Below are positions 1 to 64,000 of a DNA stretch of 64,000 nt, in pieces (the stretch's first letter is position 1; each line of letters begins with the position of its first letter). Under the pieces are notes generated by a model. The model was not told where the DNA came from. It saw only the letters and a program-made list of their open reading frames with translations, and ran no database searches. The DNA is from an uncultured Planctomycetota bacterium (GTDB lineage Bacteria; Planctomycetota; Planctomycetia; Gemmatales; Gemmataceae). The translations under genes were made by a program, and so were the position numbers. The stretch lies in the NCBI GenBank assembly GCA_963849325.1, contig CAWKHF010000002.1:96001-160000 (forward strand). Direction: 5' to 3'.

Positions 1-144
1 GCCAAGCCCGAGTACCTGTTCTTCCTCGATGTGGAAGGCCACGCCGACGACCCCAAGATCAAACGCGCTCTACAGGGTCTCGAAGAACACTGCCAGGAGG
101 TGACGGTGCTGGGTTCCTACCCGATGGCCCTAACCACTGGTTAA
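1..144 (+). CDS. pheA: Prephenate dehydratase, C-terminal ACT domain (partial)
   Basis: Frame 1 reads [41 protein letters not shown]..., the typical PheA ACT-domain end; lies upstream of DAHP synthase. Confidence 0.85.
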
Positions 145-156
145 CAAAGAGAGGAC

Positions 157-294
157 CACCACGGAAAACACGGAAAACACGGAAAAAAGACAAAGACATA
201 AAGAAGACATTGACGAGCTCAAGAGACGAGTCCCAATCCCTCTCTCACTCTTTTTGTATTGATTTTTTCCGTGTTTTCCGTGTTTTCCGTGGTG
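157..294. repeat. Inverted tandem 9-mer element (ACGGAAAAC)x3 ... (GTTTTCCGT)x3
   Basis: caccacggaaaacacggaaaacacggaaaaaa (157-188) is the reverse complement of 263-294. Confidence 0.9.
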
Positions 295-304
295 AAATAA
301 TTCG

Positions 305-1342
305 ATGATTATCGTTCTCCGGCCGGATTCCACCGAGGAGCAGATCGACCACGTCCTCGAGCGCATCCGCGAACTGGGCTTCAAGCCGCACCTCAGCCGC
401 GGCGAGAAGCGTACTCTCGTCGGCGTCATCGGCGACGAGGACAAGCTGCGCACCGAACCGCTGTCCGCCATCCCCGGCGTCGAACAAGTGCTGCCGATCC
501 TCAAGGCGTTCAAGCTGGCCAGCCGCGAGTTCCACCCCACCGACACGGTCGTCACGGTCGGCGCCGATTGCGGGCCGCCGGTCAAGCCGACGCGCATCGG
601 CGGCGGCTCCCTGGCGCTCATCGCCGGACCCTGTGCCGTCGAGAGCGCCGAGGTGCTGGACACCATCGCCGGCCACGTCAAGGCGGCCGGCGCCAATCTG
701 CTGCGCGGCGGAGCATTCAAGCCGCGCACCAGCCCATACAGCTTCCAGGGACTCGGCGAGGCCGGCCTGAAGATCCTCCGCGACGTCGGGCATCGCCACG
801 GTCTGCCGGTCGTCACCGAAGTGATGGACCCTCGGCAAGTCGATGTCGTCAACCGTTACACCGACATGTTCCAGATTGGCGCCCGTAACATGCAGAACTT
901 CGACCTATTGCGCGAGGTCGGCCAGGCCCGCAAGCCGGTCCTGCTCAAGCGCGGCATGAGCGCCACCGTCAAGGACATGCTCATGTCGGCGGAATATGTG
1001 CTGTCGGAGGGCAATCCTGACGTGGTGCTGTGCGAGCGCGGCGTGCGTTCCTTCGAGGACTCGACGCGCAACATGCTCGACCTCAGCGCCGTGCCCAACG
1101 TCAAGGGGCAGAGCCATCTGCCGATCATCGTCGATCCCAGTCACGCCACCGGCCGGCCAGACCTGATCCCGGCGATGTCGCGGGCGGCCGTCGCCGCTGG
1201 CGCCGATGGCGTCCATGTCGAAGTTCACAGTTGTCCCGAGAAGGCGCTGTCGGACGGACCGCAAGCGTTGCTGCCGGCCCAGTACGCCGCCCTCACCGGC
1301 GACCTGCGCCGCCTCGCCGATCTGATGGGCAAAACATTTTAA
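305..1342 (+). CDS. aroF: 3-deoxy-7-phosphoheptulonate (DAHP) synthase, class I-beta, with N-terminal regulatory domain
   Basis: [43 protein letters not shown] motifs. Confidence 0.95.
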
Positions 1343-1468
1343 ACCACGAAACACACGAAAAAAAGACAAAAAGAACGAGAAGAGGAGAAGTCCGCTGTAC
1401 GACGCCGTTTCTTTATTAATTATTGTCTTTTTTGTCTTTTTTTCGTGTGTTTCGTGTGTTTCGTGGTT
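1342..1468. repeat. Inverted tandem 9-mer element (CACACGAAA)n ... (TTTCGTGTG)n
   Basis: aaccacgaaacacacgaaaaaaagacaaaa pairs with ttttgtctttttttcgtgtgtttcgtgtgtttcgtggtt. Confidence 0.85.
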
Positions 1469-1482
1469 CGAGGTCTTGTCTT

Positions 1483-2247
1483 ATGCGATCGAAATTCGTC
1501 GCCGGCAACTGGAAGATGTTCACCAACACGGCCACGGCGCGACAGTTGGCTGCCGCAGTGGTGCGCGGCCTGGGCGACGAGAAGCGCGTCGCCGTCGCCG
1601 TCTGTCCGCCGGCCCCGTATCTGGTCGTCGTCGCCGAGGCACTCCAGGGCAGCTCGGTCGCGCTGGGCGCGCAGAACTGCTATCCCGAGAAAGAAGGCGC
1701 CTTCACCGGCGAGGTCAGCCCGACCATGCTCGTCGATGTCGGCTGTCGTTACGTCATCCTCGGCCATAGCGAACGTCGTCACAAGCTCGGCGAGAGCGAC
1801 GCCTTTATCAACCGCAAGGTGCGGGCGGCGTTGGCGGCGGGACTGGAAGTCATCCTCTGCCTGGGCGAGACGTTGCAAGAGCGTCAGAGCGAGCACACCG
1901 AGTCCGTGCTGGAAAGCCAGTTGAGCGGCAGCCTGGCCGACCTGGACGCGGCGGCGCTGCGTCGCGTCGTGCTGGCCTACGAGCCGGTCTGGGCCATCGG
2001 CACCGGCCACAACGCCACGCCGGAGCAGGCCCAGCAGGCCCATGCCTTCCTCCGCGGCCAAATCCGCCAGCGCTTCGGCGAGGAAGCGGCCGCGGCGCTT
2101 CTGATTCAGTACGGCGGCAGCGTCAAACCCGACAATGCCGCCGCCCTCTTCGGTCAGCCCGACGTCGATGGCGGATTGATCGGCGGCGCCAGCCTCAACG
2201 CCGACCAGTTCCTGGCCATCGTTCGCGCTTCCGTGCGGGGGCAATAA
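1483..2247 (+). CDS. tpiA: Triosephosphate isomerase
   Basis: AGNWKM, GHSERR, AYEPVWAIGTG, YGGSV, GGASL motifs; start moved to ATG 1483, after the repeat. Confidence 0.97.
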   Translation: MRSKFVAGNWKMFTNTATARQLAAAVVRGLGDEKRVAVAVCPPAPYLVVVAEALQGSSVALGAQNCYPEKEGAFTGEVSPTMLVDVGCRYVILGHSERRHKLGESDAFINRKVRAALAAGLEVILCLGETLQERQSEHTESVLESQLSGSLADLDAAALRRVVLAYEPVWAIGTGHNATPEQAQQAHAFLRGQIRQRFGEEAAAALLIQYGGSVKPDNAAALFGQPDVDGGLIGGASLNADQFLAIVRASVRGQ

Positions 2248-2375
2248 ACGAACCATCGGAATCCATTACGGCACCCGAGTTTTGATGAGACAAACGCCGG
2301 GTGATGGTGTTACGATCTGTGGTTGGTGTGTGCGGAAGTTGTCTCCGGGGGAATCCAATCAATGGGAGGTGGGAA

Positions 2376-3008
2376 ATGCGTGGAATGTTGAAGTGGACCG
2401 TGGCGACGTGCCTGGCCCTGGGCCTGGCCAGCGTCGCCCAGGCCCAGCGACAGGGACCGGGATTTTTCGGCGGTCCGGGAGCCTTGCTGCAAAACGAGGG
2501 CGTGCAGAAGGAGTTGAGCCTCAGCGACGAACAGAAGACTAAGGTCCGAGACGCCCTGACCAAGGTGCGCGAGGACAACAAAGACATCATCGGCAAGGGC
2601 CGCGACATGTCGCGCGAGGAGCGGCAGAAGCTGATGAAGGCGTTCGACGACGCTATCGGCGGCGTTCTCGACGCCAAGCAGATGAAGCGGTTCAAACAGA
2701 TCCAGTTGCAAACGCAAGGCGCCTTCGCCTTCTTCAACACCCAGGTACAGGAGAAGCTGAAGCTGAGCGAGGATCAAAAGGGCAAGATCCGCGAGATCGG
2801 CCAGGAAGCCGGCAAGAAGATGGCCGACCTGCGCCAGGGCGGCGGCAGCCGCGAGGAAAACGCCAAGAAGTTCAACGAAATCCGCAAGGAGACGATGGAC
2901 AAGATCGCCGTCGTGCTGACGGACGACCAGAAGAAGACCTGGAAGGAGATGACCGGCAAACCGTTCGAGCTGCAGCCCGGCGCCCGGCGGCGCAACCGCG
3001 ATCAGTGA
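2376..3008 (+). CDS. Secreted helical protein, Spy/CpxP-like planctomycete family
   Basis: GGAGG SD, signal peptide (ASVAQA), repeated VQKELxLSDEQKxK segments and LTDDQKKTWKEM.GKPF end. Confidence 0.65.
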   Translation: MRGMLKWTVATCLALGLASVAQAQRQGPGFFGGPGALLQNEGVQKELSLSDEQKTKVRDALTKVREDNKDIIGKGRDMSREERQKLMKAFDDAIGGVLDAKQMKRFKQIQLQTQGAFAFFNTQVQEKLKLSEDQKGKIREIGQEAGKKMADLRQGGGSREENAKKFNEIRKETMDKIAVVLTDDQKKTWKEMTGKPFELQPGARRRNRDQ

Positions 3009-3040
3009 CAAGGACGAGGACCGCTACATCTTCGTAAACC

Positions 3041-3109
3041 CCGTTTAGCCGCGACGCGCAGCGGAGCGCGGGAATCTCCCGCGCTCCGCTGCGCGTCGCG
3101 GCTAAACGG
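3041..3109. repeat. REP-like palindrome, family A (CCGTTTAGCCGCGACGCGCAGCGGAGCGCGGG...)
   Basis: Long perfect inverted repeat; further copies at 24605, 41316, 60903 and partial copies at 13167, 30768, 42815. Confidence 0.92.
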
Positions 3110-5241
3110 CCGACAGACTGTGCTCCGCCGTTTCGGCCGCCGCCGGCGCCAGGGAGGTCGGCATCTCCTCGCCACACAGGTTGAGGGCCATGGTGCCGGC
3201 CAGGGCCGCCATCAACCCCAGCCCTTCGCGCGAGTCTTTTTCGACCGGGTATCCTCCAAAGGTCAGTCGCTGCTCGTCGGCCCCGCGCCAGCACGAGGGA
3301 ATCTCCGTGGAGGAAGACGGCCGTGCCGCCGGCGGCCCGGTGATCGAGCAGACGCGGGTGCTGAGCGTCCCGGGCGAACCAGACGACCCGTTCGGCGGGT
3401 GGAAGTCGCGTTTCCGCAAGCGGTGGAAAATCCGCGTTCACAACGGCCGTGCCCCGCGGCGCCAGCGCCCGCAGTACGGCGGCGCAGGCCTCGACCAGTT
3501 CCGCGGCGTCGGCGACCGCACCGGCGCAATCCAGACATTCGCCCGCTTCGGGCGGGCCGGTCAGCAGGGTCACGTCGCAGCGGTCGCACCCCAGTCCCTC
3601 GGTAAGCAGGTCGCGGGCATCCGCCTCCAGGACGGCGATGTCCACGACGCTGCTGCGCAGCACGGCACCAGCCTTCTGGTGTGCGGTCGCCCCAGGCAGG
3701 ACAATCCGCCGGCCGGCGACGAAAACGCCGTCGCGGCTGGCCCGTCCGACGCGGAAGCCGTGCCGGCTCAACAGCGCCTCCAGGCGCCGTCCCGCCGCCC
3801 GCGTCCGGCCGCCGGTCACGACGAGAACGGGGATGCGGCCATCGCTGCCGGGTGGGAACAGCGTGGCGACGATGGCTTCGCCGACCGGGCGGGTGCTCTC
3901 GACCCACGGCGGCGTATGCAGACCCAGACCGGGTCCGGTGTTGACCTCGACGACGACACCGCCCTGCTCTTCCAGCGGCCGGCCAACGTCCTCGGCCACC
4001 AGGTCCACGCCGGCGACGCGGACCCGCAGCGCCTGGGCGGCGGCCACGGCGCAGGCAGCGACCTGGGGGTGAATGCGCTCGGTCACGTCGCGCAGGCAGC
4101 CGCCGTTCTCGACGTGCGGCGGATTGCGGCGCAGCAGTACGCGCACACCCGCCGGCGGGACCGAATCGGGCGTGTAGCCCTGGGCGGCGAGCACGGCGCA
4201 AGCGACGGCATCGATCCGCAGGCGGCGGAGAGGGAAGGGATAGGCGTCGCCGCGCCGCGGATCGCGGTTCACCGCCTCCACCAGATCGACCACGGCCGAA
4301 AGGCCGTCGCCGACGACGTGCGGCGGCTCGATCCGTGCCACCGCGATCGCGCGGTCATCGACTACCAGCACGCGATGCTCCACCCCGCGAGCGAAACGTT
4401 CGACCAGGACATCGGCGCTCTTCGCCCGCGCCGCCTCGTAGGCGGCGACTACCTGCTCGCGCGTCTGCAGGTCCAGGCCGACTCCCAGGGCGAGGTCGCG
4501 GTCCTGTGGCTTGACGGCGACCGGCAGACCCAGTTCGCGCGCCGCCGACCAGGCGTCCTCGGCATCGCGGACGGGACGGCCCTCCGGGACCGGAACGCCG
4601 GCCTCGCGCAGTAACAACTTGGTCAGGTGCTTGTCGGTCGTGATGGAACGGGCGACGGCGCTGACGTCGTCGGTCTCGGAGGCCAGGCTGCGGCGCTGGC
4701 GGGAACCTTGGCCCAGGAGTAGATAGCGGCCGTCGTCCGGGTTGAGGTGGGTGACCGGAATGCCCCGCGCCTGCGCCGCCTCGACGACGGCTCGCGTACT
4801 CGGCCCCAGGATTTGCTCGTCGGCCAACTCGCGCAAGCGCGCCAGCTCCTCGTTGATGGCGAACGGCCGGTCCTCCAGAGCGGCCCGGCACATCGCCACG
4901 GCTGTTTGCAGGCAGGCCAGACCGACCGGCTCCTCCCGGTATTCGACGGCCACACGGTAGCGGCCCGGTTCCCCTCCTCGCCGCGTCTCGCCGAACGTCA
5001 CCGCGTTGCCGGCCAGCACTTGCAGGTGCAGCACCATCCGCTTAAGAAGGTGGGCCAGGTTGACGCCCTCGCCCGGCTCCGGCGTCAGCGCGGGGAGCCA
5101 GCTCACGAGGCGCTCGACCGCCGCCAGGACTTCGTGTCGCGTCCCGGCGGCCCATCGGCCCAGGTCCACCCCGGCTTCGAGGACCGGACACGTCGCCCAG
5201 ACATTCGGTCCCCGGAGCACTCGCAGTCGCCACAACTCCAT
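3102..5241 (-). CDS. Cyanophycin synthetase-like ATP-grasp protein (CphA2/CphA3-like, degenerate Mur domain); frameshift near 3290
   Basis: [11 protein letters not shown]-domain start, [40 protein letters not shown]-like junction (SDGRIP); the C-terminus continues in ORF 3102..3419. Confidence 0.8.
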
Positions 5242-5446
5242 GTTCGCACCCTTCTCCGCTCGAAAAGCTGCTTGCGGCTTCGCGCCTGCCGCGGCCCGCG
5301 GAGCCGCAAACGGCGTTTGATTCTCTGCGCACCCCTCCGGAATATGCCCATCCGGCCGGAAAACCCGACACAAATTTCGAGGACGCGGAACGTCCATCGC
5401 TTTTCCCTTCGGCTCGTTGTGGCGAGGACGACGAAGGCGACATACA

Positions 5447-6058
5447 ATGGAGCTGTCGGATACCTCCGAGGCTGTGGAGAGACCGAGCTTGTCGCAGGGA
5501 TCGGTTACGCGCTGGATCGCCCAACTGCGGGCCGGGGACCAGGCTGCGGCCAATCCCTTGTGGGGGCGTTATTTCCATCGACTGGTCGCGCTGGCCCGCG
5601 TCCGGCTGCTGCGGGCACCGCGCCGGGCGGCCGACGAGGAAGACGTCGCCCTCAGCGCCTTCCACAGTTTTTGCCGCGCCGCCGAGCGCGGACACTTTCC
5701 CAAGCTGGACGACCGAAACGACCTCTGGCGCTTGCTGGTCGTCCTCACGACCCGCAAGGCGGCGCACCTCGTCCGCGATGGCGGCCGGCTCCGGCGCGGG
5801 GGCGGATTGGCCGCCGAGGACGAGGTGGACCTCGAACGCATCGTGGGCGAGGAGCCGGAGCCGAAGTTCGTCGCCGAGGCCGCCGAGGAGTGTCGCCGCT
5901 TGCTGTGCCGGCTCGGCGACGATACCCTGCGCTCGGTGGCTCTGTGGAAGATGGAAGGATACACCAACGAGGAGATCGCCGTCCGGCTCGGCTGCGTCCT
6001 CCGCACGGTCGAGCGCAAACTGCGATTGATCCGCGAAATCTGGGAGGACGAGCCGTGA
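5447..6058 (+). CDS. ECF-type RNA polymerase sigma factor (planctomycete, kinase-associated)
   Basis: [38 protein letters not shown]...RTVERKL; stop overlaps the kinase start (GTGA). Confidence 0.9.
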
Positions 6059-9000
6059 CGCGGACGGCGACGAGCCGGGTGTCGCATCTGGGTCTGGCGC
6101 GGCGCGTGGACCAGACCTGCGACCGCTTCGAGTCGGCGTGGAAGGCCGCCGGCACCAGCGGCAGCCGGCCCTGCCTCGAAGATTTCCTCACCGACGCGAC
6201 GGAAGCGGAACGCGACGCGCTGGTCCGAGAGCTGATTCCCCTCGACGTTTGTTATCGCCGCCTTCGGGGTGAAGCGGGCACGCCGCAGGATTACGCCAAC
6301 CTCACGCCCACGCCGGACCCCTCGTGGTTGGCCGACGTGATGACGGCCCCCACGGACTCATCTGCCCTCGAGGGGCAAACGACCGTCAACGGGGACGCTC
6401 CCTCCGCGCTGCCGGGTCCGGGCAGTCGTTTCGGCGACTACGAACTGGAGCAGGAGATTGCCCGCGGCGGAATGGGCGTGGTGTATCGGGCGCGGCAGAT
6501 CAGCCTGAACCGTGTCGTCGCCCTGAAAATGATCCGGGAAGGCCGGTTTGCCTCCGCCGAGGAAGTGGAACGCTTTCGTCACGAGGCCGAGTCCGCCGCC
6601 GGCCTGGAGCATCCCCACATCGTGCCGGTCTACGAGGTCGGCGAACACGAGGGCCGCTATTACTTTAGTATGAAGTGGATCGAGGGCGGCAGCCTCTCGG
6701 ACCGGGCCTCGGCGCTGGGCGCCGACCCTCAGGCCGCGGCTCGGTTGGTCGCCCTCGTCGCTCGCGCCGTCCATCACGCCCACCAACACGGCATCCTGCA
6801 CCGCGACCTCAAACCAGCCAACGTCCTTCTGGCGAGCGGAGGGCGTCGCTCGGAAGAGGGGCTCGGAAGAGGGACTAGGGGCGAGGGACTAGGGACTAGG
6901 GAAGAAACCTCTTCCCTAGTCCCTAGTCCCTATTCCCTATTCCCTTCTTCCGAGTTGGTTCCCCTGGTCACCGACTTCGGTCTGGCCAAGCGCGTCGGCG
7001 GCGGCGGGGTGCCGACGCGCTCGGGCGTGATCGTGGGCACGCCCAGCTACATGGCGCCGGAGCAAGCGTCCGGATCGAAGCTGCTGACGACGGCGGTGGA
7101 CGTCTGGGGGCTAGGGGCGATCCTCTATGAATTGCTGACCGGCCGTCCGCCGTTCCAGGGGGAGTGCAGTCTCGAAGTCCTTCGGCAGCGTGCTGGAGGA
7201 AGAACCGCCGCGGCCGCGATCGCTCAATTCCCGCATCAACCGCGACCTGGAGACGATTTGCCTGAAGTGCCTACGCAAGGAGCCGAGCCAGCGCTACAAC
7301 TCGGCGGAGGCGCTGGCCGACGACCTGGCGCGCTGGCTGGGACACGAGCCAATCCAGGCACGTCCGGTCGGGGCCGGCGAGCGGTTGGTCAAATGGGCGC
7401 GGCGGCGGCCGGCGGTTGCGGCCCTGGCCGGGGCGCTGGCGGCCATCACCCTGACCGCCCTGGCCTTGGTTGGCTGGCAGTGGCGCCTGGCCGTGACGGC
7501 GCGACAAGATCTCGAACAGCAGCGCCAACGCGCCGACCGCCTGCTCATTCGCCTGTCTCTGGACCGCGGTCTGAACCTGCTCGAAAAGGGGCAGGTGCCG
7601 CGCGGCATGTTGTGGCTGACGGACACGCTGGAACGGGTCAACGGTGCCGGCTTCCGTGAAGAGGAGGCCGAGGAGCTGCGCCGTCCGCTGCTGGCCAACC
7701 TGGGGGCGTGGTACGACCGACTCTGCTCTTTGCGCATTCTCCTGCCGCACTCCGCCCCACCCCTGGCTGCGGTCTTCCGCGCCGACGGACGGCGCTTGCT
7801 CACCGTCGATAGCGGCGGCCGGCTTCGCTCCTGGGACGTGACCGCCGGCACCGCCGACGAGACGCGCCTGGAACACGGCATGACGGTGCTGTCGGCGGCG
7901 TTCAGCCCCGATGCACGCTGGCTGGCGACCGGCTGCGCCGACGGCACGGTCCAGGTCTGGGACGTCGAGACCGGCGAGGCGCTGCACACGCTGCGGGGAC
8001 CGGCCGGCATGAGGCCCGGTCCGGTTCGCGTCGTGGCCGTCAACGGCTCCGGCTGGGTGGCCGCGGCCGGCGACGACAACCACGCCATCTGGCTCTGGGA
8101 TGCCTCCACCGGCGAATGGCTCGGCCGGCTCGTCGGACACGAAGGACCGATCCACGCCCTGGCCTTCAGTCCCCACGGTGCCGTTCTGGTCTCGGGAGGC
8201 GAAGACAAGACAGTGCGGCTATGGGACACGGCGGCGCGGCGGGCGCTGCGCGTCTGCCACGGTCACGACGCCGGCGAACGATCGCACCTGTACGCCGTCC
8301 GTGCCGTCGCCTTCAGTCCCGACGGCACGCGCGTAGTCAGCGGCAGCGAAGACCACACGGCGCAGGTGTGGGACGTTCGAATCGGGCAAACCGCTGATCC
8401 GCGACGCGGCCACGGGCGCGCCGTCGGCGCTGCCGCATCAGGACACGGTCGGCGCGGTGGCCTTCAGCCCCAGCGGCGCGAAAGTGCTGACCGGCAGTGC
8501 CGACCGCACCGCCCAGCTGTGGGACGCGGCCACGGATCGAGCAGCCGGCCCCCCGGTAGAGCATCCCGGCTCGGTCACGATGGTAGCGTTCGGGCCGGGC
8601 GGCTCCCTGCTGACGGTCGGCCGCGACAACGTCGCCCGCCTTTGGGGCGTCCCGGCCGAGAAGTCCTGGCTGCACGAGTTCCGCCACCCGGAGTACGTCA
8701 TGACGGCAGCCCTCAGCCCGGACGGCCGACGGGCGGCGACGGGCAGCGGCGCCGGTGTCTGGCTATGGGACACGGAGACGGGAAAGTCTCTCGGTCCCCT
8801 CGCCGGCCGCGGCGGCGGATTCGCCCACCAGGACGACGTCTGGACCGTGGCCTTCAGTCCCGATGGCCGGCACGTTCTGACCGCCAGCCGGGACGGAACG
8901 GCGCGGCTGTGGGACGTGGCGACGCGGCGGCCGATCGAATACGAGGCCGGCCGACCCGTGGTGATCGAGATGGGCCAGCGCGGCCGGGCGGCGGCCTTCA

Positions 9001-9746
9001 CGGCGGACGGCCGGCACATCTTGACGGGGGCCGGCAATGTGGTGGGAGAGAAGACCCGGGGAACGGTCGATCTGTGGGACTGGTCTTCCGGCCCTCCGCG
9101 CGGCCGGACCCTGGAGCAGGGCGAGATCGTCTGGCAGGTGGCTTGCAGCTCCGACCGCCGCATGGCGGCGGTCGCCGACGGCGACGACACCGTCCGCTTG
9201 TGGGATCTGGAGCTGGGCCAGCCCTTCGGCCCGCCGCTGGAGCACCACAATCGCGTCGTCGCTCTCGATTTCAGCCCGGACGGCCGGCTTCTCGCCACCG
9301 GCAGCACCGACAAGACGGCGCGCGTCTGGGACGTCGCCACCGGCCGAGCGGTCGGCGAACCGTTCGATCACGTCGGCGCGGTGTGGGGCGTGGCCTTCAC
9401 CGACACACGAACCCTGGCGACGGCGTGCCGCGATGGACGACTACGCCTTTGGGATCTGCCGACGCGGACACCCATCGGCCCGCCGTGGCGCCACCAGGGC
9501 ATCGTCTGGACGGTGGCGTGCCATCCGGAAAGCCGGACCCTGCTGACCGGCAGCGAGGACCGCACGGCCCGCCTCTGGCGCATTCCGCTGCCGTGGCCCA
9601 ACGATGCCCGTCGCGTCCGCCTGTGTGTCGAGGTCAGCACCGGGCTGGAACTGGACAGCAACGGCGTGGTTCGCTGGCTGGACGTCTCCGCCTGGCAACG
9701 CCGCCGCCGATCCCTGGCGGAGCGCGGCGGCTGCCCCGCTCCCTAA
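6055..9746 (+). CDS. Ser/Thr protein kinase with TM segment and WD40 repeats; frameshifts near 7190 and 8400
   Basis: [41 protein letters not shown], then many WD40 repeats spread over three ORFs. Confidence 0.9.
6862..6954. repeat. Heptamer hairpin element (GGGACTA)n ... (TAGTCCC/TATTCCC)n, in-frame within the kinase
   Basis: Outer inverted repeat ctcggaaga/tcttccgag encloses inverted GGGACTA tandems; 93 bp. Confidence 0.85.
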
Positions 9747-9756
9747 CGGTCGCGGC
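9736..9756. repeat. Half copy of REP-like family C (CCGCTCCCTAACGGTCGCGGC)
   Basis: Identical to the right arm of the 29232-29289 palindrome; contains the kinase TAA stop. Confidence 0.7.
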
Positions 9757-9780
9757 GAGGGATCTTGCGCCGAGCGCGGA

Positions 9781-10728
9781 TCAATAATCCGGAATCGGCT
9801 GGCCGTCGGAGATGTTCGCCAACAGCGCCAGCGTGTTCGGGTCCGTGTTGATCGAGATCGACCGTACGCCGCCGTCTCCCATGACGAACTGGCAAACTCC
9901 CGTGTGATAGCCGCCGAAGCTGGCCGTACCGTCCCTCGGCGTGCGGGCCAGCGGATAATTCGGCCCGGCGGAGCGACTGGAGCAGACCCAGTAATCGCCG
10001 TTGTACAGCGAGCAGTCCAGCACTCCTCGGCCGAAGTTCCCCAGCTGCACGTGCTTGTCGCCGGCGAAGAGCGTGTTGCTCAGTCCATCGGTGATCTGGG
10101 CGAAGGTGATGGAGCCGAGCGCCTTGCCGTACTGATTGGTGGCGGCCCGGAAGGCGCCGTTGTAGACGGAGCCGTCGCAGTCGGTGCCGTCGCAGTTGTC
10201 GGTGCCGGTGCAGGTGGCGTAATCCCCCAGCGCCCCCGGTACGAACGGCCCGAGGGTCAAGCCGATGTCGTCGTTCTGATCGCCGGAGATGCTCGCCTGG
10301 GGAGGGGTCTGCGCCGTCCGCCGCGCGGGACAAAAGTAGGTGGGCACCTGCGTCAGGCGAGCGACGTCGGACTGATCGTAGTAAATAAGGGCCAGGTCCC
10401 ACTGCCGGTACAGGTTCCCCTGCTCCAGGTAGGGCAGCAGCAGGACGGCCCAGGTCGCGTGCAGGTCGCTGAGGCGGTTGGGAGGGAGCTTGTCGAAATC
10501 GCCGTGGTACATCTGGATGGCCAGGCCGATTTGCTTGAGATTGTTGGCGCACTGAATCCGTGCGGCGGCCTCGCGCACTTTCTGCACCGCCGGCAGCAAC
10601 AGTGCCATCAGCATCGCCACGACCGCCAGGACCACCAGCAGCTCGATCAGCGTGAACCCGACTCTCGCGGATCGGCGCGAGCGGTGACACGGCTTCGTAT
10701 CGATCGTTCGCACGGCACGGGGAAACAT
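9781..10728 (-). CDS. DUF1559 prepilin-type N-terminal cleavage/methylation protein
   Basis: [45 protein letters not shown]9-DG ([13 protein letters not shown]). Confidence 0.93.
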
Positions 10729-10742
10729 AAGCAACCGCCCGG

Positions 10743-12023
10743 TTATAGACCCTGGATCATGCCTCGTGGGATGCGGAAGCGGAACGCGCCCGCCCGCCCG
10801 AAGGCCGAGGCCGGCAGTTCCAGCCCCAGGTACTCCACGTTTTTCGGCGGCACCGGAAAGACCAGGACTTCTTTCACCTGATGTCCGGGGTTCAGCGCGT
10901 CCACGTCGGCGCGGCCCACGACTTTCCAGCCTGCGTCAAAAGTTTTTTGAGTATAAGTACGGCCTGTATTGTCCGTCAAAGTCGGCGCGTGTTTGCTGGG
11001 CGAGCCGGTGAGGTCGGCCCACGGCTCATAGGGAGTCTGCTGAGAAAGGACCCCATCGTAGCTAACGCGCAGGCGGATCGCCAGGTGTTTGTCCGGCGAC
11101 AGGGTGCCGTTGCCCGAGCGATTTTTCAGCTCGACCCGGCCCACTTGCACGGAAACGACCTGCACGCGCACGTCCTCTCTCCGCAGGGCGTTGGCGGCGG
11201 CGTCCACCCAGTCGTCCTCCGCGACGGCCGGGTGAGCGGACATTCCACCGGGTCCGAAGGGGACGGCGACGGCGACGGGTGGCGGCGGCGGGGAAGAAGT
11301 CGGCCAAGCTCCCACGAAGAGCAAAGCGAAAAGGCACAGGAAGGATACGGCGACGGGGGCGATCCATCTCGTCCGGCGCCGCAGGGCGGGCAGCACGCCG
11401 GCCAACAGGCCGATCAATAAGCCCAGGGCGGCCAACGGCTTGGTCAGGAAGCTCAGATCGGCGAAGGAAGCCAGCAAAAGGGCCACGCTGCCGCAAAACA
11501 AGGCCGCCGCCGTGCCGCCATCGAGCCGGCGCAAGCGTTCGATCCAGGAAACCGGCTCGTCGGGTTCGTCCGCGCTCTCGTGCTCGAAGCGGGCGCGGGT
11601 CGGAAGTGGGATTTTCGCCGGCTCGGTTCGTACAGTCGTGCCGGAGAACACGGCAAGCGGGACGGGTGGAAGAGGAGGAGGAGATGTCGTTGTCTTCTCG
11701 GCCGCCGGATCGTTTCGTTTGACCGAATCATCGCCTACGGATGCGGTCGATTCCTCGTCCGGCCGGATCGGGACGCGCTTCGGCTCGTTTGTCTCCAGCA
11801 AGGGGGAGGATACCCACCACGGCTCCGAAGGGAGAGAAGGAGAAGAGGACGCCGTCGTCTCGGGGAGAGGGACTGGCCCCGTGGAGGACACCCACCACGG
11901 CTCGGCAGGAGGTGAACCCATAGGCGAGTCGGCCCGGTTCCCGCACGCGGGACAAATCCTTGTCTTGCCCGGAGGAGATTCGCTTGTCCTCAGAGTTCCC
12001 TTGCAGACGGGACATTCCGCCAT
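10743..12023 (-). CDS. Hypothetical membrane protein with N-terminal Zn ribbon
   Basis: CPVC..CPAC, Pro-rich linker with two EPWWVSS repeats, three hydrophobic segments, C-terminal beta-rich domain. Confidence 0.7.
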
Positions 12024-12263
12024 GAGGTGATCCACCCCTGTAGCGAGCCGGCCGACCGCCGACTCCATCGCTCTCCTTTCGACTGACCCCCGGCGGTCCT
12101 TTCCGGGATCCCATCGCCACGGCAACGGCTTGATTGTACCGGAGACCGGGAACGGTTGATAGGGTCGGAAGCCTCTTCTTTTTTGAACGAATCGACGTTG
12201 CTGCGGTTAGAATGTAGTGAGAAGCCGTGCGCGGTTTCGAGTGGACGGACGAAAGGTATTTGG

Positions 12264-12324
12264 CCGAGCCTGAAGCGTAAGCGCAGAGAGCGAAGGGCGC
12301 TCTTCGCTTACGCTTCAGGCTCGG
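12264..12324. repeat. REP-like palindrome, family B (CCGAGCCTGAAGCGTAAGCG...)
   Basis: Inverted repeat; copies at 14970, 50046, 53462 and variants at 30347, 46646, 49921. Confidence 0.88.
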
Positions 12325-12356
12325 AGGGAATCTTGTGTCCGAAGAAAGAGAATACC

Positions 12357-13156
12357 GTGCCCAGATTATCACCTCAGGACCGTTCGCGTGGCTTCACGCT
12401 GATTGAGTTGTTGGTGGTGATCGCCATCATCGCCATCCTCATCGGCCTGCTGCTGCCGGCCGTGCAGAAGGTGCGCGAGGCCGCCGCACGCACGCAGGGC
12501 ACCAACAACCTCAAGCAGGTCGGCGTGGCGGCCCAGAGCTATCACGATACCTACAACCGGCTGCCCGACAACGGCGGGCCGAACACGTCCCTGAACCCGA
12601 CGAATTGGTGCTGGGCCTTCCAGTTACTGCCCTTCCTCGAGCAGACGGCGGTCTTCACTAACCAGCCCACGAATGTCGGTATCAAGACATACCTGTGTCC
12701 GGCGCGGGGTCGCAGCGGCTTCGCCACCGTGCAGAGCAGCACCAGCGGGGTCAACGTGCCGCTGGGGCCGTACACCGATTACGCCATCAACGGCGTTTCG
12801 TTCAGCGGTCCCGGCTCGACGTTGACCCTGACCGTCATCACGCCGCCAACGGGACGAGCAACACCATCCTGGGCGGCGAGAAGGCCATGGACACCAGCCA
12901 CTACAACAACACTCAGAGCGGGGGAACGATCTGGGACGAGCCGATTTACAGCGGCGGCTGGGGCAGCACCGGGCGCGGCAATCCCAATATCCTCCGCGAT
13001 GCGCCCGGCAATAGCTATCCGGGCAACTGGGGCGCGCCGTTCGGCGGCGGCGCCCTGTTCGTGCTCTGCGATGGCAGCGTGCGCCTGGTCCCGTTCGGCT
13101 TCAACCTCAGTGCCGCTCTTAATTACCAGAACACCACGCCGGGCACCTTGCCCTGA
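12357..13156 (+). CDS. DUF1559 prepilin-type protein; frameshift near 12845
   Basis: [32 protein letters not shown]; the C-terminal [12 protein letters not shown] ... LCDGSVR is in the next frame. Confidence 0.88.
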
Positions 13157-13335
13157 GCGCCGCCTCCGCGCAGCGCGCTCCGCTGCGCGTCGCGGCTAAA
13201 CCTGGAACTTTTGAAGGAACGGCTTCTTTCGTACCCGTTTTGGCCTGGACGATGGGGCACACCTCCCCTTATAGGAGATCATGCCGGCGGCCAACGCTCT
13301 CCCCCGGCAATCCCTCCTCGCGGGAGAACGACAAG

Positions 13336-14964
13336 ATGCTCCGAGAGTTGTTTGCCTGGCGCGGTCAACGATCCGCTCCGCGGTCTTCTTTCCAGCCGGC
13401 GCTCGAACGGCTGGAGGACCGTCTCTGCCCGACCGTGTATTCCCTGACCGATCTGGGCACTCTGGGCGAAGCCCCGGTCGGCGCCGCGGCGATCAACTCC
13501 TCCGGCCAGGTTGTCGGTTCGTCGCTCACTTCCAGCGGCGCCGAACACGCTTTCCTCTCTGCCGGCGGCTCGTTGACCGACCTGGGCACTCTCGACGGCT
13601 ACGCCGCCAGCACCGCTCTCGGTATCAACGCCTCCGGCCAGGTCGTCGGGGAGGTGGACAACTCCTCCAGCGCCAGCGGACGAGCGTTCCTCTACCAAAA
13701 CGGGCAGATGACCGACCTGAATAGCCTGGTTTCTTCGTCTCCCGGTACGTTGATCCAAGCCTATTCCATCAATGACGGCGGGCAGATCGCCGGCGACCTG
13801 CTTGCGTCGGACGGCGCCGTCCACGCTTTCCTCTTCAGCAAGGGGACCGCGACCGACCTGGGCACGCTCGGCCCGGCCGGCAGCTACGCCACCGGCCTCA
13901 ACAACGCCGGCCAGGTCGCCGGCTACTACGACACCACCACCTCCGCCAACTCCGGCGCCGAACACGCCTTCCTCTTCAGTGGCGGCCGCATGATCGACCT
14001 GGGCACGCTCGGCGGCTCCGAGAGCGTGGCCTTCGGCATCAATGCCTCGGGGCAGGTCGCCGGTTTGGCCACGACGTCGAGCGGAGCGGCCCACGCTTTT
14101 CTCTACAGCGACGGCCACATGACGGACCTGGGTACGCTCGCCGGTTTCAACCAGAGCACCGCCGCCGCCATCAACGACGCCGGTCAGGTCGTCGGCGCCG
14201 CGGCCAAAAGCGGCGGCGAAATATCCTTTCCCACGGACGCTTTTCTCTACAGCGACGGGACCATGACCGACCTCAACAGCCTCCTGCCTCCGGGTGCCAA
14301 CGTGAAGCTGGCGGAGGCGTTCGCCATCAACGATCGTGGGCAAATCGTGGCCCTGGGATCGGACAGCCACCTCTATCTCTTGAACCCGCAGCAGGCCACG
14401 GGGACCGCCATCACGAACGGCATGGTCGCCCCCGGCACGTTCTCGATCGGCAACGGCGGTCAGCCGGTGACGGTCTCGGCCACGGTCAACGCCAACGACT
14501 CTTCCGCCATCGCGGGCACCGTGGTCTTCTCCCTGGTCGGTCCGAACGGGACACTGGTTAGCGATGGTCCCAACGGCGTCTCCATGGCTGCCGGCGGGCA
14601 GGCGACCGACACGCTGACGGTCCCGGCCGCGACGGCGCTCGGAACGTATGGTCTCCAGGTGTCCTACCTCGGCGACGGTCAGACGACGACACGGTTCTTC
14701 GCCGGGGCACTGACCATCAACGCGGCCAGCGCTCCGCCTTCGTCTCCCTCACCGTCCTCACCGCCGCCGACTCTCTTCCAGGCGTTGTACGCGGTGTACG
14801 TTGACGGGATCGAGTTGGCGCTTGACGTGCTGTCGCACAAGGATGTGTCGGCCGTGCAAGCCAGCCTCGCCGCCACTCTGCCCTACGCTGGATCTTTCGG
14901 GCCGCTGTTCGAGCTGCTCGGCATTCAGGCCGTGTTCAACTCCTCGGGATCGCGAAGCACGTAA
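13336..14964 (+). CDS. Extracellular HAF-repeat protein with planctomycete LERLEDR motif
   Basis: PALERLEDR; repeated DLGTLG...A.INxxGQVVG...HAFLY; Ig-like segment and Pro/Ser linker. Confidence 0.88.
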   Translation: MLRELFAWRGQRSAPRSSFQPALERLEDRLCPTVYSLTDLGTLGEAPVGAAAINSSGQVVGSSLTSSGAEHAFLSAGGSLTDLGTLDGYAASTALGINASGQVVGEVDNSSSASGRAFLYQNGQMTDLNSLVSSSPGTLIQAYSINDGGQIAGDLLASDGAVHAFLFSKGTATDLGTLGPAGSYATGLNNAGQVAGYYDTTTSANSGAEHAFLFSGGRMIDLGTLGGSESVAFGINASGQVAGLATTSSGAAHAFLYSDGHMTDLGTLAGFNQSTAAAINDAGQVVGAAAKSGGEISFPTDAFLYSDGTMTDLNSLLPPGANVKLAEAFAINDRGQIVALGSDSHLYLLNPQQATGTAITNGMVAPGTFSIGNGGQPVTVSATVNANDSSAIAGTVVFSLVGPNGTLVSDGPNGVSMAAGGQATDTLTVPAATALGTYGLQVSYLGDGQTTTRFFAGALTINAASAPPSSPSPSSPPPTLFQALYAVYVDGIELALDVLSHKDVSAVQASLAATLPYAGSFGPLFELLGIQAVFNSSGSRST

Positions 14965-14969
14965 GACAA

Positions 14970-15033
14970 TCTTTCGGAGCCTGAAGCGTCAGCGAAGGGC
15001 ATTTCCTTCGCTGACGCTTCAGGCTCCGAAAGA
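14970..15033. repeat. REP-like palindrome, family B variant
   Basis: tctttcggagcctgaagcgtcagcgaagg ... ccttcgctgacgcttcaggctccgaaaga, between convergent genes. Confidence 0.88.
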
Positions 15034-15564
15034 AGCTCCCCGCAGGGCTTGACGCCACGACCGTCCGCGCGCCCGTTCGTCGCGCACGTGGCGAATCGTC
15101 GCCCAAACTTCATCGGCGACGGCGAGGGTCGTCAGGATGGAGCAGACGGCCGAGGCCAGGCAGAGCGTGCAGTAATGGCCGAAGAAGAGAGGTTGGCTCG
15201 CCGCCAGTGCTACGCCGCTGACACCGAGGCCGCCGGCCATCAGTCCCAGTGCCAGCACGGCCCACGGCGCCGTACGCCAACGCCGCTGTCCGCCGAGGCA
15301 GTCGAGTACCGCGTCGAACCCATACGCCACGGCGCCCAGCGACGCATCGGGTACCGGCAGCAAACGGGCGATGGCCGACTCCTTGAGGATGACCTTGCTG
15401 CCGTCACCGAAAAACGGCTCCCAAACGCTCGTCAACACATCGACCTGGTAGAGCGTAAGGTAAGTGGCGATGGCACAGCCGAGCACGCTGAGGAGGAAGG
15501 TCGGTAGCCGCCTCGGCCACATCGAGGGGTTGTGCGTCCAGCCGGAGGGAAGGGGGTCTGACAT
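15019..15564 (-). CDS. Vitamin K epoxide reductase family membrane protein
   Basis: PSGWTHNPS.W..R, WEPFFGDGS, PDASLGA..Y, CTLCLASA redox motif, four TM segments. Confidence 0.85.
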   Translation of the reverse strand: MSDPLPSGWTHNPSMWPRRLPTFLLSVLGCAIATYLTLYQVDVLTSVWEPFFGDGSKVILKESAIARLLPVPDASLGAVAYGFDAVLDCLGGQRRWRTAPWAVLALGLMAGGLGVSGVALAASQPLFFGHYCTLCLASAVCSILTTLAVADEVWATIRHVRDERARGRSWRQALRGASFGA

Positions 15565-15754
15565 CAGGGTTCCCGCTTGTTGAGGTTGGCCGCCGTCCGT
15601 TCGCCGCGCCGATGGGAAGGACCACAAACTACTCGGCAAAAGCGAGGCCGAAGCCGCCCGCGCAGAGAGGCCAAATTTTTTGTCTGGCAAGCCGCCGGGC
15701 AATCCTCCACAATAATGGAGAGCCGCCTTGTACCCACCTTGAAGGAACCCGACC

Positions 15755-17389
15755 ATGATGCTCTGCCGACGCACGGTCGCCATTCTCGTCCTCGGCCTCG
15801 TCGTTCCCGCCTTCCTGGGCGCCGAAGCGCCGGTCGCCGGGCCGAAGCTGCCGGCCAAACTAGCCCTGACTGGCCTGGCCCCCTCGAAGCTCGTCCCCGA
15901 CCTGTGCATCGTGCGCTATCGCATCAGCACGACCTCGCCGGAATGTCAGGCGTTCTTCGATCAGGGACTCGGTTACTTTTATTCCTACGTGTGGATGGAA
16001 GCGGCCCGCTCGTTCGAGACCGCCCTGGGCTACGACCCGGAGTGCCCGCTGGCCTGGTGGGGCCTGAGCCGTGCCCTGGAACGCTGGGGCAAAAAGAACC
16101 ACACCGAGGCGCTCTTGAAGGCGAGCAAGTTTCAGGCTCGGGCCAGCCACCGCGAACAGCAGCTCATCCTGGCCAGCATGCAAGAGAAGGGCCACGCTCC
16201 CGGCGTCGGCGACGCCGACAAGCGCAAGAAGGCGGCCATCGCCACCCTCGATAACCTCATCGCGCTGTACGAGGACGATGAGGAAGCATGGTACTACCGC
16301 GCTCAGCTGGCGGCCAACGGCGGCTTGCACGGCGGCCTGGCCGCGTCGGTGCCGTTTTACAAGGCCCTTCTTCGTATCAATTCGCTGCATCCCGGCGCCA
16401 ATCACGAACTGCTGCACTACTACGAAAACTCGCGGCGACCGGCGCTGGGCTGGATTCACGCCGAGAAGTACATCCAGTCGTCGCCGGGCCTGCCGCACGC
16501 CTTCCACATGCAGGCCCACCTGGCCATGCGCATCGGCAAGTGGGGACAAACCACCGACCGCTCCGCCCACGCCATCGAACTGGAACGCGCCTACCACAAG
16601 GAGATGAACGTCAAGCCCAGGCAGGACGACCAGTATGCTCACCACCTGGAGACGCTGCTGCGTTCGCTCATCCACGACGGCCGCTTCGCCGAAGCGCGGG
16701 CCATCGAAACGGAGCAGCGCGCCTGCGGCTTCAAGTCCGGCCTGACCTGGTTCCAGTTGCACCTGGCCGAGCGCGACGGACCCGGAGCACGGAAGATCAT
16801 CGACGAGATGCGCAAGACCAGCAAGGGCGACAAGGCGACGCCGGCCTATCTTTCCGCCCTGCTCGCTCTCAAGCAGGGGGAGGCGGCGCGGGCGCTGCCG
16901 GAGATCGAGGTCATGCAGCACGCCTTCCGCGACCGGCACGACAAACGGCTGGAGTTTCGCCTGTGGGAGACGCAGGGCTGGTACATGTGCCAGACCGGCG
17001 ACGCCGACGCGGGCCTGAAACTGCTGGCCCGCGTCGTCGAGAAAACCAAGGACGACTACAGCCATCACGCCTGGGGCAACGGCGCCTATTACATGGAGAC
17101 GTGGGGCATCGCCGCTTTGCAAGCCGGCCGAGAGGCGATCGCGGAAGAAGCGTTTCTCGAAGCGCTGGCGCACGACGCCGCCAGTGTGCGCGGCGCCCTG
17201 GGCATGCAGGTTTTGTGCGAACATCAGGGCCGCACGGAGGAAGCGCGTCGCTTCGGCGATCTGGCGCGGCGCTGCTGGGGCCGGGCCAACTCAGACAGTT
17301 TGACGGCCGAGTTAACCGCCCTGCGCTCCGAGCGCTATAGCGTTCGGCGAGCTGAAGCGGTGCCGAGCGATTCCTCGACTCGTCATTGA
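15755..17389 (+). CDS. Secreted TPR-containing protein
   Basis: Signal peptide, helical TPR-like repeats (Q.FFDQGL...Y, DPECPLAWWG), His-rich motifs. Confidence 0.75.
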   Translation: MMLCRRTVAILVLGLVVPAFLGAEAPVAGPKLPAKLALTGLAPSKLVPDLCIVRYRISTTSPECQAFFDQGLGYFYSYVWMEAARSFETALGYDPECPLAWWGLSRALERWGKKNHTEALLKASKFQARASHREQQLILASMQEKGHAPGVGDADKRKKAAIATLDNLIALYEDDEEAWYYRAQLAANGGLHGGLAASVPFYKALLRINSLHPGANHELLHYYENSRRPALGWIHAEKYIQSSPGLPHAFHMQAHLAMRIGKWGQTTDRSAHAIELERAYHKEMNVKPRQDDQYAHHLETLLRSLIHDGRFAEARAIETEQRACGFKSGLTWFQLHLAERDGPGARKIIDEMRKTSKGDKATPAYLSALLALKQGEAARALPEIEVMQHAFRDRHDKRLEFRLWETQGWYMCQTGDADAGLKLLARVVEKTKDDYSHHAWGNGAYYMETWGIAALQAGREAIAEEAFLEALAHDAASVRGALGMQVLCEHQGRTEEARRFGDLARRCWGRANSDSLTAELTALRSERYSVRRAEAVPSDSSTRH

Positions 17390-17406
17390 GCGCGGAGTTA
17401 TCCGCC

Positions 17407-17856
17407 TCACACGGTCGCGGGATCGACGACTGCGATACCTGGCCCAAATCGCGCCATCCGAACGAAGTGAGCGACGTTGAACGTCAGCAAATGTGTCACT
17501 GCATGTATGTGACAAACGGCAACGAGGCGGGCATCGTGGACCTGCTTGCCGACAATCCCCAGCGTAACCACGAGGGCCTTCCAGGCTGGATAGATGTCCG
17601 GCGTCTCCTTCAGAAGCGGGAACTTCGTCTCGAATATTGCTGCCTTCACCTCCGCGTCCACCGCCGACAATCCCAGGCCGTTCACGGCCCTGGGGCGGGT
17701 GGCCATGTTGCGGAACTCGACGAGGTTCTGTGCCGTGACGTGCAGCACCTCACCGCGTCGGTGCAATTCCATCACCGCTCGGTCGGCAAGGGAGTGGTGT
17801 GCGTCCGCCTTGTTCGCCAAGCGGCTCAATATGCTGGTGTCGAGCAGGTAAGCCAC
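17407..17856 (-). CDS. vapC: Type II TA toxin, VapC/PIN domain
   Basis: YLLDTSIL, QNLVEF, VHDARLVA, LLTFN..HF. Confidence 0.88.
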   Translation of the reverse strand: MAYLLDTSILSRLANKADAHHSLADRAVMELHRRGEVLHVTAQNLVEFRNMATRPRAVNGLGLSAVDAEVKAAIFETKFPLLKETPDIYPAWKALVVTLGIVGKQVHDARLVAVCHIHAVTHLLTFNVAHFVRMARFGPGIAVVDPATV

Positions 17857-18089
17857 TAATCGTACAGTCCTTCGCTGCTCAAGGCCTCGTCGGACAGGGA
17901 TACGCCACAGTCCGTCGCCGCTTCGCGCAGGCCGCGCTCCCACTCATCCCGAGGCTCGAGCAGCGTGGTCGGGAGGGGAAGGAACCTCTCGCGCAGGGCG
18001 TCGAGGGCCAGGACATCGGGAGCAATTCCCTGCTGGCGTGCCCGCTCGTTCAGGGCGGCCTCCAACTCGGGGGTAAGCGTGATAACCAT
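17856..18089 (-). CDS. Putative antitoxin
   Basis: 77 aa, MVITLTPELEAALNERARQQG..., acidic tail LSDEALSSEGLYD, overlaps the vapC start. Confidence 0.75.
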   Translation of the reverse strand: MVITLTPELEAALNERARQQGIAPDVLALDALRERFLPLPTTLLEPRDEWERGLREAATDCGVSLSDEALSSEGLYD

Positions 18090-18156
18090 TGCTATTCCTC
18101 CGTGTTCAAGTTTCCGGCGGTATGATACCTGATGCGCCGGCGACGTGCAAACCGGC

Positions 18157-19764
18157 TTAGACAGCGGATAATGGCGCATAACGCGCCAGGATGGCCTTGG
18201 CGGAACGCAGACCATCGACGGCGGCGCTGACGATGCCGCCGGCGTAGCCGGCCCCCTCGCCGACCGGATACAGCCCTTCCATCCCCGGCGTCTCCCGTGT
18301 CGCGTCATCGCGGACGATCCGCACCGGGGCGCTGCCGCGCGCCTCGGGACCGACCAGCGTCGCCTCGGGCAGGAACCGGCCGCGCCAGCGACGGTCCATG
18401 ATCGGCAGGCCGTGCCGCAGCGCCTCGACGACCAGCGGCGGCACCAGCTCGGCGATGCGGCCGGGCACCGCTCCGCGCGGATAGCTGTTGGCCGGCACGT
18501 CCGGCGTATCGCGGCCGGCGAGGAAATCGCCGACACGCTGGATCGGACAGAGGTAATCGCGCCGGCCCATCTCGAAGGCCCGCTGCTCGTACACCTGCTG
18601 CAAACGCACGCCGGCCAGCACGTCGTCGCCGCCGAAATGCTCCGGCGGCACCGTCACCACCAGGCCGCTGTTGGCGAACGGCGAATCGTGCTTGGACAGG
18701 CTCATGCCGTTGGTGCAGAACGCTCCCGGCTCCGACACGCTCGGCATGATGTAGCCGCCGGCGCACATGCAGAAGGTGAACAGGTCGTGCGGGCCGTTGG
18801 CGACCAGCGAATAATCGGCCGCTCCCAAGCCGCTGCTCCAGCGGCGTCGGGCCGTACTGCACGCGGTTGACCGTCTCCTGCGGAGTGCTCGATGCGCACG
18901 CCCATCTGGAACGGCTTGGGCACCATCGGCACGCCGCGCGCAGCAGCATTTCGATAGGTGTCGCGGGCGCTGTGGCCGATGGCCAGCACGGCCACGGACG
19001 CCGGGACGTAACCCGAGGACGTCGCCAGGCCGCGCAGCCGGCCGTCGGCCAGGTCGAGGTCCTCGACGCGGCAGGAGAAACGCACCTCGCCGCCCAGCGC
19101 CTCGATGCGGCGGCGGAGGGCCTTGACCACGGCCGGCAGGCGGTTGCTGCCCAGGTGCGGCCGGGCGTCGTAGAGGATCGACGGCTTGCCCTTGCACTCG
19201 GCGAACAGTTCCAGCACGCGGCGCACGTCCGGGCCGGAGTTGCGGTAGGTCAGCTTGCCGTCGCTGAAGGTGCCGGCCCCGCCCTCGCCGAACAGGTAGT
19301 TGCTCTCCGGATCGAGCGGCCCGCCCGCGTCGAAGGCGCGGACGTCGCGGATGCGGTCGCGCACGGCTCGGCCGCGCTCCAGCACCAGCGGCCGATAGCC
19401 CTGCTCCGCCAGGAAGTACGCCGCCACCAGACCGCCGGGCCCGGAGCCGACGACCACCGGCCGATGCGTCAGCGGCCGCGTGCCGGGCGGCGGCAAGGTG
19501 AACGGCGTCTCCTGATAGACGTCGATGCGGGCCATGCCGTGGCGAACGCGGCGCGGCCAGGCGTGCCTCGTCCTCCGGCAGCGAGACCTCGGCGGTGTAG
19601 ACGAACTGCAGAGCATCCTTGTTGCGGGCGTCGAGGCTCTTGCGGAGGATGCGCCAGCGGCCCAGAGCGGCGGAAGCGAGTCCCAGAATCCGCGCCAGGC
19701 GTTCGGGCAGGGCGCTCTCAGGCTCGTCCACGCTCAGGCGGACGTTGGAGATGCGCAGCGACAT
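18157..19764 (-). CDS. FAD-dependent oxidoreductase (NAD(P)/FAD-dependent); several frameshifts
   Basis: VVGSGPGGL, FGEGGAGTFSDGKL, FCMCAGG, GEGAGYAGGIVSAAVDG across several frames. Confidence 0.85.
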   Translation of the reverse strand: MSLRISNVRLSVDEPESALPERLARILGLASAALGRWRILRKSLDARNKDALQFVYTAEVSLPEDEARLAAPRSPRHGPHRRLSGDAVHLAAARHAAADASAGGRRLRARRSGGGVLPGGAGLSAAGAGARPSRARPHPRRPRLRRGRAARSGEQLPVRRGRGRHLQRRQADLPQLRPGRAPRAGTVRRVQGQAVDPLRRPAAPGQQPPAGRGQGPPPPHRGAGRRGAFLLPRRGPRPGRRPAARPGDVLGLRPGVRGRAGHRPQRPRHLSKCCCARRADGAQAVPDGRAHRALRRRRSTACSTARRRWSSGLGAADYSLVANGPHDLFTFCMCAGGYIMPSVSEPGAFCTNGMSLSKHDSPFANSGLVVTVPPEHFGGDDVLAGVRLQQVYEQRAFEMGRRDYLCPIQRVGDFLAGRDTPDVPANSYPRGAVPGRIAELVPPLVVEALRHGLPIMDRRWRGRFLPEATLVGPEARGSAPVRIVRDDATRETPGMEGLYPVGEGAGYAGGIVSAAVDGLRSAKAILARYAPLSAV

Positions 19765-19771
19765 GCTCCGC

Positions 19772-19818
19772 TCGTGGATCGCGGAACGCGGATCGAAGAG
19801 ATACGATCCACGATCCGC
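19772..19818. repeat. Degenerate heptamer hairpin (TCGCGGA)n ... (TCCACGA/TCCGCG)
   Basis: tcgtggatcgcggaacgcggatcg aagagata cgatccacgatccgcg. Confidence 0.6.
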
Positions 19819-19831
19819 GCGCGGATGCGAT

Positions 19832-20239
19832 TTACTTGCCCTTTTTGCCGACCAGCTGCGAGATTCTGACCGAGCCCAGATGCTTGCGGATCTGGTCGGC
19901 GCTCTCCTTGCAGATGGAGTCGAGCTTGCTGTTGAGGGGGCCGTTCTTCTTTTCGCCGCTGAGCGGGGCCAGACCACGGATCGGCCCATCGACGGCTTCG
20001 AGGATCTCCAGCAGCGAAATGTCGCTAGCCGGCTTGGCCAGGCGATAACCGCCGTTAGGACCCTTGATGGAGAGAAGCACGCGGGCCGACACCAGCGGCT
20101 TGAGCACCTTGAGCAGGAAGCGTTCCGGGATTTTCCGGGCCTTGGCGATGACGTGCGAGGCCACCGGCTCGTTGCTGCCCGAGTCCGCCATGTAGGCCAC
20201 GGCGTGCAAGGCATAACTGGAAGCACGTGTGAGTTTCAT
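19832..20239 (-). CDS. Rrf2 family transcriptional regulator
   Basis: MKLTRASSYALHA, IPERFLLKVL..L, S.KGPNGGY.LAKP...ISLLEILEAVDG. Confidence 0.93.
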   Translation of the reverse strand: MKLTRASSYALHAVAYMADSGSNEPVASHVIAKARKIPERFLLKVLKPLVSARVLLSIKGPNGGYRLAKPASDISLLEILEAVDGPIRGLAPLSGEKKNGPLNSKLDSICKESADQIRKHLGSVRISQLVGKKGK

Positions 20240-20404
20240 AACAGCCTAACGGTCGTCCGTTTCCGGGCGACACCTACTCCTCTAGGGGAACGGGACGAAA
20301 AGGGAAAAGGCGATTCGCTCTGCAACGCTACCCGGCGTCTTGAGGGGTTGCACCCTACCGTCCACTCGGCATTGAGTGAAGGGGTCTAGATGAAGAAAGC
20401 CGTC

Positions 20405-21982
20405 TCACGGAGGGTCAGCAAGCGACGGCACAGCGTTACACCGATCCTTAATGTTGAATATAGTACGCCTTTGGGAGCTTGGCAATCCCACTTTCTTTAC
20501 CTTAACGGGAAGAAAGCCTGTCCCCAACGGACGTTCGGCGCGAGCCAGGACGGCGGCTCGTTGTTCCGCCGCCGCGGCCCGGGCCGACTGGATGTCCTTG
20601 TCGGTGAACTTGACGCCGATGACGGCCGTGGTGGAGTATTCCTTGTCCTCGATTTTCATCAGGCCGCGGCGGACGCGCACCCGCCAGAACAGCGTCCCAT
20701 GATACGGCTCCTTGACCTTCTCGCCTCGGTTCTCGCCGAAAAGGGTGAGCACCGCCCTGGGATCCTGACCGTCGGTGCAGACGAAGAATTCCTTCTCCTC
20801 ACCGGGCTGGAGGAGTTCCGGCTCGAACGGCTTACGGCCCTGGACCCACTCGCGGCGCTCCTTCTTCGTGCCGCGCGGCAACCATTTGGCCGGTCCGCCG
20901 TAGAAACGATGGTCGCCGGCCTGCAGCTGGGTCAAGGGCGGGTCCATGCCGGCTTTCCAGTAGCGGTCGAAATAATTGTCCAGCGGCGCGAAGGCATACT
21001 CCGACGAGAGGTTTTTCATCGACAGATACAAGACCAGCGAATCGCCGGTGCAGGGTTCGGGCCTTTCGGCGCCTTCCACGAAGACGCTGACGCGCTGACG
21101 TTCCACCCGTGTGGGAGTCACTTGCAGCTCGCCGATGCGGATCGACTCTCCTCTTTTCTTGTCCAGCGCTGTGATCAAATGAGGCGGCAGCGGCGCGGTG
21201 GCGAATTTCGAGTCGTAGTGATAGACGCGGCTGACCTTCTTGCCTTTCTGGACGCCGGGATTGTCGCCTTCGTCGGGCATCATCTCGAAACGGTTGTGCA
21301 GTTTTTGCTCGAGCTCACGCTCATGCCTGTAGAGAAGGACGGCGAAGATGGTAATGACGATGGAATACAGCAGAAGAGGACTGAAGACGAGGATCAGGAA
21401 CCAGGGCGTGCCGGACTCAGCGTGCCGGAGCGGCCGAGGAGCGGACGGAGCGGAGGGGCCGCCGAGCGACTCCGGCTCGGCGGGCGTTGCCGGAGGAGAG
21501 GGCGGCAACGCCTCGGTGATGGTGCCGGTCATCCAGGGCGCGTCGCTGCTGGCCGACGGGAGAATGGCTGTCCCGTCGTCGCGGAAGGGTGACGGCGGCG
21601 CCGCATCCGGCGGCCACAATGGCACGGTCGAGGTCACGGTCGGTTCCGGCAGGGGTTCGGGAGGTCGAACCGAGCTATCCGCCAGGGTCGGCGCGAGCAG
21701 GTCGAGAGGCGGCATCTCGATGCGCGGCGGCTCGGTGTGGCCGAACAGGTCGTCGCTGGGCGCGGGCGGCGAAAAGATGTCGTCGATGTCCGCGGCGGGG
21801 GTGGGCACGTGGATGATCGTCTCGCCCAGGCTGGGGGGAGGCGGAGCGGCTTCGGTCGGAGGTGGCGGCGCGATGACGACTTGCTGACAGTGCGGACAGC
21901 GCACCTGCTGGCCGATGAATTCGCTGACCACCCCCATTAGTTTGCCGCAATGGCCGCATTGAAAATGAATGGTCTGCATCAT
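20405..21982 (-). CDS. Hypothetical Zn-ribbon, Pro-rich, single-TM protein (3' end uncertain)
   Basis: FQCGHCGK...VRCPHC, Pro-rich linker, one TM, globular C-terminal domain; the tail looks like read-through. Confidence 0.7.
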   Translation of the reverse strand: MMQTIHFQCGHCGKLMGVVSEFIGQQVRCPHCQQVVIAPPPPTEAAPPPPSLGETIIHVPTPAADIDDIFSPPAPSDDLFGHTEPPRIEMPPLDLLAPTLADSSVRPPEPLPEPTVTSTVPLWPPDAAPPSPFRDDGTAILPSASSDAPWMTGTITEALPPSPPATPAEPESLGGPSAPSAPRPLRHAESGTPWFLILVFSPLLLYSIVITIFAVLLYRHERELEQKLHNRFEMMPDEGDNPGVQKGKKVSRVYHYDSKFATAPLPPHLITALDKKRGESIRIGELQVTPTRVERQRVSVFVEGAERPEPCTGDSLVLYLSMKNLSSEYAFAPLDNYFDRYWKAGMDPPLTQLQAGDHRFYGGPAKWLPRGTKKERREWVQGRKPFEPELLQPGEEKEFFVCTDGQDPRAVLTLFGENRGEKVKEPYHGTLFWRVRVRRGLMKIEDKEYSTTAVIGVKFTDKDIQSARAAAAEQRAAVLARAERPLGTGFLPVKVKKVGLPSSQRRTIFNIKDRCNAVPSLADPP

Positions 21983-22114
21983 GGCTCCCTGTATGGTTGG
22001 GCGGTTCGTGACATCCGCGGCGCTTCGCCCATCGGTCCAACACCCTTTTCGCCTCGCGCGAACGACCCGACTCGGGACCAGGGCCGCTGCGGAGGCGTTG
22101 AACCCCGAAAGTTT

Positions 22115-22497
22115 TCATGCTTGGCGAGTTAACGCACCGATCTTTGCTCGAATCCGACCAGCCGCATGTTGTTCTTCGGCTGGGTTGCAGTACATGCTGA
22201 TCCCGATATTGGCCAGCTGGAGCTTTTCCCTATCCTCAGCGGACTCCAGCCCCACGATTCGGAAAACGGCAACCTGAAGGGGCGGAGGCAGGTCGATGTA
22301 CGGTCGATCAAACAGGAGCTTGGCGAAGGCGGCAAGTTCCGGCGGCAAGTTCCTCGGCTGGGGCGGTAAGTATCGCCCAAAGGCACTCGTCGTAAGCGGA
22401 ACACGTTTGTTGAGCGTCCGCGACACTGAGGGAGCCAACCGGGCGTTGCCCATGTTGGATGACTTTGTCAGCGGCCGAACACAGCATGTTCATGGCC
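22115..22497 (-). CDS. Hypothetical protein, probably frameshifted
   Basis: Two overlapping ORFs (22308..22502 and 22115..22453) that would join near 22345; AT-richer than neighbours. Confidence 0.35.
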
Positions 22498-22498
22498 A

Positions 22499-23204
22499 TC
22501 AACCCTCAACCCGATCCCGGCTCCCGACTATTGAGCCAGCCCCCACCAATCGACAGCCGACAATGTTGGGATCTCCGCTGCCCATCGGGCCGGACTGGTG
22601 CGGCAGGACGGCCAGCAGTGGCACGTCGAGTCGCCGGCGCAGCTCCTCGACATTCGTTTCCTCCGCCACGCCTTGCACCGGCGCGGTCGCCGTCACCACG
22701 ACGCCGGCCAGTCGCAGACCGCGCCGCCGCGACGCCTCGACGGTCAACAGCGTGTGATTGAGTGTGCCGAGCGAGCGCCGCGTCACCACGATCAGTGGCA
22801 GGTCCAACTCACGCACCAGGTCGGCGACCGTCTCGCGCTCCGTCAACGGACACAGCAATCCGCCGACGCCCTCGACGAGCACCGTCATTCCACCGGCGGC
22901 GCGGCGGCGAACCGCCGCGGTCAAATCCTCCAGCTTCACGGAGGTCCCGGCGAGGCGAGCCGCCACCGGCGGCGCGGCCGGCGCGGCGAAGGTGAACGGC
23001 GTCACCGCCGCGAGATCCGCATCGCCGGCCGCCTCGGCGAGAAGGCGCGTGTCGTCGCTCCAGCGTCCCTCGGCGCCCGTCGCCACCGGCTTGCAGACGC
23101 GGAAGGAGCGTTGCTGGCGGCGCCAGAATCCGCGCCAGGCCGGCCGTCACGAAGGTCTTGCCGGCGCCGGTGTCGGTCGCGGTGAAGAACAGGCCACGCA
23201 TCAT
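22499..23204 (-). CDS. bioD: Dethiobiotin synthase; frameshift near 23110
   Basis: FFTATDTGAGKT, KPVATG, VEGVGG, LGTLNHTLLT. Confidence 0.9.
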
Positions 23205-24558
23205 CGGATCATCGCCTGGACGCAATTGTAAAGCACGTCGCCGAGACGGTCCAGCAGAGGCAGATCGATCGCCAGCGGCGGCATGACGACGACGACATCT
23301 CCCAGCGGCCGCAACAACACGCCTTGTTCGGCGCCAGCCGGCAAAACCGTGCGCCTATCCGCTCCTCGGCCGGGAAGCGCTCTTTCGTTCGCCGATCGCG
23401 CACCAGCTCGATGCCAGCCATCAGCCCCTTCTGTCGGACGTCGCCGACCACCGCGAAGTTCCGCAAGCGCACCAGGTGCGTCCGCAGTCGTTCGACCTTC
23501 TCCGGCAGCGCCGGCAGGCCGTCCGGCGCTTCCAGCAGATCGAGGCTGGCCAGGGCGACGGCGGCGCCGAGCGGGTTGCCGGTATAGGTGTGGCCGTGGA
23601 AGAACGTCCGGCCGGCCTCGGCAGGACCGAGGAAGGCATTGTAGACTTCATCGGTCGTCAGCGTCGCCGCCAGCGGCAGATAGCCGCCGGTCAAGCCCTT
23701 GGCCAAGCACAGGAAATCCGGAGCGACGTCTTCCTGCGTGCAGGCGAACATCGTTCCGGTGCGGCCAAAGCCGACCGCCACCTCGTCGGCGATGAGCAGC
23801 ACCTCATGTCGCTGCGTCACTTCGCGGACGCGCCGCAAATAACCGTCCGGCGCCGTAATCATGCCGGCCGCCCCCTGCACCAGCGGTTCGATCACCACGG
23901 CCGCCAGCGTGTCCGCGTTCCGGCACACCAGGTCTTCCAGCTCGTCGGCGCAGTCCATGCGGCAGCGCGAGCGTTCCAGACCGAGCGGGCAACGATAGCA
24001 GTAGGGAGAGGGAGCGCGCACCGTCGGGAACAAGAGCGGGGCGAAAAGGTGGTGAAAGCGGGCCACGTCGCCGACACTGACGTCGCCGAGCGTGTCGCCG
24101 TGATAGGCGCCGTGCAGGGCGAGGAAGCGCGTCTTCTCCGGACGTGGGCGCGGGCATTGCCGCCAGTATTGAAACGCCATTTTCAGCGCCACCTCGACCG
24201 CCGTGGCGCCGTCGTCGGAATAAAAGACGTGATTCAACCCCGGCGGCGCCAGCTCGACGAGGCGGCGCGCCAGCCGGATGGCCGGCACGTTGCTGAGTCC
24301 CAGCAAGGTGCTGTGGGCCACGGCGTCGAGTTGCTCGCGCAGGGCGGCGTCGAGCTGCGGCACGCGATGGCCGTGGACGTTGCACCACAGCGAGGACACG
24401 CCGTCGAGATACTCCCGGCCATCCAGGTCGATGAGGAAGCAGCCGCGCGCGGCGGCGATGACGAGCGGTTTTTCGGCGGCGTAAGCCTGCATGGGCGTGA
24501 ACGGATGCCAGACGTGCTCGCGGTCCCACTGTTCGAGCTGCTCGCGGCTGGGAATCAT
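23201..24558 (-). CDS. bioA: Adenosylmethionine-8-amino-7-oxononanoate transaminase; frameshift near 23330
   Basis: VWHPFTPM, DGVSSLWCNVHGH, AYHGDTLG, DEVAVGFGRTG, KGLTGGYLP. Confidence 0.95.
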
Positions 24559-24604
24559 GTCGTTACTATAAAGGATAGGGGAAGCAACCTCTACCCGCCC
24601 ATCT

Positions 24605-24670
24605 CCGTTTAGCCGCGACGCGCAGCGGAGCGCGGGTTGCTCCCGCGCTCCGCTGCGCGTCGCGGCTAAA
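24605..24670. repeat. REP-like palindrome, family A
   Basis: Near-identical to 3041-3109. Confidence 0.9.
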
Positions 24671-24721
24671 TAAACGCAGAGCAGGCAGGCGGAAATTACG
24701 GAACGGAAGAGCGATTCACCC

Positions 24722-24750
24722 TTGACAGTGGTTGGGGGTGCCACTACTTT
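24722..24750 (+). promoter_or_regulatory. Putative sigma70 promoter of the S10 cluster
   Basis: TTGACA-17nt-TACTTT upstream of rpsJ. Confidence 0.65.
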
Positions 24751-24804
24751 AACACTCTTCGCTACGAAGGGATGAGGACGGCATAACGACGCGAGGAGTC
24801 AGCG

Positions 24805-25149
24805 GTGGCGGGCCAGAATTTTACGAGTGAACGCATCCGCATTCGGATGGAAGCCTACGATCACGAAGTGCTGGATCGCACCGCGCAGGAGATCGTGGAC
24901 ACGGCGGAAAAGACCGGCGCCATGGTGCATGGCCCGATTCCTCTGCCGACCCGCATCGAACGGTACACCGTGCTGCGGAGTCCGCACATTGACCGCAAAT
25001 CGCGCGAGCAGTTTGAAATCCGCACGCACAAGCGTTTGGTGGACATTCTGCAGCCGACCGGCAAGACCATCGAAGCGCTCAACAAGGGTCTGAGCCTGCC
25101 GCCCGGCGTGGACATCAAGATCCGCGTCCTGGCCGGGACGGCCTCCTGA
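24805..25149 (+). CDS. rpsJ: 30S ribosomal protein S10
   Basis: [39 protein letters not shown]. Confidence 0.97.
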
Positions 25150-25286
25150 GCGCGGCCGACTCGTCTCGATCCATTGGCGTGCCGCGAAACGGTCCCTCGA
25201 CTGGGGGATGCGTCGGGCCGAGTAATAGCGGCGACACGTTTGCGGACTGGCATTTCCTCCGAAGACGTTCGGAGGAGGGTTGAAAC
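25150..25286 (+). promoter_or_regulatory. Candidate structured cis-regulatory RNA between rpsJ and rplD
   Basis: Several hairpins, including TCCTCCGAA-GACG-TTCGGAGGA (25255-25276) covering the rplD SD. Confidence 0.45.
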
Positions 25287-25937
25287 ATGCTGACATTGAA
25301 CGTTTACAATCGGCAGGGCGATTCGGTCGGCACGGTGCAGGTGGACCCCGACGAGTTCGGCGGCACCGTCAACAAGCAACTGCTGCACGACGTTGTCGTG
25401 ATGCACCTGGCCAACCAGCGTGCCGGCACGCACTCGACGCTGCGGCGCGGCGAGGTGTCCGGCAGCACCAAGAAACTGTTCCGCCAGAAGGGCACCGGCA
25501 ACGCCCGCGTCGGTCCCCGGCGCACCAACAAGCGCCGCGGCGGCGGCACCAGCAAAGGTCCGAAGCCGCGCGACTACGAATATCATCTGCCCAAGAAGGC
25601 CGTCCGCGCCGCCACCCGCATGGCCATCCTCAGCAAGTTCCAGGACAACGAAGCCCTCATCCTCGACGACCTGGCCCTGACCGAGATCAAGACCAAGCAG
25701 GTCGCCGGTCTGCTCAAGGCGCTGAAGCTGCAAGGCACGACTTGCCTGGTGGGCACCAAGGACTACGACAAAAACGTGTATCTGTCGTCGCGCAACATCC
25801 CGGAAGTCGAGGTGCTGCCGGCGTCGCAGTTCAACGCCTACACCGTGCTGCGGCAAAAACGACTGCTTTTGACCCGTGCCGCGCTGGACGAGTTGCGTCA
25901 AGGCAGTTCCAAGGCCAAGAGAGCGGAAGCGAAGTAA
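25287..25937 (+). CDS. rplD: 50S ribosomal protein L4
   Basis: [31 protein letters not shown]. Confidence 0.97.
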
Positions 25938-25948
25938 GGGGACCCGAC

Positions 25949-26290
25949 ATGGCCAACATCCGGGAGCGCACGCGCGGGCCGAAGCTGGAAGCGTACCAGA
26001 TCATCATTCGCCCACTCATCACCGAGAAGGGCACGCACCAGTCGCAGCACAAGAGCGAGAAGCGCGAACACTGGGCGCCGGCGTACTCGTTCGAGGTCAA
26101 TCCGTGGGCGACCAAGACCGAGATCAAGGCCGCCGTCGAGGAATTGTTCAGCGTGCGCGTGGACAAGGTTCGCACGCAGAATCGTCTGGGCAAGCACCGC
26201 CGCTACCGCTTCAAGATGGGTCGGTTGTCCAACTGGAAGAAGGCCATTGTCACGCTGCACCCGGACAGCCCGGTGATCGAGTTCTTCTAA
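25949..26290 (+). CDS. rplW: 50S ribosomal protein L23
   Basis: [37 protein letters not shown]. Confidence 0.95.
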
Positions 26291-26291
26291 T

Positions 26292-26362
26292 AGCTCTCAG
26301 CGATCAGCGGTCAGCAATCAGCAAAACAAAAGCTGACCGCTGATCGCTGAGAGCTGACCGCT
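26292..26362. repeat. Heptamer hairpin element (AGCnnTC)n ... (GCTGAnn)n
   Basis: agctctc agcgatc agcggtc agcaatc agc aaaacaaaa gctgacc gctgatc gctgaga gctgacc. Confidence 0.85.
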
Positions 26363-26374
26363 TTGAGGTGAAGC

Positions 26375-27232
26375 ATGGGCATCCGCCAATACAAACCGAC
26401 GACGCCGGGCCGGCGCCAGGGATCGGTCAGCGATTTCGCGGACATCACCGATCGCAAAAAGAAGCCGGAGAAGTCCCTGCTTCGGCCCAAGCCCAAGAAG
26501 GGCGGCCGCAACCATCACGGCATCGTTTGTACCCGCTTCCGTGGCGGCGGCCACAAGCAGAGGTATCGCGTCATCGACTTCAAGCGCAAGAAGGACGGCG
26601 TTTGGGCCACGGTCGTGGCCATCGAGTACGATCCCAACCGCTCGTCGCGCATCGCCCTGTTGCAGTACGAGGACGGCGAGAAGACGTACATCCTGGCCCC
26701 CGAGGGGTTGAAGGCGGGCGATCGCATCATCAGCGGTGAGGAGGATGTCGAGCCGCGCGTCGGCAACTGCATGCCGCTGCGGAAAATCCCGCTCGGCATG
26801 ACGGTCCACAACCTGGAGATCCAGCCGGGCCATGGCGGACAGGTGTGCCGCAGCGCCGGCACCGGCGCGACGCTGACCGCCCGCGAAGGGCGTTGGGCCC
26901 AGATCACGCTGCCCTCCGGCGAAGTGCGGCGCGTCAGCTCGGAGTGCCGGGCGACGATCGGCGCGATCGGCAACGCCGATCACATGACCGTCAGCCTGGG
27001 CAAGGCCGGCCGCAAACGCTGGATGGGCCGTAAACCGCACAACCGCGGTACGTCGATGAACCCGGTCAGCCATCCGATGGGCGGCGGCGAAGGCCGCACC
27101 GCCGGCGGACGCCACCCGTGCAGCCCCACCGGCGTGCTCGCCAAGGGCGGCAAGACGCGCAAGAAACGCAAGCCGTCCAACAGCGCCATCATCCGCCGGC
27201 GCCGGCCGGGACCGCACTACGCCACGAGTTGA
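26375..27232 (+). CDS. rplB: 50S ribosomal protein L2
   Basis: [42 protein letters not shown]. Confidence 0.98.
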
Positions 27233-27252
27233 TGTCCCGGTTTCGTGGACAC

Positions 27253-27280
27253 TGGACACGATTGGGAAACGCCCTATAAT
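27253..27280 (+). promoter_or_regulatory. Putative internal sigma70 promoter upstream of rpsS
   Basis: TGGACA-16nt-TATAAT in the rplB-rpsS spacer. Confidence 0.55.
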
Positions 27281-27305
27281 TTTTACTTCCCGCCCGGAGG
27301 GAGCG

Positions 27306-27578
27306 ATGAGCCGGTCTCTCAAAAAAGGCCCCTACGTGGACGAACGCCTGATCGCCAAGGTCGAGCGCAACCAGCGCACGGGCAACCGAGAGCCGATCAA
27401 GACGTGGTTGCGCGACTGCACGATCGTGCCCGAGTTCGTCCAGATGACGTTCCTCATTCACAACGGCAAGAACTTCCTTCGCCTGTACGTGACCGAGGAC
27501 ATGGTTGGCCACAAGCTCGGCGAATTTTCGCCAACGCGGATCTTCAAAGGGCACAGCGGCGGCAAGGGCAAGAAGTAA
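27306..27578 (+). CDS. rpsS: 30S ribosomal protein S19
   Basis: [29 protein letters not shown]. Confidence 0.98.
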
Positions 27579-27583
27579 TGGAT

Positions 27584-27655
27584 CCCGGGGTGGAGCAGTG
27601 GTAGCTCGCCAGGCTCATAACCTGGAGGTCGCTGGTTCGAGTCCAGCCCCCGGAA
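27584..27655 (+). tRNA. tRNA-Met(CAT), initiator type (fMet)
   Basis: Cloverleaf CCCGGGG TG GAGC AGTGGTA GCTC G CCAGG CTCATAA CCTGG AGGTC GCTGG TTCGAGT CCAGC CCCCGGA A; C1xA72 mismatch, A11-U24 pair; CCA not encoded. Confidence 0.93.
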
Positions 27656-27660
27656 ATGAC

Positions 27661-28029
27661 TTACGACAAATGAATGATGCCTGCGTGAAGCTTGGCGTGA
27701 CAGTTATGGCACAGGCAAACGCACTTGGCTAATTCGGCGGCGAGACGAGTGAGAGAAATAGCCCGAGCATAGGCGTTGCCAATGCTGAATTCCTTCTTAG
27801 CTGGTTCTCGGTGGTGGAAGCTCAGGCAGCAAGGTTCTTTCTCTCCGCAGAGAGTACAGCCGCCCGCCTTGGCTTCGCTGATTCGTTGCTGAATCACCAC
27901 ACGAGCTTTGGCTTTGTTCATTTGCACAGCCCGGCGTTGGGCTTGTCGGTACTCCGGATCGGTTTGATAACGGATTCGCATGTATTCGGCTATCTTGGCG
28001 CGGCGGACGACAGGATCCTTGTAAGGCAT
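27661..28029 (-). CDS. Small HNH endonuclease-like protein (phage-type, Zn-binding)
   Basis: Basic helical N-terminus, then CTLCGE...CLSFHHREP..K...ELAKCVCLCHNCHAKLH; GGAGG before ATG 28029; AT-richer codon usage. Confidence 0.85.
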   Translation of the reverse strand: MPYKDPVVRRAKIAEYMRIRYQTDPEYRQAQRRAVQMNKAKARVVIQQRISEAKAGGCTLCGEKEPCCLSFHHREPAKKEFSIGNAYARAISLTRLAAELAKCVCLCHNCHAKLHAGIIHLS

Positions 28030-28056
28030 GGGGAACCCTCCAAAATGGTTCCCCAT
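28028..28056 (-). promoter_or_regulatory. Hairpin covering the SD and start codon of the HNH gene
   Basis: Perfect 10-bp stem ATGGGGAACC / GGTTCCCCAT with 9-nt loop. Confidence 0.6.
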
Positions 28057-28133
28057 AGTATACGCGGGACAGGGGTAAAGCCTACTAGCGAAAGCCGTGT
28101 GGCCTCGGCCGCATAACGGGTGGAACGACAGTC

Positions 28134-28483
28134 ATGGAATACAAAGCCAGTCATCGTCATGCCGACATGTCGCCGCGGAAGATTCGGCCGTTCGCCACGC
28201 TCATCCGCGGCCGCTCCGCCGACGAGCGCTGGAATTGTTGCGCTTCCTGCCCAACAAGAGCGCGCGTCTGCTGGAGCAGGTGCTCAAGAGCGCCCTGGGC
28301 AACGCCGAGGATCGCGGCGCCCGCGACATCGACGACCTTGTTGTCATCGAGTCGTGCGTGGATGGCGGGCCGATCATGAAACGGATCATGCCGCGAGCGC
28401 GCGGTACGGCATACCCGATCAAACGGCGTTATTCGCACATTCGCGTGACGCTGTCGGACCTGGAAGAAACTGCCGGGACGTAA
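28134..28483 (+). CDS. rplV: 50S ribosomal protein L22; frameshift near 28227
   Basis: MEYKASHRHADMSPRKIR, then ALELLRFLPNKSAR...VDGGPIMKR..PRARG in another frame. Confidence 0.93.
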
Positions 28484-28516
28484 GACGAACCATCAGGCGG
28501 CGAGCAGGGGAAGCTT

Positions 28517-29212
28517 ATGGGACAGAAGATTCGACCGACGGGCTTTCGTACCGGCATCATGGTCGATTGGCTGAGCCACTGGTACGCCAGCAAGCAGGAC
28601 TTCTCGGACCTCCTCATCGAGGACACGAAGATCCGCAAGTTCGTCAAGAAGCGTTACGGCGGCTCGGGCATCTCGAAGATCCGCATTCAGCGGACGCGCG
28701 AAAAGGTGACGGTGTTCATTCACTCCGCTCGCGTCGGCATGATTATCGGCAAGAAGGGCCAGGAAGTCGATAAGCTCACCAAGGACCTGGAAAACCTGAC
28801 CGGCCGCCACATCGAAGTCAAGACGATGGAGGTCAACCGGCCGGAGAGAGACCCGCAGTTGGTGGCGGAAGACATCCGCGAGCAGTTGCAGAAGCGGGCC
28901 AGCTTCCGGCGGACGATGAAGCGGGCCATCGACACAACGATGGAGGCGGGGGCCAAGGGCATTCGCATCCAGATGTCCGGCCGGCTGGGCGGCTCGGAAA
29001 TGGCTCGGACGGAGAGCAGCATGGCCGGCAGCATCCCGCTGTCCACACTGCGGGCCAAGGTCGAATACGGCTTTGCCGAGGCCAGGACCGCCCAGGGCCA
29101 CATCGGCATCAAGGTGTGGGTCAACAATGGCGATTACCTGTCGCCCGAAGAGCCGAGCGAGGCCGCTCCGCCGCCGCCACGCGGACGCGGACGCGGACCC
29201 AGACGCGGTTGA
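28517..29212 (+). CDS. rpsC: 30S ribosomal protein S3
   Basis: MGQKIRPTGFRTGI, IIGKKG, SGRLGGSEMAR. Confidence 0.98.
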   Translation: MGQKIRPTGFRTGIMVDWLSHWYASKQDFSDLLIEDTKIRKFVKKRYGGSGISKIRIQRTREKVTVFIHSARVGMIIGKKGQEVDKLTKDLENLTGRHIEVKTMEVNRPERDPQLVAEDIREQLQKRASFRRTMKRAIDTTMEAGAKGIRIQMSGRLGGSEMARTESSMAGSIPLSTLRAKVEYGFAEARTAQGHIGIKVWVNNGDYLSPEEPSEAAPPPPRGRGRGPRRG

Positions 29213-29231
29213 GCGAACCGAGCCGCGATCA

Positions 29232-29289
29232 TCCGAGCCGCGACCGTCAGGGAGCGGTTGTTCCCGCTCCCTAACGGTCGCGGCTCGGA
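29232..29289. repeat. REP-like palindrome, family C
   Basis: tccgagccgcgaccgtcagggagcgg ... ccgctccctaacggtcgcggctcgga. Confidence 0.85.
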
Positions 29290-29326
29290 CGGTCGCGGTT
29301 TCAGACAGAAGCGGAGGAGAACCATC

Positions 29327-29752
29327 ATGCCCCTGATGCCGAAGCGGGTCAAGTTCCGCAAAACGCAGCGCGGCAAGGTACGCGGCAACGCCTGCCGCGG
29401 CAACACGGTCAGCCACGGCGATTTCGGTCTGCAAGCCATCGAGGGCGGCTGGCTCAGCGCCGAGGCCATCGAGGCCGGCCGTATCACCGCCACGCACTCG
29501 GTGCGTGGCGAGGGTCGGCTGTACATCCGCGTCTTTCCGCACAAGTCGGTGACGGCCATCCCCGCCGAGACGCGCATGGGCAAGGGCAAGGGCGAGCCGG
29601 AATACTGGGCGGCGGTCATCAAGCCGGGCATGATCCTGTACGAGATCGGCGGTCTGCCGGAGGCGGCGGCCCGCGACGCCCTGGCCCGCGTCGCCTACAA
29701 GATGCCGTTCCGCTGCCGTTTCGTGTCGCGGCGGCCGACTGTCGGACGATAA
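29327..29752 (+). CDS. rplP: 50S ribosomal protein L16
   Basis: LMPKRVKFRK.QRG, IRVFPHKS, RMGKGKG. Confidence 0.97.
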   Translation: MPLMPKRVKFRKTQRGKVRGNACRGNTVSHGDFGLQAIEGGWLSAEAIEAGRITATHSVRGEGRLYIRVFPHKSVTAIPAETRMGKGKGEPEYWAAVIKPGMILYEIGGLPEAAARDALARVAYKMPFRCRFVSRRPTVGR

Positions 29753-29770
29753 CGCGAGGGAGAGGGACCG

Positions 29771-29999
29771 ATGAAGCCGGCTGAATTTCGCGGCCAGAGC
29801 GACGAACACCTGGCCCTGACGCTCAAGGAAACCGTCAAGAACCTGTTCCACCTGCGTTTCCAGTCGGCCACCGAACGCCTGGAGACGCCCAGCGAAATCC
29901 GCAAGGCGCAAGCAAGACGTCGCCCGCATCAAGACCATCCAGCGCGAACGCGAGTTGGCCGCCCAGAAGACCGCCGAGGGAGCGAAGAGCAATGGCTGA
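29771..29999 (+). CDS. rpmC: 50S ribosomal protein L29; frameshift near 29908
   Basis: [21 protein letters not shown], then [15 protein letters not shown] in another frame. Confidence 0.9.
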
Positions 30000-30324
30000 G
30001 GCAAGCAGCAGCGAACCACGAGGCAAGCGGCGCGTTGAAGTTGGCGTCGTCACCAGCGATAAGATGAGCAAAACTCGTCGCGTCGAGATCCCGCGCCTGG
30101 TCAAGCATCCGCGTTACGGCAAATACATTCGCCGCCGCACCGTCTGCCACGTCCACGACGAAAGCAACGAGTCGCGCCTGGGCGACACGGTCGAGATCAT
30201 GGAGACGCGGCCGCTGTCCAAGACCAAGAACTGGCGGCTGGTGCGCGTCGTGACCAAGGCGCCGGCGCTGCCGTCGCATCACCCAGAGCAGACCCCGGCG
30301 CCCGAGCCGGCGACGACGGGTTGA
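29992..30324 (+). CDS. rpsQ: 30S ribosomal protein S17
   Basis: [31 protein letters not shown]. Confidence 0.97.
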
Positions 30325-30405
30325 TGAGCATTTACGTGTGATTGCCGCCCGTCGCTGGCGCTTCGGGCTGGGGTAGGTGGTGAATGAGAAGGATCGGATC
30401 GCGTC

Positions 30406-30774
30406 ATGATTCAGATGTATACGTACCTGGACGTCGCCGACAACACCGGCGCCAAGGAATGCATGTGCATCAAGGTGCTGGGCGGCACGCGGCGGCGCTA
30501 TGCCGGCCTGGGCGACGTCATCATCGCCAGCGTCAAGAAGGCCAACCCCGGTGGTGAGGTCAAGCCCGGCGACGTGGTGCGCGGCGTGGTCGTGCGCTGC
30601 AAGAAGGCGACGCGGCGCGCCGACGGCAGTTACGTCCGCTTCGACCGCAACGCCATGGTCATCATCGACGCCGAGGAGAACCCGCGCGGCACGCGCATCT
30701 TCGGCGCCGTGGCCCGCGAGCTGCGCGAGAGCGGTTTTGTCCGCATCGTCAACCTGGCGGCCGAGGTCGTTTAG
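30406..30774 (+). CDS. rplN: 50S ribosomal protein L14
   Basis: MIQ...[25 protein letters not shown]. Confidence 0.98.
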
Positions 30775-30825
30775 CCGCGACTGCGCAGCGGAGCGCGCGC
30801 TCCGCTAAACAAGAGAGGCTTGCTC

Positions 30826-31182
30826 ATGCATGTTCGCAAAGACGACTTGGTGGAAGTGATCGCGGGGGACGATGCCGAGAAGGGTCGGGCGCATCGGGTG
30901 CTGCGCGTCTTCCCCGAGGCCAACAAGGTCGTGGTGGAAGGCGTCAACCGCGTGTACAAGCACGTCAAGCCCAACCGCCGCAATCCGCAGGGAGGCCGGC
31001 TGTCCAAGGAGATGCCGATCTCGGTCTCCAACGTGCTGCTGTTCTGTCAGCACTGTCGTCGCGGCGTTCGTACCGGCCGGCGCTACGCCGCCGACGGCCA
31101 CAAGGAACGCTACTGCAAGAAGTGCGGCGCTGGCCTGGGCGTCCTCAGCAAGCCCAACCCGAAGTACGCCAAGAAATCGTAA
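30826..31182 (+). CDS. rplX: 50S ribosomal protein L24
   Basis: HVRKDDLVEVIAG, VVVEGVN..YKHVKP, E.PISVSNV, CxxC..CxxC. Confidence 0.96.
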   Translation: MHVRKDDLVEVIAGDDAEKGRAHRVLRVFPEANKVVVEGVNRVYKHVKPNRRNPQGGRLSKEMPISVSNVLLFCQHCRRGVRTGRRYAADGHKERYCKKCGAGLGVLSKPNPKYAKKS

Positions 31183-31231
31183 GCATCGAGATTGCTCGGT
31201 TGCGAAGTCCTATTGTGAGACGAGACGTGTC

Positions 31232-31774
31232 ATGGCCCGCTTGCTGGATCGCTATCAGAAAGAAATCGTCGCCCACCTGAAGACCAAGTTGGGACGCGAG
31301 AACCTGCTCAGCCTGCCGCGCTTGCAGAAGATCGTCGTCAACATGGGCGTCGGCAAGGCGCTGCAGGACAAGAACCGCATGGAGCAGGCCGCCGAGCAGT
31401 TGTCGCAGATCACGGGGCAGAAGGCGCAGGTTCGCAAGGCCAAGAAGGCGGTCAGCGGCTTCCGTCTCCGCGAAGGCAACGAGATCGGCTGCCGCGTGAC
31501 ACTGCGTGGGCGGCGCATGTACGAGTTCCTCGACCGCCTCATCAGCATCGCCCTGCCGCGTATCCGCGATTTCCGCGGCGTCAATCCGCGCAGCTTCGAC
31601 GGCCACGGCAACTACAGCCTGGGCCTGAGCGAGCAGCAGGTGTTCCCCGAGATCGATCCCGACAAGATGACGTTCGTGCAAGGCATGGACGTGACGTTCG
31701 TCACCAGCACCAACAACGACGACGAGGCCCGCGAACTACTGCGGGCCTTTGGCATGCCGTTCCGCGAAGCGTAA
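31232..31774 (+). CDS. rplE: 50S ribosomal protein L5
   Basis: PRLQKIVVNMGVG, LPRIRDFRG, FDGHGNYSLG. Confidence 0.98.
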   Translation: MARLLDRYQKEIVAHLKTKLGRENLLSLPRLQKIVVNMGVGKALQDKNRMEQAAEQLSQITGQKAQVRKAKKAVSGFRLREGNEIGCRVTLRGRRMYEFLDRLISIALPRIRDFRGVNPRSFDGHGNYSLGLSEQQVFPEIDPDKMTFVQGMDVTFVTSTNNDDEARELLRAFGMPFREA

Positions 31775-31778
31775 CCAA

Positions 31779-31849
31779 AGTTCGGAGTTCTGAGTTCTGA
31801 GTGAAAACAAAACTCAGAACTCAGAACTCAGAACTCCGAACTCAGAACT
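31779..31849. repeat. Heptamer hairpin element (AGTTCTG)n ... (CAGAACT)n
   Basis: Inverted tandems around gtgaaaacaaaa; same unit at 33504, 38747 and 48777. Confidence 0.92.
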
Positions 31850-31858
31850 GAGTGAAAT

Positions 31859-32096
31859 ATGTCGACCACCGCTGCAATTCGTCAAATTCAAGAAGCAGAT
31901 GGCGAAGCTGAGTGCCAGCCGAAAGCCGGATGCGAAGGTCAAGATGCCGCCGCGCGAGCGCATCCGCATTCGTCTGCGCTGCAAGCTGTGCGGCCGGCCG
32001 CGGGCCGTGTATCGTAAGTTCGGCATCTGCCGCATCTGTTTCCGCAACATGGCCAGCGATGGCCTGATTCCGGGCGTCAAGAAAGCCAGCTGGTGA
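31859..32096 (+). CDS. rpsZ: 30S ribosomal protein S14, Zn-binding type Z; start uncertain, probable frameshift near 31875
   Basis: [37 protein letters not shown]. Confidence 0.92.
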
Positions 32097-32109
32097 GGGC
32101 ACACGGAAC

Positions 32110-32556
32110 ATGATGACTGATTCGTTAGCGGACATGCTGACCCGCCTCCGCAACGCCAACCGCATCGAGCGCTCGGCCGTGGACATCCCGGCCAACAAGC
32201 TCAAGATCGCCGTCGCTCAGGTGCTCAAGGAAGAAGGCTTCATCCTGGATTACCAGGTTGGCCGAATGCAGACCGACGAGCAGGGCAAGAAGGCGTTCCA
32301 GCAGGACCGTGACCTGAGCAAGCCGCACGCTCTGCTGCGCGTGTTCATGAATTACGGGCCGGAGGGCGAGCGCGTCATCCGGCACATCGACCGCGCCAGC
32401 CGTCCGGGCCGGCGCCTGTATCGCCGCTCCGATCAGCTCAAGCCCGTGCTCGACGGCCTGGGCATCGGCGTCATCAGCACCAGCAAGGGCGTCATGAGCG
32501 ATCGCAAGGCCCGCGCCCAGCGCCTGGGCGGCGAACTGCTGTGTACGGTGTGGTAG
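32110..32556 (+). CDS. rpsH: 30S ribosomal protein S8 with internal insertion
   Basis: [34 protein letters not shown]...GGE. Confidence 0.96.
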
Positions 32557-32569
32557 GGAGGGCGTATCC

Positions 32570-33124
32570 ATGTCTCGAATCGGCAAACAACCCGTGGCCA
32601 TTCCCGCCGGCGTCAAGGTCCAGGTCGCCGACGGCAAGATCCACGTCGAGGGGCCCAAGGGGCAGAAGCTCGAGTTCCCCTATCATCGGCTCATCAAGGT
32701 CGAGTTGGACCAGGGAGGCAAAGCCGTCGTCGTCACACGGCCCGACGACGAGCGCTTCAGCCGGGCGCTGCACGGCCTGACGCGCAGCCTGATCGCCAAC
32801 ATGATCGAGGGCGTGACCAAGGGCTACATGAAGCGCCTCAAGATCGAGGGCATCGGCTACCAGGCGACGGCCAAGAACAAGGGCGTCGAACTGACGGTCG
32901 GTTACGCCAACCGCGTCCTGATGGTGCCCCCGGACGGCGTGACGGTCGAGGTGCCCGACCAGACGACCATCATCGTCAAGGGCGCCGACAAGCAGAAGGT
33001 CGGCCAGTTCGCCGCCGAGGTGCGGCACGTTCGGCCGCCGGAACCGTACAAGGGCAAGGGCATCCGCTACGAGAACGAACAGGTCCGCCGCAAGGAAGGC
33101 AAGTCCTTCACCAGCGGCGGCTGA
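32570..33124 (+). CDS. rplF: 50S ribosomal protein L6
   Basis: [19 protein letters not shown]. Confidence 0.98.
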
Positions 33125-33135
33125 GCGAGGCGACC

Positions 33136-33504
33136 ATGAATGCACAGAAGCTCAAACAAGTGCGGCGACTGCGGCGACGCAATCACGTTCGCCGCCGCAT
33201 CGTCGGCACGGTCGAACGGCCGCGCCTGTCGGTCTTTCGCAGCTCCAAGCACATTTACGCCCAGCTGATCGACGACCTCAACGGCCGTACCCTGGCCGCC
33301 GCTTGCAGCCTGTCGCCGGAGGTCCACAAAGACCTGCCTTACGGCGGCAACCTCAAGGCCGCCAAGGCGGTCGGCAAACGATTGGCCGAGGTCGCCAAGG
33401 AGCACGGCATCACCAAGGCCGCCTTCGATCGCGGACACTATCGCTATCATGGCCGCGTCAAGGCGCTGGCCGACGCGGCCCGCGAAGGCGGATTGCAATT
33501 TTAA
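33136..33504 (+). CDS. rplR: 50S ribosomal protein L18
   Basis: [41 protein letters not shown]. Confidence 0.98.
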
Positions 33505-33587
33505 GTTCTGAGTTCTGAGTTCTGAGTTCTGAGTGAAAAAACCTCGGAGCGCAGCACTCAGAACTCAGAACTCGAGAACTCAGAACT
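33504..33587. repeat. Heptamer hairpin element (AGTTCTG)n ... (CAGAACT)n
   Basis: Four tandem units on the left and inverted units on the right, between rplR and rpsE. Confidence 0.92.
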
Positions 33588-33598
33588 GAGAGTGGGAC

Positions 33599-34099
33599 AT
33601 GGCCAGAGATCGTGGAGAAGGACGAGCGGACGGGATGGAAGATCGCGTGGTGAAGATTCGCCGCTGCGCCGCCGTGGTCAAGGGCGGCCGGCGCTTCAGC
33701 TTCAACGCGCTGGTCGTCGTCGGCGACAAGAAGGGCCGCGTCGCGGTCGGCTACGGCAAGGCCAATGAGGTGCCGCCCGCCGTCGAGAAGGCGACCAAGG
33801 ACGCCCAGGAGACGATGAAGCGACAGAAGCGCTTCTCGCTGCGCGGCGACACCATCCCGCACCGCGTCATCGGACGGTTCGGCGGCAGCCGCGTTATCAT
33901 GGTGCCGGCCGGTCCCGGCACCGGCGTCAAGGCCGGACCCGGCGTCCGCGACGTGCTCGAAGTCTGCGGCGTTCACAACATTTTGACCAAGGTACACGGC
34001 AGCAGCAATCCCATCAACCTGGTCAAGGCGACCATCGCCGGCCTGATGCTGCTGCGGACGCGCGAAGAAGTGGCCCGCTTGCGAGGAGTGACTCTGTAA
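33599..34099 (+). CDS. rpsE: 30S ribosomal protein S5
   Basis: VVKGGRRFSFNALVVVGD, GYGKANEVP.A. Confidence 0.98.
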   Translation: MARDRGEGRADGMEDRVVKIRRCAAVVKGGRRFSFNALVVVGDKKGRVAVGYGKANEVPPAVEKATKDAQETMKRQKRFSLRGDTIPHRVIGRFGGSRVIMVPAGPGTGVKAGPGVRDVLEVCGVHNILTKVHGSSNPINLVKATIAGLMLLRTREEVARLRGVTL

Positions 34100-34602
34100 T
34101 GGACCTTAGCCAGGTACACGTTGGCGTTCACAAGCTGCGCAAGAAGAAGCGCGTCGGCCGCGGCGTCGGCAGCGGTCACGGCAAGACCGCCAGCCGCGGC
34201 AGCAAGGGCCAGTGGGCCAGCGCCGGCGCCAAGAAGCCGGCCGTCATGTTCGAGGGCGGACAGATGCAACTGTTCCGCCGCATCCCCAAGCGCGGTTTCA
34301 GCCACGCCACCTGGGACAAGAAGTACCACGTCGTCAACGTCGGCGATCTCGACCGCTTCAACGACGGCGAGACCATCGATGCCGAGGCGCTGCGGAAAAC
34401 TGGGCTAGCCAAGGGACCGGCCGATGGGGTACGAATTCTGGGGACGGGCGAATTGACCAAGAAGCTCACGGTTCGGGCGCACCACTTCTCCAAGTCCGCT
34501 CAGGAGAAGATCGTCGCTCGCGGAGGCACGGCCGAGGTCATTCCGCCGCCCAAGAAGCCGAAACGAAACAAGATGAAGCCGCGGACGAAGAAGGACGCCT
34601 AG
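34099..34602 (+). CDS. rplO: 50S ribosomal protein L15
   Basis: KRVGRG.GSGHGKT, FEGGQM.LFRRIPKRGF. Confidence 0.98.
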   Translation: MDLSQVHVGVHKLRKKKRVGRGVGSGHGKTASRGSKGQWASAGAKKPAVMFEGGQMQLFRRIPKRGFSHATWDKKYHVVNVGDLDRFNDGETIDAEALRKTGLAKGPADGVRILGTGELTKKLTVRAHHFSKSAQEKIVARGGTAEVIPPPKKPKRNKMKPRTKKDA

Positions 34603-34615
34603 AAGGGCCAAACCT

Positions 34616-34699
34616 ATTAACCACAGAGGAACACAGAGGAACACGGATAAATTAATGAATGTTTTCATCCGTGTTTATCCGTGTTCCTCTGTGGTTAAT
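34616..34699. repeat. Inverted tandem 10-mer element (ACACAGAGGA/ACACGGATAA)n
   Basis: attaaccacagaggaacacagaggaacacggataa ... atccgtgtttatccgtgttcctctgtggttaat. Confidence 0.88.
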
Positions 34700-34728
34700 G
34701 TTTGCTGGGCGGCCTCAAGGAGTTGAGC

Positions 34729-36228
34729 ATGAACAAGCAAAATCCCTACCTGATCGGCGCGGCCGCCATCGCCGTCCTGTTTCTTCTCTTATCGCTGATG
34801 ATGAGCTGGCAGCAGGCCGCCGTCGTCACCGCGATCGCCGTGGTCGTGGCCTTCCTGCTCTATCGCGGCAAGGTCAAGGCCATCTTCACCATCCCGGAAC
34901 TGCGGCAAAAGATCCTGCTGACGCTGCTGTTTTTGGCCATCTACCGCATCGGCTTCTCGATCCCGCTGCCCTTCGTCGATCAGCGCAAGATGACGCAGGC
35001 GATGGGCGCCGGCGGCGCCCTGGGCAACGTGCTCAACTTCGTGTCCATGTTCTCCGGCGGCAACCTCAGCCATGCCACCGTGTTCGGCCTGGGCATCATG
35101 CCGTACATCTCCGCGTCGATCATCTTCCAGCTCCTCGGCGCCGTCTATCCGCCGCTGGAGAAATTGCAAAAGGAAGGCGAGAGCGGCCGCAAAAAGATCA
35201 ACGAATACACGCGCTACGCCACCGTCATCATCTGTCTGTTCCAGGCATTCATGTACGTGCAATTCATCATGGGTTCGCCGCAAGCGGGCAAACAGGGCTG
35301 GGGCTTGCCCGAGTACGATTCCTGGCCGGCCTGGTTGACGATGGTCGTGACCATGACGTGCGGCACGATTTTCCTGATGTGGCTGGGCGAGCAGATCGAC
35401 GAATACGGCATCGGCAACGGTATCAGTCTCATCATCATGGCCGGTATCGTGGCCCGCATCCCGGCGGCGACCTCGACGTTGTTCTTCGAGAACGGACACT
35501 TCAAGGATTCGGTGTTCACGCTGGGCGGCGGCGGTGGCGGCGGCCGCGACATGAGCTTCGAGAAGCTGGTGGTGCTGGTCGTGTTGTTCGTCACAGTGGT
35601 CATCGGCGTGGTGGCCATCACCAAGGCGCAGCGGCGCATCAAGACACAGTCGGCCAAGCACGTTCGCGGCCGTCGTGTCTTCGGCGGCACCAGCCAATGG
35701 CTGCCGCTGCGCGTCAATCAGGCCGGCGTCATGCCGGTCATCTTCGCCAGCAGCTTGCTGGTGCTGCCGTTCTTCGTCTTCGGCGCCGTCGCCAACGCCA
35801 CCGACTGGCGCTGGGCCCGCATCCTGCAAGAGACGTTCGAGCGCCAGGGCTACTGGTACACCATCATGTTCATCGCCCTTATCTACGTCTTCTGCTATTT
35901 TTGGACGGCCATTATCTTCAATCCCAAGGACATGGCCAACAACCTGAAGGACTACGGCAGCTTCATCCCCGGTTATCGGCCGGGCAAGCGGACGTCGGAA
36001 TACCTCGAGCGCGTGATGATCCGCATCACCTACGTCGGGGCGGCGTTCCTGGCGGTCATCGCCGTCATTCCGACGCTCATCACCAATACGATGAACGTCG
36101 ATCCCAACGTGGCCAGTTTTTACGGCGGGACCGGCCTGCTGATCGTCATCAGCGTGGCCCTGGACCTGGTGCAGAAGATCAACAGCCACCTGGTCATGCG
36201 CAACTACCCCGGTTTGACCGAGGATTGA
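34729..36228 (+). CDS. secY: Preprotein translocase SecY with N-terminal extension
   Basis: LGIMPYISASIIFQLL, GIGNGISLII, NQAGVMPVIFA, IPGYRPG, GGTGLLIVISV; AAGGAG SD before ATG 34729. Confidence 0.97.
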   Translation: MNKQNPYLIGAAAIAVLFLLLSLMMSWQQAAVVTAIAVVVAFLLYRGKVKAIFTIPELRQKILLTLLFLAIYRIGFSIPLPFVDQRKMTQAMGAGGALGNVLNFVSMFSGGNLSHATVFGLGIMPYISASIIFQLLGAVYPPLEKLQKEGESGRKKINEYTRYATVIICLFQAFMYVQFIMGSPQAGKQGWGLPEYDSWPAWLTMVVTMTCGTIFLMWLGEQIDEYGIGNGISLIIMAGIVARIPAATSTLFFENGHFKDSVFTLGGGGGGGRDMSFEKLVVLVVLFVTVVIGVVAITKAQRRIKTQSAKHVRGRRVFGGTSQWLPLRVNQAGVMPVIFASSLLVLPFFVFGAVANATDWRWARILQETFERQGYWYTIMFIALIYVFCYFWTAIIFNPKDMANNLKDYGSFIPGYRPGKRTSEYLERVMIRITYVGAAFLAVIAVIPTLITNTMNVDPNVASFYGGTGLLIVISVALDLVQKINSHLVMRNYPGLTED

Positions 36229-36252
36229 GCCGCTCGCGGCAGAGGGCCCTTT

Positions 36253-36921
36253 ATGCGTCTCATTCTTCTCGGTCCGCCCGGCTGCGGTAAAGGGACGCAG
36301 GCCAAGCTGCTGTCCCAGCGCGAGGGGATGGAGCACATCGGCACCGGCGACATCCTTCGCCAGGCCATCCGCCAGCAAACGCCGGCCGGCCGCCGGGCAC
36401 ATCCCTTCGTGGAATCCGGGCGCCTCGTCCCCGACGACCTGGTCAACGACGTCGTTGCCGAGCGCTTCAAGCGCGACGACCGCCCCGACCATTTCGTCAT
36501 GGACGGTTATCCTCGCACGCTGGCGCAGGCGGCGGCCTTCGACCAGGTGCTGCGGCAGCAGTTTCTCGACCTGTCGGCCGTCATCCTGCTGCAAGTGGAA
36601 GACGAGGAAATCATCGGCCGGGTCAGCGAGCGCTGGAGTTGTCCCAAGCCGGGCTGCAAGGCGACCTACCATACCGTGAGCAATCCGCCGAAGGTGCTCG
36701 GCGTCTGCGATTACTGCGGCACGCAGCTCGTCCAGCGCGAAGACGATCGGCCGGGGACGGTGCGGGCCCGCCTGGTGGTGTATCATGGCAATACCGAGGC
36801 GCTGGTCGGACACTACCGCGCGCAGAGGTTGTTGCACGAGGTTGCCGGACACGGCCCGATCGAGGAAGTGTACGCGAACATCATCAAGGTTTTGAAGCGC
36901 CAGGCGGGGCCGAAGTGTTAA
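36253..36921 (+). CDS. adk: Adenylate kinase
   Basis: GPPGCGKGTQA, DGYPRT, Zn-lid, QREDD. Confidence 0.97.
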   Translation: MRLILLGPPGCGKGTQAKLLSQREGMEHIGTGDILRQAIRQQTPAGRRAHPFVESGRLVPDDLVNDVVAERFKRDDRPDHFVMDGYPRTLAQAAAFDQVLRQQFLDLSAVILLQVEDEEIIGRVSERWSCPKPGCKATYHTVSNPPKVLGVCDYCGTQLVQREDDRPGTVRARLVVYHGNTEALVGHYRAQRLLHEVAGHGPIEEVYANIIKVLKRQAGPKC

Positions 36922-37725
36922 GGTCGTTTTTCCCTCAGAAGCCGGAACTGAAGTCACCGCGCGAGATTGGCCTGATGCGCGCGGCCGGCAAGATCGTGGC
37001 CGAGGCGCTGCGCCTGTGCCGAGAGTTGGCGAAGCCGGGCGCGAAGACCATCGAGTTGGACCAGGCCGTCGAGGCGCTGTACACCGCGCGGAGCGCTGCC
37101 GCTGTTCAAGGGCTACCCTGGCCGCGTGCCGTTCCCGGCGGTGACGTGCATCTCGGTCAACGAGCAGGTGGTCCACGGTATCCCCGGTCAACGGGTCATC
37201 CGCGATGGCGATCTGCTCAAGATCGACACCGCCTGCAAGCTCAACGGCTGGTGCGCCGACGCGGCGATCACCCTGGCGGTCGGCGAGGTCAGCGCCGAGA
37301 AGCGGCGGTTGGTCGCGGTCGGCGAACAGGTGCTGCGGACGGCGATGGTCGAGATGGGCCGGCGCAAGTGGTGGTCGGAGGTGGCCGGTCAGATGCAGCG
37401 CGTGGCCGAGTCGGCCGGATTCAGCGTGGTGACGCAGTACGTCGGCCACGGCATCGGCCGCGTCATGCACGAGAACCCGCAAGTGCCCAACTTCGTCAAC
37501 CGCGACCTGCGCAAACACGATTTCAAGCTCGACGAAGGGCTGGTGCTGGCCGTCGAGCCGATGGTCAACATGGGCCGCGCCGATACCGATACGCAGCGCG
37601 ATCACTGGACGGTGGTGACTCGCGATGGTCTGCCGAGCGTCCACGTCGAGCATACCCTGGCCGTGACGCGCGACGGCGTGTATGTCGTCACGGCGGACGA
37701 GGAGATGATGGTGCCGCGCGGTTAG
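36915..37725 (+). CDS. map: Type I methionine aminopeptidase; frameshift near 37090
   Basis: LKSPREI..MR.AG, CISVNEQVVHGIP, GHGIGR.MHE.P, AVEPMVN, HVEHT. Confidence 0.93.
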
Positions 37726-37741
37726 CCGCAAGCGGCTCCCC

Positions 37742-37770
37742 TTGCCGCTGGGGCGCGGGATTGCTATAGT
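37742..37770 (+). promoter_or_regulatory. Putative sigma70 promoter for the rpmJ-alpha operon
   Basis: TTGCCG-17nt-TATAGT. Confidence 0.6.
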
Positions 37771-37815
37771 TACGCTTTCCTACTCCGGCATAAGAGTTGC
37801 GGTTGGGAGTTGACC

Positions 37816-37929
37816 ATGAAGGTTCGAGCGAGTGTGAAGCGCATCTGTGAGAACTGCAAGCTGGTGCGGCGGCACGGCAAGCTGCTGGTGATTTGCAGCA
37901 ATCCCCGTCACAAGCAGCGCCAGGGCTGA
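37816..37929 (+). CDS. rpmJ: 50S ribosomal protein L36 (not in the ORF track)
   Basis: Manual translation [37 protein letters not shown]. Confidence 0.97.
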
Positions 37930-37944
37930 GCGAGGAGATCCACC

Positions 37945-38331
37945 ATGCCGCGTATCCTGGGTGTTGACCTGCCCAACGACAAGCCGACGCACATCTCGCT
38001 GCGTTACATCTACGGCGTGGGTCCGACGCTGGCCCTGCGCCTGTGCGAGCAGGCGCGCGTCGATCCGCTGCGTCCGGCCAAGAACCTGAGCGATGAAGAC
38101 ATCGCGCGCCTGGCGACCATCTTGGACCGCGAATACACTGTCGAAGGCCCGCTGCGCCGTCAGATTCAGCAAAACATCGCCCGCTTGAAGGACATTCAGT
38201 GCTACCGCGGTTTCCGGCACCGTCGCAGTCTGCCGGTTCGCGGTCAGCGGACGCGCACCAACGCCCGCACCCGCAAGGGGCCGCGCAAGACCGTGGCCGG
38301 CAAGAAGGGCGTCAAGGAAATGCGCGGGTAA
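37945..38331 (+). CDS. rpsM: 30S ribosomal protein S13
   Basis: [36 protein letters not shown]. Confidence 0.98.
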
Positions 38332-38362
38332 CGGAGACCGAGGCACAGGGAGATTCGCATCC

Positions 38363-38743
38363 GTGGCCAAGAGCAAGAAACGCAAGCAGCGTCGCAACGT
38401 CAGCCGGGGCGTGGCCCACATCAAGGCGACGTTCAACAACACCATCGTCACCATCACCGACACCAACGGCGATACCCTGTGCTACGCCTCGGCCGGGACA
38501 GTCGGCTTCAAGGGCAGCCGTAAGAGTACGCCGTTCGCCGCCCAGCGCGCCGCCGAGGTCGCCGCCGAACGGGCGACGAAGTTCGGCCTTAAAGAGGTCG
38601 AGGTTCGCGTCAAGGGTCCGGGTTCGGGCCGCGAGTCGGCCGTCACCGCCTTGCAGGCCGCCGGCCTGAACATCAAGGCCATTGAAGACGTCACGCCGCT
38701 GCCGCACAACGGCTGCCGGCCGCCGAAGAAACGCCGCGTCTAA
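38363..38743 (+). CDS. rpsK: 30S ribosomal protein S11
   Basis: [40 protein letters not shown]. Confidence 0.98.
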
Positions 38744-38746
38744 AAT

Positions 38747-38850
38747 AAGTTCTGAGTTCTGAGTTCTGAGTTCTGAGTGCAATACCTCAAGGACTTCGTA
38801 CTCCGAACTCAGAACGGAGTGGAATACTCAGAACTCAGAACTCAGAACTT
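38747..38850. repeat. Heptamer hairpin element (AGTTCTG)n ... (CAGAACT)n
   Basis: Fills the rpsK-rpsD spacer. Confidence 0.92.
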
Positions 38851-38853
38851 TCT

Positions 38854-39489
38854 ATGGCACGCACGATTGATCCAGTCTGCAAACTTTGCCGCCGCGAAGG
38901 CATCAAGCTTTTCCTCAAGGGCAGCCGCTGCGAGAGTCCCAAGTGCGCCATCGAACGGCGCAACGTCGCTCCGGGCATGCACGGCTATCGCCGCGGCAAG
39001 CCGAGCGAGTACGGCACCCGCCTGCGCGAGAAACAGAAGCTCAAACGCTTTTACGGACTGCTGGAGCGCCAGTTCCGCCGCTATTTCGAGCTGGCCTCGC
39101 GCTCGACGGAGAACACCGGCGAGGTGCTCTTGACCCTCATGGAACGCCGCCTCGATAATGTGATCCATCGGCTGGGCTTCGCGCCCAACCGAGCGTCGGC
39201 CCGCCAGCTGGTGACGCACGGCCACGTCCAACTCAACGGACGGGCCTGCAACATCCCCAGCCTGCTGGTCAAGGCCGGCGATACCGTGACGATCAAGAGT
39301 CGGCCGCGCAGCCTGCAACTGGTCAAGCTCAACCTGCAAGACAATCCGCCGCCCGCGCCCGATTATCTGCAACGAACCGGCACCGAGCCGCCCGAGGGCC
39401 GCATGAGCCGGCTGCCCACGCGCGGCGACGTCGATCCACGCATCCAGGACATCCGCGAACAATTGATTATTGAGTTCTGCTCCCGATAA
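38854..39489 (+). CDS. rpsD: 30S ribosomal protein S4
   Basis: CKLCRREGIKLFLKG, LREKQKLK..YG, ERRLDNVI.RLG. Confidence 0.98.
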   Translation: MARTIDPVCKLCRREGIKLFLKGSRCESPKCAIERRNVAPGMHGYRRGKPSEYGTRLREKQKLKRFYGLLERQFRRYFELASRSTENTGEVLLTLMERRLDNVIHRLGFAPNRASARQLVTHGHVQLNGRACNIPSLLVKAGDTVTIKSRPRSLQLVKLNLQDNPPPAPDYLQRTGTEPPEGRMSRLPTRGDVDPRIQDIREQLIIEFCSR

Positions 39490-39500
39490 CCGCTGGAAAA

Positions 39501-39581
39501 AGGGGTCAGGGGTCAGGGGTCAGGGGTCAGAGAAAACCGAGCTGTGTTTTTCTGACCCCTGACCCCTGACCCCTGACCCCT
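39501..39581. repeat. Heptamer hairpin element (AGGGGTC)x4 ... (GACCCCT)x4
   Basis: Perfect inverted tandems between rpsD and rpoA. Confidence 0.93.
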
Positions 39582-39597
39582 GTGGAGAAAATGGAAC

Positions 39598-40599
39598 ATG
39601 CGTATTCGATGGCGTGGCTTGGAGCTGCCCAACCGCGTGGCCAGCGATCGCTCAACGCTGACCGATACCTACGGCAAATTCACCGCCGAACCGTTCGAGC
39701 GCGGCTTCGGCGTCACCGTCGGCAATAGCTTGCGCCGCATCCTGCTGTCGAGCCTGGAAGGCAGCGCCGTCACCCGCGTCAAGATCCAGGGCGTCCAGCA
39801 CGAGATCAGCACCATTCCCGGCGTCGTCGAGGACGTCACCGACATCATCCTCAACATCAAGAGCCTGGTGGTCCGAAACGCCAGCGATTCGCCGCGCACC
39901 CTCCGTATCGAACGGCACGAACGCGGCGTCGTCAAGGGCGCCGACATCATCACCGATCAGGACGTTGAAATCATCAACCCCGACCACATCATCGCCACGC
40001 TGACCGACGATGTGCCGTTCGTGGTCGAGATGCGCGTCGAGAACGGCCGCGGCTACCGCATGGCCGAGGAGAACGTCGAGCTGGAGCGCGAGATCGGCGT
40101 CATCCCGGTCGATTCGAGCTTCTCGCCGGTCGTTCGCGTCAAGCACGAGATCGAGGACACGCGCGTCGGCCAGCGCACCAACTACGACAAGCTAATTATC
40201 GAGATCTGGACCAACGGCACGGTGACGCCGCAGATGGCACTGGTCGAGGGCGCCAAGATCCTGCGCAAGCACCTCAACCCATTCATCCAGTACGCCGAGC
40301 CGGGACCGGAAATCAGCATGGAGGACAAGGGCGAACTGGGCGCGGGGGGCGACCAGGTCGATCACGAACTGGAACGCAAGCTGAACATGAGCCTGGCCGA
40401 ACTGGAGTTGTCGGTTCGGGCGACGAACTGTTTGGAATCCGAGGGGATCACGACAGTACGCGACCTGGTCATGCGTGGCGACGATGAGCTGCTGGAAGTG
40501 CGCAACTTCGGCGAGACGACGCTGAAGGAAGTCAAAATCAAGCTGGAGGAGCGCGGCCTGCACCTGGGCATGAAGCTGCCGGCCTCGCTGCGGCGCTGA
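39598..40599 (+). CDS. rpoA: RNA polymerase alpha subunit
   Basis: [45 protein letters not shown]. Confidence 0.98.
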
Positions 40600-40601
40600 C
40601 A

Positions 40602-40701
40602 CAGTTGTCAGTTGTCAGTTGTCAGTTGTCAGTAAATGATTGCTGGCGGTTGGCTCCCGACAACTGACAACTGACAACTGACAACTGACAACTGACAACT
40701 G
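40602..40701. repeat. Heptamer hairpin element (CAGTTGT)n ... (ACAACTG)n
   Basis: About four units on the left and six inverted units on the right, filling the rpoA-rplQ spacer. Confidence 0.93.
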
Positions 40702-40703
40702 CT

Positions 40704-41294
40704 ATGAGACACCTGAAAGCCGGTCGCAAACTGGGCCGTAACGCTTCGCATCGCCTGGCCCTGATGCGCAACCTGACGCGCAGCCTCATCGAACACGAGC
40801 GGATCATCACCACGGTCGAAAAGGCCAAGGAACTGCGGCCGTTCGTCGAGAAGCTGATTACGCTGGCCAAGAAAGGACTGGCCAGCGGCGACCCCATCAA
40901 GGGCGTGCATGCCCGCCGCCTCGTCCGGGCGCGCCTCGGCTCGGTCGCCAAGGTGCCGTTCTACGATGAGAAGGGCAAGCCGACGGACGACTCGGTCCTC
41001 AAGAAGCTATTCAAGGAGATCGCCCCTCGCTTCGCCGATCGGCCGGGCGGTTACACGCGCATCATCAAACGACACGAGCGCCGCCTGGGCGATGCCGGCC
41101 GCACGGCATTCATCGAACTGCTCAAAGAGGGCGAGACCAAGGTCCAGAGCCGGGCGCCGGCCCCGGCGCCGCGCGTGACGGAGCCGACGCCGCCGCCGCC
41201 GCCCGTCCAGGCTCCCGAGGCGAGTACGCAACCGGAGGCGCCTCCTCCGCCGCCGCAGGAACCGGCGCCGCCGGCGAATCCGCCTTCCGCGTAA
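40704..41294 (+). CDS. rplQ: 50S ribosomal protein L17 with Pro-rich tail
   Basis: MRH.K.GRKLGR..SHR.AL.RN, RPGGYTRIIK. Confidence 0.97.
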   Translation: MRHLKAGRKLGRNASHRLALMRNLTRSLIEHERIITTVEKAKELRPFVEKLITLAKKGLASGDPIKGVHARRLVRARLGSVAKVPFYDEKGKPTDDSVLKKLFKEIAPRFADRPGGYTRIIKRHERRLGDAGRTAFIELLKEGETKVQSRAPAPAPRVTEPTPPPPPVQAPEASTQPEAPPPPPQEPAPPANPPSA

Positions 41295-41315
41295 CTCCTA
41301 TCACTCCCGACCTCA

Positions 41316-41378
41316 TTTCGCCGCGACGCGCAGCGGAGCGCGGGTTTGTCCCGCGCTCCGCTGCGCGTCGCGGCGAAA
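41316..41378. repeat. REP-like palindrome, family A (covariant copy)
   Basis: tttCgccgcgacg...cgtcgcggcGaaa versus tttAgcc...ggcTaaa in the other copies. Confidence 0.9.
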
Positions 41379-41480
41379 CGGAAAGTGCATTTCGCGTTGA
41401 CCCCATGCACCCCTCCGCGGTATGGTCCCGCGCCGCCCGATGGAGTGGGACGGAGGTTGGCTCAAGCAGGAGGGGAGACG

Positions 41481-42809
41481 ATGGGCGCGGGACGTGTACT
41501 GGGAACGATGGCCCTGCTGCTGGCTCTGACGCCGGCCGGCGAGGCGCAGACATGTACGCTGGCCGAGACCGTGCAGGCCGGCGATTGCTTCACGATCCAG
41601 CTCGACATGAAACTGTCCGGCGAAATGCGCATCCGCAAGGATGACAAGACGATCCCTCTCAAGCTCGAAGCCGTCGCCGGCCACGAATATCCCGAGCGCA
41701 TCCTGGCCGTCGCCGCCGGCGGCAACGTGCAGAAGACCGCTCGCCTCTACCTGTCGGCCAAAGCGACCATCGCCGTCGGCGCCGATTCCGTCGAACGCAG
41801 TCTGCGCCCGGAGCGCCGGCTCTTCGTGGCCCAGCGCTACAAGGACCAGGGGCTGGTCTATTCGCCGTCGGGCGCGCTCACCCGTGCGGAACTGGACCTG
41901 ACCGCCGGCCACTTCGACAGCTCCGCCGTCACCGGCATTCTGCCCGGCAAGGCGGTGGCGGTCGGCGAGACCTGGAAGATACCCGCCAACGTGGTGCAGG
42001 CGCTGTGCAACTTCGAGGGGCTGACCGAGCACACCCTGACGGGCAAGCTCGAATCCGTGACGGCCGACGCTGCTACGTTTCGCCTAACCGGCACCGCCGC
42101 CGGCATCGACCTGGGCGCCATCGCCAAGCTGAAGATCGAGGCCGTCGGCCGCTTCGACCTCAAGATGAAACGGCTGGTGTCGCTGGAGTGGAAGCAAAAG
42201 GACGAGCGCGACCAGGGGCCGGTCAGCCCCGTGACGGTCGTGGAATCGACCACCTCGCTGAAGCGGCAGCCCATCGAGCAGCCCGACGCCCTGTCGGACG
42301 TGGCCCTGGTGTCGGTGCCGTCCGACGAGACGCCGCCGGCGCCGCTGACGCAACTCGACTACCGCGATCCGCAGGGCCGTTTCTCCTTCCTGCACCCGCG
42401 CGAGTGGCACGTCACGGCGCAGGGGAAGGAACAACTCATTCTGCGTTACATGGAGCGCGGCGACTTTATCGCCCAGCTGACCCTGACGCCGTGGAAGAAG
42501 GCCGAGAAGGGCAAGCACCTGACGGCGGAGGAATTCAAGGAGGCCATGAACGACACGGCCGGATGGGAGCCGGAGAAAGAACTGCAAGCCGGCGAGGTGC
42601 CGGCCGACAACGGCCGTTGGATTTATCGCTTCTCGACCCTGGGCCAGATGGACGGCGTGACCGCAGTGCAGAACTTCTACCTCGTGGCCACGCCCGAGGG
42701 CGAGCAGATGATCCTCGTCTTCACGATGACGCCCAAGCAGGTCGAAAAGCTCGGCGCCCGCGATCTGTCGCTGGTCGGCAGCCTGGAAATCCCCGCCTCA
42801 ACCAAGTGA
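41481..42809 (+). CDS. Hypothetical secreted protein
   Basis: GGAGG/GGAG SD, signal peptide (AGEA-Q), long ORF with host-like codon usage. Confidence 0.75.
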   Translation: MGAGRVLGTMALLLALTPAGEAQTCTLAETVQAGDCFTIQLDMKLSGEMRIRKDDKTIPLKLEAVAGHEYPERILAVAAGGNVQKTARLYLSAKATIAVGADSVERSLRPERRLFVAQRYKDQGLVYSPSGALTRAELDLTAGHFDSSAVTGILPGKAVAVGETWKIPANVVQALCNFEGLTEHTLTGKLESVTADAATFRLTGTAAGIDLGAIAKLKIEAVGRFDLKMKRLVSLEWKQKDERDQGPVSPVTVVESTTSLKRQPIEQPDALSDVALVSVPSDETPPAPLTQLDYRDPQGRFSFLHPREWHVTAQGKEQLILRYMERGDFIAQLTLTPWKKAEKGKHLTAEEFKEAMNDTAGWEPEKELQAGEVPADNGRWIYRFSTLGQMDGVTAVQNFYLVATPEGEQMILVFTMTPKQVEKLGARDLSLVGSLEIPASTK

Positions 42810-42870
42810 ATTTTCCGTTGGGCCGCGCCAGCGGAGCGCTCCGCTGCGCGTCGCGGCTAAACGGAGGACT

Positions 42871-43329
42871 TCACCCTTGCGGGTCGAAGCGGTGGGCGAG
42901 TCGTCGGCTGTTGATGTCGAGAGCTTCGAGGATTTGCAGGACGGGTTCGGTGGAGATGCCCCAGGTCTGGGCCCAGCAGATGATGTCGAGGTTTTCCTGG
43001 CCGGACTTGAGGCGGTCGAGGATGCGGTCGAGTAGCAGCGTGTTGTCGTGGAATTTTTTTTGCAGCAGTCCGAAGTCGCCGCGGTCGAGTTCCACCCAGA
43101 AGCGCTTGCCTTGCAGATGTTCCAGCCAGCGCGCCCTCAGATAGCCCCACCAGTGACACTGGACCCAGCGGCGGATGGCGGCCTCACCCAGGTCGCAGCC
43201 GGCCTTCTCGCTCTCAATCCATTTGTAGCGCAAGGCTTCTTGCTCGCCCTCGGCATACACGCTGGATTTTTCCACCGGTCTCTCCCCTGTTACGTCCGTC
43301 CCCATCGGTTGATACAGGTTCGCATTCAT
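42871..43329 (-). CDS. Conserved hypothetical protein (DUF4032-like motif)
   Basis: EALRYKWIESEKAGCDLGEAAIRRW motif; family assignment from memory only. Confidence 0.65.
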   Translation of the reverse strand: MNANLYQPMGTDVTGERPVEKSSVYAEGEQEALRYKWIESEKAGCDLGEAAIRRWVQCHWWGYLRARWLEHLQGKRFWVELDRGDFGLLQKKFHDNTLLLDRILDRLKSGQENLDIICWAQTWGISTEPVLQILEALDINSRRLAHRFDPQG

Positions 43330-43488
43330 CCAGGTAGGCTCAATCCTTTCATTTTATCCTAACGCCGTCCGCCGCGGCGTGCAAGCGCAGACCCGGCCTG
43401 GCGCACCGCCTGGGCGATCCGCGCAGCCTGGATAAAGCGAGAATGCCGAATGCAAACCTGTCTTACCTCCCGCATGGGACGTGAAGGA

Positions 43489-44252
43489 TCACCGCGCCAG
43501 GAAGCCGCCATCGACGATGAATGTTTGTCCGGTGATGTAGCTGCCGGCGTCGCTGGCCAGCAGCAGGGCGGGGCCGACCAGCTCGCGCGGATCGCCCCAA
43601 CGGCCCACGGCGGTGCGATCGGCAAAGACCTTCTTTTCCGCCTCCGACAGTACCGACGCCGGCAGGTCAGTGAGGAAAGGGCCGGGGGCGATGCAGTTAA
43701 CGGTGATACCGAAGGCGCCGAGGTCGAGGGCGCTGCGCGGGCCAGGCCGAGCAGGGCCGACTTGGTCGCCGAGTAGATGTTCCGCTTCTCCTTGGAAATG
43801 AAACCCTGGATCGAGGAGATGTGGATGATGCGGCCCCAGCGTCGCGCCTTCATCTGCGGCACCAGGGCGCGGGTCAGGACCATGACCGAGTTGAGGTTGA
43901 TTTCGAGTACCTCGTCCCAGACCTCGTCGCTGATCTCGTCGATGGCCTGCGGCTTGTTGGTGCCGGCGTTGTTGATGAGGATGTCCACCCGGCCCATCTG
44001 CTCCAGGGCGGTGCGCGCCAGCCGCACCACTTCCTCGCGCCGGCTCATGTCGGCGACGACGAACCGGCCCTGGCGTCCGGTGCCCCGGAGGATGTCGTCC
44101 AGGGCGGTGCGCAGCTCGTTTTCGTGCCGGCTGGAGATAAGGATGTCCGCGCCGGCCTCGGCCAGCCCACGGGCCATGGCCTTGCCCAGTCCCTTGCTGC
44201 CGCCCGTCACCAGGGCCACCTTGCCGGTCAAGTTGAAGAGGTCCAGGGCCAT
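43489..44252 (-). CDS. SDR family oxidoreductase; frameshift near 43738
   Basis: VTGGSKGLG, NNAG, YSATK, then VNCIAPG...SYITGQ..VDGG in another frame. Confidence 0.92.
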
Positions 44253-44406
44253 GTGCGATCCTCCGCGATGCGGAATGCGGTCTCGAAGTCACCGTGTCGT
44301 CACTATAGGGAATTGGATTCGGTTGGCCGCTTGCTCTTGACGTGCCCAGCAGTCGTGGCTATCGTCCTGCACCTTCACGCGGAAGATAGTCAAGACTCCG
44401 ACAAGG

Positions 44407-45322
44407 ATGCGAGTCATGCGTCGTTGCTGGGCCGTGGTGATCGCCCTGGGGCTGGGGGCGCTGGCGGGCTGCTTCAGCAGTCCGGCGGAGCGCTCGACCT
44501 CTCGGCTGCACGCACCGCCGCCGGCCGGCCTCGTTGGCGAGGACGTCGTCTTCATGGACGTTTCCATCCTGGAAAGACCGCCCGGCGATCCGTTCCTCAA
44601 TGGCGAGCTGTGGAGCGAGGCCGACGAGCAGGCCGTTCGCGCCGACGGCGGCGAGCAGGCCGTCACCCTCGAGCGCAAGACCGAGCTGGGACAGAACGGC
44701 TTCCGTGCCGGCCAGGTCAGCGGTCTGTTGCCGCCGGCCAAGCTGCAAGATCTGTTGCTGTCCAAATATAACTTGCAGCACTACCGCGTGGAGATGCACG
44801 CCAGCCACGAAACGACCGTCGCGCTCGGCCCGCTTTGGCCGCACTGTCGCTGCCGTCTCTCTCGCGAGGACCAGGCGGCGGCCGTCGATCTCCCGAAAGC
44901 CCAGTGTCTGCTCGAAGTGGTGCCGTCCCTGGCCGACGATGGCCGTATTCGCCTGCGCTTCACGCCGCACGTCAAGCATGGCGAGGTGAAGACGGCCTTC
45001 ACGCCGCTGCGCGATGCCGCCGGCGTCCTGCGCCTGGGGCAAGCAGGAACAACAGCCCGAAGAGGTGTACTCCTGGCTGAGTTGGACCGTCACCGTGGCG
45101 CCGAATGAATACGTGGTGATCGGCACTCGTCTGGACAGGGGCGAGACGCTGGGCGAGCAGTTTTTCTTCTCCGGCGAAGAGACGCCGCCAGTGCAGCGCT
45201 TGCTGGTCCTGCGCACGGCCCACGTGCCGACGCCTAGCGGACCCGGCGACGAGACGCCGAGCCGTTCGCCGCCCCTGGCGCTGTGCGCGAGCATGACCGC
45301 CGCGCGCGGCTACGGCGAATAG
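44407..45322 (+). CDS. Hypothetical lipoprotein; frameshift near 45035
   Basis: Lipobox LAGC after a hydrophobic leader; continues in ORF 45014..45322. Confidence 0.65.
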
Positions 45323-45435
45323 CAGAGTATCGTGAGGCTTTCCATCCCCGTTGGCCCCCTTCCCTCCTTTGCCGCCGACCGATAGGGTGATGGAAGACCC
45401 GTCGCCGAGGTTCCCTAGCCGAAAGCCGCAAGTCG

Positions 45436-46635
45436 ATGACCGAGGTCGCTGCTCTGCCGGCGGTGCGTCTGAAGATCGCCCGCCGTTCCTCGCATCCGTG
45501 GATCTTCCAGAAGATGGTCGAGAAGCCGGCGACGCGCCTGCCGCCGGGAAGTGTCGTGGACGTGGTCGATCGGGATGGCCAGTGGGTCGGCCGCGGTTTT
45601 TACAACGGCCATTCGCGCATCACCCTGCGCGTGCTGAGCAGCGATCCGGCCGAGACGATCGACGATGCTTTTTTCGCTCGCCGCATCGGCCGGGCCGTGG
45701 CCCTGCGCCGCGACGGACTCGGACTCGATGCCGTCACGGATGCGTACCGCCTCGTCCATTCCGAGGGCGACGGCCTGAGCGGTCTGGTGGTCGATCGTTT
45801 TGGCCCGCTGATCGTGCTGGAGTTTTTCGCCGCCGGCATGTATCGCTTCCGGTCGGCCATCACGTCGGCCCTGGCGAATCACTTCCCCGACAGCCGTTTC
45901 TACTGGTTCGCCGAGGAGCACGTTCAGAAACAGGAATCGTTCGACTGCCGCCCGGCGGACGTGCCCGCGCCGGAGGTCATTGTCGAGCATGGCGTCCGCT
46001 TCCGCGTCGTCCCCGGCAGCAAGCACAAGACCGGCTTCTTCCTCGACCAGCGCGACAACCGGCATCGGCTTGCCTCGTTCTGCAAGGACAAGCGCGTCCT
46101 CGATCTGTGCTGCAACAGCGGCGGGTTCGCCGTCTACGCCAAGGCGGCCGGCGGCGCCGACGAGGTGGTCGGCGTCGATCTCGACGAGCAAGCCCTGGCG
46201 TTGGCCCGTCAGAACGCCGGGCTGAATCAGGCGCGGGTGCGCTTCGTGCAGGCAGACCTGTTTCCCTGGCTGCGCGACATCCTCGCCACGGGGCAGCGCT
46301 TCGACGTGGTTGTCCTCGACCCGGCCAAGCAGACGCGCGACCGCGAAGAGGTCTCGTACGCCCTGAAGCGTTACCTGGACATGAACCGCCTCGCCTTGCA
46401 GGCGGTGGCGCCGGGCGGCATCTTCTTGACGTGCTCCTGCACCGGCCTGGTGAGCGAGGCCGACTTTCTCGATACCGTTCGCCGCGCCGCCTGGCAGGCG
46501 GGACGCAGCGTGCAAGTGCTGCGGGTCGCCGGCGCGGGAGCCGACCATCCGTTCTTGCTGCACGTCCCGGAAGGGCGCTATCTGAAAGCGGTGTTTTGCC
46601 GGGTGGAAGAGGTGAAAGCGCCCCCGACGAGTTGA
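45436..46635 (+). CDS. rlmI: RlmI-like class I SAM-dependent rRNA methyltransferase
   Basis: [44 protein letters not shown]...PEGRYLK. Confidence 0.88.
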
Positions 46636-46645
46636 CGCTGCACAG

Positions 46646-46718
46646 TTTCCCCACCAGCCTGGAGCGCCAGCGACGGGTTGTTGTAACCCGTCGCTGGCGC
46701 TCCGGGCTGGTGGGGAAA
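46646..46718. repeat. REP-like palindrome, family B variant
   Basis: tttccccaccagcctggagcgccagcgacgggtt ... aacccgtcgctggcgctccgggctggtggggaaa, between convergent genes. Confidence 0.88.
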
Positions 46719-46725
46719 GAGTCCC

Positions 46726-47821
<1,096 letters not shown>

Positions 47822-47825
<4 letters not shown>

Positions 47826-48776
47826 GCGTTCCTCCTTGCTTGCCCCGAGGCTTTTCTACGGATTGTGGCCCAACCGGCGAGGGTCTTGCCCCGCGACGCC
47901 AGCAGGCGCCGCCAGGCGGTCGGCCGACAGACGCGGCTCGTCCAGCAGCAGGCTGTCCATCTCCTTGAAGACGAAGCCGCCCAGGTCGTCGCCGGTCCAG
48001 CCGAGCGTGCGCAGGTGCTCGCCGATCTGTTCCAGGCAATGGTCGCGCAGGCGGGCCGTCTGCCGCGAGACGTTGCCCTCGTGGATGCCCAGCAGCGTCG
48101 CCACTTCGCGCTGACTGAGACGATAGCGCAGACGCAGGCCGAGGATGAGCACTTCCTGCTCGGACAAGCCGTCCAGCCATTCGCGCGCGGCCAACCGGAA
48201 CTCATCGTACCAGCGCTCGTGGCCGTCGTCGGGAAAAGGCAGATCGCGTTCGCCCAGATCGTCCTCGGGCAAGGGCTGCGCACGATCGTGGCGGTGGCGC
48301 AGGTCGGAGAGGTGCTTGTTCTGGAAGACGCGGATGAGCCAGGGCACCAGCGGCCGTTGGCCGTCGTAGCGGGCCAGGATCGGCAGCGAACCCTCGCATT
48401 CGCCGGCCAGCAGATAGCCCCAGAACTCGGCGACGGCCTCGTCCTGCCGTTCCAGGTTGCGCGGGAACAGGCGCACGGCCCGCAGACGCAGGGCATCGAC
48501 GAGAAGGCAGTCGGTGCGGTTGGCCCGCGCGGCGAACAGTGCTTCCCAGGCGCCTTTCTGTCCGTCCAGACAGGCGCAGGCCAGGAACCAGTCCACCGCG
48601 TGCAGGTTCTCCAGAAATAACTCCCATGTCGTCGTTTCTCCCTTGCGGGCGTGCTTGACGCGGTTCAGCTCGAACGCGCGCCGCAGCTGAGGCTCGAAGA
48701 CCGAGAAGGGCAGAGCGACCGCCGGCAGCCGCAGGCGGCAGAAGTGATATAGCAGGGCCGTTTGCGTCGCATTCAT
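47822..48776 (-). CDS. Atypical sigma70/ECF-like protein; probable frameshift near 47910
   Basis: DWFLACACLDG...AWEALF, RYDGQRPLVPWL, region-4-like LSQREVATLLGIHEGNVSR. Confidence 0.65.
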
Positions 48777-48849
48777 AGTTCTGAGTTCTGAGTTCTGAGT
48801 TCTGAGTTCTGTATTTTCACTCAGAACTCAGAACTCAGAACTCAGAACT
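48777..48849. repeat. Heptamer hairpin element (AGTTCTG)x5 ... (CAGAACT)x4
   Basis: Occupies almost the whole intergenic gap. Confidence 0.93.
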
Positions 48850-48851
48850 TC

Positions 48852-49901
48852 TTACGTTCCCTGGGGCACGAAAACGAGGACTTCAATGCGTGCAGGGGGC
48901 AGAGAGTCGGTCTCCGGGGCGGGCGGCGGCTTGACGCCCTGGCCAAGCGGCGTCACCTTGCGCGAGGAGAACCAGCCCATTTTCTGGATGGCGTACTGCT
49001 TTTTCAGGTAATCGCAGACGGCCTCGCTCTGCTGGCGCGTGACGGTTCGGGCCAGGTTGGCCGCGACGGAATGAGGATCGGCGTAGCTGACGATCACGAC
49101 CTCGGAGCCTTTGTGCTTCATGCCTTCCAGCCAGGGCGCGAGGCGGTCGAGGCGCTGGCGGCCGGGGGCGGTGAGGACGGCCCGGCCCGGCTCGAACAGT
49201 TCCGACTCGGCGAAGCACTGGCGGTTGCGCTCGCAGTTGGGCCGCACCAGCAAGCCGGTCGGATCCTCGACGTAATCGCGCACCACCGGCATGTGTTTCA
49301 CGGCGTCGGCGCCCTGGCCGATGGAGACCATCGTCTCGCGGCCCTGCTGGATCAGGGCGAGCAGGGCGTCGTAGGCTTGCGGATCGTGGGCCAGTTTGCC
49401 CAGCGTGCCCTCGCCGCTCTGGATGCCTTGCAGCGTTTGTTTGACCTGGCCGAGCACGTCGGCCAACTCCGTGCTCGGCTCCGACTCAAGCAGGGCGTCC
49501 TCGGCGGCGAGTTCGTCGGTCTGTCCGGATCGAGCGGCACGAGGGTGGATCTCCAGGACCTTGCCGCCGAGCATGCCTTCGCTGACGATTTGCACGGTCG
49601 AGCTGGCTCGCACCAGCCGGCGGTATTCGTTCTTCAGACTCAGGCGAAGCACGACCGGCTCGTCGGGCGTCTCAGGCGGCGCGATGGCGACGACCTCGCC
49701 GGCGTCGATGCCCTGGATGCGGACGCGCGTACCGACCTCGACGCCGCGGATCTCGCGGAAGCCGACGCGCACGTGCCAGGGATCTTTGCCGAACCAGCCC
49801 CGGCTGCCGACGGCGAACAGGCCGAGCACGGCCAGCCCCACGCCCACCAGGACGGTCAGGCCCAACACCAGCGCTTGCAGACGCGACAGGGTACGCGACA
49901 C
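48852..49901 (-). CDS. MlaD/MCE family protein with C-terminal OmpA-like domain
   Basis: N-terminal TM, F.EIRGVEVGTRVRIQGIDAGEV, GEGTLGKL, LFEPGRAVLT...G...ARIEVLVF. Confidence 0.85.
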   Translation of the reverse strand: MSRTLSRLQALVLGLTVLVGVGLAVLGLFAVGSRGWFGKDPWHVRVGFREIRGVEVGTRVRIQGIDAGEVVAIAPPETPDEPVVLRLSLKNEYRRLVRASSTVQIVSEGMLGGKVLEIHPRAARSGQTDELAAEDALLESEPSTELADVLGQVKQTLQGIQSGEGTLGKLAHDPQAYDALLALIQQGRETMVSIGQGADAVKHMPVVRDYVEDPTGLLVRPNCERNRQCFAESELFEPGRAVLTAPGRQRLDRLAPWLEGMKHKGSEVVIVSYADPHSVAANLARTVTRQQSEAVCDYLKKQYAIQKMGWFSSRKVTPLGQGVKPPPAPETDSLPPARIEVLVFVPQGT

Positions 49902-49920
49902 GCTTCGTTCTCCCCACTTC

Positions 49921-49976
49921 CACCAGCCCGGAGCGTCCGCGACGGGCGCTTTCAGCCGTCGCGGACGCTCCGGGGT
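49921..49976. repeat. REP-like palindrome, family B variant
   Basis: cccggagcgtccgcgacgg ... ccgtcgcggacgctccggg. Confidence 0.7.
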
Positions 49977-50045
49977 CATTGGGACGCATCTGCATCATTA
50001 TATCTCCTGCACCCGTCCGCGCCGCCAGCTAGTGGACGCAACTCT

Positions 50046-50099
50046 TCCGAGCCTGAAGCGTAAGCGAAGAGGGGACTTCGCTTACGCTTCAGGCTCGGA
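50046..50099. repeat. REP-like palindrome, family B
   Basis: tccgagcctgaagcgtaagcgaag ... cttcgcttacgcttcaggctcgga. Confidence 0.9.
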
Positions 50100-50236
50100 C
50101 AAACACATATGGACCGCCAGCTTTGAGGAATTTTGCCTCTGGGCCTCGAATTGCTCTTTGCAGGCGCCCCCTGTCGGCGTCTATGATGAGGGAAGCCTCG
50201 TCTGGGAATCGATGTACACGCGGCGGAGATGTCATC

Positions 50237-53200
50237 ATGGCCACTCAAAGCAGTTTCAAACAGCAATGCCCTAGCTGTGAGGCGATGGTCCCGATCCGCG
50301 ATCCCAAGCTCGTCGGCCGGAAAATCGACTGTCCCAAGTGCAAGTATCGCTTCGTAGTCGAGGAACCCGAAGAGGCGGAAGAACTCGAGGAGGCCGGCCC
50401 GGCCAAGAAGGGCAAGTCGGGGTCCGCCGCCACCAACAAGAAGCCGGCCCCCGGCAAGGGCAAGCCCGCCCGCCGGCCCGGCGACGAGGACGACGACGAG
50501 GAAGCCAAGCCGCAAAAGAAGCAAAGCGGCAGCGGTTCGACGATGCTCGTCCTGGGCATCGGACTCGCCGCCGTCGCCGTCGTGGCCCTGGCCATCGGCG
50601 GCTGGGCGCTGTTCGGCGGCGACAGCAAGCCCTCCTCCTCCGGCTCTCCCTCCAACTCGACGGCAAACGTCAATCCCACGACGACCCCGGAGGTCGCCAA
50701 GAAGGCGGACGAGAACAAGAAGAAGGAGGAGATCAAGCCGCGCCTGGGCGACGCCACCAACCTGCTGCCCAACGATTCCCAGGTCGTCCTCAACCTGCCG
50801 ATGGACCATCTGCTGGCCAACGGCGCCTTCAAGACGGCGGTGTTGCAGACGCCCGGCTCGTTCCGCGCGGACAGATTCGAGCGCATCTGGGGCATTCCCC
50901 CCGATAAAATCACCCAGGTCGTCATGGGCCTCAACGTCAGCAAGCAGACCGTCTTCTCGGTGATGCGCACCGACAATCCGATGAAACCGGACCAGGTCGT
51001 CGCCGGCCTGAAACTCCGCGCCGAGGCGCCGATCGGCGGCATGAAGTATTACCTGCTCACCAAGCCGCTCGATAGTCTGAGCACGTTGCTGCTCAAGGCC
51101 AATCAGCCGCGCGACAAGTTTGCCCTGTCCTTCCTCGACAATTACACGGTAGTCTGCGCCGACCTGGGGCCGATGCAGCAATTCTTGAAGGAAAAGGGCC
51201 ATCCGAAGCATTTGACGAACTTGCCGGTCGCCGAAACGCCGGCGCAGGAGGGAGCGCCGGGTACCCAGGGCGGACAACCGGGGGCACCCGGGACAACACC
51301 AGGCGGACCTCCTGGATCGGGCGGCCAACGGCCGGGCGCTCCGGGAAACCCGTCCTCTCCTCCACCGTCCGGCAGTTCGTCCACGCCTCCGGGCCGTCAA
51401 TCGTCAAACACTCAGCCGGGCAGTCCTTCCTCGGGATACAAGCCGCCTTCGGGCTACCAGCCGCCGGGCCGCAGCCCCGGCATGATGCCCGGCGCGAACT
51501 CGGAAGGCGGCAACGCGCCCGCCGAGACGATGAGTCCTTCCTATCTCACCGTCGATCCGAACCTTAAAGCGGCGCTGGATCAGGTCGAGAAGACCGAAAA
51601 GAAAGAGCCGGGACTGCTGCTGAGCGTGGCGGTTCAGACATCGCTATTGTCCGTGGACGATCTGAAAAAACTCGCGGCCCAGCAGGACAATAGCGTGCGG
51701 GTTCCCGATTTCGTCCTCAAGATGGGTTTGGAGCAGATGCAGAGCAAGGTCAAAACGGTTGCCCTTGGTCTAACCGAACTGAGCATCGATAAGGTTTCCG
51801 GGGCGGTAGCCGTGGCCCAGCGCGACGAACAACTTGCTCTAACGTCCGAGAAAGAGCTTAGTGACGTTCTGCCTAAACTCCTGGTCCTTATGGGCGTTGA
51901 CCTCGCACCGAAGAACGTCAATCCGGGCGACAATCCCGACATGGTGGGATCTAATGCTTATCCTCCGGGCATGCAGCAGCCCGGCGGCTATCCACAGCCT
52001 GGTGTGCGGCCTGGTGTGCGGCCGGGCGTCGCGCCTGGCAGTCCCTTCCCGCCGCCGCCCGGCGCCGACGACGAGCCGGAAGAGAAGGGCAAGGATGGCA
52101 ACTTTCTGATCTGGTCCAAAGAGAATGTCGTCGCGCTGGCGGTGAACCGAAACATCAAGGAGAGCCATTCCGTCGTCATCGCCCTGTACCTCGCCGAAGG
52201 CATCAAGGCGCTCAAGGGCATGGCGGACATGTCGGACAACCGCTGGCGCATCCACGAGTTGGCGGCGGCGACTCAGGCGTTCCTCAAGAAAGAGGGCCAC
52301 TTCCCACGCGGCACCGTGTTCCGCGCCCGCCACCGACCGCGTCATCGATTGGCGGCCCGATCAGCGGCTGAGCTGGATGGTCTCGCTGTTGCCCTACGTC
52401 GCCGACGGCGAATTCAAGAACCTGCCCTTGGACAACGAGAAATCGTGGGACGAGCCTCCGGTGAACGTGTTCACGGCGTCCACCGTCGTTCCGCCGTACA
52501 TCGCTCCGCTGCCGCCGGACAAGCCGTACTCCTTCTACATCCAGTATCCCGGCCACAAAGGCGCGCCGGTGGCCGCCACGCACTACGTCGGCATCGCCGG
52601 CGTCGGCCTGGACGCCGCCGAATACCGCGCCGACGACCCGGCGACGGCCAAGCTGCGCGGTATCTTCGGTTATGACCGCGAGACCAAGCTTGACCAGATC
52701 AAGGACGGCTCAGGCGAAACGATCCTGCTGATCCAGGTGCCGCCCGATCCCAAATCGCCGTGGATCGCCGGCGGCGGCAGCACGGTTCGCGGCGTGTCCG
52801 AGGACCTCGACTGCGTGCAGTCGTTCGTGTGTACCGAATACAAGGACCAGCGCGGCACCTTCGCCATCATGGCCGACGGCAAGGTACGCTTCATCCCGGC
52901 CACCATCGACCCGAAGGTGTTCCAGGCGATGTGTACCATCGCCGGCGGCGAAAAAATCAAGAACCTCGACGCCATCGCGCCGGAGGTGCCGCCGCCGGAG
53001 GAGCCGCAGGCCGAGCTGAAGACGGAGCCGCCGCCCCCGGTCGCCAAACCGCCGGAGCCGCCGAAGCCGGCGACGCCCTCGGCCCCTGCTCCGCGCGACG
53101 CCCGCACCGCCATCCCTCGCTCCAATCAGCTCAAGATGATCGGGTTGGCGTACCACAGTTACGCGGGCACGAACAAACGGCCGCCGAGCAAGATCGAGGA

Positions 53201-53435
53201 ACTGGCTCCGTTCTACGAGAACAACGCCGCCATCACCGCCGCCGTCCACGACGGCACGATCGTCGTACTCTGGAACGCCTCGTTCCAAACAATGACCGCC
53301 GGTACCTCCAACACCGTCCTGGCCTACGAGAAGGACGCCAAGGACAAGGGTGGGGTGGTACTCATGGCCGACGGGTCGGTGCGGACCATGACGGCCAAGG
53401 AGTTCGAGGGGGCGGCCAAGGCGGCCGGGAAATGA
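50237..53435 (+). CDS. Large Zn-ribbon/TM protein with two DUF1559-like domains; frameshift near 52330
   Basis: CPSC..CPKC, TM, PG-rich linkers, LSWMV.LLPY, IKDG..ETILL, MADG.VR twice, SNQLKMIGLAYH. Confidence 0.78.
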
Positions 53436-53461
53436 CCGGGGCTGGCCAAGACACGTTTTCG

Positions 53462-53536
53462 TCCGAGCCTGAAGCGTAAGCGAAGAGGACGATAACCTTC
53501 GGTTATCGTCCTCTTCGCTTACGCTTCAGGCTCGGA
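53462..53536. repeat. REP-like palindrome, family B
   Basis: Long perfect stem with TTCG loop, between convergent genes. Confidence 0.9.
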
Positions 53537-53553
53537 GGGAGCAAAAGGAACCC

Positions 53554-54723
53554 CTAGAACGGGACGTCGTAGCCCTCGCGTTCGACGTGGTTGTTGCCGA
53601 AGCCGACGTGGCGACGCGGCCGGCTGTTCAATTCGTGGCGGTTGATGTCGAACTGCTTCAACGCCCAGCCCCAATTCCACGTCTGCGTATCCATGAAGTG
53701 CATGACCAACAGATTTTTCAGCTCCTCGACCTCCGCGAAGCTGTAGCCGTCCGTCGAGGCGACGGCCGTATCGATGTCCAGGTGCGTGCGGATGTCCTCG
53801 TGCCAGCGTTCGAGCAGGCGGCGGCGCAGGTCGGCGTCGGGCGCCTTGAAGTGCAGCACCAGGTCGAGCCGGCCGGGACGCTTGAAGGCGCGATCGATCA
53901 GGTCCAGCGAGCAATTCGTGGTGAAGACGAAAACGATGCCCTCGTTGATCTCGATGCCGTCCATGGCGCTGAGGAAGACGGCCTGGTCCTCGGTCTCGGC
54001 GATCTTGTCGCGGTCGCGCAGGGCCAGGTCCATGTCGTCGAAAAAGACAATGCCGCGACGCTCGACGGTGAACAGCGCCTCGATACTGTCGTGAGCGCGG
54101 GCGGCGCGGTAGTTGTCGGGCGTCACCAGGCGATACTCCCAGCGGCGCTGGCGACAGGCTTCCCAGATCCAGCGGCAAGCCATCGTCTTGCCGTTGCCGG
54201 GAGCGCCGGTCAGCAGGACGCCGCGCTTGGCCCGGCCGCCGTAACCCTTGATGCGTTCGAGGTTGCCGCTCTCCAGATAGCCGATGGTGTTCTTCCAGAG
54301 CAGATCGAGTTGGTCCAGGGGCAGAATGGGCGGGACGCAGGGCGGTTCGTTATCGCGACGGCAGCGCAGGGCGAGCTTGTAGAGCCGGCGATAATCCTTG
54401 CCATCGACGACGGCGAAATCCATTCCCCAGCAGTTGAGGTTGTCGCTGTGGGCGAAGCGGACGCGGACGAAGCGGACGCCCTCGATGTCGTACAGGCGCA
54501 TGCCCAGCTGGATGCCGGGCATGGAATGGCGGTTGTCCGGATCCCAGTCGCGCACCAGCACGCCGTCGATGGGCAGCAGCGGGCCGCGGCGGGCGGCCTT
54601 GACCAGCGGCGTGTAAAACTCGTCCATGTCCACGGCCACGGGCGATGCGAAGCCCGCCTGGCGAGCGACGGTGTCGAGCAGGAAGCGATGGTCGGCGGCG
54701 TACTGCTGGAGCTGGCTGTTCAT
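53554..54723 (-). CDS. AAA+ family ATPase
   Basis: RGVLLTGAPGNGKT, VFFDDMD, FTTN, DRAFKRPGRLD. Confidence 0.88.
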   Translation of the reverse strand: MNSQLQQYAADHRFLLDTVARQAGFASPVAVDMDEFYTPLVKAARRGPLLPIDGVLVRDWDPDNRHSMPGIQLGMRLYDIEGVRFVRVRFAHSDNLNCWGMDFAVVDGKDYRRLYKLALRCRRDNEPPCVPPILPLDQLDLLWKNTIGYLESGNLERIKGYGGRAKRGVLLTGAPGNGKTMACRWIWEACRQRRWEYRLVTPDNYRAARAHDSIEALFTVERRGIVFFDDMDLALRDRDKIAETEDQAVFLSAMDGIEINEGIVFVFTTNCSLDLIDRAFKRPGRLDLVLHFKAPDADLRRRLLERWHEDIRTHLDIDTAVASTDGYSFAEVEELKNLLVMHFMDTQTWNWGWALKQFDINRHELNSRPRRHVGFGNNHVEREGYDVPF

Positions 54724-54874
54724 AGTAAGTTCGACACCGGATTGCGGGGTGTGGTTCGCCCTGACATTGGGTTGTCAACCGGCGGCCGAGAGGAACGACA
54801 GGACGCCAGCACGCCTATCTTACCCCGGCGGCGCGGTCGTTGGCAATGAGCGTCTTGCGGATGGGGTGCAGCCC

Positions 54875-55270
54875 TCAAAGGATTTCAACGACGATCGCCC
54901 CGCAGCGCGCGAGGTTTTTATCTCCGGTGAGAAAGGCGGTAGACTTGGCGAGAATGGCACTCGCCAAATGAATGGCATCCGGCGTCTTGAGGTTAAGGGA
55001 GGCGCGCAACTCGGTAGCCTTCTCCACGACATCGGCTGTGATGTCCAGCAGCTGGACCTCTGGGCCGTTGAAAAGCGCCTCGTAGAGAGCGAGGAGGGTC
55101 GTATCGCCTGCCCGAAGCGGTTTGCAGCGGCATTCCAGGCGGCTCAACCACGAGGTCGCCAGGAAGCGGCCTGTCCCGCGCAACGGTTGCAAACGAACTT
55201 CGAGGGGTGCCCGGACGGCGGAGGTCCCTTCGAGCAGGCGGATAAGGACATTCGCGTCCGCGTAGATCAT
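54875..55270 (-). CDS. vapC: Type II TA toxin, VapC/PIN domain
   Basis: MIYADANVLI, SRLEC, LKTPDAIHLASA, FLTGD. Confidence 0.9.
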   Translation of the reverse strand: MIYADANVLIRLLEGTSAVRAPLEVRLQPLRGTGRFLATSWLSRLECRCKPLRAGDTTLLALYEALFNGPEVQLLDITADVVEKATELRASLNLKTPDAIHLASAILAKSTAFLTGDKNLARCGAIVVEIL

Positions 55271-55503
55271 TCGTCGCCCCACGCCTCTCGTTCGTCGCGG
55301 ACCTGGGCCGCGATGTCCTCCGCAGACCGAAGGACGGGCGCCTTGCCGAACAGGTCAAAGATCGAGGTCGGTGGCGAAGACGGTGCTGATTTCTCGTGGG
55401 GGAAAACAATCAGTTCCGCGAGGCCTTCCGCGATGGGCAGCGGTTCGCTGGGGATGAAAACCTGGCCCACGTATGTGCCGCGCACGACGATCGCTTCACT
55501 CAT
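55267..55503 (-). CDS. Putative antitoxin
   Basis: 78 aa; beta-rich N-terminus VRGTYVGQVFIPSEPLP; ATGA overlap with vapC; strong SD. Confidence 0.75.
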   Translation of the reverse strand: MSEAIVVRGTYVGQVFIPSEPLPIAEGLAELIVFPHEKSAPSSPPTSIFDLFGKAPVLRSAEDIAAQVRDEREAWGDE

Positions 55504-55592
55504 ACGGCTCCTTTCCTTCCGAAGGCTCGAATGGGCGCCTATTTATTGTATCTCCCAAAGAAGAGGGGTGGGAGACGGACGGTGCGCCAAAG

Positions 55593-56756
55593 TCAGCTCC
55601 CTTCCCGCCCGGGCAGTGCAACCACACTGCCGGCAAGGACGACGGCGCGAAGGCGGAAATCATCGCCCGGCTGCCAATCGAACAGAATGAGGTCCGCCGG
55701 AGCGCCGACGTGCAGCGGCCGTGCTTCCAACCCGAGCAACTGGCGCGGCCGCGCCCCGGTCATGTCCACGGCGTCGGCCAGCGACACATCGGCGACGGCG
55801 AGGAGGTGTCCGACGCAGGCGTCGGTGAAGACGCCGGAACCCGCCAGGAACGCGGTGCCCGGCACGACGATACGGCCGGTCGGCAGCACCTCGAACTCCT
55901 GGTCCCATTCGCGGTAACGTCCGGGCGGCAGACCGGCGAGGCTGCTGGCGTCGCATGTCAGGATCGTCCGCGCCGGCGTCTTGACGCGCAGGATGCAACG
56001 CAGCACGGCCGGCGGCAGATGATGGCCATCGCTGATGACGCTGGCCCACAGCTCGTCGGCGGCGAGCTGCTCCCACAGGTAGTTGTCGTGCCTCGGCAGC
56101 TGAGCGTGGGAGCCGTTGCCCAGGTGCGTGGACAGCCGGGCGCCTGCGGCGATGGCGGCGCGGATGCAATCGGGACGGGCAGCGGTGTGGCCCAGCGCGA
56201 CGACGACATCCGCGGCGACGAGCTTTTCGAGGAAGGGCAGTGCGCCGTCTCGTTCCGGGGCGAGCGTCACCAACCGAATGCGGCCGCCGGCGGCGTCCTG
56301 GAAACGACGAAACTCGTCCCAGTCGGGCGGACGGACATGGCGCAGCGGATGCGCACCGCGAGGGCCGTCCTCGGGACTGATGTACGGGCCTTCCAGGTGC
56401 AGCGCCGGGATGGCACGGGCGAGTTCGGCGTCGGTCTCGCAGGCGCGGCGCAGCGTGGTGAAACCGTGAATCAACGATTCGTGGGCATTGGTGATTAGCG
56501 TAGGGCACAGGCCGCCGATCCCGTGATGGCGGCACACCTGGACGACACGGCGGATGTCTTCGTCGGTCAGGCGCGGCGAATTGAAGCTGATGCCGTCGCA
56601 GCCGTTGATCTGCAGGTCGAACAGGGCGGGAGCGATCCACTCCGCTTCCCAATCGACCGTCCCTTCGGCGGCGGGAGCCAGGCTGGCGATGCGGCCGTGC
56701 TCGCAGCGGATGGAGAGTCGTTCGCCAGTTGTGTAGTGTCGGGCGCGGAACTGCAT
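55593..56756 (-). CDS. nagA: N-acetylglucosamine-6-phosphate deacetylase-like amidohydrolase
   Basis: DLQING, PTLIT, HLEGPY, VTLAPE, GHT, THLGN, DGHH, LAGS. Confidence 0.85.
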   Translation of the reverse strand: MQFRARHYTTGERLSIRCEHGRIASLAPAAEGTVDWEAEWIAPALFDLQINGCDGISFNSPRLTDEDIRRVVQVCRHHGIGGLCPTLITNAHESLIHGFTTLRRACETDAELARAIPALHLEGPYISPEDGPRGAHPLRHVRPPDWDEFRRFQDAAGGRIRLVTLAPERDGALPFLEKLVAADVVVALGHTAARPDCIRAAIAAGARLSTHLGNGSHAQLPRHDNYLWEQLAADELWASVISDGHHLPPAVLRCILRVKTPARTILTCDASSLAGLPPGRYREWDQEFEVLPTGRIVVPGTAFLAGSGVFTDACVGHLLAVADVSLADAVDMTGARPRQLLGLEARPLHVGAPADLILFDWQPGDDFRLRAVVLAGSVVALPGREGS

Positions 56757-56811
56757 GGAAGATAGACCCACAACAGGGAGATTATATCTTGAAAAGAATC
56801 GCCGGAATCCC

Positions 56812-57102
56812 TCAATAGTTCCTGGTTTTCCAGTAGGTGGACAGACCCTTGGCGAACATTCCGAGTCCCGCCAGGATGATGCCCCAGAAGAAAATCCCCC
56901 ATGCGCCACCCGTCGCGGCGATGGTAAGGGCAGTTAACGCCGCGCCACTCAGGAAGACGATCAACCCAACGACCATGAGAAGGCGACCGCCGACATTGGC
57001 TTCCTTGAGTGCCCCTGGACCGCCCTCGAAGTTAAAACCGCAATCACATCGGGGAGAGGTGTCGGGGTTCACCAGGCCGCATACCGGACAATCTCTCGGC
57101 AC
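56812..57102 (-). CDS. Small membrane protein with N-terminal Zn ribbon
   Basis: CPVCG..NP....RCDCG, two TM segments. Confidence 0.65.
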   Translation of the reverse strand: MPRDCPVCGLVNPDTSPRCDCGFNFEGGPGALKEANVGGRLLMVVGLIVFLSGAALTALTIAATGGAWGIFFWGIILAGLGMFAKGLSTYWKTRNY

Positions 57103-57172
57103 GACATTTCTCCCTGTCGAACTGCTCTGCGGAACTGGAAATGTTATATTCCCCCCGGCAGGGAAGTTGCGT

Positions 57173-57225
57173 TGTAGGACGGCCTTCCTAGGCCGTCCGG
57201 GACGGGCTGGGAAGGCCGTCCTACA
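57173..57225. repeat. GTAG-type REP doublet (REPIN-like)
   Basis: TGTAGGACGGCCTTCCTAGGCCGTCC and the inverted GGACGGGCTGGGAAGGCCGTCCTACA. Confidence 0.8.
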
Positions 57226-57339
57226 GGATGCTCTTTCTTGCCGAGGTAATAACCGTTGCGACCGATCATGACGACTTCATGCCGCGTGATGGTCGCTGGG
57301 GCGCTGCGCAGACTACGCGGCAGACCCTCGCAGTCACTC

Positions 57340-58868
57340 CTACCGGCTGAAGCGGGCGATCAGGGCGCCCACGAACGTAACCGCGGCGCCGAGGATGGCG
57401 CCAATGCCGAAGATCAACGCATCGCGGCGGCTGAGGCGCCATCCTCGGGCGGCCTTCGCGGCGGAAGGCAGAGAGTCCAGAGGGACAAGTTCCACGTCGA
57501 TCGGCACCGATTCCTCGCCGGCAGGGACAGCCAACGGCGGAGTGCCTGCGACCTCGGAGACGGCAGACACGGCGCGACGTTGCTTCTTGTTGCGTTTGCC
57601 GCCGCGCGGGCGCTCCTCCTGTCCGGCCGTCCGCGCTGCCTTGGGCAACTCGGGGGGCTTGGCGGCCGGCAGACTATCCGTTGTCGGCTTCTTGACGGTC
57701 GGCGCCGCCGTCGCCGAGACCGGGACCGGCTTCTTGTTCTCGACTTCCAGCCAGGTCAGGTACGGCCGCATGCGCGGGTCGGCCTCGGGGGCGGCCAACG
57801 GCTCGTTGCCGGCGGCGAGGAAGACCTGCAACGCCTGGGCGGCGCGCTCGGGCGTCGGGTAGCGCTCGAGCGACATCCTTGGCCATCATCCAGTTGACGA
57901 TCTGCTGCAAGCCGTCGGGGACCGCCGGGTTCAACTCCTTCAGCGGCCGGGCCGGCTCGGTTGCGTGGCGGATCATCTGACTGATGATATTGGTGTCGGG
58001 GAAGGGCGGCTGACCGACCAGGACATGGTAGAGGACGCAGCCGAGGCTGTAGATGTCGGCGCGGATGTCGGCCTGGCGCGGATCGCGTGCCTGCTCTGGC
58101 GACATGTAGTCCGGCGTGCCCAGCAGGACGCCCTCGGTCGTCAGGCCGTGATCGCCCGGTTCGCCCGCCGAGTCCTCGAACAGGGTGCGACCCAGGCCGA
58201 TGTCGAGGATTTTGATCGTCGCCCGCAGCGTGCTGTCGAGCGTCGAACCGACCAGCATCAGGTTGGACGGTTTCAGGTCGCGGTGGACCAGTCCCTGGGC
58301 GTGGATGTGCTGCAAGCCCTGCAACGCCTGATAAACCAGGCGGACGCCCTCGCCGGGCAGCATCTTACCGCGGCGGGCCAGAACGTCCTCGAGGGTCTCG
58401 CCCTCCAGGTACTCCATGACCAGGTAATGCAGGCCGTCGGCGACGCCGGTCTGGAAGGAGCGGACGATGTTGGGGTGCTTGAGGCGCAAGGCCAGGCGGG
58501 CCTCGCGGTGGAAGCGGCCGAGCAGGTTCGCTTCGCGGGCCTTGGACGGCGGCAGCACCTTGATGGCCACGATCTGGCCGAGCTGGTGCTGGGCCTTGTA
58601 AACGCCGGCCATGCGGCCCTTGCCCAGTCGATCGAGGACCTTGTACTCGTTGAGGAAGAAGCCGTCGGCGTGGCCGCGCGCCAGCAGCTGCGCCTGGTAC
58701 TCGGTGAGGTAGCGGTTCGATACCATCCACGAGGCGAAGCGCGCCAGGTTGTTGGCCCCATCCTCGGGCCTCCTGCTGCCAGCGCGCGTACATGGCCTTG
58801 GCTTCGTCGATGGACAGCAGCTTGCTGCGCAGCAGCAGGCCGTAGACGTTCTGTACCGTGAGTTCCAT
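57340..58868 (-). CDS. Ser/Thr protein kinase with C-terminal TM; frameshifts near 58760 and 57870
   Basis: LGKGRMAGVY, VAIKVL, HRDLKPSN, DIGLG, GTPDYMSPEQ, DIYSLG. Confidence 0.9.
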
Positions 58869-58914
58869 GCCCGCCTCCGCCGCCCGACTCGGACTTCTCC
58901 CTTATAATACCATT

Positions 58915-59736
58915 ATGAACCTGGACATGGCGCTAACGGTCCTGTCGCATACCCCCGACGCTCCGCTCGACCTGGCGGAGTTGGCCCTGTCACTGGCGCA
59001 GGACGAATACGTCTCCCTGGACGTCGAGGCGTACCTGAGCGAGTTGGACGGCATGGCCCACGAGGCGCGGGCACACCTGCGCGGCAGTCTGACGACGCGC
59101 GTCAAGGGTCTGTGCCGCTATCTGTTTCACGACATGGGCTTTCGCGGCAATCAGCAGGATTACTACGACGCGCGCAACAGCTACCTCAACGACGTGCTGG
59201 ACCGTCGCACCGGCATCCCTATTACCCTGTCGGCGGTGGCGATGGCCGTCGGCCGGCGGGCCGGGCTGGATGTCGTCGGCGTTGGTCTACCCGGCCATTT
59301 CGTGGCGAAGGCCGTCGAGAACGGCGAAGAGATCCTGTTCGATCCGTTCCACGGCGGTCGGCGGCTGACACCGGAGAAGTGTCAGCGGCTGGTCGAACAG
59401 GTGGCCGGCATGCCGTTCGAGGCCAATGCCGAGGCGCTGCAGCCCGTTTCCCTGGGGGCGATGGTACTGCGCATGCTGAATAACCTGAAGGGCGTCTACC
59501 TGCGAAGCAGCGATTACGGCCGGGCGGCGCGCGTCATCGAGCGGCTGCGGCAGTTGAACCCGGACGATCCGCTGCAAAGGCGCGATCTCGGTGCGACGCT
59601 GTTCCAGGCGGGGCAGGCCGGCCGGGCCATCGATCACTTGCAGGCTTACCTGTCGGCGTCGCCGCAGGCGGAAGATGCCGACATGGTGGAGAAACTACTG
59701 CGGCAGGCGCGGGGGTCGGTGGCACGGTGGAATTGA
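58915..59736 (+). CDS. SirB1 family protein (transglutaminase-like core + TPR)
   Basis: GFRGN..DYYD.RNSYLNDVLDRRTGIPITLS, PGHF, DPFHGG, RMLNNLK. Confidence 0.9.
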   Translation: MNLDMALTVLSHTPDAPLDLAELALSLAQDEYVSLDVEAYLSELDGMAHEARAHLRGSLTTRVKGLCRYLFHDMGFRGNQQDYYDARNSYLNDVLDRRTGIPITLSAVAMAVGRRAGLDVVGVGLPGHFVAKAVENGEEILFDPFHGGRRLTPEKCQRLVEQVAGMPFEANAEALQPVSLGAMVLRMLNNLKGVYLRSSDYGRAARVIERLRQLNPDDPLQRRDLGATLFQAGQAGRAIDHLQAYLSASPQAEDADMVEKLLRQARGSVARWN

Positions 59737-59741
59737 AACGC

Positions 59742-60389
59742 TTACGATTTCGACCGCTTTTTCGGCGCCGGCTCTCGCTCGATTCGGGCGAACACCTCGC
59801 GCAGCGATAGACTCAACCCCGGCAGCACGTCGCCGCCATCAAGGTCCTGATCTTCCTTGAGGAGACGGGATTGATCGGGCGCGGTATAGACGCGGACGAT
59901 CCGTTTTCGCGGATCCACTACCCACGCGAGCCGAGTGCCGCTGCGAAAGTATTCGTGGAGCTTGCGATCTATCTCCGCCTTCGTGTTCTTTCGGCTGAGG
60001 ACTTCCACGGCCAAATCGGGGTACAGGTCCGGGATGGGCTTTGTCGGGATCTTGCGCTTGGGGAGTTGGTCCCACGAGATGAAAGACACATCCGGTATGC
60101 GAACCAAACCCGGCCAGAGGCGTAGAGTGCCGTCTTCACCTGCCAAAAAACCGAGATCCTGCCGTTCCAGAAATGTCTGGAGAAAAAAGGCAATCCTCAG
60201 TGCCAGGAAAGATGCCGCCAGTCCCATGGTCTTCTCCACCAGGACGCCATCGACCAGCTCACAAATCCTTCCTTCGCGGCGCTCAACGGCGAGAACGTCC
60301 TTTTCCGTGGCGGTTCCGGGCAGCGGATCAAGTAGGACGCGCTCGGCGGAAATGCCGCCGAGTTTCTTCAATAGTTCGGCAACGGTCAT
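59742..60389 (-). CDS. Uma2 family endonuclease
   Basis: ELVDGVLVEK.M, VRIPDVSF, PDLAVEVLS, K..EYF..G..L.WVVDP, GGDVLPG. Confidence 0.92.
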   Translation of the reverse strand: MTVAELLKKLGGISAERVLLDPLPGTATEKDVLAVERREGRICELVDGVLVEKTMGLAASFLALRIAFFLQTFLERQDLGFLAGEDGTLRLWPGLVRIPDVSFISWDQLPKRKIPTKPIPDLYPDLAVEVLSRKNTKAEIDRKLHEYFRSGTRLAWVVDPRKRIVRVYTAPDQSRLLKEDQDLDGGDVLPGLSLSLREVFARIEREPAPKKRSKS

Positions 60390-60411
60390 AAACGGTCCCT
60401 CCGGAGCGAAA

Positions 60412-60882
60412 TCATTTCGGCAGATTGCGCAGCAGATTCACCATCTCGATCGCAGTCAAGGCGGCGTCGAAGCCCTTGTTGCCGGCCTTGGCGCCGGCGC
60501 GGTTGATGGCTTGCTCCAGCGTGTCGCAGGTGAGGATGCCGAAGATCACCGGCACGTTCGTCGCCAACGCCGCCCGCGCCACGCCGCCGGCGGCTTCGCC
60601 GGCCACGTAATCGTAATGGTCCGTGTCGCCGCGAATGACGGCGCCCAGGCAGATCACCGCCGCGTACCGGCCGCTTCCGGCCAGCCGCTGCGCCACGAAC
60701 GGGATCTCGAACGAGCCGGGCACGCGCACGATGTCGATGGCATCGTCGGCGACCCCGTGACGCTTCAGGGCGTCGAGCGCCCCGGCAACGAGCGGCTCGA
60801 CGATGGCGGAATTGAAACGCGCCGACACCAGGGCGAATCGCCCCGATGGCGGCGCGAACGAACCTTCGTAGATGGTTGGCAT
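60412..60882 (-). CDS. ribH: 6,7-dimethyl-8-ribityllumazine synthase
   Basis: [36 protein letters not shown]. Confidence 0.96.
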
Positions 60883-60902
60883 AACAATATGTGCGAACTA
60901 CT

Positions 60903-60975
60903 TCCCGTTTAGCCGCGACGCGCAGCGGAGCGCGGGACGCTTCCGCGCTCCGCTGCGCGTCGCGGCTAAACGGGA
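60903..60975. repeat. REP-like palindrome, family A
   Basis: Near-identical to 3041-3109. Confidence 0.9.
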
Positions 60976-60989
60976 TTCCGAACAAGTCT

Positions 60990-62534
<1,545 letters not shown>

Positions 62535-62725
62535 GTTATTTTCTCCTTCACAGAGGGCTGGGGCGGGAGGAAGAGAATGGACAGCAATCATCCATTCTTT
62601 CGGCCGGCCGAACGCGGAGATGATGGTCGTGTCGCGTTCGGCGCGAGAAGGCCCCAGCGGCGGGCTTCCAAACAGGGTTAGAGGTAGCTCACGGATTCCA
62701 GTCCGCGGCCGAGTCGGCCGACGGG

Positions 62726-63373
62726 TTAAGGTTCGAGTTCGCTCCGGGTCGAAGCCTGGGCCAGTCCCCAGAGATGCAAGAGGTCATTCACCTGGCGGTT
62801 CAGATGCTCGAGGGAGGCCGAGTTATCGAGCACATGATCGGCCCGAACGACCTTTTCCGTCAAGGGCAATTGCGCCTGCTCACGGGCGTCCACCTCCTTT
62901 TCCGTCCAGCCGCGCTGCCGGGCCACCCGCGCCAGGCGCACGGCCCGCGGCGCCTCGATGTAGACCAGACAGTCACAAACATCATTCCATCCCGCCTCCA
63001 GCATGATCGCCGCGTCGAGGACGACCAGCGGCACGCGGGGGTTGGCCCGTGCAGCCTCCATCTCGCCGTGCAGACGCCGGCGAATCCACGGGTGCGTGAT
63101 CGCTTCCAGCGCCTTCAGCTCGGCCGGATCGGCGAAGACGACGGCGGCGAGACGACGGCGATTGACCTCGCCATCCTCATCCAGCACGCCCTCGCCCCAG
63201 CGCGCCGCAATGCGGGCGCGGATGTCGGGATCGCGCAGGGCGGCGTGCGCCAGCTGATCGCCGGCGATGACGCGCGCCCCGTGGCGGGCGAAGGCGGCGG
63301 CTACCTGACTCTTGCCGCTGCCGATGCCGCCAATCAAGCCCACCACTCGTTTGTCGCCCCGCGCGGCGGTCAT
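62726..63373 (-). CDS. coaE: Dephospho-CoA kinase
   Basis: VGLIGGIGSGKS, NRRRLAAVVF.D, LEAITHP, RE.AQ, AD.VLDN. Confidence 0.94.
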   Translation of the reverse strand: MTAARGDKRVVGLIGGIGSGKSQVAAAFARHGARVIAGDQLAHAALRDPDIRARIAARWGEGVLDEDGEVNRRRLAAVVFADPAELKALEAITHPWIRRRLHGEMEAARANPRVPLVVLDAAIMLEAGWNDVCDCLVYIEAPRAVRLARVARQRGWTEKEVDAREQAQLPLTEKVVRADHVLDNSASLEHLNRQVNDLLHLWGLAQASTRSELEP

Positions 63374-64000
63374 GCGGATTTCATCTCCGTGACGTCGAGC
63401 CAGTTCGGGCCTTCAGCCAGGTCCACCTTGAGCGGCACGTGCAGCCCCAGCGCCCGCTCCACCGGCGCCGTCATCTCCTCGCGCACCAGGGCGGCGAGGG
63501 ACGGCAGTTCCTCCGGGGGCGTCTCGAAGACCAGTTCGTCGTGGATCTGCAACAGCAGCCGGGCGCGGCGATTCTCACGGCGGAGGCGGCGGTAGACGTG
63601 GAGCATCGCCAACTTGATCAGGTCCGCGGCCGAACCCTGCACCTCCATGTTGATCGCCTCGCGCTCGGCGGTGTTGCGCTGCTGGTACGTCGAGTGGGCG
63701 CGGATGGCGTCGCGGTCGAAGTGCCGGCGGCGGCCGAGGATCGTGGACACGTAGCCGTTCTTGCGGCAGTCCTTCAGCAATCGGTCCTGGTACTCCTGCA
63801 CCTTCGGATAACGGGCGAAATAGGAGGCGATGAACTTCGCCGCCTCGTCGCGCGACATCTCCAGTCGCTGGCCCAGGCCGACCGGGCTGATTCCGTAGAT
63901 GACGCCGAAGTTGACCGTCTTGGCCATGCGCCGCATGGCGGAGGTCACGTCCGCCTCCGCTACGCCGAAAATCTGGGCGGCGACGGCGGCGTGGATGTCG
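63370..64000 (-). CDS. polA: DNA polymerase I, C-terminal part (partial)
   Basis: DIH..VA, RRMAKTVNFGVIYG, AEREAINM.VQGSAAD, LLQIHDELVFE. Confidence 0.96.
   Translation of the reverse strand, partial: DIHAAVAAQIFGVAEADVTSAMRRMAKTVNFGVIYGISPVGLGQRLEMSRDEAAKFIASYFARYPKVQEYQDRLLKDCRKNGYVSTILGRRRHFDRDAIRAHSTYQQRNTAEREAINMEVQGSAADLIKLAMLHVYRRLRRENRRARLLLQIHDELVFETPPEELPSLAALVREEMTAPVERALGLHVPLKVDLAEGPNWLDVTEMKSA

Follow-up and report, generated by a model that had tools for sequence, protein, structure and literature searches.

Between rpsS and rplV, inside the S10 ribosomal protein cluster of an uncultured planctomycete of the family Gemmataceae, lie a tRNA gene and, facing it on the opposite strand, an open reading frame (ORF) that resembles HNH endonucleases. 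The locus raises the question of what these two elements are, whether they came together, and how an endonuclease gene could persist in such a place. We studied it within a window of 64,000 nucleotides and compared it with the corresponding loci of related genomes. The geometry given by the initial annotation was accurate. The gap that it put at about 555 bp covers 27579-28133 (555 nt), with rplV starting at the ATG at 28134; the tRNA starts 5 nt past the rpsS stop codon, in agreement with the Rfam boundaries (27584-27655); and the antisense ORF ends near the tRNA, with 5 nt between its stop codon and the 3' end of the tRNA. The features of the locus, with their positions in the window, are as follows.

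27253..27280, plus strand: sigma-70-like promoter site TGGACA-16-TATAAT, located 26 nt before rpsS (consensus match only)
27306..27578, plus strand: rpsS, ribosomal protein S19 (Pfam Ribosomal_S19, E 1.2e-34)
27584..27655, plus strand: initiator-type tRNA-Met(CAU) gene (Rfam tRNA, 66.8 bits, E 1.5e-13; ARAGORN)
27657..28120, no strand: insert of ~464 nt relative to the HNH-less loci L004, L002, and L005 (edges approximate, within a few nt)
27661..28029, minus strand: stand-alone gene for a 122-aa HNH endonuclease, convergent with the tRNA (PHROG, motifs, AlphaFold2, BFVD)
28028..28056, minus strand: hairpin spanning the ribosome-binding site and start codon of the HNH gene (perfect 10-nt inverted repeat, 9-nt loop)
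28134..28483, plus strand: rplV, ribosomal protein L22 (Pfam Ribosomal_L22; two frames, one base missing near 28224)

The promoter-like site before rpsS matches 11 of 12 consensus positions, and 26 of 73 loci, with or without the tRNA, have a comparable site, likewise spaced by 16 nt, ~28 to 38 nt ahead of the rpsS start. As for the two frames of rplV, positions 1 to 39 of the Pfam L22 profile match in the frame of 28134 and positions 27 to 103 in the frame of 28097; where six aligned relatives read GA[GT]GAGGC or GAAGAGGC, the window reads GACGAGC. The frameshifts in rplV and rpmC of the window are probably assembly errors.

The tRNA, placed by ARAGORN at 27583-27656 with anticodon CAT, is the sole tRNA of the 64-kb window, and its CAU anticodon was confirmed by both Rfam and ARAGORN. 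An A11:U24 pair in the D stem is a criterion for bacterial initiator tRNAs, and the D stem found here (GAGC/GCUC) provides that pair, as it does in all 50 aligned copies. Equally constant (50/50) is the C1xA72 mismatch, a formylation determinant that Rfam flags as a non-standard pair and that figures among the initiator criteria in the available part of PMC5389676. In the anticodon stem, 30:40 and 31:39 are G:C, and 29:41 is A:U (50/50 copies), which departs from the canonical rule of three G:C pairs. This au/GC/GC stem is, according to the same partial text (PMC5389676), a documented natural initiator variant of alpha-proteobacteria and some mycoplasmas, and the departure therefore does not exclude the tRNA from the initiators. 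The initiator type suggested by the initial annotation is thus upheld by C1xA72, A11:U24, and G30:C40/G31:C39. No CCA is encoded by the gene, whose first 48 nt do not vary among the 50 copies.

Altogether, 80 loci were compared, including 69 relatives with a complete rpsS–rplV interval (70 intervals with the window); the scan had also found 118 L4 relatives, which were left out of the survey. Scoring these 69 Gemmataceae intervals by content, a check put forward in the initial annotation, gave 46 with the tRNA alone, 4 with the tRNA and an intron, 18 with none of these, and 1 with the tRNA and an HNH gene. The initial annotation had also named what would tell against it, among other things an ORF without an HNH fold next to a tRNA that is a fixed and already described feature of this position. 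The tRNA is indeed widespread here, though not fixed, and the ORF does have an HNH fold (see below). In the literature searched (subscription journals outside its scope), we found no description of a tRNA between rpsS and rplV in Planctomycetes, nor of a homing endonuclease within their S10 cluster. We take the tRNA to be the initiator tRNA(fMet) gene of the lineage and an old resident of the Gemmataceae rpsS–rplV spacer in the S10 cluster, presumably cotranscribed with the ribosomal protein genes and excised by tRNA processing. An au/GC/GC initiator tRNA thus sits within the ribosomal protein operon of many Gemmataceae, an arrangement that would couple the synthesis of initiator tRNA and ribosomal proteins.

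The remainder of the gap has a different character. In alignments with L004, L002, and L005, the tRNA is followed by a spacer of ~20 nt, which includes a Shine-Dalgarno sequence, and then by the rplV ATG, while no DNA match to the block inserted in the window was found in any of the 80 loci. The ORF had been described as richer in AT than its flanks, and so it is: 200-nt windows across 27600-28099 have a GC content of 0.54 to 0.555 versus 0.58 to 0.725. Its GC3 is 0.577 versus 0.79 to 0.92 in eight ribosomal protein genes, and its total GC is the lowest among the 57 ORFs of ≥100 aa in the window; total GC alone is quoted for this ranking because the GC3 ranking of greedy ORFs was contaminated by spurious antisense ORFs.

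The initial annotation had reported four absences, which we also observed. There is no terminator-like site in the rpsS–rplV gap, and no direct repeat flanking the insert, and the 3' end of the tRNA does not recur elsewhere in the window, allowing up to 5 mismatches; nor is there room for an integrase, since ribosomal protein genes lie on both sides. Integration by a tRNA-targeting integrase was rejected because direct repeats, 3'-end duplication, and terminators are all absent. In both the window and L023 (the other HNH-bearing locus, see below), the left junction shows similarities to the spacer or the beginning of rplV, but these are too short to be taken as a target duplication.

Read from its first ATG, the antisense ORF extends over 27661-28056 (131 aa), and from the second ATG over 27661-28029 (122 aa); the shorter form fits the length of the ten closest homologs (122 to 124 aa, 67 to 77% identity). 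It is not a chance ORF, given that homologs reach E 2e-54 and PHROG matches E 3.8e-24. The motifs CxxC...HH...CxxCH singled out in the initial annotation were found in the ORF and are conserved: C58, H72, H73, C103, C107, N109, C110, H111, and H115 are invariant among 26 HNH sequences, and C61 is conserved in at least 90%. Following the general motif, these positions would include the catalytic His, the CxxC...CxxC zinc ligands, and the closing His. The AlphaFold2 model (pLDDT 93.4) has predicted strands at residues 69 to 73 and 103 to 107 and then a helix at 108 to 115. A fold search in BFVD gave 43 matches at E ≤ 0.001, nearly all of them bearing the name HNH endonuclease, with TM values of about 0.6 to 0.74. 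The same search in the PDB gave none at E ≤ 0.001; its top matches (E 0.4 to 1.4) were the HNH nucleases T5 SciA, Gme HNH 4h9d, Cap5, and McrA, and the poor scores are probably due to a long N-terminal helical hairpin. By profile search, McrA was the only PDB match (E 0.0068), across the CVxLCxNCH stretch. No family was found in Pfam-A at E ≤ 1 or in NCBIfam, while PHROG returned phrog_3106 (E 3.8e-24), phrog_2255 (E 1.6e-22), and phrog_35854 (E 4.7e-14), with HNH endonuclease families making up 9 of its 14 matches. By profile, motif, and predicted fold, the ORF can be assigned to the HNH (beta-beta-alpha-metal) superfamily; the nuclease identity proposed earlier is upheld, and the PHROG and BFVD matches make it one of phage type. 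The gene stands alone, being intergenic beside an uninterrupted tRNA, and only 1 longer or fused form was found at E ≤ 0.001 among 391 candidate proteins (31% identity).

The hairpin at the 5' end of the gene contains both its GGAGG Shine-Dalgarno sequence (28041-28037) and its ATG (28029-28027). It folds at -22.8 kcal/mol (z -2.15), with 6 of 200 shuffled sequences folding equally well, and may limit translation of the HNH. A consensus scan of the minus strand found no promoter for the gene.

With the HNH as query, tblastn matched 425 phage records at 30 to 43% identity, among them Salmonella and Klebsiella phages of Tequintavirus size, and the nearest Atlas clusters of the protein are 79 to 93% viral. 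That HNH genes lie beside tRNA genes in phages, as stated in the initial annotation, applies to the relatives of this very gene: in 11 of the 13 distinct phages examined (25 best rows), the start of a tRNA gene falls within -10 to +23 nt of the HNH stop codon. In 8 of 60 evenly spread rows, a tRNA is annotated beneath the HNH match itself. From these comparisons, the HNH belongs to a phage family that typically has its stop codon against a tRNA gene.

Among the bacterial loci, its distribution is sporadic, as expected of a homing-type gene and as the selfish nature suggested by the initial annotation would have it. The gene is absent from all six nearest relatives (L002 to L007, a clade with 100% support), and the closest of them, L003, has neither tRNA nor HNH. 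The only homolog in the 80 loci (40% identity) is that of L023, an independent assembly with the same architecture, which belongs to the opposite half of the tree and adjoins the HNH-less L050. On the tree, the state with tRNA and HNH needs two changes, and the two bacterial copies occur in separate parts, each amid HNH-less relatives; the recurrence has a sample size of two, because only two carriers were found among the 70 complete intervals. The window and L023 also seem to have different insertion points within the spacer. The ten closest homologs, together with P0012 (87% identity), could form a vertically inherited group. Finally, blastn with a sliding window of 400 nt along 24.8 to 31.2 kb revealed no shift of nearest relative and no co-conversion tract around the insert, a test that is weak because the nearest relatives are only ~80 to 90% identical in DNA.

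The same tRNA gene hosts a second kind of element. In four relatives (L051, L055, L061, and L072), it is split by a group I intron with an endonuclease resembling I-Ssp6803I. The intron enzymes of L051, L055, and L061 are of the PD-(D/E)XK type (Pfam PDDEXK_5, E 1.1e-48) and match PDB 2ost (E 1e-62), an entry named "Putative endonuclease" in the PDB table, which we take to be I-Ssp6803I; in L072, the intron ORF is degraded. At gathering thresholds, Rfam found no intron in L051, L061, L072, or L023, and its group I model was matched only in targeted E-value searches (46.2 and 43.9 bits versus a cut-off of 50). As judged from the intron and the endonuclease predicted within it, the initiator tRNA site is a homing target.

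What has to be explained is a phage-type gene set next to an old tRNA. In the reading that we consider reasonably probable, it is a free-standing HNH endonuclease gene of the homing type that would target a tRNA gene region; its cleavage activity, target, homing, and regulation are what we infer from sequence comparisons. A block of ~464 nt, carrying a single antisense gene for a 122-aa HNH endonuclease, has entered the spacer of ~20 nt that separates the tRNA 3' end from the ribosome-binding site of rplV. The enzyme would cut HNH-less alleles in or beside the highly conserved tRNA gene or spacer, and, after DNA exchange between strains, repair from the HNH-bearing copy would copy the gene in. 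The carrier allele would be protected by its own insertion or by local sequence differences, and the antisense placement together with the hairpin might keep HNH expression low in a heavily transcribed essential operon. One observation fits badly with homing if the target lies inside the tRNA: the tRNA of the window is the same as that of an HNH-less relative, and the protection of the carrier would then be unaccounted for. The small number of carriers, the absence of a co-conversion signal, an orientation unlike that in phages (see below), and the lack of matches in Pfam-A, in NCBIfam, and, at E ≤ 0.001, in the PDB fold search also count against this reading. On the whole, the HNH resembles a selfish homing gene more than a functional component of the operon.

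A bolder extension, which we offer tentatively and hold to be possible more than probable, is that the ~100 bp around the initiator tRNA in the S10 operon are a standing battleground of homing elements in a cellular rather than a phage lineage, invaded repeatedly by two unrelated nuclease families: the PD-(D/E)XK intron enzyme and a free-standing HNH that was borrowed from the tRNA arrays of phages and would recognize tRNA-gene DNA as such. If so, HNH homing could drag pieces of a core ribosomal operon between Gemmataceae species, and it could explain why the spacer has repeatedly lost the tRNA (the tree requires at least 8 changes).

Of the other explanations, the most resilient, although unlikely, is that the HNH arrived once, for example from a phage through illegitimate recombination beside the tRNA, and has since lost the ability to home, persisting as an inert or decaying passenger. 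This would agree with the lack of evidence for activity of the HNH and of a co-conversion signal in the sliding blastn; the shorter homologs P0012 (79 aa) and P0027 (74 aa) could be decayed copies, and a sister element decays too, as the degraded intron ORF of L072 illustrates. However, P0012, whose first residue is V, may owe its shortness to a contig end, and the ORF of the window is of full length, with all the invariant catalytic and zinc residues kept across 26 sequences of 40 to 77% identity. It is also intact although the same assembly has indels in neighboring genes. If the HNH were a mere passenger, the locus would deserve a modest annotation note only.

That the host has co-opted the nuclease, or an antisense transcript, to tune rplV and downstream genes or initiator tRNA output, or for defense or competition, seems to us improbable. 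An antisense position in an essential, highly expressed operon, a hairpin that covers the HNH start, and two independent antisense placements (window and L023) are what could be expected of such a role. Nevertheless, the HNH is absent from 68 of the 69 relatives with a complete interval and is therefore not needed for operon function; it has no partner gene, both neighbors being ribosomal protein genes; and the only PADLOC match, to mREase_IV (McrA type), is so weak (E 0.15) that the HNH is not a known defense component.

The initial annotation had treated tRNA and HNH as one cassette, which would imply that they moved in jointly as a mobile unit. Their distance of 5 nt and the absence of both from the nearest relative would suit that idea, but it is contradicted by the survey, the identity of the tRNA, and the alignment, and we give it very little credence. 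The tRNA is present in 51 of the 69 complete relative intervals, 50 of them without any HNH (46 with the tRNA intact and 4 with the intron). The tRNA of the window is base for base that of its HNH-less clade-mate L004, T-arm variant included, and nearly equals that of L002; moreover, it shares the local GC content, which the insert does not. An insert wrongly joined by the assembler is scarcely credible, in spite of the indel errors that put frameshifts in rplV and rpmC, as against an independent assembly (L023) with the same architecture and a 40%-identical gene, flanks collinear into rpsS and rplV on a 973-kb contig, and the fact that indels do not make a 464-nt insert with an intact conserved ORF.

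Across the Gemmataceae, the interval forms a natural series: empty, tRNA, tRNA with intron and endonuclease, and tRNA with HNH. Such a series makes it possible to study the ways in which selfish nucleases make use of an invariant tRNA gene, how an essential operon tolerates them, and whether they move core genes that serve as phylogenetic markers.

Among known systems, the phage HNHs of tRNA arrays (PHROG 3106 and 2255) are of the same family as the HNH of the window and, like it, are small stand-alone ORFs with the stop codon within ~25 nt of a tRNA gene. However, they belong to phage genomes and are co-oriented with the tRNA, on its 5' side, whereas the HNH of the window is convergent and 3' of its tRNA, within the S10 ribosomal protein cluster of a bacterial chromosome. 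I-Ssp6803I, with the group I intron of the cyanobacterial tRNA-fMet, shares the target gene, the initiator tRNA, but it is a PD-(D/E)XK enzyme encoded in an intron that interrupts the anticodon loop, whereas here the tRNA is uninterrupted and the HNH lies outside the gene. In phage T5, F-TflI, II, and IV are HNH-type homing endonucleases of the tRNA cluster, and we liken them to the HNH of the window by family and setting, not by direct protein comparison. The available part of PMC2330249 places these T5 ORFs in the tRNA cluster and describes T4 SegB as a free-standing homing endonuclease gene in a tRNA gene cluster, which cuts at tRNA gene 3' ends and is missing from related phages. In function, SegB is the best parallel to the role proposed here, but it is a GIY-YIG enzyme of a phage with experimental activity, while that of the HNH is deduced. 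T4 MobE, in the part of PMC2790892 available, is a free-standing HNH gene between conserved genes, mobilized together with its flanks. It is a phage gene beside nrd genes, whereas the HNH of the window is beside a tRNA, and the likeness is one of description, not of sequence. Free-standing homing endonuclease genes are textbook items of phages and organelles and, to our knowledge, have rarely been documented in bacterial chromosomes; the HNH of the window is a known kind of gene in an unusual place.

In the window, rpsS and rplV lie 555 nt apart within the gene order rpsJ, rplD, rplW, rplB, rpsS, then rplV, rpsC, rplP, rpmC, rpsQ, rplN. The interval and its borders carry the following features:

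27306-27578, plus strand, rpsS (Pfam S19, E 1.2e-34)
27584-27655, plus strand, tRNA (Rfam, 66.8 bits, E 1.5e-13)
27583-27656, plus strand, the same tRNA with anticodon CAT (ARAGORN)
27661-28056, minus strand, HNH ORF in its longest form (131 aa)
from 28029, minus strand, HNH ORF from the second ATG (122 aa, as in its closest homologs)
28134-28483, plus strand, rplV from its ATG at 28134 (Pfam L22)

The tRNA, the only one in the 64-kb window, begins 5 nt past the rpsS stop; 5 nt also separate its 3' end from the HNH stop. GC content falls to 0.54-0.555 across 27600-28099 (0.58-0.725 in the surroundings), and the HNH ORF has a GC3 of 0.577, whereas eight ribosomal protein genes range from 0.79 to 0.92; its GC is also the lowest among the 57 window ORFs of ≥100 aa. 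We found neither a terminator-like site in the gap nor a flanking repeat around it; the tRNA 3' end is not duplicated, and the HNH occurs only once within the 64-kb window. What the initial annotation had observed, that is, a gap of about 555 bp, a tRNA-Met(CAT) 5 nt past the rpsS stop (here recovered by both Rfam and ARAGORN), an antisense ORF of 122 aa (counted from the second ATG), AT-richer than its flanks and ending 5 nt from the tRNA, and the lack of terminal repeats, duplicated tRNA 3' end, or terminator, is real and fully confirmed.

The ORF matched no family in Pfam or NCBIfam, and PADLOC returned nothing useful for it. The HNH-like nature ascribed to it was upheld by PHROG, in which 9 of 14 matches were HNH endonuclease families (best E 3.8e-24), and by an alignment of 26 sequences with invariant C58, H72, H73, C103, C107, N109, C110, H111, and H115. 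In the AlphaFold2 model (pLDDT 93.4), a strand-strand-helix core comes after two long helices at the N terminus; with Foldseek the model gave 43 matches in BFVD at E ≤ 0.001, nearly all phage HNH endonucleases, and nothing in PDB at that threshold, where the best-ranked entries were still HNH nucleases. Relatives are scarce: only 29 at E ≤ 0.01 in a set of 5.8 billion protein clusters, ten of them with 122-124 aa and 67-77% identity plus one 79-aa piece at 87%, and looking for longer proteins turned up a single distant one. Viral sequences make up 79-93% of the nearest Atlas clusters. The window ORF is thus a predicted phage-type HNH nuclease, and an intact one.

The tRNA has a C1xA72 pair, marked as nonstandard in the Rfam alignment, A11:U24 in the D stem, A29:U41, G30:C40, and G31:C39 in the anticodon stem, and no encoded CCA. 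Bacterial initiator tRNAs are marked by a 1:72 mismatch and three G:C pairs, and au/GC/GC is a natural initiator variant of alpha-proteobacteria and some mycoplasmas, according to the excerpted text of PMC5389676; by these criteria, we read the window gene as an au/GC/GC-type initiator tRNA(fMet). A29:U41 replaces the first G:C pair in all 50 intact copies aligned (the window and 49 related loci), which are identical from position 1 through the variable loop, with compensated T-arm changes as their only differences.

To compare the interval among relatives, we scanned genomes with the neighboring L4 protein and used the best 80 of 198 relatives, all Gemmataceae- or Gemmatales-type Planctomycetota (93-61% L4 identity), placing S19, L22, L2, S3, and the HNH by tblastn and tRNAs by ARAGORN. 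Eleven loci stop short of a complete interval (a tRNA after rpsS is still visible in three, L012, L029, and L073), and the other 69 were scored:

State of the rpsS-rplV interval in 69 related loci
Intact tRNA-Met(CAU) alone: 46 loci, gaps of ca. 104-447 nt
tRNA plus HNH homolog: 1 locus (L023)
tRNA interrupted within the anticodon loop: 4 loci (L051, L055, L061, L072)
tRNA absent: 18 loci, gaps of ca. 17-171 nt

The initial annotation had taken tRNA and HNH as one mobile cassette. This was only half right: the phage-type HNH, from a tRNA-adjoining family, stood, while the cassette did not, since most relatives have the tRNA without an HNH and the tRNA of one of them, L004, is identical to that of the window. 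The tRNA appears instead to be a widespread resident of the spacer, and probably an ancestral one. On a tree of concatenated L4, L2, S19, and S3 (73 rows, 810 columns, IQ-TREE quick mode, LG+G4, SH-aLRT support only), its presence and absence require at least eight changes, so the spacer has been unstable through the history of the family. One relative, L013, has 30 tRNA genes by ARAGORN in its 14.6-kb locus, a tRNA array beside the S10 cluster.

The window falls in a clade of seven with 100% support, none of whose other six members carries the HNH: L002 and L004 to L007 have only the tRNA, and L003, the nearest relative, has a 29-nt spacer (9328-9359) with neither tRNA nor remnant. In L004, L002, and L005, ca. 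20 nt that include a Shine-Dalgarno sequence separate the tRNA from the rplV ATG; against these, the window has ca. 464 extra nt at ca. 27657-28120, an insert with no DNA-level match in any of the 80 loci. The only other carrier among these loci, L023, belongs to the opposite half of the tree, where its sister is L050 (97% support), which lacks the HNH. Its HNH gene is 40% identical to that of the window, is also antisense, and ends 4 nt from the tRNA, and its insertion point seems closer to the rplV start. Either the two genes were placed separately, or a single old gain was followed by numerous losses.

The four split tRNA genes are interrupted by group I-like introns:

Introns between U33 and C34 of the tRNA (coordinates of each locus)
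L051: 6951-7634, 684 nt
L055: 9456-10139, 684 nt
L061: 9488-10160, 673 nt
L072: 9356-9718, 363 nt

Full-model matches to Rfam Intron_gpI reached 46.2 and 43.9 bits (E 1.8e-10 and 5.3e-10), both below the curated cutoff of 50. The intron ORF, degraded in L072, encodes a PD-(D/E)XK protein of 149-175 aa (Pfam PDDEXK_5, E 1.1e-48) that matches PDB 2ost, listed as "Putative endonuclease," at E 1e-62. We take 2ost to be I-Ssp6803I, the endonuclease of a cyanobacterial tRNA-fMet intron, which the elements of L051, L055, and L061 would resemble in both nuclease type and host gene; an intron of this type is support for reading the tRNA as an initiator. With the intron in four relatives, sequence comparison shows this tRNA gene to be a recurrent putative homing target within the family. 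We found no report of this intron element in Planctomycetota.

Other features were noted nearby. The usual position of rplC (L3) is between rpsJ and rplD (L4); at 24805-25937, rpsJ (S10) is followed by 137 nt and then rplD, without rplC between. A promoter-like site, TGGAC[AG]-16-TAnAAT, precedes rpsS by ca. 28-38 nt in 26 of 73 loci, with or without the tRNA (window, 27253-27280), and hints at an internal promoter splitting the S10 cluster. A long, almost perfect hairpin in the rplW-rplB spacer (26295-26352) matched a microRNA model at chance level (26.4 bits; cutoff, 82). There is one frame change in rplV near 28224, where one G is missing relative to all six aligned relatives, and one in rpmC (L29; 29771-30000) near 29905, where L29 goes on in the +1 frame past "...SEIRKA"; with two essential genes broken inside 2 kb, indel errors of the assembly look likelier than a biological cause. 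Two overlapping long ORFs on the same strand (4747-7659 and 7190-9787; middling GC3 of 0.68 and 0.71) may likewise be a single large gene split by further indels.

By tblastn, 425 phage records matched the HNH, all below 60% identity. The best 25 rows correspond to 18 phages, of which we examined 13 with ARAGORN; six rows are second records of these, and six more, from five phages (Janet, DU_PP_IV, LNA1, LF82P5 with two records, and GE_vB_7A), were left out because their scores duplicated an examined neighbor. In 11 of the 13, a same-strand tRNA starts from 10 nt before to 23 nt after the HNH stop, mostly within a tRNA array. The tRNA proximity claimed for such genes in phages therefore holds for this HNH family, which is linked to tRNA genes. 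In Goe5, the HNH start comes 106 nt after the end of a tRNA, and one halovirus has no tRNA beside the HNH by ARAGORN. A tRNA is annotated under the HNH match itself in 8 of 60 evenly spread rows. Two metagenomic homologs, P0014 and P0017, have ORF extensions ("GSIP" and "AGSIPA," respectively) that we infer to be translated T arms. In Synechococcus phage S-SRM01 (locus L090, 821-894), the HNH gene and the start of a tRNA-Met(CAT) share 10 nt.

The observed facts fit, as their most likely reading, a homing endonuclease gene of the free-standing type. Alleles that lack the HNH would be cleaved by its product within or next to the invariant tRNA gene or spacer, and repair of the cut allele would copy the HNH gene in. 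The antisense orientation would prevent HNH translation from the operon mRNA, as would a 10-bp hairpin (-22.8 kcal/mol, z -2.15) spanning its Shine-Dalgarno GGAGG (28041-28037) and ATG (28029-28027). Since no terminator was found in the gap, read-through to rplV is plausible. Two points count against homing: no co-conversion signal was seen around the insert, in a weak test, and with a target within the tRNA, protection of the carrier would be unaccounted for, because its tRNA is the same as that of an HNH-less relative.

Our literature searches found no account of this arrangement. Parallels exist in phages: in the excerpted text of PMC2330249, T4 SegB, a free-standing endonuclease within a tRNA cluster, cuts at the 3' ends of tRNA genes, and F-TflI and F-TflII sit in the tRNA cluster of T5. 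Like SegB, the window HNH is a free-standing gene at a tRNA gene, and it has a tRNA neighbor, as do both T5 enzymes; beside a tRNA in the S10 operon, it marks an unusual and instructive place for a known sort of element.
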